Positions 1 through 64,000 of a DNA stretch of 64,000 bases are shown one piece after another. The stretch is from NCBI RefSeq assembly GCF_003790525.1, contig NZ_CP033634.1. The stretch is one strand, 5' to 3'. Numbering within the stretch: the first letter of the stretch is position 1; the number at the start of each line of letters is the position of its first letter. The position numbers and the translations under genes are program-made. This stretch comes from Escherichia coli (GTDB lineage: Bacteria > Pseudomonadota > Gammaproteobacteria > Enterobacterales > Enterobacteriaceae). Under the pieces are notes generated by a model that ran no database searches, was not told the DNA's origin, and worked only from the letters and a program-made list of their open reading frames with translations.

Positions 1-10409: not shown

Positions 10410-10475
10410 GATAACAAGATAACAAGATAACAAGATAACAAGGTGTTATCTTGTTATCTCAAGGTGTTATCTTTG
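10410..10475. repeat. Downstream centromere-like iteron array (parC2-like): four direct GATAACAA copies plus inverted TTGTTATC copies
   Basis: gataacaagataacaagataacaagataacaaggtgttatcttgttatctcaaggtgttatc directly downstream of the parAB operon. Confidence 0.7.
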
Positions 10476-10769
10476 TTTTACTTCTGCTATCAATCGTGAT
10501 ACCTCTGTTTTTGATAGTGTTTTAAGTGCTTCTACCGCCGCCCTGACAACATCAGAACGATTCACTCTGCCTTTACCTGAAACCATCTCAGCCGTTATAA
10601 GGGCATCAATGTCTTTTAGGTTTTCTTCAAAAAAAGAAATACTCACTGGTTTTGCTTTGCTTACAACCGATGATTTATCTGATGACTTTTTGGTATTATC
10701 AAGGCCAGCCGTGCCACCGTTAATAAATGCTGCCTCGTCACGAGGTGAAGTGTTTGCTCTATTTCTCAC
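10467..10769 (-). CDS. parB: Small centromere-binding protein (ParB/ParG-like, predicted ribbon-helix-helix C-terminus)
   Basis: 100-aa ORF whose ATG overlaps the parA stop (ATGA); C-terminal RVNRSDVVRAAVEALKTL resembles an RHH DNA-binding fold. Confidence 0.65.
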   Translation of the reverse strand: MRNRANTSPRDEAAFINGGTAGLDNTKKSSDKSSVVSKAKPVSISFFEENLKDIDALITAEMVSGKGRVNRSDVVRAAVEALKTLSKTEVSRLIAEVKQR

Positions 10770-11392
10770 AGAATAACCTCTTTCACTAACGCTTCGATTT
10801 CTTGCTGGGCTTTATCATTTTGCGTTTCAAAAATTGTCATTGATTCGGCCCAAGCATCTCGATGTGCTTTACGATCACATACCCGGGAGTTTGCCAGATG
10901 CATTTCAGGGTAATCCTTAAGTACTTCAGCTGCCTCATTGGCTTCATTAACAAACATATTTGTGGGCGTCATGTTTAAAACGAGATATCCCCGAACATCC
11001 TCATTAAAATCTTTTGCTGCTGTAAAAACGGAGCATGTATGAGGCACAACATCCAGGTCCATCTGAGATGGGCGCAAAGGAGAAATGAATACATCTGCGG
11101 CCATCAATCCACTACGCATTTCTGCGCTATCACGGCCAGCACAGTCTGCAATAACAAAATCATAGGATTTTTCGTGTTCCTTTAACATGGCTTTGATGTT
11201 ACCTGTCGCGCCTGTAACCGGAATATGAGGGAGATCTTCAGGGCGATTGTTGTACCAGGTTAATACTGATTTCTGGTCATCTGCGTCGACAATAATCACT
11301 CTATTGCCTAGTGACATCAGATACGCAGCTATAGATACCGCCAGTGTACTTTTACCTACCCCACCCTTTTGACTACCTAATACTATTATCAT
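10766..11392 (-). CDS. parA: ParA-family partition ATPase (small type Ib, no N-terminal HTH)
   Basis: Deviant Walker A KGGVGKST at residues 9-16; 208 aa. Confidence 0.9.
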   Translation of the reverse strand: MIIVLGSQKGGVGKSTLAVSIAAYLMSLGNRVIIVDADDQKSVLTWYNNRPEDLPHIPVTGATGNIKAMLKEHEKSYDFVIADCAGRDSAEMRSGLMAADVFISPLRPSQMDLDVVPHTCSVFTAAKDFNEDVRGYLVLNMTPTNMFVNEANEAAEVLKDYPEMHLANSRVCDRKAHRDAWAESMTIFETQNDKAQQEIEALVKEVIL

Positions 11393-11403
11393 TATAGCCT
11401 CAT

Positions 11404-11430
11404 ATTAAGTTGTTAAGTTAACAACTTAAT
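11404..11430. promoter_or_regulatory. Palindromic operator-like site in the parA promoter region
   Basis: ATTAAGTTGTTAA/GTTAACAACTTAAT near-perfect palindrome 12 bp upstream of parA start; a related copy lies at about 11470-11495. Confidence 0.5.
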
Positions 11431-11519
11431 ATTGCCATCTGAACGCGAATCATGCAATTATTTTTGTTATATTAACAACTTAACAAGTTATTAAGTATTT
11501 GATTTATAGATTAATTAAT

Positions 11520-11574
11520 ATAACAAGATAACAAGATAACAAGATAACAAGATAACAAGATAACAAGATAACAA
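11520..11574. repeat. Upstream centromere-like iteron array (parC1-like): six to seven tandem GATAACAA copies
   Basis: taacaagataacaagataacaagataacaagataacaagataacaa. Confidence 0.7.
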
Positions 11575-11595
11575 TATTATGGGTGGATTACATAT

Positions 11596-12774
11596 TCATA
11601 ACTGGGCTACTGGCAAATCTGTCCATCTGGTGGTATACGCAGGAGAAAGCATTTCCCGTTTCATTTGCCATTCAGGGGCGGTTCCTCGCCCCGCAAACCA
11701 CACTTTCCCTTTTCCAGACTGGTTCAGTTCATCGAGTGTTTTCATTAACTTTTCGCTGTTTTTACGGGGCTGGATCTCATCAAATAATCCCGGCTGCGCT
11801 ATACCCGATGGTGTGAAATCAGCCAGCATGACTCCTGCCTTCATATAGCGGTACCCTTCACGCCAGACATGGTTTAAGGCTCTGCATGCGGCGGCAATAA
11901 TGTCCCGGCTGTCCTGTGTGGGCAATGGAAGCTTTTCCACAGCGGCATTGCTGTAACAGGGTTCTTTTACTGCAAAGGGGGATGTCCGTACAAATGTCGT
12001 CACCTGCCGGCAATACTGACGTTCCCCACGTAGTTTCTCTGCGGCCCGCTCTGCATACTGAACAACAGCCTGGTGCATGGCATCTTTGTCTGTGATTCGT
12101 TCACCAAAACTGCGACTACAGACAATCTGCTGTTTTGCCGGTGGTGCTTCTTCCAGGGATATGCAGGACTCGCCGTTGAGTTCGCGTACCGTACGCTCAA
12201 GAATGACGCTGAAGTTTTTCCGGATGAATGCCGTGTTAGCCTGCGCCAGCTGCAGTGCTGTGTTAATACCCAGCGCATTCAGCTTTTCCGTCAGTCTGCG
12301 TCCTACTCCCCAGACCTCACCAACTGGCTGCAGCCCCAGTAGCTTCAAGGTCCGATTACGGTTTTCTGCCGTCAGCGCGACCACTCCGGAAAACTGTGGC
12401 CATTGCTTTGTTGCCCACTGTGCACTTTTAGCCAGCGTTTTTGTAGGCGCAATGCCCACCCCCATGGTGAGTCCTGTCCAGCTCTTTACCTGTTCCCTGA
12501 GCTGATGACCAAAAACCTCCGGAGAGATGCAATGATTTATCCCCCGCAAATCAATGAACATTTCATCAATTGAGTAGGGCTCAACTGCGGGAGAAAGCGA
12601 CTCCAGAACAGCCATAACCCGTTGGCTCATGCTGTGGTACAGCGCATAATTGCTGGAAAATACATGTATTTTCTTCTCCAGGCGCATTTGTCTCACCTGA
12701 AACCAGGGCTGCCCCATTCTGATGCCAAGGGCTTTTGCCTCCGGGCTGCGCGCGATCACACAGCCATCGTTATT
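11596..12774 (-). pseudogene. impB: impB/umuC-like error-prone DNA polymerase (Y-family), 3' portion lacking the first 33 codons
   Basis: Translation from NNDGCVIARSPEAKALGIRMGQPWF... aligns with UmuC/MucB residues about 32 onward; upstream in-frame sequence is unrelated and stops. Confidence 0.85.
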
Positions 12775-13182
12775 CACCGTTACACGTTTTACACCCTAAA
12801 ATGTTATGAAAAACCTTTCTGAACAAAGCCTGTAGCCTGATTTGTGTAATTCTCATCGATATGAAGCAATAAGTTGAGAATTTTTTAATATGGGGCTCAT
12901 TAATTCTCAACAATTAAGTGTGGCATAACATTAATGTCTAAAACTTCTCAGTCTCGCATGCCAGATTGGTTCGTAGTCGTCGAGTGGTGATTGTGACAAT
13001 AAAGATCGAAACTTATGCTTTATCAACATGGCTATCTTAGATAAGTGTGCCAACAAAGTTTGAAACACACTTTTGCCCCATTATGAGTTACAACCCAAAG
13101 TTCAAACAGTGATGTTGAGGTAACTTTGATATACAAAAAGTAATGAACAGCAAAAGATAAAAGCTGAGCCAATTTGTTCACA

Positions 13183-14271
13183 CTATTCAGTTAGCATGAG
13201 CTTTGCTTTAAGAAACGTAAGTTTGATGTCATCAGTTTTGGTGAACTTGAACTTACCGTCAGTAGAAGCGTTAAACCTTTCAAAATAGTATTCAAGTAGC
13301 GGATCGTACCTGCCACCGTGAACCCAAGTGTAGAACTTACCAAGTTCATAACGTAACTCTTTATCAAGTTCAGATCTTATTCTCAGCTCACTATCGTTTG
13401 CTAGTTCAACGATGTTCATTTCTTGAAGGTTCGTCTTAATCTCTTCAATCAGAGGTAGGAGGGATTCTTTATACTTATCAGCCAATGGTACAAGGTCAGC
13501 GTCAGTTACTTCCGCTTCAAAAATCATAATCAGGTCGTCAATCTCCCCGTTATAGTAATCGTTATCTAATCGTTTTTCTGACTCAGTACGAAGAACATAG
13601 AGTTGTTCTAAAGGATCTAATTTAGTCTCAATTTTTTCTTTTGAAAGTTTGTGTTGATACTCAACAAACAGCGTTTCAATCCTATCAGCAATAACATCAA
13701 GATACTCATATCGAATTCTGAGAAATTCCAACAGCTCATTGATATTGAGGTTTAACGTTAGGTCTTCTTTACCCACATCTCGACTGTACAAATGAACACT
13801 CAAATCGCCAGTGTTGAAATGACTTTGAAATGGCCAACTTGCGAAACGCTTTGAGTTTTCTTGATTCAGATTTACGGGGTGAGCACCGAAACACGCCCTG
13901 ATAGTTTTAAAATAATTATTATCATCTTCATTAGCGAAGAGGCGATCTTTGAAACATTTCTTTTCACCATAAAACGGATCTTTCTTATCAGTTATAAACA
14001 CTCGATGGAGTTGTTTTATTGACTCGAAAATAAGGTCTATTGAAGAGATCAGAGAGTAGACCTGCATACATCTACTATCTATGTTCTTGTCAAACTCAGG
14101 CGCATTTTCTAAGTGGCGAACAGAGACAGAGATCCAATCCATAGCAGAGCAAACGAGGTTAAAAAGATTCTTACCACCTTTATCTTTGTATATTTGATAC
14201 ACAAAGCTAGAGTTTGAGTTAACTAAGTCTCGAAAATCACTGATTTTATCGTCACTAACAACGTTTCTCAT
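13183..14271 (-). CDS. Hypothetical protein, 362 aa, AT-rich cargo gene divergent from the PIN-like/AbiH-like pair
   Basis: Long uninterrupted ORF in low-GC DNA; contains an R-x5-H motif (RACFGAH) that could be HEPN-like, but no family confidently recognised. Confidence 0.65.
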   Translation of the reverse strand: MRNVVSDDKISDFRDLVNSNSSFVYQIYKDKGGKNLFNLVCSAMDWISVSVRHLENAPEFDKNIDSRCMQVYSLISSIDLIFESIKQLHRVFITDKKDPFYGEKKCFKDRLFANEDDNNYFKTIRACFGAHPVNLNQENSKRFASWPFQSHFNTGDLSVHLYSRDVGKEDLTLNLNINELLEFLRIRYEYLDVIADRIETLFVEYQHKLSKEKIETKLDPLEQLYVLRTESEKRLDNDYYNGEIDDLIMIFEAEVTDADLVPLADKYKESLLPLIEEIKTNLQEMNIVELANDSELRIRSELDKELRYELGKFYTWVHGGRYDPLLEYYFERFNASTDGKFKFTKTDDIKLTFLKAKLMLTE

Positions 14272-14706
14272 TCTCTAATCGCCTTCTAACCAATTGAAAA
14301 TATTATGAAGAATGGCAAAAATGATAGTGATAGTTCTTCAATTCTTCAACTTCTTTTTTGATTTGAAGTGAAGTGATACGCTGGGTTTTGTCACTTAGTT
14401 AGATTTGAACGATGAGGATCTCTAGCCAGTTGTATTGCTAGGCATTATCCGAAGACAAATAGAAGAACTGAACCTCGAAGTAACTTTTATCCTAGGACGT
14501 GCTGAAGCTGGTCTCCGCAAACTTGTGATCTAGGCCAACACGCCTTTGCCCCCAAAACATTTAAAGCTATCCCTCATCACACCTTGCTAACTCGTTACTT
14601 GCCCGAATTTTTGTAATGAGCCAATATGCTATTAGTTGGTTATCCACTTAATTGTTTTATCAATTTATTTGATGACAATTTACACCATGTGTTCAAGGTA
14701 TTGATT

Positions 14707-15807
14707 ATGGAATTACAGACAAGGCTAGTTTTTATCGATACAAGCGCTTTTGAAAAGAAAAACTATCAATTTGGGCAACACGCTCTTGGTCGTCTTCAAG
14801 AACTAATTGAGGATGAGAAAATCCACTTGCTCATTACTGATGTGACAAGGAAAGAGATCGACTCCCATCTCAAACACAAATCTGAAGAAGCAGCTTCTAT
14901 GATAAAGAAGATGCAAAGAGATGCGATGTTCCTAAGAAACACCCCCGACCTTGATTGTCATGGCATCTTCACCAAGATTAAAGGTGATGATATTTATGCT
15001 GTTATCAGTGAAAAATTTGATGATTTCGTCGAAAACGGCTACGTCGAAACAATTGATGTAAGCACTGTTAACCCTCAAGTTGTATTTGATGCTTACTTCA
15101 ACAACCTTCCTCCTTTTGGCAAAGAATCAAAAAAGCACGAGTTTCCTGATGCATTTGCGCTAGAAGCTATTAAACAGGTGAGCTTGGCTAGAGGATATTC
15201 AGCCTATATCGTTAGTGACGACGGCGATATGAAATCATTCTGTGAGAAAGAAGATAACTTCATTCATCTTGAAAATGTCGATGACCTAATTGACTTGATT
15301 GTTCGAAGCGACAAAGCGTACGAAGAACCAGCCAAATTTGCTGATGAAATATTCGAACAACTCCTAGAACAAATCAAAGCGGATGCCCTGCAAGCTCTCG
15401 AAGATGGCGAGTTCAACTATGAAAACGCAGATCCTTTCGATGAGACTATCAATTCTATAGAAATCAACTCGGTGAATGTTGGGAAGAAAAACTTACAGAA
15501 TGTCGATGCCGAGTGGGCTGAATACGAAGTAGAATTTGAGGTGGTTGTTACGGCAGATTATCGATTCTCAGATTATGACCGTTCACCTTGGGACCCTGAA
15601 GACAAGCAATATGTATTCGTCTTGAGTAATGAGTCAACAGTAAAACACAAAGAAACATACACTGCCCACATAACACTTGCCTATACCGATGGATTAAAAG
15701 CTAACGCATACATTGAAGAGTTTTACTTCCAAGATACATATTTTGAGCTGACTGATAATGACTCCGAAGTCATTAGCTTCAAAGAACTAGATATCAACGG
15801 TGAATGA
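14707..15807 (+). CDS. PIN-like domain protein (DUF4935-like), 366 aa
   Basis: N-terminus MELQTRLVFIDTSAFEKKNYQF... resembles PIN-like DUF4935 openings; stop TGA at 15805-15807 lies one base before the start of the next gene. Confidence 0.65.
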   Translation: MELQTRLVFIDTSAFEKKNYQFGQHALGRLQELIEDEKIHLLITDVTRKEIDSHLKHKSEEAASMIKKMQRDAMFLRNTPDLDCHGIFTKIKGDDIYAVISEKFDDFVENGYVETIDVSTVNPQVVFDAYFNNLPPFGKESKKHEFPDAFALEAIKQVSLARGYSAYIVSDDGDMKSFCEKEDNFIHLENVDDLIDLIVRSDKAYEEPAKFADEIFEQLLEQIKADALQALEDGEFNYENADPFDETINSIEINSVNVGKKNLQNVDAEWAEYEVEFEVVVTADYRFSDYDRSPWDPEDKQYVFVLSNESTVKHKETYTAHITLAYTDGLKANAYIEEFYFQDTYFELTDNDSEVISFKELDINGE

Positions 15808-15808
15808 C

Positions 15809-16277
15809 ATGAAGCTATATGTAATAGGTAATGGCTTTGATGTTCATCATGGCCTTGACACTAGGTATACATCTTTTGGGCTTTATCTCAAAAATAACTA
15901 CTGGGAAACTTATGAACTATTGCTCGACTATTACGGGTTTGCTGACTTAGACCCAGATTTTCCAACAACAATGTCAGACCCTTTATGGTCTGAATTTGAA
16001 ACGAGTATGTCACTGCTTGATAAAGATTCAGTTTTGGAAGCAAACATGGATGCAATGCCAAACTATTCTTCAGATGACTTTCGAGACAGAGACCGATACA
16101 CGCTTGAAATTGAGATGGAGCGAATACTTGGCCTTCTAACCACTGAACTGTATAAAGCATTCAAAGAGTTCATTTTGGCTGTACAGTTTCCTCAGTTTGA
16201 TCACAGCCGATCAGTAAACATTGATAGAGACGCTGTTTACCTCACATTCAACTACACAGATACGCTTTCTCAATACT
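15809..16277 (+). pseudogene. AbiH-like abortive-infection protein, N-terminal 156 codons, truncated by IS2
   Basis: MKLYVIGNGFDVHHGLDTRYTSF matches the AbiH family N-terminal signature; reading frame runs into the IS2 left end at 16278, so the ORF-track tail to 16327 is IS2-encoded. Confidence 0.7.
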
Positions 16278-16368
16278 TAGACTGGCTCCCTGAATCTCCA
16301 GACAACCAGTATCACTTAAATAAGTGATAGTCTTAATACTAGTTTTTAGACTAGTCATTGGAGAACAG

Positions 16369-16734
16369 ATGATTGATGTCTTAGGGCCGGAGAAACGCAG
16401 ACGGCGTACCACACAGGAAAAGATCGCAATTGTTCAGCAGAGCTTTGAACCGGGGATGACGGTCTCCCTCGTTGCCCGGCAACATGGTGTAGCAGCCAGC
16501 CAGTTATTTCTCTGGCGTAAGCAATACCAGGAAGGAAGTCTTACTGCTGTCGCCGCCGGAGAACAGGTTGTTCCTGCCTCTGAACTTGCTGCCGCCATGA
16601 AGCAGATTAAAGAACTCCAGCGCCTGCTCGGCAAGAAAACGATGGAAAATGAACTCCTCAAAGAAGCCGTTGAATATGGACGGGCAAAAAAGTGGATAGC
16701 GCACGCGCCCTTATTGCCCGGGGATGGGGAGTAA
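16369..16734 (+). CDS. insC: IS2 OrfA (InsC)
   Basis: [56 protein letters not shown]... Confidence 0.9.
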
Positions 16735-17597
16735 GCTTAGTCAGCCGTTGTCTCCGGGTGTCGCGTGCGCAGTTGCACGTCATTCTCAGACGAACCGATG
16801 ACTGGATGGATGGCCGCCGCAGTCGTCACACTGATGATACGGATGTGCTTCTCCGTATACACCATGTTATCGGAGAGCTGCCCACGTATGGTTATCGTCG
16901 GGTATGGGCGCTGCTTCGCAGACAGGCAGAACTTGATGGTATGCCTGCGATCAATGCCAAACGTGTTTACCGGATCATGCGCCAGAATGCGCTGTTGCTT
17001 GAGCGAAAACCTGCTGTACCGCCATCGAAACGGGCACATACAGGCAGAGTGGCCGTGAAAGAAAGCAATCAGCGATGGTGCTCTGACGGGTTCGAGTTCT
17101 GCTGTGATAACGGAGAGAGACTGCGTGTCACGTTCGCGCTGGACTGCTGTGATCGTGAGGCACTGCACTGGGCGGTCACTACCGGCGGCTTCAACAGTGA
17201 AACAGTACAGGACGTCATGCCAGGAGCGGTGGAACGCCGCTTCGGCAACGATCTTCCGTCGTCTCCAGTGGAGTGGCTGACGGATAATGGTTCATGCTAC
17301 CGGGCTAATGAAACACGCCAGTTCGCCCGGATGTTGGGACTTGAACCGAAGAACACGGCGGTGCGGAGTCCGGAGAGTAACGGAATAGCAGAGAGCTTCG
17401 TGAAAACGATAAAGCGTGACTACATCAGTATCATGCCCAAACCAGACGGGTTAACGGCAGCAAAGAACCTTGCAGAGGCGTTCGAGCATTATAACGAATG
17501 GCATCCGCATAGTGCGCTGGGTTATCGCTCGCCACGGGAATATCTGCGGCAGCGGGCTTGTAATGGGTTAAGTGATAACAGATGTCTGGAAATATAG
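16692..17597 (+). CDS. insD: IS2 OrfB (InsD), DDE transposase; expressed with OrfA by programmed -1 frameshift
   Basis: ORF overlaps orfA in the -1 frame; contains the IS3-family DDE region ([17 protein letters not shown]). Confidence 0.9.
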
Positions 17598-17705
17598 GGG
17601 CAAATCCAGTGATATCCAATTCATTCAGTCTGTAAACACAATAGTGGACATTCTCACATTGTCAAACGTGTATAGTTAGAGAGTGGAAGTAAAAGTGTAT
17701 GGGTG

Positions 17706-17804
17706 GTTATTGCTGAGTACGATGACCGGTTCGTTGCGAAGGTCCGGGCGGAAAACTTTTTCACATGAGGCGTAGAAACTGTTGATATCAGCCAGTGCAA
17801 ACAT
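17706..17804 (-). pseudogene. impB: impB 5' fragment (first 33 codons) separated from the rest by the 4.9-kb insertion
   Basis: Minus strand reads ATG TTT GCA CTG GCT GAT ATC... = MFALADINSFYASCEKVFRPDLRNEPVIVLSNN; start overlaps impA stop (TGATG). Confidence 0.8.
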
Positions 17805-18241
17805 CAGCGTAACTCCCGCGTCCTGTGTATCACGTGAGTGACAACACCAAAAATACAGATGTTTTCCGGATACAGTGTGCGGAACTCCGGGCTGTCTGAA
17901 ACCGGCTCCAGTGCCGGGCGTGGGCGCAACAGCAGTCGTTTGACGGTGAACTCACCATCGATCTCAGCGATAACGATGTCCCCGTGTTGTGGTTTTTCGG
18001 CCCTGTCCACTACCAGCAGATCACCATTCTGCACGCCAGCCTGGTTCATCGATTCACCGCTGGCGCGCAGAAAGAAGGTGGCTGCAGGTCTGCTGATGCA
18101 ATAGCTGTTCAGATCCAGTTCCTGCTCAGCATAATCAGTGGCAGGCGAAGGAAAACCGGCCAGGCAACGATCGGCAAACAACGGTCGCACGTAACTGTCA
18201 TTGCCTGAAGGGTCAGCCGGACGGTGATAAACGGTACTCAT
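17804..18241 (-). CDS. impA: ImpA (UmuD/MucA-like, LexA-type S24 peptidase fold)
   Basis: 145 aa; FPSPATDYAEQELDLN and ASGESMNQAGVQNGDLLVVD align with UmuD. Confidence 0.9.
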   Translation of the reverse strand: MSTVYHRPADPSGNDSYVRPLFADRCLAGFPSPATDYAEQELDLNSYCISRPAATFFLRASGESMNQAGVQNGDLLVVDRAEKPQHGDIVIAEIDGEFTVKRLLLRPRPALEPVSDSPEFRTLYPENICIFGVVTHVIHRTRELR

Positions 18242-18486
18242 GCTGCAGGCAGCCAGCTGTCGTCCTGCCAGATTTCTTCCAGCAGAGACAGGATACGTTC
18301 TTTATCCTTGTCGTTGCGGGCTCCTGTGACAGATACAGACGGGGCGCTGCCCTGGTCTATACGCAGCCAGATTTCCGGGTAGTGTGGTTTCAGACGTCGT
18401 TCGATTTCATTCTGTAGCGCCTGAAGTGTGCCTGATTTGAGGTTTTTTGTGCTCTGGCGGTCGAAAAGAATTTCAATGCGGATCAT
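18238..18486 (-). CDS. impC: ImpC, small first gene of the impCAB operon
   Basis: 82-aa product MIRIEILFDRQSTKNLKSGTLQALQNEIERRLKPHYPEIW...; RBS GGGAG upstream; overlaps impA start by 4 bp. Confidence 0.8.
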   Translation of the reverse strand: MIRIEILFDRQSTKNLKSGTLQALQNEIERRLKPHYPEIWLRIDQGSAPSVSVTGARNDKDKERILSLLEEIWQDDSWLPAA

Positions 18487-18509
18487 GTTCTCATCTCCCT
18501 TTTCTTTTG

Positions 18510-18525
18510 CTGTATGTATATACAG
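18510..18525. promoter_or_regulatory. LexA box (SOS operator) upstream of impC
   Basis: CTGTATGTATATACAG fits CTGT-N8-ACAG, 24 bp upstream of the impC ATG. Confidence 0.75.
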
Positions 18526-19126
18526 TATTCTAATAACTGAATCCACACACAGTCAAATGTCATTATTGTGACTAAAAAACGCTCAATTCTCTGAGGGTGT
18601 GGCTGTATGCCTGCTGTGGACTGCTGTGTCCAGCTTATCCACAGCATTTTGCGCACGGTTCTGTGAATAAAATACCTGGTTACCCAGGCCGTGCCGGCAC
18701 GTTAACCGGGCTGCATCCAATGCAAGTGTGTCGCTGTCGCCGGCATCCTCACCAGGTCACTCAGCAGTCAGGGAGAAAAATGGCGGATGAAGTATGACGG
18801 AGACGGTCGGGCAAGTGCCCGTTTCTTTTCCGACAAAGGATGTCGCCGTGCTCCTCTTTTTACTGCGCCGGCTGACGCGGCGCGGCATAAACGCTGCCTG
18901 TGGTCAGTGTCCCGCGTCCGGCGGGCACGGGACGGGCGCTTTTACCGCTCCCGGCTGGCACCGGTGACAGTGTACGCCAGCCCGTCGCCCTTTTCTGATG
19001 AACGCCCTTCAAGCCGCTTTCGCGAATGAAAGGGACATCTTATTCGGTCTTTACGCTGGAGAGTTACTTTGGAAGACTGCGTCAACACGATGATAAGCGT
19101 ACAAAGCCATTGTTAAGGGATCCTCT

Positions 19127-39844: not shown

Positions 39845-41271
39845 TGGCCAGTATCAACACCATTGTGAAACGCAAGCAGTACCTGTGGCTGGGGATTGTG
39901 GTTGTCGGTGCAGCCTCCGCGATTGGTGGGGCACTGTATCTGTCTGATGTGGACATGTCCGGTAACGGTGAGGCGGTGGCTGAACAGGAGCCTGTACCGG
40001 ATATGACCGGTGTGGTGGATACGACCTTTGATGACAAGGTGCGTCAGCATGCCACCACAGAGATGCAGGTGACGGCAGCGCAGATGCAGAAGCAGTATGA
40101 GGAAATCCGTCGTGAGCTGGATGTCCTGAACAAACAGCGCGGTGATGACCAGCGTCGTATTGAAAAGCTGGGACAGGATAATGCTGCCCTGGCAGAGCAG
40201 GTAAAAGCCCTGGGTGCAAATCCCGTCACCGCGACCGGTGAGCCAGTACCGCAGACGCCAGCCTCACCGCCCGGCCCGGAAGGCGAACCACAGCCAGGAA
40301 ACACACCCGTATCTTTCCCGCCGCAGGGCAGCGTTGCTGTTCCACCGCCGACGGCGTTTTATCCCGGGAATGGTGTCACGCCACCACCACAGGTGACGTA
40401 CCAGTCTGTGCCGGTGCCTAACCGGATACAGCGTAAGGTGTTTACCCGTAATGAGGGAAAACAGGGACCATCACTGCCGTACATTCCGTCAGGAAGTTTT
40501 GCGAAAGCCATGCTGATTGAAGGGGCGGATGCCAATGCCTCTGTCACCGGTAATGAATCCACGGTGCCGATGCAGCTGCGTATCACCGGCCTGGTGGAAA
40601 TGCCGAACAGCAAGACGTATGACGCAACGGGATGTTTTGTGGGTCTGGAAGCCTGGGGGGATGTGTCCAGTGAGCGTGCCATTGTACGCACCCGCAATAT
40701 CAGCTGCCTGAAGGACGGCAAAACTATTGATATGCCGATTAAGGGGCATGTCAGCTTCCGGGGTAAAAACGGTATCAAGGGCGAAGTGGTGATGCGTAAC
40801 GGCAAAATCCTCGGCTGGGCATGGGGCGCGGGATTTGTTGACGGTATCGGTCAGGGAATGGAGCGTGCCTCCCAGCCGGCTGTCGGGCTGGGTGCCACCG
40901 CTGCTTACGGGGCCGGCGATGTCCTTAAAATGGGTATCGGTGGCGGCGCATCGAAAGCCGCACAGACGCTCAGTGACTACTACATCAAACGTGCCGAACA
41001 GTATCACCCGGTGATACCGATTGGTGCGGGCAACGAAGTGACCGTGGTGTTCCAGGACGGCTTCCAGCTGAAAACCGTGGAAGAGATGGCGCTGGAACGC
41101 ACGCAGAGCAGAGCTGAAGAAGACAATCCGGAAAGTCCGGTTCCTGTTCCGCCATCGGCTGAAAGTCATCTTAACGGCTTTAATACTGACCAGATGCTGA
41201 AGCAGCTGGGCAACCTGAATCCGCAGCAGTTTATGTCCGGCAGCCAGGGAGGGGGCAACGATGGCAAATAA
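39844..41271 (+). CDS. traB: TraB (VirB10-like)
   Basis: 475 aa, proline-rich linker, gene order. Confidence 0.9.
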   Translation: MASINTIVKRKQYLWLGIVVVGAASAIGGALYLSDVDMSGNGEAVAEQEPVPDMTGVVDTTFDDKVRQHATTEMQVTAAQMQKQYEEIRRELDVLNKQRGDDQRRIEKLGQDNAALAEQVKALGANPVTATGEPVPQTPASPPGPEGEPQPGNTPVSFPPQGSVAVPPPTAFYPGNGVTPPPQVTYQSVPVPNRIQRKVFTRNEGKQGPSLPYIPSGSFAKAMLIEGADANASVTGNESTVPMQLRITGLVEMPNSKTYDATGCFVGLEAWGDVSSERAIVRTRNISCLKDGKTIDMPIKGHVSFRGKNGIKGEVVMRNGKILGWAWGAGFVDGIGQGMERASQPAVGLGATAAYGAGDVLKMGIGGGASKAAQTLSDYYIKRAEQYHPVIPIGAGNEVTVVFQDGFQLKTVEEMALERTQSRAEEDNPESPVPVPPSAESHLNGFNTDQMLKQLGNLNPQQFMSGSQGGGNDGK

Positions 41272-41845
41272 TATGTCACTCCGTCAGATATGCCATGCCA
41301 CCCGGTATGTTGTTGTCCGGGGCCTGTGTTGGTTGTTCTGGTGTCTGAAATACGCCGTCATTCTGCCACTGGCCACAATGGCCCTGATGGCTCTGTTTGT
41401 TTTATGGAAGGACAACACCACACCGGGAAAATTACTGGTTCAGGAAATTGACTTCGTAAGACAAACAGCCCCTGCCGGGCAGTTTCCTGTAAGAGAATGT
41501 TTGCCTTCTCTGCATGATCTTCCAGGAGCAGAAGAGAAAATCTGCCGTTACCGTGCTGCTGATGCTGCAGATTATGTCAGGGAGACTGACCGGTCACTGA
41601 TGCAACTGGTCACCGCATTCTGGGCAACGCTGGCACTTATGTATATGTCGTTTGCGGCAGGCACCGGGAAATATCCGGTGCTGCCCGGAAAAATGAAATG
41701 TGTCCGTGTGGCAACAGCAGATGAGCGTCTGAAGGAAGTTCTTGCAGAAGACACTTCCCTGCCGGGAAAAATCAGGGAATGCCATGTTTATTTCCCTGAT
41801 GACAGAACAATCAGAAACAACGGAGATAAAAATGAACATGCGTAA
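41261..41845 (+). CDS. traP: TraP
   Basis: 194 aa, gene order. Confidence 0.85.
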   Translation: MANNMSLRQICHATRYVVVRGLCWLFWCLKYAVILPLATMALMALFVLWKDNTTPGKLLVQEIDFVRQTAPAGQFPVRECLPSLHDLPGAEEKICRYRAADAADYVRETDRSLMQLVTAFWATLALMYMSFAAGTGKYPVLPGKMKCVRVATADERLKEVLAEDTSLPGKIRECHVYFPDDRTIRNNGDKNEHA

Positions 41846-42152
41846 TATTAATGTTATTACTGCCCGCTCTGTACCGGATAAAAGCGTATCAGATGATTTT
41901 ATGCATGCTGTTCTCAGTAACTGCACCACAAGAATCGTACTTCCTGCACCGAAGGAATTCAGTTCTGAATCATTGCCGCACAATTTTAATATGGCTGCTG
42001 TCGGTGTGATGAAGAAGGGTATGTCGATGAGCTTATTTTCTTCTCCGGGGCATATTGTGGTTGCCGGACAATCCGGTGGCGGAAAATCTGTTCCGGTGAA
42101 AGAACTAATCGACAGAATTATTCAGAAATATAAGGAACCCTTCGATGAATAA
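41832..42152 (+). CDS. trbD: TrbD (start uncertain)
   Basis: ORF between traP and trbG; internal ATG at 41832 chosen. Confidence 0.5.
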   Translation: MNMRNINVITARSVPDKSVSDDFMHAVLSNCTTRIVLPAPKEFSSESLPHNFNMAAVGVMKKGMSMSLFSSPGHIVVAGQSGGGKSVPVKELIDRIIQKYKEPFDE

Positions 42153-42396
42153 GCTGGTTTCTGATGGCAGCGTCAAAAAAATAAATTATCCGGTGCTGTA
42201 TGAATCCGGAATAACACCTCCGTTATGTGAAGTCAGTGCGCCAGAACCTGATGCGGGGGGGAAACGCATTGTGGCATATGTTTATAAATCATCACGGAAT
42301 ACGGTTTTTGAAAATCCTGACATTGTAAAAACCTGTACGGTCAGGGATTTGAAGAATGATTTTGTGAACTGCGATGAGAAAGGTGAGGGACAATGA
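42145..42396 (+). CDS. trbG: TrbG
   Basis: 83 aa, gene order. Confidence 0.8.
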   Translation: MNKLVSDGSVKKINYPVLYESGITPPLCEVSAPEPDAGGKRIVAYVYKSSRNTVFENPDIVKTCTVRDLKNDFVNCDEKGEGQ

Positions 42397-42908
42397 AACA
42401 GATTTCTTTATTTATTCCTCTGCTGGGGACCTTATTACTTTCCGGCTGTGCCGGAACCAGTACGGAATTTGAGTGTAACGCCACCACATCCGATACCTGT
42501 ATGACGATGGAGCAGGCCAATGAGAAGGCCAAAAAACTGGAGCAGTCCTCAGAAGCAAAGCCGGTTGCGGCATCACTGCCGCGCCTGGCTGAAGGGAACT
42601 TCCGGACAATGCCGGTGCAGACCATTACCGCGACCACTCCGTCCGGCAGCAGACCTGCGGTGACAGCACATCCGGAGCAGAAACTGCTGGCACCACGCCC
42701 GCTGTTTACCGCTGCCCGGGAAGTGAAAACGGTTGTTCCGGTCAGTTCAGTTACGCCGGTAACACCTCCTCGTCCGCTAAGAACGGGTGAGCAGACGGCA
42801 GCATTATGGATAGCGCCTTATATTGATAACCAGGATGTTTATCATCAGCCATCCAGCGTGTTTTTTGTTATTAAACCGTCTGCGTGGGGAAAGCCACGTA
42901 TTAATTAA
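42393..42908 (+). CDS. traV: TraV lipoprotein
   Basis: Lipobox LLLSGC, 171 aa. Confidence 0.9.
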   Translation: MKQISLFIPLLGTLLLSGCAGTSTEFECNATTSDTCMTMEQANEKAKKLEQSSEAKPVAASLPRLAEGNFRTMPVQTITATTPSGSRPAVTAHPEQKLLAPRPLFTAAREVKTVVPVSSVTPVTPPRPLRTGEQTAALWIAPYIDNQDVYHQPSSVFFVIKPSAWGKPRIN

Positions 42909-43042
42909 CTGGCCCTGAAGTTGTATATCAGCCGGCAATGTCGGCGGGCTTTCTGTATTCAAAATCTGCCTGTAAAACGAGTGCCCTGTGCGTGAAAAGG
43001 GATGGGCGGTAGCGTGTCAGAACATGTCGGGAGGAATATTCC

Positions 43043-43264
43043 GTGAGTGATGAAGCCGATGAAGCATATTCAGTGACAGAACAACTGACCATGACAGGAA
43101 TAAACCTGATACGCCAGAAAATAAATGCTCATGGTATTCCTGTTTATCTCTGTGAAGCATGCGGAAATCCTATTCCGGAAGCCCGGCGGAAAATATTTCC
43201 CGGTGTGACGTTGTGCGTTGAATGTCAGGCGTATCAGGAAAGGCAGAGGAAACACTATGCATAA
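43043..43264 (+). CDS. traR: TraR (DksA/TraR C4 zinc finger)
   Basis: CEACGNPIPEARRKIFPGVTLCVECQ. Confidence 0.9.
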   Translation: MSDEADEAYSVTEQLTMTGINLIRQKINAHGIPVYLCEACGNPIPEARRKIFPGVTLCVECQAYQERQRKHYA

Positions 43265-43730
43265 ATCAGAAGCTGAAAAAATAGATTCTATTCTGGATGA
43301 ACATCAACAGATATATCGCAGACATAACCGAATAGATAACATCCTGGCGTTTTGTGCGTGTATTGCATGGGTTCCCTGTATTATTGCTGCGTTCGGCGTT
43401 GATGGTATATATCTGAAAATACTGTTTGCGGTCCTTGCCTGCTGTGGTGCGGTATGCTTTTTTATTTTCTTCTTCACCCTCCTGCCGGAATCACTCATGG
43501 TCCTCAGCCGTCAGAGCCTGCTTCAGCTTATGCGTCTGACTGAAGACGTACCGGATGCGAGACAGGAACTGCTTAACCGTCTGCTGTCCGGTAAAAAACT
43601 GACTGGTCGGGATGAACAGGATATCCGGCGTCTCTGGCAGGAGAAAGTGGATGCAATGCAGGAGTCTGCCACCCGTCAGCGTGAACAGGATACTATTCGG
43701 AAGTTTACTGAAGGGAATAAATCCGAATGA
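43257..43730 (+). CDS. Hypothetical membrane protein, cargo ORF between traR and traC
   Basis: ATG at 43257 with upstream purine-rich RBS; two predicted TM segments. Confidence 0.55.
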   Translation: MHKSEAEKIDSILDEHQQIYRRHNRIDNILAFCACIAWVPCIIAAFGVDGIYLKILFAVLACCGAVCFFIFFFTLLPESLMVLSRQSLLQLMRLTEDVPDARQELLNRLLSGKKLTGRDEQDIRRLWQEKVDAMQESATRQREQDTIRKFTEGNKSE

Positions 43731-43778
43731 GAATCTGCAGTGTTTTATGACCTCATAAGTTAACTGAAGGGATATTCA

Positions 43779-44024
43779 GTGATTAATATACAAGCGGAGA
43801 TAATAAAGAATGCATACCTTTATTTTTCTTGTGCTGATAAAAATATTAACGGTGGCGGAAGCTGGAATATTACACCCATGCCAAATACGGACGTATGCGT
43901 GCAGGTTCTTCGGACAATCGAGTCACACGGAGGCAGGGGATTTGGAAATACAGGGGAATGTATTGAAGTTAAAACAAATAAACCTTTGAACAACGTGATG
44001 GATACACTGAATGGGGGGCAATGA
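43779..44024 (+). CDS. Hypothetical protein (81 aa), cargo ORF
   Basis: ORF in AT-rich intergenic block within the tra operon. Confidence 0.4.
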   Translation: MINIQAEIIKNAYLYFSCADKNINGGGSWNITPMPNTDVCVQVLRTIESHGGRGFGNTGECIEVKTNKPLNNVMDTLNGGQ

Positions 44025-44051
44025 GTGCTTACTGCTTCAAAGGAAAATGAA

Positions 44052-44414
44052 ATGAAGTCGATATATTTAGAATCTGTTCTGGCTTTTATATTTGTTGGCG
44101 TTATGGCTATGTTGATATGTGGTCTTTTTTACAATGACTACCTTGAGCAACAACCTGCAACACCAGAACAACTGAGAGAGATTACACAGGATATCCCCTG
44201 TGCAGCAGAAGCATTTAAGGAAGCTATTAAGTCTGACACATCTGATTATCAGCCTGAACCTTTAAGTCTTGGTAAGGCAAAAGAGCTTGCATCAGCGTGT
44301 AGAGAAAGAAACGAAATGGCAGAGGTGAAACGGGTAAGAGAAAATGAGCGCAATAAGATTCGCGAAAAACAAATTCAGGCATTAAATGATGCTCATTCAG
44401 TAAAGGAACGTTAA
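44052..44414 (+). CDS. Hypothetical membrane-anchored protein (120 aa), cargo ORF
   Basis: RBS AAGGAAA before ATG at 44052; N-terminal TM helix. Confidence 0.5.
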   Translation: MKSIYLESVLAFIFVGVMAMLICGLFYNDYLEQQPATPEQLREITQDIPCAAEAFKEAIKSDTSDYQPEPLSLGKAKELASACRERNEMAEVKRVRENERNKIREKQIQALNDAHSVKER

Positions 44415-44539
44415 TCCTGGTTTCCTGTTAAAAGCCTCCATCTCTTATTTGTGCTGTGGTTTCAGGAATGGCACTGCGTGATATATCCACGGCCACAGAC
44501 TGATATTTTCCTTTTTTAAACGCACTAAGGAATACGCAT

Positions 44540-47170
44540 ATGAGTAATAACCCACTTGAGGCCGTCACTCAGGCGGTTAACTCCCTCGTCACAGCACTGA
44601 AACTGCCTGACGAATCAGCAAAGGCCAATGAAGTGCTGGGCGAAATGAGCTTCCCGCAGTTCAGCCGTCTGCTGCCGTACCGTGATTACAACCAGGAATC
44701 CGGTCTGTTCATGAATGACACCACGATGGGCTTTATGCTGGAAGCCATTCCCATCAATGGGGCGAATAAGTCCATTGTGGAGGCACTCGATCACATGCTG
44801 CGCACCAAACTGCCGCGCGATATTCCGTTGTGTATCCATCTGATGTCCAGTCAGCTGGTTGGTGACAGGATTGAATACGGGCTGCGTGAGTTCTCCTGGT
44901 CAGGTGAACAGGCTGAACGGTTTAACGCCATTACCCGGGCCTATTATATGAAAGCGGCAGCGACACAGTTTCCGCTGCCGGAGGGGATGAATCTGGCCCT
45001 GACCCTGCGCCATTACCGGGTGTTTATCTCGTACTGTTCTCCTTCGAAGAAAAAAAGCCGGGCCGACATTCTGGAAATGGAAAACCTGGTGAAAATCATC
45101 CGGGCGTCGTTACAGGGGGCCAGTATCACCACACAGACGGTGGATGCACAGGCCTTTATCGATATTGTCGGGGAGATGATTAACCATAACCCGGACTCCC
45201 TGTACCCGAAAAGACGTCAGCTGGACCCGTATTCTGATCTGAATTATCAGTGTGTGGAGGACAGTTTTGATCTGAAAGTCCGGGCTGATTACCTGACGCT
45301 GGGCCTGCGTGAGAACGGCAGGAACAGCACGGCCCGCATCCTGAATTTCCATCTGGCCCGTAACCCGGAAATCGCCTTCCTGTGGAACATGGCCGACAAC
45401 TACAGCAACCTGCTGAACCCGGAACTGTCCATCTCCTGTCCGTTCATCCTGACGCTGACTCTGGTGGTGGAAGACCAGGTGAAAACCCACAGCGAAGCCA
45501 ACCTGAAGTACATGGACCTGGAGAAAAAGTCGAAGACCTCCTATGCCAAATGGTTTCCGTCCGTGGAGAAAGAGGCGAAGGAGTGGGGGGAACTGCGTCA
45601 GCGGCTGGGCTCCGGTCAGTCCTCCGTGGTGTCCTACTTCCTCAACATCACAGCATTCTGCAAGGACAATAATGAAACGGCGCTGAAAGTGGAGCAGGAC
45701 ATCCTGAACAGCTTTCGTAAAAACGGTTTTGAGCTGATTTCACCGCGCTTTAACCACATGCGCAATTTCCTGACCTGCCTGCCCTTTATGGCCGGGAAAG
45801 GGCTGTTTAAACAGCTGAAAGAGGCCGGAGTGGTTCAGCGCGCAGAGAGCTTTAATGTGGCCAACCTGATGCCGTTAGTGGCGGATAACCCCCTGACACC
45901 GGCAGGTCTGCTGGCACCCACCTACCGTAACCAGCTGGCGTTTATCGATATTTTCTTCCGGGGGATGAATAACACCAATTACAACATGGCGGTCTGTGGC
46001 ACCTCCGGGGCCGGTAAAACCGGGCTGATACAGCCACTTATCCGCAGCGTGCTGGACTCCGGGGGCTTTGCCGTGGTGTTCGACATGGGGGATGGCTACA
46101 AGTCCCTGTGTGAGAACATGGGGGGCGTATATCTGGACGGTGAAACCCTGCGCTTTAACCCGTTTGCGAACATCACCGATATTGACCAGTCAGCGGAGCG
46201 TGTCCGCGACCAGCTGTCGGTGATGGCCAGCCCCAACGGTAACCTGGATGAAGTGCATGAAGGTCTGCTGCTGCAGGCGGTCAGGGCATCATGGCTGGCC
46301 AAAGAGAACAGGGCTCGTATTGATGACGTGGTGGATTTCCTGAAAAACGCCAGTGACAGCGAGCAGTATGCCGGGTCACCGACTATCCGCAGCCGTCTGG
46401 ACGAAATGATTGTGCTGCTTGACCAGTACACTGCCAACGGCACTTACGGCCAGTATTTTAACTCTGATGAGCCGTCCCTGCGGGATGACGCAAAAATGGT
46501 GGTGCTGGAGCTGGGCGGACTGGAAGACCGTCCGTCACTGCTGGTTGCGGTGATGTTCTCCCTGATTATCTACATCGAGAACAGGATGTACCGCACGCCG
46601 CGTAACCTCAAGAAACTGAACGTTATTGATGAAGGCTGGCGTCTGCTGGACTTCAAAAATCACAAGGTCGGTGAATTTATTGAGAAAGGCTACCGTACGG
46701 CCCGCCGTCATACCGGTGCCTATATCACCATCACACAGAACATCGTCGACTTTGACTCTGACAAGGCCTCCAGTGCTGCCCGCGCGGCATGGGGTAACTC
46801 CTCCTACAAAATTATCCTCAGACAGAGTGCGAAGGAGTTCGCGAAATACAACCAGCTGTATCCGGACCAGTTCCAGCCACTGCAGCGCGACATGATTGGT
46901 AAGTTTGGTGCGGCCAAAGACCAGTGGTTCAGTTCCTTCCTGCTGCAGGTGGAAAACCATTCCTCCTGGCACCGCCTGTTTGTGGACCCGTTAAGCCGCG
47001 CCATGTACAGCTCTGACGGCCCGGATTTTGAGTTTGTGCAGCAGAAACGTAAAGAGGGGCTGAGTATTCATGAGGCGGTGTGGCAGCTGGCGTGGAAGAA
47101 GTCAGGGCCGGAGATGGCTTCGCTGGAAGCCTGGCTGGAAGAACATGAGAAATACAGGAGTGTTGCATGA
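44540..47170 (+). CDS. traC: TraC, VirB4-family ATPase
   Basis: 876 aa; Walker A GTSGAGKT. Confidence 0.95.
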   Translation: MSNNPLEAVTQAVNSLVTALKLPDESAKANEVLGEMSFPQFSRLLPYRDYNQESGLFMNDTTMGFMLEAIPINGANKSIVEALDHMLRTKLPRDIPLCIHLMSSQLVGDRIEYGLREFSWSGEQAERFNAITRAYYMKAAATQFPLPEGMNLALTLRHYRVFISYCSPSKKKSRADILEMENLVKIIRASLQGASITTQTVDAQAFIDIVGEMINHNPDSLYPKRRQLDPYSDLNYQCVEDSFDLKVRADYLTLGLRENGRNSTARILNFHLARNPEIAFLWNMADNYSNLLNPELSISCPFILTLTLVVEDQVKTHSEANLKYMDLEKKSKTSYAKWFPSVEKEAKEWGELRQRLGSGQSSVVSYFLNITAFCKDNNETALKVEQDILNSFRKNGFELISPRFNHMRNFLTCLPFMAGKGLFKQLKEAGVVQRAESFNVANLMPLVADNPLTPAGLLAPTYRNQLAFIDIFFRGMNNTNYNMAVCGTSGAGKTGLIQPLIRSVLDSGGFAVVFDMGDGYKSLCENMGGVYLDGETLRFNPFANITDIDQSAERVRDQLSVMASPNGNLDEVHEGLLLQAVRASWLAKENRARIDDVVDFLKNASDSEQYAGSPTIRSRLDEMIVLLDQYTANGTYGQYFNSDEPSLRDDAKMVVLELGGLEDRPSLLVAVMFSLIIYIENRMYRTPRNLKKLNVIDEGWRLLDFKNHKVGEFIEKGYRTARRHTGAYITITQNIVDFDSDKASSAARAAWGNSSYKIILRQSAKEFAKYNQLYPDQFQPLQRDMIGKFGAAKDQWFSSFLLQVENHSSWHRLFVDPLSRAMYSSDGPDFEFVQQKRKEGLSIHEAVWQLAWKKSGPEMASLEAWLEEHEKYRSVA

Positions 47171-47553
47171 CCATAACGCAAAAAACGACGGATGTTACAG
47201 CCCCCCGACGCAGCCACTGGTGGTGGACGGTGCCGGGATACCTGGCAATGGTGTTACTGAACGCAGCCATCAGTTACGGCATTGTCAGACTGAACGCACC
47301 GGTGACTGCCGCCTTCAACATGAAACAGACCGTGGATGCGTTTTTTGACAGCGCCAGTCAGAAACAACTGTCAGAAGCACAGTCAAAAGCCCTTTCAGCG
47401 CGTTTTAACACGGCACTGGAAGCCAGCCTGCAGGCGTGGCAGCAGAAACACCACGCGGTCATTCTGGTGTCGCCTGCTGTGGTACAGGGGGCACCGGATA
47501 TCACCCGGGAAATCCAGCAGGATATTGCCCGGCGAATGAGGGCGGAGCCATGA
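47167..47553 (+). CDS. trbI: TrbI
   Basis: 128 aa, gene order. Confidence 0.85.
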   Translation: MTITQKTTDVTAPRRSHWWWTVPGYLAMVLLNAAISYGIVRLNAPVTAAFNMKQTVDAFFDSASQKQLSEAQSKALSARFNTALEASLQAWQQKHHAVILVSPAVVQGAPDITREIQQDIARRMRAEP

Positions 47554-48182
47554 GATGCCGGGGGCTGATTGCCCTGCTGATATGGGGGCAGAGTGTGGCC
47601 GCCGCCGATCTTGGTACCTGGGGCGATCTGTGGCCGGTAAATGAGCCGGACATGCTGACGGTGATCATGCAGCGCCTGACGGCACTGGAGCAGTCCGGTG
47701 AGATGGGCCGGAAAATGGATGCCTTTAAGGAGCGGGTGATCCGCAACAGTCTGCGGCCCCCTGCCGTGCCCGGTATCGGACGCACGGAGAAATACGGCAG
47801 CCGGTTGTTTGACCCGTCCGTCAGACTGGCTGCGGATATCCGGGATAACGAAGGGCGGGTGTTTGCCCGTCAGGGTGAAGTGATGAATCCATTGCAGTAT
47901 GTTCCTTTTAACCAGACGCTGTATTTCATCAATGGCGATGATCCGGCGCAGGTGGCCTGGATGAAACGCCAGACGCCGCCCACACTGGAGAGCAAAATTA
48001 TCCTCGTGCAGGGCAGTATCCCGGAGACGCAGAAGTCTCTGGACAACCGTGTTTACTTTGACCAGAACGGTGTGCTCTGCCAGCGCCTCGGCATTGATCA
48101 GGTCCCGGCACGGGTGAGCGCCGTTCCCGGCGATCGCTTCCTGAAGGTGGAATTTATTCCGGCAGAGGAGGGCAGAAAATGA
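47550..48182 (+). CDS. traW: TraW
   Basis: 210 aa with signal peptide, starts at MRCRGLIALL; the longer ORF-track entry begins upstream. Confidence 0.85.
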   Translation: MRCRGLIALLIWGQSVAAADLGTWGDLWPVNEPDMLTVIMQRLTALEQSGEMGRKMDAFKERVIRNSLRPPAVPGIGRTEKYGSRLFDPSVRLAADIRDNEGRVFARQGEVMNPLQYVPFNQTLYFINGDDPAQVAWMKRQTPPTLESKIILVQGSIPETQKSLDNRVYFDQNGVLCQRLGIDQVPARVSAVPGDRFLKVEFIPAEEGRK

Positions 48183-49171
48183 AGCGAAGCCTGTGGCTGC
48201 TGATGTTATTCCTTCTCGCCGGTCATGTCCCTGCAGCGTCTGCGGATTCTGCCTGTGAGGGGCGTTTTGTAAACCCGATCACGGATATCTGCTGGAGCTG
48301 TATTTTCCCGCTCTCGCTGGGCAGTATCAAAGTCAGTCAGGGTAAGGTCCCCGACACGGCGAACCCGTCGATGCCCATTCAGATTTGTCCGGCACCGCCG
48401 CCGCTGTTCAGGCGTATCGGGCTGGCCATTGGTTACTGGGAGCCGATGGCGCTGACGGACGTCACCCGATCACCGGGATGCATGGTTAACCTGGGCTTCA
48501 GCCTGCCGGCTTTTGGTAAAACGGCACAGGGAACGGCGAAAAAGGATGAGAAGCAGGTGAACGGGGCGTTCTATCACGTTCACTGGTACAAATACCCGCT
48601 GACGTACTGGCTTAACATCATCACATCGCTGGGCTGTCTGGAAGGTGGTGACCTGGATATCGCTTATCTTTCTGAAATCGACCCCACCTGGACGGACAGC
48701 AGCCTGACCACCATTCTCAATCCGGAAGCTGTCATCTTTGCCAATCCGATAGCACAGGGGGCCTGTGCAGCAGATGCCATTGCCAGCGCCTTTAATATGC
48801 CTCTCGATGTTCTGTTCTGGTGTGCCGGTTCGCAGGGCAGTATGTACCCGTTCAATGGCTGGGTGAGTAATGAGTCCAGTCCGTTGCAGTCCTCCCTGCT
48901 GGTCAGTGAACGCATGGCGTTCAAGCTGCACCGTCAGGGCATGATTATGGAAACCATCGGGAAAAATAACGCCGTCTGTAATGAATATCCGTCCCCAATC
49001 CTGCCCAAAGAACGCTGGCGTTACCAGATGGTGAATATGTACCCGGACAGCGGACAGTGCCACCCGTTCGGGCGCAGTGTGACCCGCTGGGAGACGGGAA
49101 AAAATCCGCCCAACACAAAGAAAAACTTCGGCTACCTGATGTGGCGTAAACGTAACTGTGTGTTCCTGTAA
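48179..49171 (+). CDS. traU: TraU
   Basis: 330 aa, signal peptide, gene order. Confidence 0.9.
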   Translation: MKRSLWLLMLFLLAGHVPAASADSACEGRFVNPITDICWSCIFPLSLGSIKVSQGKVPDTANPSMPIQICPAPPPLFRRIGLAIGYWEPMALTDVTRSPGCMVNLGFSLPAFGKTAQGTAKKDEKQVNGAFYHVHWYKYPLTYWLNIITSLGCLEGGDLDIAYLSEIDPTWTDSSLTTILNPEAVIFANPIAQGACAADAIASAFNMPLDVLFWCAGSQGSMYPFNGWVSNESSPLQSSLLVSERMAFKLHRQGMIMETIGKNNAVCNEYPSPILPKERWRYQMVNMYPDSGQCHPFGRSVTRWETGKNPPNTKKNFGYLMWRKRNCVFL

Positions 49172-49199
49172 GTCATGTTAATCAATAAGAGGATCGATT

Positions 49200-49511
49200 A
49201 TGAAGGTGGGGGTAATAAGAAATAAGCACGCAGAGGACTTCAGAAAAATATGTCTTCTGTTTATCCGGTTAACGAGCAATGTATTAAAACTGTTTCCTTT
49301 TGCTATGGTGATGTGCTCTGTGGTGTGGTTTTATTTTTGCCCTGAACATATTCTCTCAGACATTGTTAACGACTGGCACGATGCAGATACACTGGAAAAA
49401 ATACGGATTGTCAGACTGTATCTGAAGACGTCTTTTATTCTGACAGTGGTGGGCGTTGTTATTTCATATCTTTCTTCAGATAAGTTTATGCCCGTTAAGC
49501 GCAGGAAATGA
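49200..49511 (+). CDS. Hypothetical membrane protein (103 aa), cargo ORF between traU and trbC
   Basis: RBS AAGAGGA before ATG; AT-rich. Confidence 0.5.
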   Translation: MKVGVIRNKHAEDFRKICLLFIRLTSNVLKLFPFAMVMCSVVWFYFCPEHILSDIVNDWHDADTLEKIRIVRLYLKTSFILTVVGVVISYLSSDKFMPVKRRK

Positions 49512-49573
49512 GTCTGGCGGTTCTCATAAATATAACCGTGTGTGCATGTGTACAATATAAGTAAAGGTGCGTT

Positions 49574-49945
49574 ATGGGATTTTTCTCGTTTTTACGAAAG
49601 ATAAGTAATAAAGAAAAAGGGGTGGTTATCTATGAGAAGCAGTGGTTCTCACTGCTGGAAAAGGTGAGTGCTTTTGATGAGGTCAGACAATGGGCTGAAA
49701 GTAATGGTGGAGCATATTATCCTCTGCTGGAGTGTCGTCGGCTTACAGACAGTGAAGATGTCAGGAAATCAGAGGATATACTGAACCGACTGGAGTTTAT
49801 TGACAGAAGATTTCGGGAATTCATCAGCATTATGTCTGAACATATTAATAATGATAAAACTAAATCCATGTGGGAGAGGGAATTGTCTGAATATCCACCG
49901 GAAAAATATACCAGGTCCGGAGAGAGGGAGAACATCTGTCATTAA
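49574..49945 (+). CDS. Hypothetical protein (123 aa), cargo ORF between traU and trbC
   Basis: ORF in AT-rich block. Confidence 0.5.
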   Translation: MGFFSFLRKISNKEKGVVIYEKQWFSLLEKVSAFDEVRQWAESNGGAYYPLLECRRLTDSEDVRKSEDILNRLEFIDRRFREFISIMSEHINNDKTKSMWERELSEYPPEKYTRSGERENICH

Positions 49946-50120
49946 AAAATTACGGTGATGATATTACTCTGAACAGAGATACCGCCGTGGCTACGGTGCA
50001 GATTACTGTCAGCAGAAAATGCATTACTCAGGAAGAAATGGATGAATTATATGCATTGTCTGAGAGACTGAAAGAAAAGTGCGCCGGTAATTAAATTATA
50101 TCACTGTGCCGGGAGATGAT

Positions 50121-64000: not shown

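Follow-up and report, generated by a model that had tools for sequence, protein, structure and literature searches.

The locus lies on the minus strand of a 64-kb stretch of Escherichia coli DNA (hereafter the window, to which all coordinates refer) and comprises two genes, two arrays of short repeats and a promoter region. The first gene, parA (11392..10766, minus strand), encodes a 208-aa ParF-like deviant Walker-A ATPase of type Ib; its translation begins MIIVLGSQKGGVGKST and it is preceded by a GAGG Shine-Dalgarno at 11398-11401. The second, parB (10769..10467, minus strand), encodes a 100-aa centromere-binding protein with a conserved N-terminal tail, a variable linker and a C-terminal domain at residues ~41-100. 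The genes form an operon, the GTG start codon of parB and the stop codon of parA sharing a GTGA overlap. A parS array stands on either side of the gene pair, one upstream of parA (11520..11574) and one around the 3' end of parB (10410..10479), and a perfect palindrome (11402..11432) separates parA from its promoter candidate.

The upstream array (minus strand) is made up of seven head-to-tail octamers, TTGTTATC in operon orientation. Tandem Repeats Finder (TRF) reports 6.9 copies of an 8-bp unit with 100% match at 11520-11574, and exact matching resolves these into six exact GATAACAA units at 11527-11574, preceded by the one-mismatch unit TATAACAA; the six to seven repeats counted in the preliminary description of this DNA are therefore real. 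The downstream array is of mixed orientation and is not assigned to a strand. It opens with four exact GATAACAA units (10410-10441) followed by a single G, continues with the inverted pair GTGTTATC and TTGTTATC (10443-10458), is interrupted by the 5-nt break TCAAG, and closes with one further inverted GTGTTATC (10464-10471) and a degenerate TTTGTTTT (10472-10479). The same description had given four direct plus inverted copies overlapping the 3' end of the small gene, and both statements hold: the array extends over 10410-10479, and the parB stop codon (10467-10469) falls within the inverted box at 10464-10471. There are 11 copies of the exact unit GATAACAA in the 64-kb window, every one of them within the two arrays; shuffled windows contain 1.86 on average and six at most, and none of 100 shuffles reaches 11. 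We also considered a terminator-like hairpin at 10423-10461 and rejected it, as it is merely the inverted-repeat junction of the downstream array.

The cassette is already known: it is a published, experimentally validated partition system. The parA-parB coding DNA of the window is identical to that of pESBL-EA11 (NC_018659.1), and both proteins are 100% identical at the amino-acid level. ParA is WP_000587689.1 and ParB is WP_001245884.1, and the two are common to pESBL-EA11, pGZM7d and pMS7163B. The pESBL system was characterised by Daniel et al. (2020, Genes 11:1207; PMC7602700) on an IncI1 plasmid of E. coli O104:H4, where a region of about 1 kb was depleted in Tn-seq. These authors corrected the ParA start codon to take in the Walker A motif, renamed the 100-aa hypothetical protein Hp7 as ParB, and found octamer repeats with the consensus GATAACAA on both sides of the par genes; they classed the locus as type Ib and likened its two-array layout to those of pB171 and pSM19035 (PMC7602700). 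The pESBL cassette, ~1.3 kb placed alone on a heterologous replicon, stabilised a par-less mini-F, and GFP-ParB formed foci only when pESBL was present (PMC7602700). Electrophoretic mobility shift assays (EMSA) of the small protein on the repeat arrays, which the preliminary description had called for, had already been carried out with a positive outcome: with the probe carrying seven direct repeats ParB formed seven complexes in a stepwise ladder, with the 4+4 inverted one it formed eight, and the shift was specific, with comparable affinity for the direct and the inverted arrays (PMC7602700). Deletion of par did not visibly destabilise pESBL itself (PMC7602700), because conjugation and toxin-antitoxin systems compensate. 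In a transposon mutagenesis screen (TraDIS) of pMS7163B, parAB was scored as necessary for replication or maintenance (PMC10286972). For proteins identical to those of the window, experiments have in this way demonstrated that ParB binds octamer arrays and forms foci that depend on the plasmid, that the cassette stabilises mini-F, and that parAB is needed for plasmid maintenance.

The likeness to pESBL covers the GATAACAA unit, the two-array layout, the promoter palindrome and the place adjoining impB. The sequence features that mark a pESBL-type locus are found in the window, namely a 208-aa ParA, a 100-aa ParB/Hp7 and GATAACAA arrays both upstream (direct) and downstream (direct and inverted), and nothing that we found contradicts this assignment. 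In an alignment, the upstream array of the window corresponds to the seven-repeat array upstream of the pESBL-EA11 genes, which fits the published description of the '7-DR' EMSA probe; the downstream arrays of the two plasmids are homologous, and the central 4+4 part of the pESBL one fits the description of the '8-BS' probe. The two loci differ in three respects. The downstream array has four direct and three inverted units in the window, whereas pESBL has ten direct units (three of them GATGACAA variants) and five inverted ones (4+1); the host replicon is F-like in the window and of the I-complex in pESBL; and the window has a resolvase remnant 150 bp beyond the array, while in pESBL a Tn3-family inverted repeat abuts it.

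For ParA the classification is straightforward. The Walker A motif KGGVGKST starts at residue 9, which leaves no room for an N-terminal DNA-binding or helix-turn-helix (HTH) domain and makes the protein a type Ib ATPase: a small (~200 aa) deviant Walker-A ParA that lacks an N-terminal HTH. It matches the NCBIfam model ParA_partition over its full length at 1e-45, with a score of 155.8 bits that is below the curated cut-off of 180, and Pfam models MipZ, AAA_31 and CbiA also match. Among proteins of solved structure it is best matched by ParF of TP228 (4dzz), aligned end to end over residues 6-207 with an E-value of 2.3e-14. The small Walker-type ParA recognised from the sequence at the outset is therefore correctly identified by its 208-aa length, its KGGVGKST motif and its ParA_partition match, and the type Ib partition cassette proposed with it is upheld by the ParF homology, the ParA architecture and the published type Ib classification.

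The fold of ParB is less readily read from its sequence. Daniel et al. described the protein as having no predicted DNA-binding motif (PMC7602700), and our Pfam and NCBIfam scans of the window ParB likewise returned no ribbon-helix-helix (RHH) domain and no significant match, only spurious hits to LisH and aCcr1. We collected 164 ParB homologues at E ≤ 1e-3, reaching down to about 55% identity, and built the family alignment from 31 of them. Across this alignment the N-terminal tail reads MRNRANTxPRDExAFINGGTAG and is followed by the variable linker; the N-terminal 22 residues are strongly conserved, and R2, N3, R4, E12, F15, I16, G18 and G19 are invariant in 31/31 sequences. The conserved C-terminal segment has the form KAKPVSISF-x-NL-x2-ID-x2-I-x2-EM ... 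RVNRSDVVRAAV. Single members of the family come close to the RHH model RHH_1, which is found in 12 of the 31 homologues with a best E-value of 0.012, a sub-threshold score. A profile search of the PDB with an HMM made from the 31 homologues gave chance matches alone (E > 0.3).

Structure prediction is more informative. The AlphaFold2 model of the ParB monomer, computed with the 31-homologue alignment, has a disordered tail and pLDDT values of 86-96 for residues 41-100, which form an extended PVSISF segment followed by helices at 48-64, 71-82 and 87-98. RHH folds are known only as dimers, and we therefore modelled a fused dimer in which two ParB C-terminal domains are joined by a Gly-Ser linker, with an alignment to match. 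This model has a pTM of 0.77 and carries beta-strands at both VSI segments; as these are the sole strands of at least three residues in the dimer, we infer that they pair with each other. A Foldseek search of the PDB with the monomer model placed three RHH ParD antitoxins at the top, with all E-values above 1, a result too weak to be read alone. Taken as a whole, the in silico evidence gives good support to a predicted ParB structure consisting of an RHH dimer with an additional C-terminal helix. By structure prediction alone, ParB would thus be the small RHH (not HTH/CTPase) centromere-binding protein expected of a type Ib system, and the RHH-like nature first attributed to the 100-aa partner is supported by the predicted structure, the sequence models remaining sub-threshold. 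Together with the 8-bp arrays seen across the family, the RHH assignment offers a structural hypothesis for a ParB that has been described as lacking a recognisable DNA-binding motif.

Among close relatives, the arrays vary in unit number alone. The window has seven upstream units and, downstream, four direct and three inverted ones; the corresponding numbers are six, five and three in pGZM7d, eight, four and three in the IncK2 plasmid p5312.29, six, eleven and three in KPWX136 pC, and seven, ten and five in pESBL-EA11. If a 5-bp indel is discounted, the lengths of the full-length megablast matches, taken from their coordinates, differ by whole numbers of 8-bp units. The close relatives range from six to eight upstream units and from four to eleven direct downstream units, and array size differs even between plasmids that are 99.9% identical.

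The same organisation is recognisable at a greater distance. We examined four diverged loci (L006-L009) whose ParB proteins are 58%, 60%, 62% and 71% identical to that of the window, and in all four an array with an 8-bp period begins at most a few bases from the stop codon of parB. One of them, L009, has a switch from direct to inverted units as in the window. Upstream of parA the diverged loci have degenerate, in-phase boxes only. The octamer units that we compared are TTGTTATC, ATAACAAC (other strand GTTGTTAT), GATAGTAA (other strand TTACTATC), TATCTTAG (other register TTAGTATC) and TTAATAAG (other strand TTATTAAC); placed in one register, they have the core TTnnTAnC in common.

The region between the upstream array and parA contains further octamer-like elements. 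The best sigma-70-like promoter candidate (11457..11490, minus strand) has a -35 element TTGTTA at 11486-11481 and a -10 element AATAAT at 11462-11457 and scores 9/12 in a consensus scan. The region holds five promoter-like sites where 4.7 are expected, which is not above chance, and the promoter assignment is for this reason only a guess. The degenerate octamer boxes TTGTTAAG, TTGTTAAT and the inverted TATAACAA overlap the candidate, TRF reports 2.4 copies of TTAACAAC at 11472-11490, and further degenerate octamer units lie within 11464-11490. Between the candidate and the GAGG Shine-Dalgarno, directly upstream of the latter, stands the palindrome ATATTAAGTTGTTAA-C-TTAACAACTTAATAT (11402..11432, minus strand), a putative ParB operator with 15-nt arms that are 100% complementary around a 1-nt centre; the separate palindrome at the promoter noted earlier is accounted for by this 15+1+15 element. 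It consists of two facing TTGTTAA(C/G) half-sites, each one or two mismatches from the parS unit TTGTTATC, and it is kept in pESBL (with one mismatch), p5312 and KPWX136 pC. As RNA, the palindrome has a predicted folding energy of -19.2 kcal/mol (z -5.35). We discarded a reading as an RNA hairpin, since such a fold is common to all palindromes and the diverged homologues do not keep the hairpin, having octamer-like boxes at this position instead. Within the promoter-proximal 130 nt, the locus's own octamer is enriched at three of five loci (P 0.03, 0.013 and 0.0015); a cross-comparison of octamers between loci does not discriminate, the units being AT-rich and mutually related, and the enrichment is suggestive only. 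The near-consensus half-sites of the palindrome and the degenerate promoter boxes suggest that ParB may also act as an autorepressor.

Of the other known systems, TP228 parFGH is related in its ATPase. The comparison with it, which the preliminary description had put forward as a check, holds for one protein and fails for the other: the window ParA is homologous to ParF over its whole length (E 2.3e-14), whereas sequence similarity between ParB and ParG is undetectable, which places the locus outside the ParFGH family sensu stricto, where a ParG homologue is required. The predicted ParB moreover has an extra C-terminal helix, and the repeat sequence differs. Both centromeres have an 8-bp periodicity, parH of TP228 consisting of 4-bp boxes separated by 4-bp spacers; the TP228 centromere sites lie upstream only, while the window has arrays on both sides of the operon. 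The likeness to pB171 par2 (parC1-parA-parB-parC2) is one of architecture, in that two repeat regions bracket a type Ib parAB pair. The repeats of pB171 are 6-bp units and not contiguous octamers. Its two-site organisation is confirmed by the literature (PMC4270457), and the resemblance in organisation to which the preliminary description had pointed rests on this layout and on the same comparison drawn by Daniel et al. (PMC7602700). The delta-omega system of pSM19035 resembles the window in having contiguous short units of mixed orientation that are cooperatively bound by a small protein of the RHH type, which ParB is predicted to be, with approximately one binding unit per repeat. There, the RHH protein omega binds contiguous heptads, direct and inverted, so that the unit is 7 bp as against 8 bp in the window. 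The system is a Gram-positive one, and the window ParA is only weakly similar to delta (2oze, E 7e-4). In pSM19035, too, the par genes have arrays on either side, a comparison cited in PMC7602700.

We conclude with high confidence that the pESBL-type (I-complex) type Ib ParABS system is present in the window as a functional copy, its carrier being an F-like plasmid and a close relative of pGZM7d. The in silico evidence shown here for the window consists of the sequence identity, the ParF homology and the predicted RHH fold. In the mechanism that we propose, ParB dimers would bind each GATAACAA octamer of both arrays cooperatively, with about one binding unit per octamer, and so build a partition complex. 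The C-terminal RHH domain would place its beta-ribbon in the major groove. Through its N-terminal tail, which is conserved and modelled as disordered, ParB would contact nucleoid-bound ParA and stimulate ATP hydrolysis by the latter, as the tail of ParG does with its ATPase, and the resulting ParA gradient would space plasmid copies over the nucleoid, leaving one for each daughter cell. ParB bound to the upstream array and to the promoter and palindrome boxes probably also autoregulates parAB. Three elements of this scheme are drawn by analogy with ParFG of TP228 and par2 of pB171: the tail as stimulator of the ATPase, the autoregulation of parAB, and the function of the palindrome.

The two arrays need not contribute equally to this scheme. 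One of them, probably the downstream one, might be the working centromere, the upstream array and the palindrome serving mainly as the operator through which ParB represses parAB. We take this division of labour seriously, although we lean against it. The distance from the end of the upstream array to the best -35 candidate is 34 bp, that promoter is overlapped by degenerate octamers, and the locus's own octamer is enriched near the promoter at three of five loci; in L006-L009 the clean array is downstream of parB only and the upstream boxes are degenerate. Daniel et al. leave the role of the upstream array open (partition and/or expression), and parC1 of pB171 is regulatory (PMC7602700). However, in EMSA the affinity of ParB for direct arrays is comparable to that for inverted ones (PMC7602700), all close relatives keep the upstream array perfectly at six to eight units, a number that seems in excess of what an operator requires, and the octamer cross-comparison, with its AT-rich and related units, is not clean. 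A reading of the arrays as replication iterons, or as sites for a host or Rep protein with the two ORFs as incidental neighbours, has in its favour that iterons, too, are short AT-rich repeats in tandem. It is effectively refuted and its likelihood is negligible: by itself the cassette can stabilise a heterologous replicon, and the shift of the arrays by ParB is specific (PMC7602700), no rep gene is adjacent, the IncFII repA of the closest relative pGZM7d being far away, and diverged ParB homologues have their own variant arrays at the same position. The term 'iteron' applied to these repeats at first was accordingly a misnomer; they are parS, or centromere, sites.

The surroundings of the cassette raise a different question. 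I-complex plasmids normally have it adjoining impCAB; in the window it sits, intact, in a mosaic region of an F-like plasmid, of which pGZM7d, F-like itself and 99.9% identical to the window, is the closest relative. To the left is an ORF of 92 aa (10017-10295) that retains an HTH_7 domain and the last ~30 residues of a resolvase catalytic domain. Resolvase homology ends near 10260, and 10262-10409 is native par-locus backbone shared with the IncK2 plasmid p5312.29. Native backbone therefore reaches left to about 10262 and the remnant is ~150 bp from the array, which corrects the earlier statement that the array abuts a truncated resolvase gene: the alignment with p5312.29 shows ~150 bp of backbone between the two. 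To the right, impB (11596-12777) is truncated to 393 aa, compared with about 423 aa in relatives, and in pGZM7d inserted genes part impB from umuD and dinI.

Such a neighbourhood, rearranged and with a resolvase remnant (10017-~10260) on one side and a shortened impB, parted from umuD/dinI by inserted genes, on the other, would be compatible with a decaying passenger that no longer partitions its plasmid, the more so as the downstream array (4+3) is among the shortest seen. We regard this as very improbable. The two ORFs are undamaged and encode proteins identical to the characterised ones; nor is there damage to the promoter region, the palindrome or either array, and the same 4+3 downstream array is present in p5312.29 on a normal IncK2 backbone. 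Nor does the inspected 70 kb of pGZM7d have another annotated par operon of the Walker or actin type.

A bolder set of proposals, taken jointly, stands for us at even odds. In it, ParB would found a distinct RHH-plus-third-helix lineage whose invariant beta-strand KAKPVSIS reads TTnnTAnC in contiguous 8-bp units; the palindrome would be a dedicated ParB operator apart from the centromere arrays; and rapid slippage by 8 bp would tune the size of the partition complex or incompatibility.

A megablast search with the 1.35-kb cassette retrieved it from 2,235 of 72,556 PLSDB records, most of them from Klebsiella (1,289), Escherichia (543) and Salmonella (178). Backbones of the I-complex, IncK2/Z and F-like types all carry the module. 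In the first 50 kb of the R64 record, the impB-proximal ParA is only 24% identical and neither a ParB homologue nor octamer arrays were found; in that part, R64 appears to be without a pESBL-type cassette. The cassette is a very frequent component of resistance and virulence plasmids in enterobacteria, and its presence here adds little new biology. In RefSeq, the 100-aa ParB is labelled 'hypothetical protein', as a result of which these plasmids appear to carry an orphan ParA.

PMC10286972 holds the parAB genes of pMS7163B to be unrelated to the pESBL system, and equates the latter with the system of R64. In RefSeq, the ParA and ParB proteins of pMS7163B (4052–4977) are identical to those of the characterised pESBL locus on pESBL-EA11 (1995–2920). 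The ParA encoded close to impB in R64 (45383–48225) shares 24% identity with the pMS7163B/pESBL ParA and adjoins a ParM/ParR pair; the initial 50 kb of R64 contain no octamer arrays. Going by these sequences, the published accounts of the kinship of the pMS7163B, pESBL and R64 par systems are possibly inconsistent. pESBL was examined up to 54 kb; further along, the plasmid may also carry an R64-type locus. The experimentally characterised 100-aa ParB (WP_001245884.1) is still labelled 'hypothetical protein' in all five RefSeq records inspected (pESBL-EA11, p5312.29, KPWX136 pC, pGZM7d and pMS7163B).

The arrays of 8-bp ParB-binding octamers that flank the par genes vary even between close relatives. 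Across 25 kb the window matches pGZM7d at 99.9% identity, yet the upstream array (window 11520–11574) has seven units in the window and six in pGZM7d, while the downstream direct array (10410–10441) has four units in the window and five in pGZM7d. Unequal array sizes at this level of identity indicate very fast 8-bp slippage, or else uncertain assembly of such short repeats. A Tn3-family transposon carrying blaTEM-1 adjoins the downstream array in pESBL: its terminal inverted repeat (…GTTCCACTGAGCGTCAGACCCC) runs straight into the leading GATAACAA unit of that array (pESBL-EA11 1830–1875); as the end of the inverted repeat is contiguous with the array, the transposon is inserted within the centromere array or at its edge. 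A diverged homologous par locus on a metagenome contig, the ParB of which is 62% identical to that of the window, has two successive octamer arrays downstream of parB (2307–2500 of that locus): about 10 perfect copies of ATAACAAC are followed, 35 bp further on, by about eight perfect copies of GATAGTAA. These paired arrays could represent two adjacent centromere specificities, or an intermediate of a specificity switch.

Next to the par cassette of the window, beyond the upstream array, lies impB, a minus-strand Y-family polymerase ORF with a GTG start (11596–12777). At 393 aa, it is shortened at the N-terminus compared with about 423 aa in relatives. In pGZM7d, the closest relative, impB is separated from umuD/dinI by unrelated genes: those of a 362-aa hypothetical protein, a PIN-domain protein, AbiH and IS2. 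The impCAB operon adjoining the par cassette is therefore broken up.

Beyond the downstream array, a serine resolvase remnant (10017–10260, minus strand) retains HTH_7 and the final ~30 residues of the catalytic domain. Its boundary with the backbone lies near 10260, and the first ~11 codons of the 92-aa ORF listed here come from the par-locus backbone. Just past the remnant, within 7549–9929, sit a 465-aa PTS EIIC/EIIB-like permease ORF (minus strand), assigned from its translation alone, and a 249-aa GntR-family regulator (plus strand), with the annotation taken from pGZM7d. From its predicted gene content, the 7549–9929 stretch looks like a metabolic cargo island adjoining the partition locus.

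Follow-up and report, generated by a model that had tools for sequence, protein, structure and literature searches.

A probable IS2-truncated relic of the mobile element SE-SenBL10 in the plasmid gene impB

The interrupted impB locus

The window, i.e. the whole stretch of DNA analysed, comprises 64,000 nucleotides of Escherichia coli contig NZ_CP033634.1. It contains an insert that divides the plasmid gene impB into two parts, and the following features are found at this locus:

11596..12774, minus strand: impB 3' part, from codons 32/34 to the stop, downstream of the insertion (ORF list)
12769..12774, minus strand: hexamer GTTATT (AATAAC on the impB strand) by terminus C', the attR footprint, probably donor-derived
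12775..12792, plus strand: terminus C', the end far from intA, CACCGTTACACGTTTTAC; same boundary in all fetched copies
12775..13182, no strand: non-coding arm of the C' end (attR side), without ORF
13183..14271, minus strand: cargo ORF, 362 aa, of an uncharacterised conserved family; no family match
14704..15807, plus strand: cargo ORF for a PIN_12-domain protein (PF16289; the longest ORF runs from 14626)
15809..16277, plus strand: abiH, truncated by IS2 after 156 of 319 codons (tblastn, PADLOC AbiH)
16278..17608, plus strand: IS2, 1,331 bp, in place of 6,559 bp of the element (alignment to a full-length copy)
17609..17705, minus strand: remnant of the intA-side arm, 97 bp (attL side), 100% identical to 19077-19173 of locus L003
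17661-17672: subterminal repeat TACACGTTTGAC, the third occurrence of the core motif, 27 bp inward from the right end
17705-17689: terminus C, read inward CACCCATACACTTTTAC, within the 97-bp intA-side arm
17706..17711, minus strand: hexamer GTTATT (AATAAC) by terminus C, the target's own, equal to that of empty sites
17706..17804, minus strand: impB 5' part, 33 codons; overlaps the stop of impA/umuD (ORF list)

The breakpoints in impB lie at 12774/12775 and 17705/17706, and the split of the gene and the hexamers at both junctions are all present as described in the initial annotation, which had been made from the letters of the window. When the two halves are joined minus one hexamer, the encoded protein is identical to the intact 424-aa ImpB through residue 408. 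The joined empty site of 600 nt with a single GTTATT matches the intact impB plasmids NZ_CP043035 and NZ_CP080262 at 100%, and hits spanning at least 80% of its length were obtained in 2,277 plasmid records. This comparison with uninterrupted plasmids confirms that the halves are contiguous at one AATAAC, as had been proposed, and that a foreign mobile element has been inserted in impB. The insertion knocks out a plasmid gene for an error-prone polymerase.

Termini and composition

[quoted passage not shown] Both these ends and the related internal motif had been noticed before and were recovered here. The threefold occurrence of the motif has the look of multiple recombinase-binding sites, as had been suggested, and these are putative sites predicted from sequence. 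Both termini bound every full-length copy fetched at exact positions (10 plasmid and 4 chromosomal loci), so the match of the ends is not a matter of chance. The initial annotation had considered that the impB halves might prove non-contiguous or that the ends might never recur in other genomes; neither is the case.

Searched as an element-only query, the first 276 bp of the C' arm gave matches in 51 of 72,556 plasmid records, and the first 326 bp are common to a Shewanella variant. A single scan of genome contigs with the 21-nt C terminus gave Shewanella inventionis as sole match, a result that carries little weight for host range among species representatives. The GC content of the element without IS2 is 37.8%, against 46.6% and 52.4% in the 5-kb flanks and 53.1% in IS2, in agreement with the AT-rich, foreign interior described earlier.

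Cargo genes

The interior had been said to encode Abi-like proteins. This holds for half of an AbiH: tblastn gave 100% identity across residues 1-156 only, while the intact 319-aa AbiH of relatives is recognized by the PADLOC AbiH model with an E-value of 1e-29. The other two cargo genes encode the PIN_12 protein (Pfam PF16289, E-value 4.8e-36), which is annotated in relatives as a PIN domain-containing protein, and the 362-aa protein, for which no match was found in PADLOC, NCBIfam, Pfam, PHROGs or PDB. The latter has 386 homologues, chiefly in marine Gammaproteobacteria, and a confidently predicted structure (pLDDT 90.5) that matches uncharacterised proteins only. Thus, the cargo is of a defence type as proposed, but the window holds no intact AbiH protein as required for an AbiH abortive-infection system, and the cassette has been damaged by the loss of half of abiH.

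IS2 and the loss of the recombination module

IS2, labelled an IS2 family transposase on pGZM7d, an identical plasmid, is the only transposase inside the insert, as had been reported. Its description as a nested element has to be revised, since it marks a deletion. The window matches plasmid pSC138 over 3,503 bp (3 mismatches; 9015-12517 in pSC138) and over 97 bp (0 mismatches; 19077-19173), and between these two blocks pSC138 carries 6,559 bp where the window has IS2. The deleted segment comprises the 3' half of abiH followed by srap, intB, tfp, and intA, with its edge 3 bp ahead of the intA start. IS2 is flanked by ATACT and GTGAT, and no 5-bp direct repeat was found at these positions. With all four recombination genes gone, and no SE core genes found elsewhere in the 64-kb window, the earlier suspicion of a defective or non-autonomous element proved correct. 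The relic is unable to move on its own.

Insertion sequences have eroded this element repeatedly: IS2 in the present case and IS5 in two other lineages. With such erosion, recombinase-less relics are to be expected in annotation. An unexplained truncation of the element was also observed in Morganellaceae plasmids.

Relation to SE-SenBL10

The intact element consists of terminus C, the genes intA-tfp-intB-srap, the cargo (abiH, the PIN_12 gene, and the 362-aa ORF) and terminus C'. The intA-tfp-intB-srap block at the left end, which characterizes SEs, is present in the full-length copies, and the window copy is without all four genes. Compared with an element of the SE-6945 type carrying blaGMA-1, the core proteins show identities of 51% (IntA), 37% (Tfp), 40% (IntB), and 49% (Srap) in alignments that are nearly full length for all four. 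IntA matches Pfam Phage_integrase (5e-7) and Tfp gives a weak match (0.12), whereas no Pfam domain was found in IntB and NCBIfam was uninformative for Tfp, IntB, and Srap. The IntB motifs GVRVGE, HDFRRTF, and KHRNINMSEYY are all kept in IntB of the SE-6945 type; its assignment as a recombinase is based on these R, H-x-x-R, and H...Y motifs together with the homology.

Full-length copies are 10,159 bp long with 38.25% GC and occupy impB, chromosomal umuC, other umuC homologues, and, once, pap2. The hosts found are Gammaproteobacteria only. SE-SenBL10 is listed with 10,159 bp and 38.19% GC (Idola et al. 2023, Mob DNA 14:7, Additional file 8), and the tfp-srap block of pSC138 is among the published SE synteny blocks; this block and the SE-SenBL10 entries are found in Additional files 3, 4, and 8. 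NZ_CP025339 likewise encodes its Tfp, WP_099949651.1 (78866-80716); the identity of this plasmid is 99.8% to the window element and 99.9% to the core module. The LT2 reference locus, 2079190-2082249, presumably corresponds to umuDC. The identity with SE-SenBL10 is based on length, GC content, the occurrence of the Tfp accession on a plasmid of the same strain, and this reference locus. SE-SenBL10 agrees with the full-length relatives in length, almost exactly in GC content, and in having plasmids and chromosomes of Salmonella and E. coli as hosts. The window copy differs from it by the missing 6,559 bp (3' abiH, srap, intB, tfp, and intA), by IS2 in their stead, and by its location in plasmid impB rather than in a Salmonella chromosome. 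The insert is therefore very probably a dead, IS2-truncated copy of SE-SenBL10 that was moved by tyrosine recombination and has a donor-derived hexamer at attR. The element, its mechanism, this member, and the umuC hotspot are already published.

Origin of the junction hexamers

In the window, both hexamers read AATAAC, so that the window alone cannot tell a duplication from a donor footprint. Junctions were read in 17 sets (16 fetched loci and the window), with both junctions available in 16. In all sets, the attL hexamer at the intA-side end is native to the target, and it equals the hexamer of the empty site in five of five targets tested. For impB, pap2, and plasmid umuC homologues of Salmonella and Klebsiella, the empty site was reconstructed with the attL hexamer alone, and each reconstruction agreed at 100% with real plasmids across 394-600 nt. 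The attR hexamer varies among the impB copies, being AATAAC, AATAAT (L001, L005, L010, and L015), or AACAAC (L017). In E. coli umuC, attL is AATAAT and attR is AATAAC, and strain K-12 has one AATAAT. The copy in pap2 has TTCAAT at attL and AATAAC at attR, the latter being unrelated to the target.

These data bear on the reading that the insert is a non-autonomous transposon of a DDE transposase family, inserted with staggered cuts by a transposase encoded elsewhere and flanked by a true 6-bp target duplication; a non-autonomous element and the duplication had been proposed in the initial annotation. Such an origin would be consistent with the imperfect terminal inverted repeats, with the identical junction hexamers in the window, and with the lack of any recombinase inside the element other than IS2. 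However, 11 of the 16 junction pairs have unequal hexamers, as in the pap2 copy, and copies with the same termini encode tyrosine recombinases. Insertion is specific for one codon pair of umuC homologues, unlike most DDE elements. The 10,159-bp copies carry no transposase except in secondary IS insertions, and neither a transposase between the inverted repeats nor a true target duplication, as expected for IS and DDE elements, was found. A DDE transposon is thus scarcely credible. The insert is not a transposase-family element that has lost its transposase, since full-length copies encode two tyrosine recombinases, Tfp, and Srap. Of the proposed duplication, the identity of the two hexamers stands; their origin by staggered cuts does not. 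The 6-bp target duplication is merely apparent and is, as judged from junction comparison, the putative donor-derived footprint of SEs. An apparent duplication of this kind provides no basis for assigning such inserts to a transposase family.

The comparison agrees with the SE rule that attL keeps the 6 bp of the target and attR receives the 6 bp of the donor, which has been demonstrated experimentally for SE-6945 (PMC9345347). Two within-strain pairs of donor and recipient fit this rule as well. The attR hexamer on the plasmids of strains E18 and SCU-106, AATAAT, is that of the chromosomal attL, and within each strain both copies have private variants in common, which indicates probable chromosome-to-plasmid moves. 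The attR hexamer can thus serve as a donor tag for tracing the donating replicon. For the window, with AATAAC on both sides, the donor site would also have been AATAAC, as in impB and in one Klebsiella plasmid umuC homologue.

A classical integrase island or a GInt/ILE element (ginABCD), for which GTTATT would be a shared att core of reciprocal recombination, could account for the tyrosine recombinases of full-length copies and for the site-specific insertion into a conserved gene. GInt/ILE elements moreover enter rulB, the umuC homologue of pWW0, where the GAT codon they use follows immediately 3' of the corresponding hexamer. A shared core should, however, match at both junctions and in the target, and the observed hexamers do not. 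Judged by homology, the four proteins belong with the SE set rather than with a ginA-ginB-ginC-ginD module, IntA being 51% and Srap 49% identical to their counterparts in an element of the SE-6945 type. In addition, the published SE table gives pSC138 a score of 1, against 0 in a second listing, taken as the GInt sheet (Additional file 4), and according to the SE authors the genes of SEs and GInts show no similarity by blast. An origin as such an island is accordingly very unlikely.

Proposed history of the insert

For the preferred reading as a dead SE-SenBL10 copy, the following history may be proposed. A circular copy would have formed that carried the 6 bp beside terminus C at the donor, a step established experimentally in related SEs and presumed here; as described for the class, recombination of attL with attR would yield a nicked circle from a single strand, with no empty site left behind. 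The circle would then recombine with its target, usually at the Asn-Asn codons 32-33 of umuC-family genes, placing the target hexamer beside C (attL) and the donor hexamer beside C' (attR). Later IS2 activity probably deleted the 6,559 bp from the middle of abiH to just upstream of intA, either by an adjacent (one-ended) deletion or by recombination between two IS2 copies. The two termini, a pair of intact cargo genes, and one half of abiH are what is left in the inactivated impB.

The relic of 4.9 kb could also be a functional, still mobile mini-SE that would be circularised and reinserted by IntA, Tfp, IntB, and Srap of a full-length copy in the same cell. Both termini and the subterminal repeat are kept, and several E. 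coli strains hold a chromosomal and a plasmid copy together, so that helpers exist. Against this, the IS2-bearing derivative occurs in one plasmid record only, at the same site, and its intA-side arm is down to 97 bp. Furthermore, intA and intB knockouts of the SE authors were not complemented in trans, and an intact attL-operon structure was suggested to be necessary. A mini-SE is therefore unlikely; if true, it would be the first MITE-like derivative of the SE class.

Comparison with known systems

The SE-SenBL10 copies resemble the experimentally characterised SE-6945 and SE-6283 of Vibrio alfacsensis in gene order and sizes (core proteins of 509/616/663/146 aa versus 545/614/671/161 aa in a fetched copy of the SE-6945 type), in protein identity of 37-51%, in imperfect terminal inverted repeats, and in the donor hexamer at attR. 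They differ in their termini (...GGTG instead of ...GTA), targets (umuC codons 32-33 instead of T-rich sites and bcp), and cargo (defence genes instead of a beta-lactamase). The tmexCD-toprJ SEs, described as 'int-int-hp-hp' units, have an SE-type module and prefer umuC or rumB homologues of plasmids and ICEs as targets. They belong to another SE lineage, with an RND efflux pump as cargo and reported footprints such as TATCGA. A Tfp homologue of an IncHI2 plasmid, considered as a possible tmexCD element in umuC, was rejected, as it belongs to a different SE with CBASS-like genes and lies outside umuC.

The ILE/GInt elements in rulB of pWW0 (Rhodes et al. 2014; Bardaji et al. 2017) likewise move from the chromosome into a plasmid umuC homologue, with the integrase gene situated some 100 bp inward of the 5' junction. 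They are distinguished by three tyrosine recombinases with a small fourth gene, a reported 3-bp repeat, and Pseudomonas hosts. Tn554 of Staphylococcus is similar in having two tyrosine recombinases and a small TnpC, in site-specific insertion, and in bringing 6 bp from the donor flank in place of a true target duplication. It is unlike the present element in its Firmicutes hosts, its unrelated sequences, and the lack of a Tfp counterpart, whereas SE-SenBL10 copies have a gene for a 616-aa Tfp between intA and intB and reside in Gammaproteobacteria.

The insert in impB

In the window, impB is split into two pieces on the minus strand, with the following features at and between them.

11596-12774, minus strand: remainder of impB (ORF reading)
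Inside the insert, minus strand: 362-aa ORF
Inside the insert: PIN_12 protein (Pfam E 4.8e-36)
Inside the insert: first 156 codons of abiH
16278-17608: IS2
From IS2 to the right terminus: 97 bp of non-coding DNA
17706-17804, minus strand: impB codons 1-33 (ORF reading)

The initial annotation attributed this split to a foreign element, which is confirmed. Fusion of the two pieces minus one GTTATT results in a protein that is identical to intact 424-aa ImpB through residue 408, while the final 15 residues diverge because the plasmid backbones differ there. When the 600-nt impB site is rebuilt with only one GTTATT, two plasmids show it at 100% identity, and 2,277 plasmid records cover at least 80% of this empty site. 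Thus, the insert comprises exactly 12775-17705 (4,931 bp). Without IS2, its GC content is 37.8%; the flanking 5 kb have 46.6% on one side and 52.4% on the other. The insert ends are CACCGTTACACGTTTTAC and, at the opposite end, CACCCATACACTTTTAC (inward reading), and a third copy of the core motif, TACACGTTTGAC, is located 27 bp in from the right end.

Full-length copies and the IS2-associated deletion

Twenty-three plasmid records contain the left 3.5 kb of the insert (99.5-100% identity), and most of them read on beyond the position of IS2 in the window. Full-length copies on pSC138, on a Klebsiella plasmid, and in both chromosomes and plasmids of E. coli have the same two termini around 10,159 bp with 38.25% GC. 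Their additional DNA consists of four genes in one overlapping block beside the right-hand terminus.

509-aa tyrosine recombinase (Pfam Phage_integrase, 5e-7)
616-aa protein with a mere trace of a Phage_integrase domain (0.12)
663-aa protein carrying GVRVGE, HDFRRTF, and KHRNINMSEYY
146-aa protein, encoded by the fourth gene of the block

Tyrosine recombinases are characterized by the pattern R, H-x-x-R and H...Y. The three motifs of the 663-aa protein, for which a Pfam search gave zero matches, fit this pattern.

The window aligns with pSC138 at 9015-12517 (3 mismatches in 3,503) and at 19077-19173 (97/97), and the 6,559 bp of pSC138 between these stretches are substituted by IS2 in the window. 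The missing DNA begins midway through abiH and ends 3 bp upstream of the start codon of the first recombinase gene. IS2 usually generates a 5-bp duplication; its borders in the window are unequal (ATACT and GTGAT), and the missing duplication is consistent with either an adjacent deletion mediated by IS2 or recombination of one IS2 copy with another. Exactly the same structure is found in the 90-kb IncFIA plasmid pGZM7d. No further copy of the four recombination genes or of the termini is present within the window. The view of the insert as a defective cargo element holds.

Assignment to SE-SenBL10

[quoted passage not shown] With the 616-aa protein as query, tblastn led to an SE-6945-type element with blaGMA-1 on a Vibrio alfacsensis plasmid, and all four proteins are related to this set across nearly full lengths (51%, 37%, 40%, and 49% identity). 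The tfp-srap block of pSC138 was counted as an SE in the authors' own survey (Idola et al. 2023), and SE-SenBL10 from the Salmonella BL10 chromosome is included in the table of SEs with defined termini with 10,159 bp and 38.19% GC (Idola et al. 2023). Plasmid NZ_CP025339 of the same strain encodes the SE-SenBL10 Tfp accession as well; its identity to the element is 99.8% in the cargo part and 99.9% in the core module. Because the four proteins match the SE set, the pSC138 block is listed, and length, GC content, and Tfp accession agree, the insert can be identified as a truncated SE-SenBL10, on the basis of the SE listing, length/GC, and the Tfp accession on the BL10 plasmid rather than the chromosomal reference sequence. 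The element, its class, mechanism, and preferred target have all been described previously; the window adds another IS-eroded copy.

Flanking hexamers

Junctions were read in 17 sets (16 fetched loci and the window), with both junctions in 16. The terminus on the intA side (C) lies at attL, the right end in the window, and the opposite terminus (C') at attR.

Hexamers at the element junctions, read on the impB/umuC coding strand
impB: attL AATAAC without exception; attR AATAAC (window, pGZM7d, pSY3626_124k), AATAAT (three full copies and the pJJ1887-type remnant), or AACAAC (one copy)
E. coli chromosomal umuC: attL AATAAT; attR AATAAC (K-12: single AATAAT)
Klebsiella plasmid umuC homologue: attL AATAAC; attR AACAAC
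Salmonella plasmid umuC homologue: attL AACAAC; attR AATAAC
pap2 in pEC111: attL TTCAAT; attR AATAAC

Empty sites were predicted by retaining the attL hexamer and dropping the attR hexamer. In every case tried, a real gene without interruption matched the predicted site at 100% across 394-600 nt, so that insertion brings the element plus six foreign bases at attR. In experiments with SE-6945, the circular copy takes along the 6 bp that adjoin C in the donor, and these come to lie beside C' at the new site (PMC9345347). Judged from the sequences, the attR hexamer of the element studied here would behave in the same way.

The hexamers in the window had been interpreted as a 6-bp target duplication, an interpretation that does not stand, as the attR hexamer varies within one target and only the attL hexamer is native. 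The window itself has AATAAC at both junctions. If its donor site also had AATAAC beside C, two identical hexamers would result; from the window alone, the pair is compatible with such a donor and equally with a duplication.

In strains E18 and SCU-106, the attR hexamer of the plasmid copy, AATAAT, equals the chromosomal attL hexamer. Both copies in E18 have a private abiH frameshift, and in SCU-106 both copies encode the same variant accessions of PIN, IntB, and Tfp. Since hexamers and private variants agree between the copies, this points to a movement of the element from the chromosome to the plasmid in both strains.

Target choice

With two exceptions, the insertion sites that were read occupy codons 32-33 in genes of the umuC family (...V-L-S-N-N / D-G-C...); these two are pap2 and the third junction from Shewanella inventionis (L023), the latter without ..VLSNN. 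In the IncX4 mcr-1 plasmid pEC111, the full-length copy (1416-11574) is located in pap2 directly downstream of mcr-1. The genome of Shewanella inventionis contains several copies, 99.9% identical in core and ends, and at least three attL junctions, two of three being in umuC-like genes (..VLSNN). These copies carry type III restriction-modification genes in place of the 362-aa/PIN/AbiH set, showing that defence cargo is swapped on one backbone. The SE-SenBL10-type element is probably of marine origin.

umuC has been proposed as integration hotspot of the tmexCD-toprJ 'int-int-hp-hp' units, which are SEs. For ILE/GInt islands, the published insertion point in rulB of pWW0 is a GAT repeat. This GAT (1489-1491 of the fetched locus, record 6488-6490) is the Asp codon right after the SE-SenBL10 hexamer position. 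Although ILE/GInt islands are unrelated to SE-SenBL10, their insertion adjoins the corresponding hexamer, and two unrelated classes of tyrosine-recombinase elements thus target one and the same handful of bases in Y-family polymerase genes.

Cargo genes

AbiH is a recognised abortive-infection family. Intact AbiH was matched in PADLOC at 1e-29; abiH in the window is halved. The PIN_12 and 362-aa proteins gave no match to known defence models. The 362-aa family is conserved and has 386 homologues, mostly in marine Gammaproteobacteria, and a mainly helical fold is confidently predicted, for which structure comparison returned no characterised relative. An invariant R125-x5-H131 pair is reminiscent of the HEPN Rx4-6H motif and may serve as a lead only. 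A different SE (intA-tfp-intB-srap) on a Raoultella IncHI2 plasmid (9882-24000 of the fetched locus) carries CBASS-like genes encoding SAVED, nucleotidyltransferase, and ThiF/JAB-type proteins, a further case of defence cargo on this class.

Abundance and decayed copies

Sixteen plasmid records encode a core module that is at least 80% complete. Among 5,426 complete E. coli genomes, 24 do so, and most of their copies reside in chromosomal umuC, that of strain NCTC86 included. NCTC86, a nineteenth-century isolate, has a full-length copy in its chromosome, which would place the element in E. coli before the antibiotic era.

The C' arm is present in 51 of 72,556 plasmid records, 29 of them at ≥99% identity: 24 with the complete 276-bp arm (full or truncated copies) and five partial (four Proteus terrae, one Salmonella). 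The other 22 (97.5-97.8%) are pJJ1887-type F plasmids, in which the 276-bp arm abuts IS5. In pJJ1887-5 (4076-4351) and 21 like F plasmids, the order is impB 3' part, hexamer ATTATT, 276-bp C' arm, and IS5 end. At 97.8% identity, this remnant has diverged further and is an older relic of the SE-SenBL10 element, residing in a plasmid lineage of uropathogenic E. coli.

In the plasmid of E. coli 97.3, a deletion associated with IS5 runs from srap to intA, and in Morganellaceae plasmids (Providencia, Proteus) the element breaks off 177 bp after abiH; the recombination module was lost independently in these cases. One of the latter (L021) has two additional tyrosine-recombinase genes and a SIR2 gene next to the C' flank. 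In pSC138, the flank on the intA side (19174-19210) consists of the 5' part of impB and does not differ from the window, and the other flank (8980-9014) belongs to a different umuC homologue. This suggests that two replicons were joined via recombination between two element copies.

Beside the insertion in the window, the octamer ATAACAAG is repeated in tandem at 11521-11584 (eight copies, seven of them perfect and one imperfect), between a ParA-family gene (10766-11392, minus strand) and the impB 3' end. The array probably represents partition-site or operator iterons.

Follow-up and report, generated by a model that had tools for sequence, protein, structure and literature searches.

Gene content of the locus

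The window, i.e., the whole 64,000-nucleotide stretch of Escherichia coli DNA that was analyzed, contains a segment in which a gene for a 362-aa protein and a PIN-domain gene are transcribed divergently, between the two parts of a split umuC homologue. The features of this segment (numbering of the window) are the following:

11596..12777, minus strand: 3' part of the plasmid umuC homologue (from about UmuC residue 31), the target gene split by the island
13074..14558, no strand assigned: mobile unit consisting of the 362-aa protein gene and its flanks (3', 109 bp; 5', 287 bp), 94.7% identical in nucleotide sequence to Vibrio pelagius plasmid pATCC25916
13183..14271, minus strand: gene of the 362-aa protein, ATG start, 362 codons, listed by ORF calling
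13186..13635, minus strand: C-terminal all-helical domain (residues 213-362), the more variable half
13636..14271, minus strand: N-terminal domain (residues 1-212), a predicted long-helix bundle with a small beta-meander, which carries the invariant residues
13879..13899, minus strand: R125-A-C-F-G-A-H131 (R-x5-H), residues 125-131, at the end of the predicted helix 117-129
14272..14706, no strand assigned: divergent intergenic region, common to the 362-aa protein gene and the PIN gene
14626..15807 (alternative start 14707), plus strand: PIN-domain gene, the divergent neighbor
15809..16277, plus strand: 5' part of an AbiH-family gene, cut off by IS2
16278..17608, plus strand: IS2, 1331 bp
17609..17705, no strand assigned: remnant (about 97 bp) of the recombinase-side end of the island, adjoining the 5' stub of umuC and umuD
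17804-18241, minus strand: umuD

The original prediction, made from the nucleotide sequence, had described a long clean ORF on the strand opposite to the PIN gene, lying in AT-rich cargo. The ORF was found exactly as described, and the GC content of the 1-kb intervals spanning 13-16 kb (0.364, 0.376, and 0.391, that is 36-39%, vs. 0.49-0.54, or 49-54%, in the flanks) agrees with the second point. The product is identical to WP_001459672.1, which is annotated in closely related records. It is a hydrophilic protein of 42.7 kDa with a pI of 5.05, predicted to be soluble and to contain no transmembrane segment. Plasmid NZ_CP129283.1 (E. coli GZM7) is 100% identical to the window, and there the ORF is labelled "hypothetical protein," which is also the source name of all its relatives.

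The length of 435 bp attributed to the divergent region holds when the PIN gene starts with the ATG at 14707, giving the 366-aa product WP_031619804.1; if the start at 14626 is used, giving the 393-aa product WP_011264072.1, the spacer is 354 bp long. On the minus strand the spacer contains sigma-70-like hexamers (14349-14321), whose frequency is not above the expectation from shuffled sequences. When homologues were compared, their upstream DNA proved not to be conserved, and no common 5' regulatory element was found.

The carrier island

Intact copies of the island are present on the chromosome of E. coli NCTC86 and on an IncI-gamma/K1 Shigella plasmid. Both have the same layout, which is umuD, a 99-bp umuC stub, the gene of a tyrosine recombinase (509 aa), genes for proteins of 616, 663, and 146 aa, abiH, the PIN gene, the gene of the 362-aa protein, and the rest of umuC. 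The layout of these copies indicates that the gene under study comes last among the cargo genes of a roughly 10-kb island, which splits umuC near codon 31 in chromosomal and plasmid homologues alike. In the window, the island ends at about 12.77 kb, on the side of the 362-aa protein gene. On the other side, IS2 has replaced the whole stretch that runs from mid-abiH through the recombinase gene, and its insertion is associated with the loss of the 3' end of abiH and of the four recombination genes of the island.

The island was compared with three classes of carriers, namely rulB/umuC-specific integron-like elements (PMC4542609), GInts (PMC5385486), and strand-biased circularizing integrative elements (PMC10214605). 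It resembles them in having the tyrosine recombinase gene and the genes for the 616-, 663-, and 146-aa proteins at one end, a variable cargo side, an insertion point near the 5' end of umuC/rulB, and a distribution over plasmids and chromosomes. This likeness concerns the order and the sizes of the genes as well as the umuC target, the 509-aa protein being the only one annotated as a recombinase. In Pfam searches, the 616-aa protein showed only a faint resemblance to integrases (E 0.18), and the 663-aa protein matched nothing. The possibility that the E. coli island is a Gamma-Mobile-Trio (GMT) island was rejected, as it gave no NCBIfam GMT match.

Family, conservation, and predicted structure

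With a threshold of E ≤ 1e-3, 386 relatives of the 362-aa protein were found in a 90%-identity cluster database and 365 in a 50%-identity library; 255 of the 50%-identity representatives were matched at E ≤ 1e-10. Nearly all the relatives are full length (about 360 aa). Since these two sets of relatives are full length, extend down to about 27% identity, and share invariant columns, it is confirmed that the ORF is a genuine, intact gene, far beyond what chance would give. The family ranges over marine Gammaproteobacteria, Enterobacteria, and Firmicutes, and the closest relatives, with 88% amino acid identity, are from Vibrio and Cobetia.

The earlier statement that the protein belongs to no recognizable family still holds. 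The single sequence gave no match in NCBIfam, PHROGs, Pfam, and PDB sequences, and none of the families in PADLOC-DB v2.0.0, which includes all lactococcal Abi types and the PDC candidates, was hit at E ≤ 1. A profile built from 82 members had no match in the PDB, and the Pfam scan of each of these members singly returned no family, HEPN included.

Conservation was analyzed in the alignment of the same 82 members, whose identity to the query is 26-81%. Residues W46, D79, D117, and H131 are invariant, and S42, D45, E83, F107, F121, R125, F128, A130, A144-S145-W146, R234, Q283, and Y308 are conserved in at least 90% of the members. The most conserved stretch in the family corresponds to residues 117-135 and contains R125-x5-H131. 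The mean identity to the query is 41% in the N-terminal domain vs. 30% in the C-terminal domain, and the greater variability of the latter would fit a sensing or regulatory role.

Structure prediction followed by Foldseek, which had been suggested at the outset, gave a confident AlphaFold model and no informative fold match. The AlphaFold2 model obtained with the 82-sequence alignment has a mean pLDDT of 94.9 and a pTM of 0.88. Its N-terminal part comprises long helices (36-55, 64-92, 117-129, and 177-211) and a three-stranded beta-meander (141-175), and its C-terminal part is all-helical; a separate model of residues 1-214 (pLDDT 93.6) agrees with the full-length one. The search of the model against the PDB matched nothing specific. 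The Foldseek search against AFDB50 matched "Uncharacterized protein" entries only, through which the family also takes in Bacillus, Paenibacillus, Clostridia, Lactobacillaceae, and a mollicute.

Distribution and independence from the PIN-AbiH pair

The gene is present in 28 of 5,426 complete E. coli genomes (about 0.5%), where it occupies 24 chromosomal and 9 plasmid places. All these 33 E. coli records contain an intact copy with identity of at least 99.8%, and at least three genomes (SY3626_hybrid, SCU-106, and E18) have both a chromosomal and a plasmid copy. The carriers include conjugative IncI, IncF, and other plasmids of E. coli, Shigella, Salmonella, Klebsiella, and Proteus. The 1.5-kb unit listed above is found in a different neighborhood in the V. 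pelagius plasmid, which indicates that the gene travels alone; this unit and the Vibrio and Cobetia relatives together point to an origin in marine Gammaproteobacteria.

The original prediction had linked the gene to the neighboring Abi-like pair. The adjacency is real, and in every one of the 23 plasmids and in the E. coli chromosomes carrying the island the three cargo genes lie side by side, but each of the two parts also occurs without the other. PIN-AbiH is found on a conjugative plasmid of Shewanella baltica (92% nucleotide identity) without the 362-aa protein gene, while the V. pelagius plasmid contains the gene without PIN-AbiH. The 362-aa protein might be a third component of a PIN and AbiH system, acting, e.g., as sensor or as antitoxin to the PIN nuclease, as the shared divergent promoter region and the scoring of the PIN protein, too, as a novel defense gene (PMC13092281) could suggest. 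Besides the reciprocal absences in S. baltica and V. pelagius, the adjacent PIN-AbiH pair is missing from the other nine genomic contexts inspected, and in the window abiH is destroyed whereas the 362-aa protein gene is intact; on these grounds we consider such a three-component system very improbable. No neighbor gene is common to all 11 contexts inspected, and the gene behaves as a single-gene unit without a conserved partner.

Genomic contexts of homologues

The association with defense genes was evaluated in these 11 contexts, a small, hand-picked, and hand-inspected sample that includes the window. On the V. pelagius plasmid, the gene adjoins a SEC-C protein gene, an Abi_2 gene at a distance of 1.8 kb, and a Gabija system (GajA, E=0; GajB, 5.9e-249). 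A Gabija system (GajA, 4.6e-226; GajB, 2.5e-228) is also present in Moritella viscosa, 193 bp from the homologue, with a helicase gene and Tiamat TmtA (E=0) downstream and a radical-SAM gene nearby; the same island contains an HTH-PIN_4-ankyrin gene, which is about 4 kb away and not adjacent, and whose product is the only PIN protein encountered in the nine contexts other than the window and V. pelagius. In a metagenomic genome, the homologue lies in a small integrase-bounded island, 52 nt downstream of the end of an Avs2 gene (1434 bits, with a cutoff of 1000). The homologue of Marinomonas balearica adjoins the gene of a KAP-NTPase matching PDC-S20 and PifA, and that of Photobacterium leiognathi is 2.8 kb from the gene of a Card1-type CARF nuclease. 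In an uncultured bacterium, the homologue is fused in frame to an AbiEi domain (DUF6577; PADLOC AbiEi, 1.9e-39) and is followed by AbiEii (5.1e-70); the 256-aa N-terminal extension of this fused member had no match in Pfam, PADLOC, and NCBIfam.

A defense system or candidate is therefore adjacent to the gene or within about 3 kb of it in 7 of the 11 contexts (the window, V. pelagius, Moritella, the Avs2 genome, Marinomonas, P. leiognathi, and the AbiE fusion), where such genes were recognized by PADLOC, NCBIfam, or Pfam and, in the case of AbiH, by annotation. In the remaining four, two contexts have a sub-threshold Avs1c-like neighbor, one is a phage accessory locus, and one is an element of the integrative and conjugative kind (ICE) with none. 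The first two are different islands, of Photobacterium toruni (with VPA1267 and RecD2 genes) and of Vibrio vulnificus (beside a prophage integrase gene), which have in common the same 577-aa downstream gene, Avs1c-like at its N-terminus. The phage locus is that of E. coli phage phi458, in which the homologue lies between the tail genes and the Pin invertase gene. The ICE is the SXT-like element of Edwardsiella ictaluri, where, in the region from traN to ssb-bet-exo, an endonuclease-I gene is adjacent and no recognizable defense gene is nearby. The 10 kb or so that surround a random gene would rarely hold a defense system, according to a rough estimate rather than a measured control, and on this estimate the recurrence beside defense genes amounts to strong guilt by association.

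Predicted role in defense

The same exact protein has already been predicted computationally as a defense protein. In Table S10 of the DefensePredictor study (DeWeirdt, Mahoney & Laub, Science 2026, PMC13092281), WP_001459672.1 (362 aa) is listed as "Putative novel defense gene / Predicted novel defense gene," with a mean log-odds of 12.36 (range 9.9-13.7) as compared to a stringent cutoff of 4, and the PIN neighbor WP_031619804.1 has a log-odds of 12.6. Validation in that study succeeded for 45% of 94 cloned units, with a rate that rises with log-odds; our protein is in the pangenome prediction table only and is absent from the 94 cloned units and the 42 validated systems (PMC13092281 supplements). 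The entry is a prediction, with no analysis of structure, motif, family, or context (PMC13092281). The score is not fully independent of the contexts described above, because the method uses neighboring genes and GC content. A full-text literature search for the accession retrieved no paper besides DefensePredictor, and no experiment on phage protection turned up in the literature covered.

Taken with this published prediction, the presence of homologues beside Gabija, Avs2, AbiE, KAP-NTPase/PDC-S20, Card1, and Abi_2 genes gives much better support to the defense or toxin role that had originally been called plausible. Since a large family is found beside known anti-phage systems in many bacteria, the 362-aa protein is probably a single-gene phage-defense protein.

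Instead of acting against phages, the protein could be another kind of mobile-element accessory, such as an anti-defense or counter-defense factor, a factor for the exclusion of competing plasmids or islands, or a regulator, which hitch-hikes in variable regions. All the contexts are indeed mobile or variable DNA (recombinase island, ICE variable region, prophage accessory locus, and integrase islands), and such regions carry more than defense genes. Moreover, 6 of 13 hand-picked cargo candidates from GMT islands gave no protection (Mahata et al., bioRxiv 10.1101/2023.03.28.534373), and the overall validation rate of DefensePredictor is that given above (PMC13092281). The direct adjacency to Gabija, Avs2, AbiE, and KAP NTPase genes in chromosomal islands argues against this explanation, and a phage-borne anti-defense role fits poorly with the rarity of the gene in phage genomes (8 family loci among the 2.9 million contigs of IMG/VR, and 2 of 50,697 phage records). 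Invariant, catalytic-looking residues would hardly be expected if the role were only structural or regulatory. An accessory function other than defense thus appears quite unlikely.

Among the cargo of GMT islands, GAPS2 (10.1101/2023.03.28.534373) is an example of a protein comparable with ours, being likewise encoded by a single gene carried by a recombinase island and having no known domain; as with GAPS2, members of our family are variable-side cargo, occur in Vibrionaceae and Enterobacteria, and lie beside known defense genes. One homologue, that of P. toruni, is in an island with VPA1267-family and RecD2-like genes, and this island is possibly a GMT island. Identity of the 362-aa protein with any of GAPS1-13 was rejected. 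The family HMM, run with hmmsearch against the N-terminal 90-126 residues or so (Table S3) of GAPS2, 3, 5, and 7-13, scored 3.8 bits at best, and GAPS1, 4, and 6 were set apart by their description, as they have PD-(D/E)xK or TPR-PIN domains (10.1101/2023.03.28.534373).

Comparison with HEPN proteins

It had been proposed, as a weak indication, that the R-x5-H motif RACFGAH might denote a HEPN-type RNase. The HEPN superfamily has a conserved R-x4-6-H motif, which by definition is placed at the end of the third core helix; a polar residue (N, D, or H) usually follows the motif Arg directly, helix-2 bears a conserved acidic residue, typically in an E-x3-[KR] pattern, and an insert is often found between helices 2 and 3 (Anantharaman et al. 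2013, PMC3710099). In Csx1, a beta-hairpin comes directly after the HEPN motif (PMC3710099).

In our family, the motif has a spacing of 5, and of the 82 members 98% share its Arg (R125) and 100% its His (H131). In the AlphaFold model, the Arg sits at the end of helix 117-129 and the His in the next loop. The model shows helix 36-55, helix 64-92, an insert of 24 residues (93-116), helix 117-129, the beta structure 141-175, and helix 177-210, so that, as modelled, the order of secondary structure elements and the position of the motif match the published HEPN layout. Helix 64-92 carries D79 (100%) and E83 (90%), although in a D-x3-E-x3-Q pattern rather than E-x3-[KR], and position 126, directly after the Arg, is Ala in 89% of the members rather than a polar residue. 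R125, H131, D79, E83, and D117 would cluster in space, as judged from helical periodicity only.

Abi_2 (AbiD/AbiF, PF07751) is similar to our family in length (about 330-390 aa), in being a single-gene system of defense islands, and in a motif of the R-x-x-x-A-H type, which is RNRCAH in Abi_2 and RACFGAH in the 362-aa protein. However, hmmscan against Abi_2 gave no match, the PADLOC Abi models miss the protein, and hhalign of two family alignments, full-length and N-terminal domain, against a purpose-built alignment of 34 Abi_2 sequences gave probabilities of 0.3% and 0.1%, respectively, both below 1%. In general, profile and fold searches linked the family to no established HEPN family. For these reasons, namely the Ala after the Arg, the D-x3-E-x3-Q pattern, and the null hhalign result with Abi_2, the family was not filed as HEPN. 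What stands of the proposal is that the motif is conserved and, in the model, ends the third core helix; the residue that follows the Arg and the lack of a profile or fold link speak against it. HEPN-like RNase chemistry, in the manner of a solo-HEPN protein, is kept as the likeliest of the candidate mechanisms for the 362-aa protein, but we regard it as doubtful.

Three invariant or near-invariant acidic residues are also unusual for a metal-independent HEPN site. The main alternative is a defense effector with metal-dependent or nucleotide-directed, non-HEPN chemistry on the same conserved surface, in which D79, D117, and H131, with E83, D45, and R125, would form a metal- or nucleotide-binding site on a helical bundle; the protein would then deplete nucleotides or be a metal-dependent nuclease or phosphohydrolase of a new kind. 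The invariance or near-invariance of three acidic residues and one His among the 82 diverse members, and the lack of a detectable HEPN relationship, are in favor of this alternative, with which the defense-island context is equally compatible. Still, we consider it unlikely.

Proposed mode of action

On balance, and with slightly more confidence than doubt, we propose that the gene, carried as cargo by the umuC-targeting island, encodes a self-contained anti-phage protein of the abortive-infection type; that the protein acts in defense at all, by whatever chemistry, can be put forward with somewhat greater assurance. According to this proposal, the conserved N-terminal helical domain would be the effector; the end of the third core helix would contribute R125 and H131 to its active site, the second helix would contribute D79 and E83, and D117 would also belong to it. 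The chemistry would most simply be that of a HEPN-like, metal-independent RNase. The variable C-terminal helical domain may act as a sensor or regulator that holds back the effector as long as no phage component is sensed; thereafter, activation would lead to growth arrest of the infected cell.

Experimental precedent comes from prophage Gifsy-1, whose solo-HEPN protein HepS acts by abortive infection (Sargen et al., Nature 2026, PMC13043305). HepS is one polypeptide carrying an R-x4-6-H motif; it has no partner gene, is encoded on a mobile element, stays silent by default, and serves as sensor and effector alike (PMC13043305). By analogy, a HepS-like action may serve as a working model for the 362-aa protein.

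A broader view, which we hold only tentatively, is that the whole family consists of widespread single-protein immune sensor-effectors with a catalytic fold class that has gone unrecognized, either a strongly remodelled HEPN or an entirely new Asp-Asp-His-Arg helical enzyme, spread between marine bacteria and clinical enterobacterial plasmids by umuC-targeting islands. A remodelled HEPN would be characterized by long helices, by R-x5-H with Ala after the Arg, and by the beta-meander that follows the motif.

If the proposed role is correct, the gene would define a compact (1.1-kb) single-gene defense family that has no characterized relative and whose catalytic-looking site could readily be mutated. 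It would be relevant to phage therapy and to the way in which resistance plasmids protect their hosts, and umuC-targeting recombinase islands would ferry defense cargo from marine Vibrionaceae into enterobacteria. As a candidate new single-gene defense family it is no surprise in kind, having already been flagged computationally (PMC13092281). If the gene gives no protection, it would represent a well-documented false positive for guilt-by-association and for language-model defense predictors.

Flanking sequences and interrupted copies

The flanks of the gene were scanned for repeats and RNA elements. They contain no inverted repeats, one trivial tandem repeat, and one sub-threshold Rfam match, and on the basis of these Rfam and repeat scans an RNA antitoxin, a retron, or a repeat beside the gene was ruled out. 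Likewise, no conserved small ORF was found next to the gene. These results bear on a further explanation, that the protein acts as toxin in a toxin-antitoxin or addiction module by which the island or the plasmid is stabilized, the antitoxin being an unrecognized small one or an RNA. The member fused to an AbiEi-type antitoxin domain is in line with it, and so is the copy of plasmid p199, which is interrupted by IS3, as expected of a costly gene. Given that neither a conserved small ORF nor a tandem repeat or Rfam RNA accompanies the gene, that no upstream or downstream partner is conserved across contexts, and that none of the 33 E. coli records has a disrupted copy, an addiction toxin seems highly improbable.

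Insertion sequences were also observed in the other cargo genes. Two plasmids of strain 97.3 have an IS5 at the 5' end of the PIN gene, so that, with the IS2 in abiH in the window and the IS3 in the 362-aa protein gene of p199, each of the three cargo genes is inactivated somewhere. Split and truncated copies of family members, from E. coli and Providencia, are present in UniProt as well. IS-inactivated and truncated copies fit, as anecdotal evidence, a dispensable and possibly costly cargo.

Insertion of the island in umuC and inactivation of its cargo

The insertion spot of the island, at about codon 31, is identical in chromosomal umuC and in the plasmid umuC homologues. The sequences on which this observation rests are the following.

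umuC target of the island
window 11596-12777 and 17609-18241
loci L019 and L010

A chromosomal and a plasmid copy are found together in at least three E. coli genomes (SY3626_hybrid, SCU-106 and E18), and such co-occurrence fits what would be expected of an element that moves by copy-out and disables polymerase V.

We observed that all three cargo genes of the island are inactivated by an insertion sequence, each by a different one, in one plasmid or another.

Insertion sequences in the cargo genes
IS2: window 16278-17608, inserted in abiH
IS3: plasmid p199 (L027), within the 362-aa gene
IS5: NZ_CP061760.1 (L028), at the 5' end of PIN in two plasmids of strain 97.3

Where the PIN gene begins is ambiguous (window 14626-14706), and two forms exist among RefSeq annotations; how long the divergent promoter region is depends on which start is chosen.

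Annotated starts of the PIN gene (RefSeq)
393-aa form: start at 14626
366-aa form: start at 14707, preceded by AAGG

Boundaries of the unit shared with Vibrio pelagius

The 1.5-kb unit is flanked at both ends, in the window and in the Vibrio pelagius plasmid alike, by a GCCCC-containing motif, the boundary sequences being TTTGCCCCATTATGA and CGCCTTTGCCCCCAAAAC.

Boundary motif of the 1.5-kb unit
window 13072-13086 and 14541-14558
V. pelagius plasmid (L002) about 7994-8010 and 9383-9400

The pattern TTTGCCCCMWW has two sites in the 64-kb window as compared to 0.47 expected, both at the unit boundaries and none elsewhere; a count of 2 was reached in 7 out of 100 shuffles. The GCCCC-containing motif may represent a cassette boundary or a recombination site.

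Variants and neighbours of the family

The same 577-aa gene lies about 250 nt downstream of the homologues P0120 and P0118, in two otherwise unlike islands of Photobacterium toruni and Vibrio vulnificus.

577-aa gene at the P0120/P0118 loci
L005 9358-11091
L025 9359-11092

The N-terminus of its product is Avs1c-like, with a score under the NCBIfam cutoff, and in the P0120/P0118 subclade the system may exist as a two-gene variant made up of homologue and 577-aa gene.

Two family members carry additional sequence. In P0252, from an uncultured bacterium (L022 7313-9142), an AbiEi/DUF6577 domain is fused at the C-terminus and an AbiEii gene comes next; this protein could be a chimeric AbiE antitoxin, the alternative being that the fusion is an artefact of metagenome assembly. 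P0129 (locus L021, 783-2654) has 256 extra residues at the N-terminus, beginning MKNQYFGDINDYRKYGLL, for which Pfam, PADLOC and NCBIfam gave zero matches.

A further member is found in Moritella viscosa, within a dense defence island (L023 1-17125), in the company of a radical-SAM gene, an HTH-PIN_4-ankyrin protein, Gabija, a UvrD-type helicase of 969 aa and a homologue of Tiamat TmtA.

Follow-up and report, generated by a model that had tools for sequence, protein, structure and literature searches.

A clade-specific PIN_12-AbiH gene pair in Escherichia coli, truncated by IS2 at the locus studied

Gene content of the locus

The window analysed here, a 64,000-nucleotide stretch of Escherichia coli DNA (contig NZ_CP033634.1), carries on its forward strand an intact PIN_12 (DUF4935) gene of 366 aa (14707..15807), followed after a single base by the 5' fragment of an AbiH-family gene with a predicted SIR2 fold (15809..16277; codons 1-156 of 319) that is cut off by an IS2 element (16278..17608). 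A sequence-only reading of this DNA had proposed a PIN-like and an AbiH-like gene in tight succession, and profile searches bear out both assignments. Its positions for the PIN stop (TGA, 15805-15807), the AbiH start (ATG at 15809) and the beginning of IS2 at 16278 all hold, the one-base spacing is real, and its estimate of about 156 retained AbiH codons proves to be exact (156 of 319, 15809-16276).

The PIN_12 open reading frame starts with ATG at 14707-14709 (MELQTRLVFIDTSAFEK...) and runs for 366 codons. Its product matches PF16289 (PIN_12) over the full model (E 4.7e-36, model positions 1-172 of 172) and is predicted to consist of an N-terminal VapC-like PIN nuclease domain (approximately residues 1-200), in which the four or five conserved acidic residues of the PIN fold are all intact, and a C-terminal beta-rich domain (approximately 235-366). 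Searches of PADLOC, NCBIfam and PHROGs returned no match for this protein, and the PADLOC-DB v2.0.0 protein models gave 0 matches at E up to 0.01 for it and three other PIN_12 proteins. The start at 14707, with its AAGGT Shine-Dalgarno sequence, is kept across all relatives; public annotation instead uses a start at 14626 (393 aa), a difference that the sequence-only reading had not remarked on. Upstream lies a conserved region that we read as the operon's leader or promoter (14545..14706, forward strand): homology to a 92% identical copy on a Shewanella baltica plasmid starts at query position 1846, equivalent to window position 14545, and in close relatives a conserved block and the AAGGT sequence precede the ATG. 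A promoter and terminator consensus scan gave no difference from shuffled sequence, with 9 promoter sites against 8.5 expected, and Rfam had no match over 12700-17800. The intergenic stretch upstream of the PIN gene measures 435 nt and leads to a divergent 362-aa gene, with no small partner ORF.

The AbiH reading frame opens with ATG at 15809-15811 (MKLYVIGNGFDVHHGLDTRYTSF) and comprises 156 complete codons, after which 16 further codons are read inside IS2. The fragment matches PF14253 with E 2.1e-29 (model positions 1-155 of 260) and the PADLOC AbiH model (PDLC02345) with 1.4e-12, while the intact homologue of 319 aa reaches 1.9e-64 and 1.1e-29, respectively. Full AbiH proteins are about 290-350 aa long, a range that intact copies elsewhere fall within and the window copy does not. 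It retains the GNGFD motif (residues 7-11) and N148. Because the invariant His168 and the entire C-terminal half of the fold are gone, we consider this copy to be inactive on the evidence of its sequence, as had been suspected.

The IS2 element on the forward strand is 1331 bp long, which we take to be the reference length of IS2. Its ends read TAGACTGG... (from 16278) and ...GGGGCAAATCCA, its insA/insB ORFs lie at 16324-17597, and the identical record NZ_CP129283.1 annotates the same element as IS2. This is more than a simple insertion, for a deletion of 6.56 kb adjoins it, which the sequence-only reading had not noticed. The 5 bp flanking it are ATACT on one side and GTGAT on the other, and since these differ there is no target duplication. 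On an intact plasmid copy of the locus (L002), window position 16277 corresponds to 8349 and 17609 to 14906, so that 6.56 kb, containing the 3' half of AbiH and four genes of the carrier element, is missing. AbiH codons 157-319 and a further 5.6 kb have been lost to IS2, which leaves the AbiH arm dead and the PIN gene alone intact.

An integrative element carries the gene pair

The pair is cargo of an integrative-element remnant (12775..17705) lodged inside impB, a gene of the umuC family. The remnant has imperfect inverted ends, CACCGTTACACGTTTTAC (12775-12792) and GTAAAAGTGTATGGGTG (17689-17705), and is flanked by GTTATT at 12769-12774 and 17706-17711. On the reverse strand, the 3' part of impB (11596..12774) lies to one side, its translation continuing the N-terminal fragment (...VLSNN) with DGCVIARS, and the 5' part (MFALADINSFYASCEKVFRPDLRNEPVIVLSNN; 17706..17804) lies to the other, followed on the same strand by an impA/umuD-like gene (17804-18241) and impC (18238-18546).

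An intact 10-kb version of the element, which encodes a tyrosine recombinase along with three more genes, is inserted at identical codons in the plasmid gene impB (L002) and in umuC of the E. coli NCTC86 chromosome (L236). Its ends are CACCCATACACTTTTAC and CACCGTTACACGTTTTAC, and the flanks in the chromosomal umuC are AATAAT and AATAAC, as for an element with terminal repeats that carries 6 bp along. The four genes, of 509, 616, 663 and 146 aa, overlap one another. Similarity to tyrosine recombinases is confined to the first of these, where the NCBIfam matches are weak; the 616-, 663- and 146-aa proteins have no family match, and the 663-aa protein has none in Pfam. A second cargo gene, the divergent 362-aa orphan (13183..14271, reverse strand), likewise found no match in PADLOC, NCBIfam or PHROGs. 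We considered it as a third component of the system and rejected it, as tblastn recovered it only in enterobacterial copies of the element and not beside the pair in other genera.

The pair is a conserved and co-inherited operon

At the junction of the two genes (GGTGAATGAcATG; 15799..15811, forward strand), the AbiH Shine-Dalgarno sequence lies inside the last PIN codons and is followed by the PIN stop, base 15808 as the sole spacer, and the AbiH start. As the AbiH ribosome-binding site is embedded in the PIN gene and one base separates stop from start, the two genes are predicted to be transcribed together and translationally coupled. This geometry is not peculiar to the window. Of the 10 pairs compared, 8 share the 1-nt gap, L007 has one of 2 nt and L166 one of 11 nt, and the PIN stop codon varies between TGA and TAA among pairs from other genera while the spacing stays. 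A spacing of 1-2 nt is held down to 72% protein identity, and the 11-nt gap occurs at 59%.

The search for intact homologous pairs that the sequence-only reading had called for was successful. Intact pairs, with an AbiH of 319 aa, are present as cargo of the umuC-targeting element on 24 plasmids and in 28 of 5426 complete E. coli genomes. Overall the pair was found in about 12 lineages of about 9 genera at 59-100% identity, always in the order PIN then AbiH: besides the enterobacterial element, it occurs in Photobacterium, Vibrio (three species), Bermanella, Pseudoalteromonas, Idiomarina, Shewanella, Aeromonas and Acinetobacter. The pairwise distances of the PIN and AbiH proteins mirror each other closely (Pearson r = 0.96, 45 comparisons). 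Moreover, across 149 PIN_12 loci no gene but AbiH recurs as a tight same-strand neighbour, the remaining tight neighbours being singletons or triplets of unrelated families; another sirtuin-like or recurrent partner was sought among the 27 tight neighbours and rejected, as they belong to unrelated Pfam families. Among the papers searched, none couples AbiH with a PIN or DUF4935 gene.

These observations indicate, at the level of sequence comparison, that PIN_12 and AbiH form a real, conserved two-gene operon that is co-inherited as a unit. Within the genome and viral collections from which its limits were defined, pairing is restricted to one gammaproteobacterial clade, in which both proteins share 59% identity or more with the window copy; a lone case in reversed order stands apart from it. 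The pairing has a single origin, and its conservation may for this reason partly reflect inheritance instead of selection.

Solo copies and the limits of pairing

The sequence-only reading had suggested that pairing might be obligate, and this part of it did not survive. A PIN profile run over AbiH-seeded loci found PIN_12 in 0 of 83, an iterated local AbiH profile found no AbiH at 138 of 149 PIN_12 loci, solo copies occur inside the paired clade itself, and a single AbiH gene suffices elsewhere. A wider PIN-AbiH association was also rejected, as the profile scans recovered only the close clade and the adjacency in Aquimarina (L065). In the latter, the only other PIN/AbiH adjacency found, the order is reversed and the gap is 76 nt; its interpretation as a second, independent paired lineage was discarded since its PIN protein is isolated, with only 34% identity to the nearest relative, and these relatives lack AbiH. 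No fusion protein linking the two families was found, and the long PIN_12 proteins, about 617 aa in Clostridia and 1157 aa in another case, were rejected as Rosetta-stone fusions, as they have no AbiH or SIR2 domain.

Intact solo genes occur inside the clade. One solo PIN gene (L008) has 85% identity, and its homology to a paired locus ends exactly at the AbiH start; AbiH stands alone at 63% identity in L083 and at 57% in L164, the latter locus being syntenic with L166, which has the pair. Lengths and domains are equal between paired and solo versions, and a search for remnants of the absent partner in five solo loci (L008, L083, L164, L167 and L168) found none. The 11-nt gap of L166, together with the syntenic AbiH-only L164, suggests that a PIN gene was inserted ahead of an autonomous AbiH.

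An alternative is that the pair is simply two autonomous single-gene defence genes stacked in one transcript, with the junction a product of mobile-element compaction and PIN_12 a separate accessory or defence gene. The predominance of solo copies in both families and the clean presence or absence of either gene inside the clade favour such stacking, as do the usually monocistronic nature of DUF4935 genes (PMC5499597) and the occurrence of solo PIN_12 genes in mobile or defence settings, where they follow a Gabija-like pair, neighbour DarT, form part of cassette-like arrays or are carried by IncI-type plasmids. What speaks against it is the constancy of gene order and spacing in the face of changing stops and protein divergence, the Shine-Dalgarno sequence embedded in PIN coding sequence, the standing of AbiH as sole operonic partner to recur, and the tight correlation of divergences. 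On balance we regard stacking as possible, if doubtful.

The solo copies also bear on a toxin-antitoxin-like arrangement, in which the PIN protein or the sirtuin would be a toxin restrained by the other and freed on infection. A VapC-like PIN domain and tight coupling of the two genes would fit this arrangement, and many Abi systems are toxin-antitoxin-like (PMC13064643). Yet each gene survives intact without its partner, and since an unneutralised toxin should not persist alone, this argues against such restraint; in the window itself, the PIN gene lacks a functional AbiH on an evidently maintained plasmid. The layout of the locus also differs from that of VapBC. VapC toxins are about 130 aa long and encoded after a small antitoxin gene, whereas the PIN protein has 366 aa, is placed first and has no such ORF directly upstream. 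We consider this arrangement very improbable.

Predicted activities and a possible mechanism

The AbiH protein is predicted to adopt a SIR2 (Rossmann-type) fold, and its closest structural neighbours are defence sirtuins, not deacetylases. GNGFD, N148 (in FNYTD) and H168 (in IHG) are invariant in 30 AbiH homologues and are placed just after beta strands, as in sirtuins; N148 and H168 may correspond to the sirtuin catalytic Asn and His, a match made by motif and topology. Neither family gave a meaningful match when its sequences were searched against PDB chains. A 2026 review likewise assigns lactococcal AbiH as a sirtuin, and lists the trigger and mechanism of AbiH as unknown (PMC13064643). 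Single-gene AbiH has been shown experimentally to protect from phage in Lactococcus, S. thermophilus and Vibrio, in members distant from the paired clade; the 5.7 logs of protection given by a 1379-bp insert carrying the Vibrio AbiH also weigh on the side of stacked, autonomous genes.

A role outside defence, with a sirtuin-type deacylase or ADP-ribosyltransferase and an RNase serving the element or its host (e.g. in element transfer or the stress response), would agree with the existence of sirtuins that act outside defence and with solo PIN_12 genes found among metabolic genes, as at L238. Such a role seems unlikely given the strong Pfam and PADLOC AbiH matches, the defence sirtuins among which the predicted fold finds its nearest neighbours, and the recurrence of the pair within defence islands, prophage ends and integrase islands, where Hachiman-like, UvrD/DUF4365, Mrr, CBASS, RT, Gabija-like and DarT genes as well as integrases are neighbours of pair or family loci.

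The explanation we favour, for which we see about an even chance, is a bicistronic anti-phage cassette in which PIN and AbiH cooperate and of which the AbiH arm has been inactivated in the window. The cassette would have arisen once in Gammaproteobacteria and would travel as mobile-element cargo; here its carrier is an integrative element that targets umuC/impB and resides on a conjugative plasmid. Its first gene would supply a VapC-like metal-dependent nuclease domain joined to a family-specific beta-rich C-terminal domain, its second the SIR2-fold AbiH protein, and both may be co-selected as a unit. Upon phage infection, AbiH would consume NAD+ in the manner of other defence sirtuins and the PIN protein would cleave RNA; the two predicted activities together could abort the infection. 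In this cooperative cassette AbiH would be the ancestrally autonomous effector and PIN a dispensable add-on, providing a second activity or acting as a modulator.

A stronger version of this idea is that PIN_12-AbiH is a true two-component system and a new AbiH subtype, in which the nuclease would bind AbiH as a physical partner, so that RNA cleavage and NAD+ consumption would share a trigger or one would activate the other; by extension, solo PIN_12 proteins would be mobile single-gene defence nucleases. We offer this version tentatively. Were it true, the syntenic pair, PIN-only and AbiH-only variants would form a natural dissection series for the mechanism of AbiH.

Even for the more modest reading of a clade-specific two-gene AbiH variant, inactivated here, which we regard as the best description of the window locus, the close relatives that carry PIN only or AbiH only can serve as natural controls, and E. 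coli sources are at hand in the NCTC86 chromosome and IncI/K plasmids. DUF4935/PIN_12 is a widespread family, and its operon with AbiH gives a testable handle on both families. The pair further illustrates how a umuC-targeting integrative element spreads defence cargo among chromosomes and conjugative plasmids. The window copy itself is decayed and, functionally, only marks the system.

Comparison with known systems

[quoted passage not shown] Like SE, it inserts site-specifically, is bounded by imperfect inverted ends about 18 bp long, carries 6 bp at one end, and has three overlapping genes behind that of a tyrosine recombinase. In comparison with the SE core (intA-tfp-intB-srap), a recombinase signature is seen in the first gene only, and the likeness is one of described features.

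Among systems that combine a sirtuin-like protein with a partner, the pair differs from SIR2-HerA (Nezha) in that the partner is a PIN nuclease and not a HerA ATPase, and from Thoeris ThsA/ThsB in that it is not a TIR signal generator. Unlike both, the pair has no SLOG or other sensor domain, its partnership is facultative at the family level, and there is no sequence-level similarity. In relation to VapC of VapBC, the PIN protein is three times larger, bears an additional C-terminal domain, lacks an antitoxin gene upstream and persists stably as a solo gene.

Known since 1996, AbiH features in every census of defence systems and is modelled in both PADLOC and DefenseFinder. The AbiH of Lactococcus lactis S94 (Prevots 1996) is reportedly a single-gene abortive-infection system. 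The second gene of the pair resembles this lactococcal protein as a full member of the HMM family with the same predicted sirtuin-like fold (319 versus 346 aa); in contrast to described AbiH, a single gene with its own promoter, the AbiH of this clade is a second cistron, 1 nt behind a 366-aa PIN_12 gene. That first gene is in turn a typical DUF4935/PIN_12 member, spanning the whole Pfam model with the conserved acidic residues and the two-domain architecture. Matelska et al. 2017 described DUF4935 as a family of unknown function that is usually monocistronic (PMC5499597), and the present clade departs from this norm in having a recurrent operonic partner.

The PIN_12 and AbiH genes and their junction

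The first gene of the pair occupies 14707-15807 on the plus strand (ATG at 14707, 366 codons, TGA at 15805-15807), and a single base, 15808, separates its stop from the ATG at 15809 that opens the second, MKLYVIGNGFDVHHGLDTRYTSF... on the same strand. The ORF map and raw sequence agree with the gene and IS2 boundaries of the sequence-only reading, and its PIN-like (DUF4935) and AbiH-like assignments are both borne out. The first protein matches the whole Pfam model PIN_12 (PF16289, formerly DUF4935; E 4.7e-36), and the second matches positions 1-155 of the 260 in PF14253 (E 2.1e-29), as well as the PADLOC AbiH model (1.4e-12). Automatic annotation already names the genes PIN_12 and AbiH family. 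In public annotation the PIN gene begins at 14626, giving 393 aa. Since the ATG at 14707 with its AAGGT Shine-Dalgarno is the conserved start in an alignment of eleven upstream regions, and most PIN homologues are 366-372 aa long, the 27 additional N-terminal residues are probably not translated.

PIN_12 and AbiH are co-inherited

Searches were seeded from both sides, yielding 149 PIN_12 loci (79 from one genome per species, 66 from viral contigs and four look-ups) and 83 AbiH-seeded loci (80 from viral contigs and three look-ups), and all loci were searched for both families with local iterated profiles. AbiH lies directly downstream of PIN in the enterobacterial element and on a Shewanella baltica plasmid (92% identical), and also in Photobacterium ganghwense, Vibrio crassostreae, Bermanella, Vibrio ouci, Pseudoalteromonas gelatinilytica, Idiomarina ramblicola, Shewanella, Aeromonas bivalvium, Acinetobacter and Vibrio harveyi. 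Homologues of the two genes thus do co-occur, as intact pairs in several gammaproteobacterial genera beyond the window, with identities to the window copy of 97% to 59% for PIN and 98% to 59% for AbiH. The junction, GGTGA-A-TGA/TAA-N-ATG, has a 1-nt gap in 8 of 10 pairs; one pair has 2 nt and the most divergent pair 11 nt. Pairwise PIN and AbiH distances are correlated (r = 0.96), in keeping with the earlier view that the one-base spacing marks a unit. Across the 149 PIN_12 loci, AbiH alone recurs as a tight neighbour on the same strand; the remaining 41 tight neighbours occur as singletons or triplets, and a Pfam scan of 27 of these placed them in unrelated families. Judged from these genomic comparisons, the pair is a genuine operon whose genes are inherited together and translationally coupled, because order and junction are conserved, distances are correlated and no other tight neighbour recurs.

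Pairing is facultative

Obligate pairing with a PIN partner, as also proposed from the sequence, does not hold: PIN_12 was found within 5 kb of AbiH at none of the 83 AbiH-seeded loci (23-63% identity), and AbiH is absent from 138 of the 149 PIN_12 loci. PIN homologues with 50-57% identity stand alone. So does an intact PIN in Arsukibacterium (L008), 85% identical to the window copy; homology between this locus and a paired one breaks off (7101-7125) precisely where the AbiH start codon would be. Lengths and domains do not differ between paired and solo versions. PIN remnants were looked for and not found at a viral-contig AbiH (L083, 63% identity) and at the Vibrio lentus AbiH (L164, 57% identity). 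The latter adjoins a UvrD-like gene whose counterpart, at 72% nucleotide identity, flanks the V. harveyi pair (L166), with 65% between the two AbiH; given this common neighbour and the lack of a remnant, PIN is a clean presence/absence in these syntenic loci, a natural before/after pair for operon origin or loss. The distribution of paired and solo loci suggests that an autonomous AbiH gained a PIN gene in front; the V. lentus locus would approximate the before state and the V. harveyi locus the after state, and the junction would later have shortened from 11 nt to 1 nt.

The sole other adjacency, in an uncultured Aquimarina (L065, 550-2578), has the reverse gene order of the gammaproteobacterial pairs: AbiH (31% identity), 76 nt, then PIN_12 (27% identity). 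We rejected it as a conserved pairing, its PIN being an orphan whose nearest relatives (33-34% identity) lack AbiH. A search for a PIN_12-AbiH fusion protein found none.

The literature points the same way. DUF4935 genes have been described as normally monocistronic and without a known function (PMC5499597). AbiH is handled as a system of one gene. In Vibrio, an AbiH carried by an insert of 1379 bp protected by 5.7 logs (10.1101/2024.06.14.598830); AbiH activity is also recorded for Streptococcus thermophilus (PMC12322248), and the Lactococcus gene is cited as having been cloned singly (Prevots 1996, as cited in PMC13064643). The main rival to a joint function, that these are independent defence genes merely sharing a transcript, we regard as a real but lesser possibility.

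Several solo genes have contexts of their own. One PIN_12 (L168, 2218-6101; 55% identity) follows, after 31 nt, a Gabija-like pair of OLD-TOPRIM ATPase and UvrD helicase and precedes a PLD/DEAD-helicase gene, and another (L241) is beside DarT/DUF6939. In Aliivibrio fischeri (L237, 1741-13948), a solo PIN_12 is embedded in a long run of small genes on one strand (acetyltransferases, glyoxalases, Fic, YhfG), an arrangement like that of a chromosomal integron cassette array. Clostridia MAGs (L067, L072, L075, L077, L080) encode PIN_12 proteins of ~612-620 aa, whose extra C-terminal ~240 aa had no Pfam or PADLOC match. A solo Salmonella enterica AbiH (L165, 5001-5966; 45% identity) adjoins tail-fibre and tail-assembly genes at the end of a P2-like prophage, a typical position of prophage defence cargo.

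An integrative element in impB carries the pair

The pair is carried by an integrative element inserted in impB, a plasmid umuC homologue, whose frame is split into 17706-17804 (...VLSNN) and 11596-12774 (DGCVIARS...). The remnant in the window (12775-17705) has imperfect inverted ends, CACCCATACACTTTTAC and CACCGTTACACGTTTTAC, and AATAAC on either flank (12769-12774 and 17706-17711). In E. coli NCTC86 the element occupies the same codons of chromosomal umuC, flanked by AATAAT and AATAAC (L236, 8159-18308), and the insertion point, between SNN and DG, is common to plasmid impB, this umuC and a Providencia umuC homologue. The intact element, ~10 kb, encodes a 509-aa tyrosine recombinase and three overlapping genes (616, 663 and 146 aa), followed by AbiH, PIN and a 362-aa orphan gene as cargo; the window copy has no recombinase genes left, these having gone with the IS2-linked deletion. 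[quoted passage not shown]

The 362-aa gene (13183-14271, minus strand) had no match in PADLOC, NCBIfam or PHROGs, and was rejected as part of a conserved module, being found only in copies of the umuC-targeting element. Downstream of the impCAB remnant, a 338-aa ORF (19127-20143, plus strand) looks, from reading of its translation alone, like an IS110-family transposase.

IS2 has inactivated AbiH in the window

IS2 (16278-17608) starts with the end TAGACTGG. In an alignment to a Shigella dysenteriae IncI-gamma/K1 plasmid (L002), window positions 16277 and 17609 correspond to 8349 and 14906, so IS2 stands in place of 6.56 kb comprising AbiH codons 157-319 and four more genes. The 5 bases flanking IS2 are unequal on its two sides, the pattern expected when an IS mediates an adjacent deletion. 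The AbiH left by the truncation retains the invariant GNGFD and N148. Having lost the equally invariant H168 together with the fold's C-terminal half, it cannot be functional, in line with the earlier supposition. E. coli plasmid NZ_CP129283.1 is identical to the window, and the intact pair (AbiH of 319 aa) is present on 23 other plasmids and in 27 complete E. coli genomes, with a PIN gene 100% identical to that of the window. A toxin-antitoxin relationship between the two proteins is unlikely, as each gene persists alone elsewhere and the window maintains PIN without a functional AbiH.

Proposed mechanism and relation to known systems

In a predicted model of AbiH, a beta strand precedes each of the invariant motifs GNGFD (7-11), FNYTD (N148) and IHG (H168). 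Sirtuins have an NAD-binding glycine motif and catalytic Asn and His, to which we infer that these motifs correspond. A 2026 review independently arrives at a sirtuin-like assignment for lactococcal AbiH, with NAD+ depletion proposed and the mechanism listed as unknown (PMC13064643). A single promoter upstream of 14707 would serve both genes, ribosomes ending PIN translation would reinitiate at AbiH, and upon infection AbiH would use up NAD+ while the PIN protein cleaves RNA, aborting the infection. We give roughly even chances to this reading, a clade-specific two-gene AbiH cassette acting by NAD+ consumption and RNA cutting. A role outside defence is improbable in view of the HMM matches, structural neighbours and genomic contexts.

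The PIN_12-AbiH variant is real and offers a handle on two uncharacterised mechanisms; it is also facultative, of single origin and inactivated in the window, and its defence role is a prediction. The PIN protein matched no PADLOC 2.0.0 model, and we found no description of a conserved PIN_12-AbiH operon in PADLOC 2.0.0 or the searchable literature. Both families are individually known. The operon's likeness to the two-enzyme sirtuin systems (SIR2-HerA), in which a SIR2 fold is paired with a second enzyme, is a loose one only.

Follow-up and report, generated by a model that had tools for sequence, protein, structure and literature searches.

Probable IS2-linked loss of the recombination module from an SE-SenBL10-like integrative element in umuC of Escherichia coli plasmid pGZM7d

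The sequence of plasmid pGZM7d very probably records an IS2-linked deletion within an integrated SE-SenBL10-like element, with the insertion sequence placed exactly at the junction. The analysis concerned a 64,000-nucleotide stretch of E. coli DNA, referred to here as the window, which is identical in sequence to pGZM7d of E. coli GZM7 (NZ_CP129283.1, 90,008 bp; chicken liver, China), a plasmid typed by PLSDB as conjugative, IncFIA/MOBF. Where intact relatives of the element carry a further 6,559 bp, the window carries IS2. A lone insertion sequence at a deletion junction, bordered by unlike flanks, is the classical sign of adjacent deletion or of recombination between insertion sequences.

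The element resides within umuC. Alignment to the empty site sets its boundaries at 12775..17705 (minus strand), a span of 4,931 bp including IS2; the element DNA without IS2 comprises 3,600 bp with 37.8% GC. Its termini are imperfect inverted repeats of one another, with the intA-distal motif CACCGTTACACGTTTTAC (12775..12792) matched by CACCCATACACTTTTAC, the reverse complement of 17689-17705. On one side lies the umuC 3′ part (11596..12774, minus strand), a RefSeq pseudogene without its first 33 codons, which is collinear with the umuC remnant of the related plasmid pPE13096 (locus L005). On the other side is the 33-codon umuC 5′ fragment (17706..17804, minus strand), supported by annotation and by the L005 alignment, and upstream of the split gene is umuD, annotated as intact (17804..18241, minus strand). 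A GTTATT hexamer is present at both ends of the element, at the intA-distal side (attR, the 'footprint' position; 12769..12774) and at the intA-proximal side, the native centre of the target site (17706..17711). It occurs once in the empty site of pPE13096, where the uninterrupted sequence reads ...CCATCGTTATTGCTGAG.... umuC remains permanently split in pGZM7d. About 1 kb past umuD/dinI, the window also contains an IS110-like ISShdy1 transposase gene (19127-20143). An E. albertii plasmid (L006) has ISShdy1 in the equivalent position, and its umuC contains an IS2-like copy that is also without a duplication (ATGAC/GTGGG).

The insertion sequence is a canonical-length IS2 of 1331 bp at 16278-17608 (plus strand), delimited by annotation, by its inverted repeats and by 99.7% identity to the IS2 of a chromosomal copy of the element (locus L003). 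Direct reading gives a left end of TAGACTGGCT..., which adjoins orfA and is thus IRL, and a right end of ...GGCAAATCCA, which is IRR with its terminal CA-3′. The ends TAGACTGG... and ...CAAATCCA belong to imperfect terminal inverted repeats of about 41/42 bp, IRL at ~16278-16319 and IRR at ~17568-17608, and a repeat search recovered these at 16288-16319 and 17568-17599. The orfA/orfAB transposase gene (16369-17597) is annotated by RefSeq as "IS3-like element IS2 family transposase" with a programmed frameshift and is intact; the A6G slippery run for the −1 orfA/orfB frameshift lies at 16686-16692. Four differences separate this IS2 from that of L003, and two of the four fall inside IRL, C>T at position 10 and A>G at position 32, relative to this other E. 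coli IS2. These IRL substitutions correspond to window positions 16287 and 16309. Overall, IS2 itself looks intact, and it is the only IS2 in pGZM7d.

The flanks of this IS2 do not form a 5-bp target-site duplication. The left flank is ATACT (16273-16277), inside abiH, and the right flank is GTGAT (17609-17613), and the two match at 2 of 5 positions. Under the same boundary definition, CCAAT lies on either side of the L003 IS2, and GCGGC on either side of an IS2-like copy in L005. Because these control copies show perfect 5-bp duplications, the missing duplication is real and not a boundary error. Its absence means that the context is not that of a simple insertion, while the identity of IS2 is unaffected. 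The original prediction, made from the window sequence, had reported an IS2 lacking a duplication between exactly these pentamers, and the interval it gave, 16273-17613, is the insertion sequence plus its two flanks. It had also placed the left flank inside an AbiH-like gene and counted 97 bp of element end to the right of IS2. Both observations hold: the left flank falls at codon 156 of the 319-codon abiH, and the remaining end spans 17609-17705.

Homologous elements with 99.8-100% identity occupy umuC in E. coli, on chromosomes as well as on plasmids, and comparison with an intact copy, the check proposed with the original prediction, defined the missing DNA. In the alignment to the plasmid p1 copy of E. 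coli E18 (locus L004), window positions 11001-16277 align with L004 5010-10277 and window positions 17609-18049 with L004 16837-17277, with neither overlap nor gap at the IS2 ends. The intervening 6,559 bp (L004 10278-16836) are replaced by IS2 in the window. Chromosomal copies give the same breakpoints, since the L003 match stops at 16277 and the match to L002, on the fS25a chromosome, restarts at 17609. At the breakpoint within abiH, marked here by a slash, the intact element reads ...TCAATACT/ACGCAA... (longer form, ...CTCAATACT/ACGCAATCC...), and at the intA side it reads ...GCCATGTG/GTGATATCC... (longer form, ...GATTGCCATGTG/GTGATATCC...). The CAT at the latter is the reverse complement of a start codon, and the deletion therefore ends 3 bp upstream of intA; in intact copies, the GTGAT pentamer accordingly starts 3 bp upstream of the intA ATG. 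What remains on this side is the 97-bp intA-proximal end (17609..17705, minus strand; the attL side), which contains the leader/promoter region of intA as well as the terminal motif ...AAAAGTGTATGGGTG and aligns to L004 16837-16933 and L002 12003-12099. It is adjoined by GTTATT and then by the umuC 5′ fragment. The proposal that distal cargo was lost in association with IS2 is supported by this alignment.

The lost segment comprises the 3′ 163 codons of abiH together with srap (146 aa, WP_011264070.1), intB (663 aa), tfp (616 aa, WP_011264068.1) and intA. The last encodes a 509-aa tyrosine recombinase with a Pfam Phage_integrase match (E=5e-7), so the earlier guess that the element's own recombinase had gone was correct. 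Tfp gave a faint Pfam match, IntB had no Pfam match and nothing in a PDB sequence search, and NCBIfam returned nothing useful for core or cargo proteins. Among 5,426 complete E. coli genomes, 30 carry the segment, in 35 records, none of which is a GZM7 replicon. As the segment is absent from GZM7 and the plasmid has a single IS2, the DNA was lost, and its relocation or inversion is ruled out. Recombination between attL and attR has been shown to need all four core genes (Idola et al. 2023, PMC10214605). With all four gone and none elsewhere in GZM7, the remnant has lost the ability to move by itself.

The cargo retained in the window consists of three genes. A hypothetical protein of 362 aa is annotated at 13183..14271 (minus strand) and has zero matches in Pfam, NCBIfam and PADLOC; its gene is oriented divergently to the other two. 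The second gene (14707..15807, plus strand) is annotated to encode a 366-aa PIN-domain protein (Pfam PIN_12, E=4.7e-36). Its stop abuts the abiH start codon, with 1 bp separating both reading frames, an arrangement suggestive of an operon of two genes. Of the pair, only AbiH is recognised by PADLOC, and the PIN–AbiH pairing may therefore be an undescribed defence arrangement. The third gene is abiH, a phage-defence gene of the abortive infection type; its 5′ part (15809..16277, plus strand; PADLOC and translation) retains codons 1-156 of 319, and the open frame continues into IS2 to 16327, adding 16 IS2-encoded residues. With the PADLOC AbiH model, the truncated window product scores E=2.2e-12 and the intact 319-aa homologue E=1.1e-29; the window product covers residues 1-156 and not the full-length profile. 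Truncated to 156 of 319 residues and extended by a 16-residue tail, AbiH is presumably non-functional, and abiH in pGZM7d is a pseudogene.

How might IS2 have come to replace this segment? A 10,159-bp SE-SenBL10-like element had integrated at umuC codon 33 of pGZM7d, with the cargo hyp362–PIN–abiH and the core operon intA–tfp–intB–srap. IS2 would then have entered this element, with its target either in abiH (ATACT duplicated) or 3 bp before the intA start codon (GTGAT duplicated). In the resulting sequence, the 6,559 bp between both points are missing and a single IS2 occupies the junction, so that its flanks are drawn from two different places and are not a duplication. IS2 transposes by a copy-out/paste-in pathway via a figure-of-eight and a minicircle, and the abutted minicircle ends attack the target and normally leave direct repeats, the two catalytic centres being 5 bp apart (PMC3299598). 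On the favoured route, a reactive IRR–IRL junction, from a tandem or circle-derived IS2, would attack a nearby site on the same plasmid. Such an attack in cis would delete the intervening DNA, and one original flank and one new flank would be kept. IS2 is not known for forming adjacent deletions often, which speaks against this route.

A variant of this explanation, in no contradiction with it, invokes two same-orientation IS2 insertions, one in abiH and one upstream of intA, followed by RecA-dependent recombination between these 1.3-kb copies and loss of a 6.5-kb circle. We regard this as a serious possibility, somewhat short of an even chance. It yields exactly the observed flanks, and the element is hit by IS2 elsewhere, as in the normal L003 insertion with its CCAAT duplication. 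In other strains, IS1, IS3-family and IS5 insertions are frequent in the segment. The variant nevertheless requires two independent same-orientation insertions within 6.5 kb, and no one- or two-copy intermediate was present in any collection searched, although a two-copy state would not be expected to last, and its absence from the collections would fit this. Neither the left nor the right IS2 junction occurs in other E. coli (5,426 complete genomes), in PLSDB or in JGI metagenomes. Near-misses in PLSDB (H62-H66) are unrelated IS2-like insertions in umuC itself, on plasmids without the element. All possible parents predict the same sequence. We lean to the cis event because the alternative needs two same-orientation hits within 6.5 kb; the one-step intramolecular adjacent deletion is thus slightly more likely, although both routes predict an identical sequence.

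Two further readings would uncouple IS2 from the deletion or place the junction in the assembly process. An IS-independent deletion might have come first, with IS2 entering its junction later and the duplication decaying. IS-free internal deletions of the element do occur, for example one of 3,833 bp on the fS25a chromosome. However, the deletion endpoints fall at the exact bases where IS2 begins and ends, and the pentamers differ at 3 of 5 positions in surroundings that are >99.8% identical to intact copies. The IS2-free joint of the abiH 5′ half to the 97-bp end, which the original prediction had named as the arrangement that would count against it, is present in 0 of 5,426 complete E. coli genomes. 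This order of events is extremely improbable and effectively refuted. Alternatively, two IS2 copies surrounding an intact segment, or situated on different replicons, could have been collapsed or mis-joined. Most E. coli genomes contain several IS2 copies (a median of 3-4 places each), repeats are weak spots of assemblies, and the pGZM7d structure is read from one assembly. The record, however, is a closed circular plasmid in a complete-genome assembly, and a collapse would usually leave the 6.5-kb segment somewhere, yet no GZM7 replicon has it. An artefact of this kind is accordingly very unlikely, and the IS2-linked deletion is the reading that we retain.

Damage to the recombination module is recurrent. 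In two plasmids of E. coli O68:H12 strain 97.3, IS5 replaces 4,541 bp (L008 7306-8500), so that tfp is lost entirely, intB for the most part and intA to a large extent. The fS25a deletion likewise lies in the module, and an AH21C062 plasmid has lost everything beyond abiH +109 bp. Larger module losses are found on other plasmids, and IS1 and IS3-family insertions are found in further strains. Roughly one in three E. coli copies of the element is damaged. That module loss is selected, as opposed to neutral decay, seems improbable to us. If it were true, keeping the SE core operon active would carry a cost, of which continual copy-out nicking is one example, and hosts or plasmids would fix immobilised remnants.

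From its sequence features, the window element is the truncated remnant of an already published strand-biased circularizing integrative element (SE). The reconstructed intact length, 4,931 − 1,331 + 6,559 = 10,159 bp at 38.2% GC, compares with 10,159 bp and 38.19% GC for SE-SenBL10 of Salmonella enterica BL10 (Idola et al. 2023, Mob DNA 14:7, PMC10214605). In SE-SenBL10 and the intact E. coli copies alike, tfp starts 1,629 bp and srap 5,469 bp from the intA-proximal end, and WP_011264068.1 (tfp) and WP_011264070.1 (srap) are in the SE ortholog list (PMC10214605, Additional file 3); the likeness is one of length, GC, gene offsets and listed orthologs. Of the SE hallmarks, the core genes intA–tfp–intB–srap at one end are missing from the window because they were located in the deleted 6,559 bp, and intact relatives do have them. 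The imperfect terminal inverted repeats expected of SEs (13-19 bp) are present, as is target specificity, with all inspected copies at the same umuC position, chromosomal or plasmid.

The 6-bp fingerprint/footprint typical of SEs is also seen. Under the published rule, the hexamer at the intA-proximal end is the target's own, and the distal hexamer is brought from the donor site (PMC10214605). Empty umuC sites read ATTATT on chromosomes and GTTATT on plasmids. The L002 chromosomal copy has ATTATT proximally and GTTATT distally, and the E18 plasmid copy has GTTATT proximally and ATTATT distally. On the footprint expectation, the distal ATTATT of the E18 plasmid copy indicates a chromosomal donor; E18 also has a chromosomal copy of the element, and the pattern implies that the element moved from chromosome to plasmid inside E18. 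In the window copy both hexamers are GTTATT, and its donor was therefore not an E. coli chromosomal site. Chromosomal and plasmid umuC are both occupied within the same strain in SY3626, E18, SCU-106 and O68:H12 97.3, and S. enterica BL10 is likewise listed with both situations (PMC10214605, table). This double carriage fits copy-out mobility and plasmid-borne spread and is not proof of them.

The finding is of an ordinary, already known kind, a textbook IS-associated deletion, here in a published element family. It bears on annotation: the 4.9-kb umuC insert should be described as an immobilised, IS2-truncated SE-SenBL10-like element and not as an active island, and abiH as a pseudogene and not as a working defence locus. 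It also offers a clean natural example of insertion sequences removing mobility genes from recently described integrative elements, and it documents umuC as a target of the element in E. coli chromosomes and plasmids.

Among known systems, a related class to be distinguished from SEs is GInt (2017 work, as described in PMC10214605), which likewise has a four-gene module with three tyrosine-recombinase-like proteins and inserts site-specifically into a gene. GInts have ginC/ginD orthologs and a dead recombinase-fold protein in third position, and neither was found here. In intact relatives of the window element, the order is recombinase, fold protein without a catalytic motif, large recombinase and small protein, which is the SE order (motifs read by eye): by eye, the second, 616-aa protein lacks H-x-x-R...Y, and the third, 663-aa protein has AHDFRRT...H...Y. 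The element's protein accessions are not among the GInt accessions listed and are present in the SE list (PMC10214605). Gene order and the published ortholog lists thus argue against GInt and point to an SE. Compared to SE-SenBL10, the window copy is without intA, tfp, intB and srap, with IS2 in their place, and keeps the termini and the damaged cargo. Its IS2 resembles other IS2 copies in length (1331 bp), ends, and orfA/orfAB with the A6G frameshift, and differs from normal IS2 insertions in having no 5-bp duplication and in its two IRL substitutions. The IS5 deletion of strain 97.3 involves a different insertion sequence and different breakpoints, and abiH and srap are retained there.

Follow-up and report, generated by a model that had tools for sequence, protein, structure and literature searches.

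The DNA analysed here, a stretch of 64,000 nucleotides referred to below as the window, carries an impCAB operon that is read from the minus strand. Its three genes encode a DinI-like protein, a UmuD-like self-cleaving protein and a Y-family polymerase; they are preceded by a promoter with a predicted LexA operator, and the polymerase gene is present in two pieces. The features of the operon are given below in the direction of transcription.

18551-18556, minus strand: -35 hexamer TTGACT of the imp promoter, from a consensus scan
18535-18554, unstranded: weak candidate for a second LexA box, AACTGAATCCACACACAGTC, extending from the spacer into the -35 hexamer
18527-18532, minus strand: -10 hexamer TAGAAT, from a consensus scan
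18508-18527, minus-strand reading: main predicted LexA operator, the 20-mer TACTGTATATACATACAGCA, with its core 16-mer at 18510-18525
18494-18499, minus strand: ribosome-binding site GGGAGA, 7 nt 5' of the impC ATG, read directly from the sequence
18238-18486, minus strand: impC, 82 aa, DinI-like, intact (Pfam DinI, E=3.6e-18)
17804-18241, minus strand: impA, 145 aa, UmuD-like S24 self-cleaving protein, intact (Pfam Peptidase_S24, E=2.7e-23)
17706-17804, minus strand: 5' fragment of impB, 33 codons including the region of the catalytic Asp6, 100% identical to residues 1-33 of intact ImpB
11596-12774, minus strand: 3' fragment of impB, residues 34-424, with 97.7% amino acid identity to intact ImpB in tblastn

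Genes and promoter of the imp operon

The order of a DinI-like gene, an S24 UmuD-like gene and a Y-family polymerase gene, all on one strand and with coupled starts, is retained in the window, with the polymerase gene in two pieces. The start of impA and the stop of impC share the sequence ATGA, and the boundary between impA and impB reads TGATG; overlapping boundaries of these two kinds are typical of translational coupling. ImpC showed 100% identity with its counterpart from an intact operon, and matching plasmids annotate it as a DinI-like family protein. ImpA differed from the intact-operon copies by one substitution, Q27L. It matched UmuD chain 8gmt_B (E=2.5e-35), and its residue G29 aligned with the first residue of processed UmuD' (1umu). 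When six UmuD-like proteins were aligned, A28-G29, S64 and K101 were invariant, and ImpA carries the Ala/Cys-Gly cleavage site together with the Ser-Lys dyad of UmuD-like proteins. The substitution falls at the P2 position of the predicted self-cleavage site, which was occupied by L, Q, A or P in the alignment; as this position is naturally variable (Q/A/P), Q27L is probably harmless.

The imp promoter is of the sigma-70 type in our scan, with TTGACT and TAGAAT separated by a spacer of 18 nt and 10 of the 12 consensus bases matched; the promoter and terminator scans used throughout are consensus matches alone. The 16-mer CTGTATGTATATACAG at 18510-18525 was the sole occurrence of CTGT-N8-ACAG in the 64 kb, a loose pattern for which chance predicts 0.87 occurrences per window and which is not significant alone. 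Extended to the 20-mer TGCTGTATGTATATACAGTA (18508-18527), the site showed two mismatches relative to the E. coli LexA consensus TACTGTATATATATACAGTA and was the sole match in the window at three or fewer mismatches, a level that none of 100 shuffled sequences reached. Relative to the impC ATG (18486), the nearest base of the 16-mer lies at -24 and that of the 20-mer at -21. The predicted operator shares its first base with the end of the -10 hexamer and spans the expected transcription start, overlapping the promoter. The weak box is situated at -48 from the impC start, as is the corresponding site of the IncI plasmid pTF2. The original prediction had placed a LexA operator 24 bp upstream of impC and considered impC and impA to be intact; the first statement holds for the 16-mer on the minus strand, and the second is confirmed by the two full open reading frames, one identical to and the other a single residue away from the copies in intact operons.

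Plasmid pTF2 provides the closest functional point of reference. Its published boxes have heterology index (HI) values of 1.60 for the main site and 13.49 for the weak site at -48, and proteomics of a constitutive-SOS lexA mutant showed its ImpC, ImpA and ImpB to be 21-fold, 9-fold and 2-fold up, respectively (PMC12211044). The main operator 20-mer, the weak box and both spacings (-21, -48) are identical in the window plasmid. Given this identity of sequences and spacing, we infer that ImpC and ImpA would be expressed in an SOS-dependent manner here as well.

The split polymerase gene and the remnant of SE-SenBL10

The break in impB lies exactly after codon 33, and the remainder of the gene runs from 12774 to 11596, so that the two halves are 4.9 kb apart (4,931 bp, 12775-17705). 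The intact gene reads ...CCATC GTTATT GCTGAG..., and the insert has GTTATT on either side. The open reading frame of the 5' piece runs into the insert and reaches a stop at 17676 after 42 aa. Its N-terminal segment aligns with the beginning of the catalytic core in Y-family polymerases of solved structure, and the 3' fragment contains the Pfam domains IMS, IMS_HHH, IMS_C and DUF4113, with the IMS match beginning at profile position 31. In Y-family polymerases, Asp6 and Asp101/Glu102 are all required for catalysis. The SIDEMF motif (Asp101/Glu102) is located on the 3' fragment and Asp6 on the 5' fragment, and since these residues have been parted, both fragments must be inactive as polymerases. 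The catalytic carboxylates do not lie in one polypeptide, and the operon is consequently a disrupted member of its class. A 393-aa open reading frame starting from GTG at 12777 was considered as an active truncated polymerase and rejected, as it has no Shine-Dalgarno sequence and the N-terminal catalytic segment is absent.

The insert was compared with SE-SenBL10, a strand-biased circularizing integrative element (SE; Mob DNA 2023, PMC10214605, Additional file 8, entry 13). SE-SenBL10 was described from Salmonella enterica strain BL10 and is given as 10,159 bp long with a GC content of 38.1927% in the table of SEs with defined termini (PMC10214605); its reference copy is chromosomal (NZ_CP024619.1, 1982483-1992641). 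The full-length insert in plasmid pSCU-106-1 measures exactly 10,159 bp with 38.1927% GC, and p113k, a plasmid of the name-giving strain BL10, has a copy of the SE in impB. The equal length and GC content, together with the copy on the BL10 plasmid, identify this insert as SE-SenBL10 or an essentially identical element. Likewise, the SE survey counts the 616-aa and 146-aa proteins of pSC138 among the orthologues of tfp and srap and classes this plasmid as SE-positive (PMC10214605). On the basis of length, GC content, host strain and core-gene accessions, the segment 12775-17705 of the window is a remnant of SE-SenBL10 or of an essentially identical element. Its parts are listed below from the intA-proximal to the intA-distal end, together with the flanking 6-bp sites.

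17706-17711, unstranded: native 6-bp target core GTTATT (codons Asn32-Asn33), beside the intA-proximal terminus on the attL side
17609-17705, minus strand: surviving 97 bp of the intA-proximal SE end, terminus CACCCATACAC..., collinear with the full copies in pSC138 and pSCU-106-1
16278-17608, plus strand: IS2, 1,331 bp, with its transposase genes on the plus strand and antisense to the imp operon, from the IS2 annotation in pGZM7d
12775-16277, unstranded: SE cargo and intA-distal end, terminus CACCGTTACAC... at 12775, 99.6% collinear with pSCU-106-1
15800-16277, plus strand: truncated AbiH gene of the cargo (Pfam AbiH, PADLOC AbiH)
14626-15807, plus strand: open reading frame of the PIN_12 protein of the cargo, annotated as a CDS at 14707-15807 (Pfam PIN_12)
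13183-14271, minus strand: 362-aa open reading frame of the cargo
12769-12774, unstranded: 6-bp SE footprint GTTATT, beside the intA-distal terminus on the attR side

In the full-length copies of pSC138 and pSCU-106-1, impB' leads, without a change of strand, into genes encoding a 509-aa tyrosine recombinase and proteins of 616, 663 and 146 aa. After these recombination genes come the AbiH and PIN_12 genes on the opposite strand, the 362-aa open reading frame and finally 'impB. The core genes intA-tfp-intB-srap are present in the full-length copies of pSC138, pSCU-106-1 and pNDM1_085031. They are missing from the window, which has IS2 in their place, and the window therefore holds an SE remnant and not a functional member of the family. 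The imperfect inverted terminal motifs C and C' were found at both ends (CACCCATACAC... and CACCGTTACAC...), sharing 9 of their first 11 bases. Regarding the cargo, PADLOC recognised AbiH alone among its proteins, the PIN_12 and 362-aa proteins matching no known defence-system model, and an Rfam scan of 11000-20500 gave no match.

The window is collinear with the full SE from the distal end to 16277 and again from 17609. Between these points, IS2 takes the place of 6,559 bp of the element, comprising the 3' half of the AbiH gene, srap, intB, tfp and intA of the full-length copies. The pentamers beside IS2 differ (ATACT and GTGAT), and there is no target duplication. A simple insertion of IS2 was rejected, as no 5-bp duplication is found and 6.6 kb are missing relative to the full-length copies; the unequal pentamers point instead to an IS2-associated deletion. 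As the recombination genes have been deleted, the SE remnant cannot move by itself. The 97-bp SE end still contains the orphaned promoter-like site of intA (TTGACA-16-TATTGT at 17665-17638), which now faces IS2. The original prediction of an impB gene split by a cargo element, with loss of the Y-family polymerase from the plasmid, was correct regarding the break and the loss, the catalytic residues being divided between two fragments. The description as a cargo element stands as far as an insertion is concerned, but the inserted element is not intact, consisting of a decapitated, catalogued SE plus IS2.

The published SE model places the native 6 bp of the target beside the intA-proximal terminus and, beside the distal one, a "footprint" of 6 bp that derives from the donor site. 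The proximal 6-mer was GTTATT in every plasmid examined. The distal 6-mer was GTTATT in the window, pGZM7d and pSY3626C1_124k, ATTATT in pSCU-106-1, pUR5084 and a Shigella dysenteriae plasmid, and ATTGTT in p113k, all of them with an identical impB flank. In pSC138 it is also GTTATT, with a different outer flank, and GTTGTT occurs as well among the plasmids compared. The pair of GTTATT sequences around the insert was therefore rejected as a classical target-site duplication: with the distal 6-mer variable and the flank constant, the apparent duplication is an SE footprint. The arrangement follows the footprint rule, with the native 6 bp at C/attL and the donor-derived 6 bp at C'/attR. At least three different footprints at one impB site indicate that insertion into impB took place repeatedly and independently. 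A Klebsiella plasmid has the SE at these codons too, equally oriented and following an unrelated umuD, and a Providencia umuC likewise has it at these codons. One codon position is thus used in impB, Klebsiella umuC and Providencia umuC, and the target of SE-SenBL10 is the conserved SNNDGC-coding stretch of umuC-family genes.

Distribution and comparison with related systems

The distribution was obtained from PLSDB plasmid records. Of these, 2,277 had impCA with the promoter at a coverage of at least 80% and 2,273 had full-length impB, while SE junctions in impB were found in about 14-16 plasmids. With roughly 2,270 intact records against about 14-16 split ones, the operon is normally intact and only rarely split by the SE. 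The segment 17600-18700 was 100% identical to the E. coli plasmid pGZM7d (chicken, China, IncFIA), in which the genes are annotated, and window positions 5248-29328 matched this plasmid at 99.83%. All of this has been recorded before: the operon with its operator and SOS induction, the element with its target preference, and also this exact arrangement. Some IncF plasmids (e.g., pJJ1887-5) retain only 'impB and 282 bp of the distal SE end, cut by IS5.

Among intact operons, that of the IncK2/Z plasmid pXDL-2 encodes an ImpC identical to that of the window and an ImpA differing by one residue. The gene order is also that of the impCAB operons of IncI-type plasmids (TP110, pTF2) and of the Shigella virulence plasmid, those of TP110 and the Shigella plasmid having reportedly been described by Lodwick (1990) and Runyen-Janecky (1999). 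In contrast to these operons, the window has an impB split after codon 33 by the remnant of a mobile element, and the Q27L change in ImpA. Likewise, the umuDC operon of E. coli (DNA polymerase V) and mucAB of pKM101 are LexA-repressed and encode an S24 self-cleaving protein and a Y-family polymerase; the imp operon differs from both in its additional, DinI-like first gene and, here, in its broken polymerase gene. Compared with SE-SenBL10, the copy in the window is devoid of all four core genes and of half of the AbiH gene, making it an immobile remnant.

Regarding other elements with a similar target, umuC has been described as a hotspot for tmexCD-toprJ elements bearing tyrosine-recombinase "int" genes, and a separate preprint assigns the tmexCD-toprJ clusters to the SE family. 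These SEs share the umuC-family target with SE-SenBL10 and differ in lineage and cargo (an efflux pump versus AbiH/PIN). The papers on them do not state their orientation relative to umuD. In plasmid pHNAH8I-1, the SE core was absent from two 50-kb segments, and an intact umuDC is located elsewhere on the plasmid.

Origin of the arrangement and alternative readings

Taken together, the locus is very probably a classical SOS-controlled impCAB operon in which impB was inactivated by SE-SenBL10, the element being decapitated afterwards by an IS2-associated deletion. In undamaged cells, LexA would repress the imp promoter through the strong operator at the transcription start and the weak box at the -35 hexamer, and upon DNA damage the RecA*-stimulated cleavage of LexA would free the transcription of impC and impA. 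On this reading, SE-SenBL10, a tyrosine-recombinase element, integrated site-specifically at impB codons 32-33, within the SNNDGC motif and in the orientation of the operon, with the loss of impB. A later deletion associated with IS2 took intA, tfp, intB, srap and half of the AbiH gene, fixing an immobile scar of 4.9 kb. The plasmid would still make ImpC (a RecA modulator) and ImpA (UmuD-like) in an SOS-dependent manner, without a polymerase of its own. A recent remnant in decay, and not a new regulatory design, is the best reading of the arrangement.

The original prediction further held that SOS-responsive expression extends to whatever is transcribed into the insertion. The path is open, since the scan of the minus strand predicted no terminator-like site between impA and the far end of IS2 (to 15993), but there is next to nothing along it to express other than a 42-aa peptide and antisense RNA. 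Read-through past impB' is plausible; it would yield the 42-aa ImpB' fusion peptide and, beyond it, antisense transcripts of the IS2 transposase genes and then of the AbiH'/PIN genes. As translation ends at 17676, Rho-dependent termination is likely, and the RNA antisense to IS2 would probably be cut short by Rho.

The open path has a different significance in the full-length copies, where Pimp-impC-impA-impB' (the 42-aa open reading frame) is followed after about 70 nt by intA-tfp-intB-srap, all on one strand and with no terminator-like site from impA to the end of the SE. This organization would suit an element that lands sense-oriented in the 5' ends of umuC-family genes so that the LexA-repressed promoter drives intA-tfp-intB-srap and copy-out becomes inducible by DNA damage, the window being a fossil of such an arrangement. 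The equal orientation behind an unrelated umuD in Klebsiella and the repeated insertion recorded by the three or more footprints at one impB site are consistent with this possibility, and SOS and LexA go unmentioned in the host-range paper on SEs. However, the asymmetric attachment site of any site-specific recombinase fixes the orientation of insertion, and equal orientation is thus no proof of selection for read-through. The SE also has its own promoter-like site 5' of intA, and related SEs occupy other, non-SOS targets. Distant IntA homologues on IncHI2 and pAQU1 plasmids were considered as convergent support for a coupling to SOS and set aside, as they belong to other SEs and are not located in umuC. 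We regard this explanation as unlikely for the locus; the genes that would be driven are gone from the window, and the idea has no bearing on the present function of the plasmid. The broader proposal that copy-out of umuC-targeting SEs (SE-SenBL10 and perhaps others) is coupled to SOS through the umuDC/impCAB promoter, with the window as a decapitated fossil, is put forward as speculative and appears doubtful at present.

It is also conceivable, if improbable, that ImpC and ImpA have been kept under SOS control by selection because they are useful without ImpB, for instance as a damper of the RecA co-protease and as a modulator or partner of chromosomal polymerases. Two hits to the DNA downstream have left the promoter, both open reading frames and their translational coupling unharmed, and the known biology of the DinI and UmuD families makes polymerase-independent roles plausible. 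Against this, identity with intact operons is 99% or more across the region, which leaves too little time for decay and renders the intactness of impC and impA uninformative on selection. The IncF plasmids that lost impCA and kept the 'impB scar alone argue against strong selection, and in pTF2 neither SOS levels nor conjugation differed significantly when impA, impB, impC or all of impCAB had been deleted (PMC12211044). Finally, it is extremely improbable that the palindrome arose by chance or that the promoter is inactive, with no SOS regulation here: the loose pattern could well be met once in a window of this length (0.87 expected), but the 20-mer is within two mismatches of the consensus, no shuffle (0/100) matched at three or fewer, the site lies exactly at -10/+1 of a 10/12 promoter, with an SOS-type operon whose first gene starts 21 nt further on, and the identical pTF2 site goes with 9-21-fold SOS induction.

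With its polymerase gene knocked out, the plasmid no longer contributes an error-prone polymerase of its own, and the SOS response of the host probably still gains a DinI-like and a UmuD-like protein from it. As these SEs land sense-oriented just 3' of a LexA-controlled promoter, DNA-damaging antibiotics could in principle stimulate their movement, a possibility that the literature, as far as we found, does not address. More generally, SE-type elements land repeatedly in the umuC-family genes of resistance and virulence plasmids, and annotators should therefore expect split impB and umuC genes and SE scars in them.

Deletion within the element and its surroundings

The copy of SE-SenBL10, the strand-biased circularizing integrative element inside impB, now contains an insertion sequence.

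16278-17608, IS2, flanked by the non-matching pentamers ATACT and GTGAT

IS2 replaced 6,559 bp of the element, comprising the 3′ half of the AbiH gene, srap, intB, tfp, and intA. Together with the unequal flanks, this replacement indicates an IS2-associated deletion, not a simple insertion.

A second insertion sequence precedes the imp promoter by about 570 bp and adjoins a short annotated hypothetical ORF (18787-19029).

About 19100-20300, ISShdy1 (IS110 family), transposase ORF at 19127-20143

At the corresponding place, intact-operon plasmids carry a hypothetical ORF and, after it, a DUF1281 gene. In pSCU-106-1, which bears a full-length element, ISShdy1 likewise directly follows the corresponding short ORF, and this shared position suggests that the insertion sequence and the imp region split by the element probably travelled together. 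On the other side, the impB 3′ fragment ends in a stretch of ~50 nt (11596-11650) that diverges at the nucleotide level from the intact-operon plasmid pXDL-2 and from pSCU-106-1, while still coding for the C-terminus. A recombination or mosaic junction was noted at about 11650, beside a ParA-family gene.

ImpA also carried a substitution, in the P2 residue of its A28-G29 site, where self-cleavage is predicted.

18161-18163, ImpA codon 27 (Q27L)

Among the plasmids inspected, Q27L was confined to the lineage of the window and pGZM7d, an E. coli plasmid identical to it over 17600-18700; other UmuD-like proteins have Q, A, or P at the equivalent position, as natural variation.

Cargo of SE-SenBL10 and of distant elements

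12775-16277, cargo of SE-SenBL10 (full-length counterpart at 2091-6340 of locus L004)

The cargo genes encode an AbiH abortive-infection protein, cut off in the window at residue 175 of 319, a PIN_12-domain protein, and a 362-aa ORF that matched neither Pfam nor PADLOC. Together they may form a small anti-phage module. On two IncHI2 plasmids and pAQU1, distantly homologous IntA proteins (24-51% identity) mark other elements of the SE type, sited outside umuC, whose cargo consists of restriction-modification genes, blaGMA-1, or CBASS-like genes (SAVED, E1/E2-like and JAB proteins, and a nucleotidyltransferase).

Decay states and footprints of the insertion

Two further plasmids hold additional decay states of the same insertion. 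In the IncF plasmid pJJ1887-5 (L006, 4407-5756), which lacks impCA, the 3′ part of impB remains with 282 bp of the distal end of the element, cut by IS5; in Providencia pC131 (L005, 11955-16188), a single deletion removed the core of the element along with the 5′ end of umuC and some of umuD.

Six-nucleotide footprints were compared among the window and loci L004, L013-L017, L008, L005, and L006.

12769-12774, 6-mer adjoining the intA-distal terminus
17706-17711, 6-mer adjoining the intA-proximal terminus

The proximal 6-mer was GTTATT in all plasmids compared. The distal 6-mer varied (GTTATT, ATTATT, or ATTGTT) across plasmids with identical impB flanks, and was GTTGTT for the copy in Klebsiella umuC. 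The pattern matches the published footprint rule, namely a native target 6-mer at the proximal end and a donor-derived one at the distal end. A variable distal and a constant proximal 6-mer imply that the element entered umuC-family genes several times independently.

Follow-up and report, generated by a model that had tools for sequence, protein, structure and literature searches.

The yfiA-yfiB-yfiC genes between traR and traC of an R100-type F-like plasmid as putative auxiliary envelope factors of the mating apparatus

The genes yfhA and yfiABC of plasmid R100 have already been named; they are conserved in R100 and pKF3-70 and absent from F (PMC2762410, PMC5052281, PMC2797631), and yfiABC has been given as part of the R100 backbone (PMC5052281). 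For R100 (NR1), the names used in UniProt for the R100-1 entries are 'conjugative transfer protein' and OrfH. In pKF3-70, ORF46-48 are the counterparts of the genes studied here, and the published predictions describe proteins of 115 aa (one transmembrane segment and a signal-peptide call), 72 aa (neither) and 158 aa (transmembrane) (PMC2797631). The literature searched gives no function for these genes, and the pEC958 TraDIS paper and a conjugation screen paper are silent on them.

The DNA analysed here, the window, is a stretch of 64,000 nucleotides from Escherichia coli (contig NZ_CP033634.1). Judged by sequence, the three ORFs between its traR and traC genes are R100 yfiA, yfiB (OrfH) and yfiC, and are therefore not new genes. 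With a probability of about 60%, we read them as the yfiA-yfiB-yfiC set of R100-type F-like plasmids, old and dispensable residents of the tra operon whose products would serve the mating apparatus as envelope proteins in an auxiliary role.

The gene set between traR and traC

An earlier note, made from the sequence alone, had described three AT-rich ORFs of 157, 81 and 120 codons between traR and traC, two of them with predicted membrane segments. All three are in the ORF listing (Table 1), and GC contents of 46.7% (ORF1), 40.7% (ORF2) and 39.4% (ORF3) versus 54.5% for traC bear out the composition (traB, 57.5%; whole window, 50.4%). A Kyte-Doolittle scan over 19 residues placed the membrane segments in ORF1, with two hydrophobic stretches (~27-48 and ~52-77), and in ORF3, with one (~4-27); none was found in ORF2. 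At the upstream boundary, the traR product matches Pfam PF01258 (zf-dskA_traR) with E=1.8e-13.

Table 1. Features of the traR-traC interval and its borders, in window positions.
Feature	Position	Strand	Size	Remarks
traR	43043..43264	+	73 aa	DksA/TraR zinc-finger RNA polymerase-binding regulator; upstream boundary; traR in identical plasmids
ORF1 (yfiA)	43257..43730	+	157 aa	ATG 43257; mechanical ORF from TTG 43218
ORF2 as read in the window	43779..44024	+	81 codons	GTG start; frameshift fusion
Native yfiB start (ATG)	43810..43812	+		Conserved; its frame differs from that of the window's yfiB body
A5 homopolymer run	43839..43843	+		-1 frameshift site in yfiB; DNA alignment and direct reading
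ORF3 (yfiC)	44052..44414	+	120 aa	ATG 44052; GTG 44025 would give 129
Spacer ahead of traC	44415..44539	+		Holds the traC ribosome-binding region ACTAAGGAAT, common to F
traC	44540..47170	+		VirB4-type ATPase; downstream boundary; ORF listing and annotation of identical plasmids

The products are similar to the R100 proteins over their full length, with identities of 97% (ORF1 and yfiA), 83% (ORF2 and OrfH, over the common body, which is in the same frame after the A-run) and 81% (ORF3 and yfiC), and at 90% clustering they group with these proteins or in clusters that bear the name YfiC or OrfH. They occupy the same traR-to-traC site in the order and on the strand of R100, and the start of yfiA overlaps the stop of traR. 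The reading frames of yfiA and yfiC are intact; that of yfiB is not. Database annotation of these genes is hypothetical throughout, beyond the UniRef name 'YfiC protein' for ORF3, the source names YfiC, OrfH and YfhA, and a Prokka label yfiA for ORF1. The pKF3-70 predictions match the window genes, since size and membrane character agree. Several differences from R100 were found. R100 carries an extra truncated paralogue, yfhA, which arose from a tandem duplication of ~405 bp including the 3' end of traR and is absent from the window; the window yfiC allele encodes 120 aa, compared with 115 aa in R100, owing to an insertion of 5 residues; and the window yfiB, unlike that of R100, carries a -1 frameshift. 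BLASTP found no paralogue of the three proteins among the window ORFs of at least 40 aa. A weak match of ORF3 (E=0.003) to an IS-related window ORF was rejected as a charged stretch of low information, and the kinship of YfiB and YfiC suggested by the 90% clusters was not real homology, the alignment having ~24% identity and large gaps.

The 81-codon ORF2 is present as an open frame, as the earlier note had it, but it is not the native gene. The homopolymer run in yfiB is A5 in the window and A6 in R100 and CP132064 by DNA alignment, and ORF2 reads as a short upstream GTG mini-ORF fused by this frameshift to the yfiB body. In pGZM7d, a RefSeq plasmid that is 100% identical, PGAP calls the equivalent of 43810-44024 a 'frameshifted' pseudogene. 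The native N-terminus, MHTFIFLVLIK..., is nearly invariant across the E. coli and Klebsiella homologues. The A5 allele was found in about 68 of ~1,142 E. coli-type plasmids; inactivation of yfiB here and in these ~6% of E. coli-type copies counts against an envelope function of the set.

The ATG of yfiA lies inside ATGCATAA, overlapping the traR stop codon (TAA 43262-43264), with a GAGGA Shine-Dalgarno sequence 7 nt upstream. yfiC is preceded by an AAGGA Shine-Dalgarno sequence, and its alternative GTG start abuts the ORF2 stop. Between 42800 and 44700, no promoter-like site was detected (0 versus 4.1 expected by chance), a plus-strand terminator was absent, one minus-strand terminator-like site occurred at chance level, and Rfam gave no RNA family. 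For a Klebsiella IncFII(K) plasmid, published expression values are 7-14 for the hypothetical genes of the traV-traC interval, compared with 11 for traC and 22 for traV (PMC6286996). Given the ATGCATAA overlap with traR, the lack of an internal promoter or terminator and the Klebsiella expression values, yfiABC lie within the long tra operon and are probably co-transcribed with it.

Distribution and history of the slot

The supposition that the ORFs are not core tra genes of all F-like plasmids is borne out by F, which lacks all three and in which traC directly follows traR, and by 2,246 PLSDB records with the same short junction, compared with 1,169 for the long form. The yfiABC-bearing long form is found in about 1,170 PLSDB plasmids and in 854 of 5,426 complete E. 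coli genomes (~16%), and roughly one third of E. coli-type F-like plasmids carry the set. The content of the slot varies accordingly with lineage: F holds a relic only, a pSLT-like plasmid two ORFs, the window three, R100 four and a Klebsiella IncFII(K) plasmid six. In Klebsiella IncFII(K) resistance plasmids, homologues of yfiB and yfiC also occupy this slot, between traV and traC (2,344 and 2,225 Klebsiella records, respectively); these plasmids keep the two genes but lack an annotated traR and a clear homologue of yfiA. The Klebsiella ORF in the first position was not accepted as a YfiA homologue at just 21% identity, and an 87-aa ORF of pSLT-type plasmids proved unrelated to YfiC. Since the frames are open in thousands of plasmids (intact in >1,000 of E. 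coli type and >2,000 of Klebsiella) and the dN/dS of yfiB is close to that of traC, the three are more than chance ORFs.

The short junction of F retains a trace of the longer form. In F, the flanking genes and the traC ribosome-binding sequence are as in the window, and the ATGCATAA overlap is still there. The 159-bp spacer that follows holds a frameshifted remnant of yfhA/yfiA type (MHKSVAEHSDLIPDEHEWIFRKQKSLYM..., then GNGALITGIPFMATAFLALFFN and a stop), in which approximately the first 28 codons of such a gene are recognisable; yfiB and yfiC are absent, and the right-hand end of the deletion is the traC ribosome-binding region, ACTAAGGAAT. Because the spacer still encodes this remnant, the short junction of F represents a deletion and not an unoccupied insertion site. 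The sequence comparison thus shows yfiABC as old residents lost from F by deletion, not recent insertions. The textbook F junction is a deletion scar, which makes F derived and puts the R100-type plasmids nearer to the ancestral operon.

The dS relative to Klebsiella is 1.3-1.9 for yfiB and yfiC and 1.6-1.7 for traC, indicating at the sequence level that yfiB and yfiC diverged in step with TraC. A repeat search for hallmarks of mobile cargo returned repeats of 12-18 nt at chance level and no sign of an IS or a cassette, and the ORF listing contains no transposase ORF between traV and traC. The earlier idea that the slot takes variable cargo therefore stands for non-core genes that vary between lineages; their uptake as cargo is not supported, in view of the F relic, the Klebsiella yfiB and yfiC genes, the kept overlap and the lack of repeats or IS. 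Given that relic, the slot sharing and TraC-like dS of Klebsiella and the missing mobile-element hallmarks, the sequences suggest that loss, duplication and allele exchange account for the variation better than insertion does.

Predicted products and alternative readings

The function of the ORFs had been left open in the earlier note, and domain searches agree, with no family match in Pfam, NCBIfam, PADLOC or PHROGs. For the three proteins and R100 YfhA, these libraries returned sub-threshold noise only, the PADLOC defence models gave no family for any of the three at E<=1, and neither a curated family (Pfam-A, NCBIfam, PHROGs) above threshold nor a significant fold match to a solved structure was obtained; sequence-profile searches of the PDB yielded nothing meaningful. 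That all library searches were empty weighs against the envelope-factor reading.

YfiA is conserved in an N-terminal EKIDxILDEH motif and a C-terminal helical RLLSGKxLTGRDE domain, and its membrane hairpin is hypervariable. The AF2 model (pLDDT 76) has helices at 5-47, 51-75, 85-97, 99-111 and 117-155, and the protein is predicted to enter the inner membrane as a hairpin of two helices, its N- and C-terminal domains both lying in the cytoplasm. Between allelic types, dN/dS is ~1.3 in the hairpin and 0.14-0.28 in the C-domain; the alleles comprise at least four types of hairpin, and some are mosaic. In one plasmid, TraC is 89% and TraR 63% identical but the ORF1 homologue only 25%, and even there the overlap with traR is retained.

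This pattern brings to mind TraS of F-like plasmids, a small hydrophobic inner-membrane entry-exclusion protein that is encoded in the tra operon and whose sequence is highly divergent between near-identical plasmids. The likeness to YfiA is an analogy of evolutionary pattern only, with no homology and a different location in the operon. In another reading, unlikely in our estimate, yfiABC would be conflict or specificity genes inside the tra operon with no part in building the apparatus: they might provide a second exclusion-like function, protect against pilus-specific phages or interfere with competing plasmids, the YfiA hairpin conferring specificity and the C-domain serving as effector or adaptor. 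The hairpin ratio, the diversity of hairpins, the divergence of ORF1 beside a conserved TraC, the tandem paralogue yfhA in R100, the AT-richness of the genes, and the occurrence of the family in three unrelated types of conjugation system and near toxin-antitoxin genes in an accessory region are all in its favour. It is weakened by the lack of a match to PADLOC or other defence families, by the slow evolution of yfiB, which equals that of core tra genes, and by the loss of the genes, with no obvious penalty, from the F-type plasmids, which are the majority; moreover, fast change of membrane helices could be neutral drift under a constraint on hydrophobicity only. The fast divergence of YfiA fits a conflict or specificity gene and an assembly factor equally.

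Three features define the YfiA/YfhA/YafA family here, and ORF1 has them all: an EKIxxIxxxHE motif at the N-terminus, a hydrophobic hairpin of two helices, and the RLLSGKxLTGRDE domain at the C-terminus. It is a narrow family (112 representative clusters among 1.84 billion proteins in a profile search), and VirB-type and IncI/K conjugation loci also contain members, there too next to regulators. The IncI/K yafA gene and the VirB-type homologues keep the family features at 23-42% identity and, like ORF1, are on conjugative elements directly downstream of a small regulator. That regulator is not TraR: yafA follows yafB, of the FinO/ProQ family, and the VirB-type homologues stand at the operon head after NusG-like and ribbon-helix-helix-like genes. 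Neither has yfiB or yfiC alongside. A 74-aa ORF upstream of the VirB-type members was rejected as a TraR-like zinc finger, being ribbon-helix-helix-like with no cysteine motif, and the VirB-type member P0431 had no PLSDB match by tblastn. Members also lie outside T4SS operons, namely yafA by the FinO/ProQ gene and a homologue in an accessory region with HicAB. This placement, together with a divergence far faster than that of the neighbouring genes, speaks against an envelope factor of the mating apparatus.

It is conceivable, though quite unlikely, that YfiA/YfhA/YafA is an unrecognised conjugation-associated membrane family whose genes accompany the regulatory genes that head T4SS operons, and do so in three mating systems unrelated to each other (F-type after TraR, VirB-type after the NusG-like and ribbon-helix-helix genes, IncI/K after FinO/ProQ). 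With its conserved cytoplasmic domain and fast-evolving hairpin, it might then be a sensor or adaptor that couples the expression of transfer genes to the state of the envelope or of mating, or it might confer specificity when plasmids are in conflict with one another or with phages; YfiB and YfiC would be conserved F-type partners. A related proposal, in which YfiA would be the regulatory partner of the gene upstream, a membrane-anchored link of envelope or T4SS status to TraR or another adjacent regulator, with yfiB and yfiC as unrelated passengers, is very unlikely. The traR overlap, retained in very divergent F-like lineages and in the F relic, and the position of the family right after the ribbon-helix-helix-like ORF and NusG-like gene in VirB-type operons and the FinO/ProQ-family gene in IncI/K agree with it, but the three upstream regulators are unrelated, making a single binding mechanism unlikely, and Klebsiella IncFII(K) has yfiB and yfiC with neither an annotated traR nor a clear yfiA. 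Structural and biochemical work on TraR of F, which acts on RNA polymerase with no YfiA present, also counts against it (PMC7555446).

YfiB, in its conserved 71-aa form, gave an AF2 model with a pLDDT of ~76-77 and is probably a small cytoplasmic alpha/beta protein. No lipobox was seen by eye, and the hydrophobic N-terminus is modelled as beta-strand 1, in the core. Foldseek returned no significant match in the PDB; the best resemblance, to a PII-like or ferredoxin-like alpha/beta fold (TM ~0.6, E>0.05), was rejected as non-specific. The dN/dS of yfiB is 0.13-0.31 versus 0.08-0.16 for traC, and by this measure its constraint is as strong as that of core transfer genes.

YfiC consists of a predicted N-terminal membrane anchor, a helical C-terminal domain of ~90 aa with conserved cysteines C50 and C83, and a charged tail. 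SignalP is positive for the pKF3-70 homologue (PMC2797631); in the window protein, no lipobox was seen by eye and the 23-residue hydrophobic stretch is anchor-like. The sequence points to an N-in/C-out anchored protein whose helical domain is probably periplasmic and probably contains a disulfide bond. The Klebsiella homologue is 42% identical, conserves the cysteines and has its membrane helix preceded by a long, charged extension at the N-terminus. The dN/dS of yfiC is 0.28-0.39 relative to Klebsiella and 0.7-0.9 among E. coli alleles, and this weak constraint among E. coli alleles counts against the envelope-factor reading.

It is very unlikely that the three genes are remnants in decay that serve no function today and are tolerated since the region is transcribed anyway: the deletion of the whole set in F-type plasmids, which is the majority state, the yfiB frameshift in the window, the truncated duplicate yfhA of R100 and the high ratio among E. 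coli yfiC alleles point that way, but reading frames are intact over synonymous divergence above 1.3 and in the >1,000 E. coli-type and >2,000 Klebsiella plasmids, yfiB and the yfiA C-domain are constrained (0.13-0.31 and 0.14-0.28), and the AF2 models of YfiA and YfiB are confident.

Auxiliary envelope factors and comparison with the trb genes of F

Since F lacks all three genes, yfiABC are dispensable for transfer, and because F conjugates well without them, any role in the mating apparatus would be modulatory at most. Under the preferred reading as auxiliary envelope factors, the products may tune the assembly or behaviour of the pilus/T4SS machinery, or may lessen the envelope stress and vulnerability that come from it, a benefit that would matter in natural hosts and not in laboratory matings.

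The value of these findings lies mainly in annotation: the ORFs are the yfiABC genes of R100, and the middle gene is a pseudogene in the window copy. They leave the current understanding of conjugation unchanged and make three modest additions to the literature, namely the F junction as a scar, the keeping of yfiB and yfiC in the Klebsiella IncFII(K) slot, and a yfiA family beside the regulators of three conjugation systems. A phenotype for any yfiABC gene would close a minor gap that has long existed in the map of a plasmid family of clinical importance. Because its constraint is as strong as that of core transfer genes, yfiB is a reasonable first target for knockout.

The trb genes of F (TrbI, TrbE, TrbF, TrbA, TrbJ and others) encode short proteins, often crossing the inner membrane once or twice. 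The genes lie among essential tra genes and are transcribed together with them; each is dispensable by itself, and their presence varies among F-like plasmids. No similarity of the trb genes to any window ORF was found, and their likeness to yfiABC is a functional analogy, not homology. Like these small non-essential trb genes, yfiABC would supply auxiliary factors of the envelope, produced alongside the pilus/T4SS machinery.

The traR-traC interval and its R100 counterparts

The interval at 43257-44414 lies within an F-like tra operon in which every gene is on the plus strand, and the same gene order is annotated in public plasmids with an identical stretch. Three ORFs were present, in the interval and with the lengths that an earlier note had given. 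Their GC contents (46.7, 40.7 and 39.4% for ORF1, ORF2 and ORF3, against 50.4% over the window, with traC at 54.5% and traB at 57.5%) bear out the AT-richness described there. The membrane segments expected in two of the three were recovered by a 19-residue hydropathy scan, which placed membrane-length stretches at about residues 27-48 and 52-77 of ORF1 and at about residues 4-27 of ORF3, and none in ORF2. The start of ORF1, with a GAGGA Shine-Dalgarno sequence 7 nt upstream, overlaps the traR stop codon in ATGCATAA, which implies that yfiA would be translationally coupled to traR; ORF3 is preceded by an AAGGA Shine-Dalgarno sequence.

Genes in and around the traR-traC interval
Feature	Position	Strand	Length	Remark
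traB	39844-41271	+		followed by traP, trbD and trbG
traV	42393-42908	+		after trbG, before traR
traR	43043-43264	+		just 5' of the three small ORFs
ORF1 (yfiA)	43257-43730	+	157 codons	ATG start
ORF2	43779-44024	+	81 codons	GTG start
ORF3 (yfiC)	44052-44414	+	120 codons	ATG start
traC	44540-47170	+		directly after the three small ORFs

E. coli plasmid pGZM7d carries the 1.6-kb region at 100% identity, and the region was matched by 3,553 PLSDB records, with at least 80% coverage in 1,169. The interval occurred in 854 of 5,426 complete E. coli genomes and was plasmid-borne at 1,019 of 1,022 places. R100 has four ORFs between traR and traC (137, 157, 72 and 115 aa), of which the second, third and fourth were 97%, 83% and 81% identical to ORF1, ORF2 and ORF3, respectively. 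Publicly, the first R100 ORF is named YfhA or "conjugative transfer protein" (O32534), the third OrfH (O32536) and the fourth "YfiC protein"; ORF1 is labelled yfiA by Prokka. R100 "yfiABC" and "yfhA" have been treated as backbone genes (PMC5052281), YfhA is reported to have no counterpart in F (PMC2762410), and pKF3-70 ORFs of 158, 72 and 115 aa, mostly membrane proteins, are conserved in R100 and not in F (PMC2797631). Since these three papers cover the R100 and pKF3-70 counterparts, the yfiABC genes are already catalogued, so far with no functional assignment. In keeping with the earlier note, which assigned the ORFs no function, searches of the interval proteins against Pfam, NCBIfam, PADLOC and PHROGs profiles returned nothing beyond noise, and PDB sequence-profile searches gave no match. 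yfiABC is a real but ordinary finding, a known uncharacterised accessory set of R100-type plasmids with one pseudogene here.

Three further features of the tra region were observed. Between traU (48179-49171) and trbC (50106-50759) there is another AT-rich slot (49200-49945; GC about 0.40), which encodes a 103-aa protein with hydrophobic segments (49200-49511) and a 123-aa soluble one (49574-49945); R100 has a single hypothetical 101-aa ORF there. At 53445-54437, trbE and traF form one continuous 330-codon ORF, whereas the two genes of R100 are distinct and overlap in different frames; when aligned, the window and R100 differ shortly before the traF start by an indel of 2 nt and several substitutions, and the continuous ORF may be a true fusion or merely an open upstream frame. 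TrbD (41742-42152) is of the long R100 type (DUF2689, E=2.6e-13), that of F being much shorter; it carries a Walker-A-like motif, GQSGGGKS, and residues 71-133 gave weak FtsK/SpoIIIE and AAA matches (E=2e-4 to 0.3).

The frameshift in yfiB

DNA alignment revealed a single consequential difference in ORF2: in the run at 43839-43843 the window has five A's (A5), where R100 and CP132064 have six (A6). In the A6 form the gene begins at the counterpart of ATG 43810 and its product reads MHTFIFLVLIK-NINGGGSW..., an N-terminus that is nearly invariant among E. coli and Klebsiella homologues. In the window, ATG 43810 is out of frame with the yfiB body and GTG 43779 reads through into it, while in A6 plasmids this GTG opens only a 23-codon mini-ORF. 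By this comparison, ORF2 is a frameshifted yfiB, and the RefSeq record of pGZM7d likewise has the equivalent of 43810-44024 called a "frameshifted" pseudogene by PGAP. Of about 1,142 E. coli-type copies, those in about 68 plasmids had the contiguous A5 allele in a tblastn search with the 81-aa form.

The AF2 model of the conserved 71-aa YfiB (mean pLDDT 77, pTM 0.61) has a beta-beta-alpha-beta-alpha fold with residues 2-13 as the first strand. On this model, the hydrophobic N-terminus, which the frameshift replaces, would be a structural strand and not a signal peptide. As a separate observation, the mini-ORF GTG in A6 plasmids has a good AAGGGA Shine-Dalgarno sequence (window 43779-43850). 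Because the mini-ORF also overlaps the yfiB ATG and yfiB's own Shine-Dalgarno sequence is weak, A6 yfiB may be translationally coupled to the mini-ORF.

Variation of the slot among plasmids

Plasmid F has 159 bp from traR to traC, with no annotated gene in the spacer. The spacer frame overlapping the traR stop translates as MHKSVAEHSDLIPDEHEWIFRKQKSLYM-RREMAR followed by a stop, and the next frame as ...GNGALITGIPFMATAFLALFFN followed by a stop; yfhA/yfiA family members read MHKSDAEKIDLILDEHERVFRKQRPLYMALGNGALITGISCV..., so that F retains the first ~50 codons of a yfhA/yfiA-type gene in frameshifted form. The deletion ends at ACTAAGGAAT, the traC ribosome-binding sequence common to F and the window. 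In the F spacer (3575-3741), this relic is seen as a 34-codon ORF, MHKSVAEHSDLIPDEHEWIFRKQKSLYMRREMAR, overlapping the traR stop. At least 80% of the F-type junction was covered in 2,246 of 3,547 matching records, vs about 1,170 with the long form.

In R100 (2677-3162), yfhA is a tandem duplicate of yfiA, the copies lying about 405 bp apart. Its 3' end copies that of traR (...QETQRKHYA and stop): 20 nt from the end of traR are part of the repeated junction, which gives YfhA the C-terminal residues of TraR, QRKHYA. This points to an origin by unequal recombination at the traR/yfiA junction.

The slot of a pSLT-like Salmonella plasmid holds a yfiA homologue (50% identity) and an unrelated 87-aa ORF. 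In Klebsiella IncFII(K) KPC plasmid p11AY2069_B_KPC (1839-4194), no traR is annotated and six small ORFs separate traV from traC. The second is homologous to yfiB (58% identity when aligned with the window, 65% when compared with the conserved form) and the fifth to yfiC (42%). For the other four (136, 103, 134 and 132 aa), no relatives were detected among the slot genes of E. coli-type plasmids, nor any Pfam family. By tblastn, yfiB homologues occurred in 3,602 plasmids, 2,344 of them from Klebsiella; for yfiC the numbers were 3,457 and 2,225. Between E. coli and Klebsiella types, dS was 1.3-1.7 for yfiB, 1.4-1.9 for yfiC and 1.6-1.7 for the adjacent 5' part of traC; the divergence of yfiB and yfiC has thus paralleled that of the operon.

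The flanks of the interval showed no repeats, IS elements or recombinase genes. Given the F relic, the same-slot Klebsiella homologues, the matching dS, the lack of flanking repeats and the R100 duplication, slot variation is best explained by loss, duplication and allele exchange among resident genes. The earlier note's variable slot holds insofar as content differs among F, pSLT-like, R100 and Klebsiella lineages, and the three genes, missing from F, are not conserved across all F-like plasmids. Inserted cargo is not supported: F's short junction is a deletion scar, and "resident accessory genes, lost in F" is to be preferred to "variable cargo slot" as a description.

Predicted products, selection and role

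The YfiA AF2 model (pLDDT 76) has a hairpin of helices 5-47 and 51-75, then helices 85-97, 99-111 and 117-155. The very short inter-helix loop and the basic residues ahead of the first membrane helix suggest that both YfiA ends are cytoplasmic. In YfiC, an acidic stretch comes after a single hydrophobic helix at the N-terminus, the Klebsiella homologue has a 28-residue charged extension ahead of the helix, and cysteines C50 and C83 are invariant in alignments; these features fit a protein anchored N-in/C-out whose helical domain is periplasmic and probably disulfide-bonded. YfiB is probably cytoplasmic, without a membrane segment. Fold searches gave no specific match. A scan of 42800-44700 found no sigma-70-like promoter, plus-strand terminator-like site or Rfam match. 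In a Klebsiella IncFII(K) transcriptome, values were 7-14 for five hypothetical traV-traC genes, 11 for traC and 22 for traV (PMC6286996), which, for that other plasmid, is consistent with co-transcription of slot genes with the tra operon.

Pairwise Nei-Gojobori dN/dS was 0.13-0.31 for yfiB, 0.08-0.16 for the traC 5' part, 0.09-0.19 for traR, 0.34-0.80 for whole yfiA, and, for yfiC, 0.70-0.90 among E. coli alleles and 0.28-0.39 against Klebsiella. Within yfiA, the membrane hairpin (residues 25-80) reached about 1.3 between allelic types, in strong contrast to 0.14-0.28 for the C-terminal domain (residues 81-129). In 26 aligned members, the conserved ends (MHKSxxEKIDxILDEH at the start, LLxLMRLTEDxPDxRQELLNRLLSGKKLTGRDE near the end) enclose mosaic alleles and at least four hairpin types that look unrelated. 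In one F-like plasmid, TraC and TraR were 89% and 63% identical to those of the window, and the overlapping ORF1-family gene only 25%.

The ORF1 (YfiA/YafA) family is narrow: from 1.84 billion representative proteins, a profile search retrieved only 112 clusters, many of them fragments. Members lie in F-like operons, always immediately 3' of traR; in VirB-type T4SS operons, 3' of a NusG-like gene and a 74-88-aa ribbon-helix-helix-like ORF and followed by SLT/VirB1, VirB3 and VirB4; in IncI-gamma/K plasmids as "yafA" (27-42% identity), right after the FinO/ProQ-family gene yafB; and in an accessory region with HicAB modules. Two uncharacterised VirB-type operons from enterobacterial assemblies (L012, 3179-8492; L015, 1894-7130) begin with the NusG-like gene, the small ribbon-helix-helix-like ORF and a family member, and their DNA has almost no match in PLSDB. 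The family's repeated tie to conjugative elements and a small upstream regulator is new, as far as the searched literature goes.

The hypervariable hairpin, the R100 paralogue and the spread of the family over different conjugation system types would suit conflict or specificity genes, a reading we consider unlikely. That YfiA partners TraR, or other regulators encoded upstream, in a regulatory role seems less probable still. Decay of functionless ORFs is similarly improbable, given purifying selection on yfiB and the yfiA C-domain.

Beyond the identity, operon position, dispensability and ancestry of yfiABC, which are established here, we infer a role: with a probability of roughly 0.6, they are old, dispensable tra accessory genes. 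Two proteins of the inner membrane and a small cytoplasmic one would be produced alongside the pilus/T4SS machinery and may modulate this machinery or the envelope burden it causes. As accessory tra-operon genes, yfiABC can be likened to the small trb genes of F.
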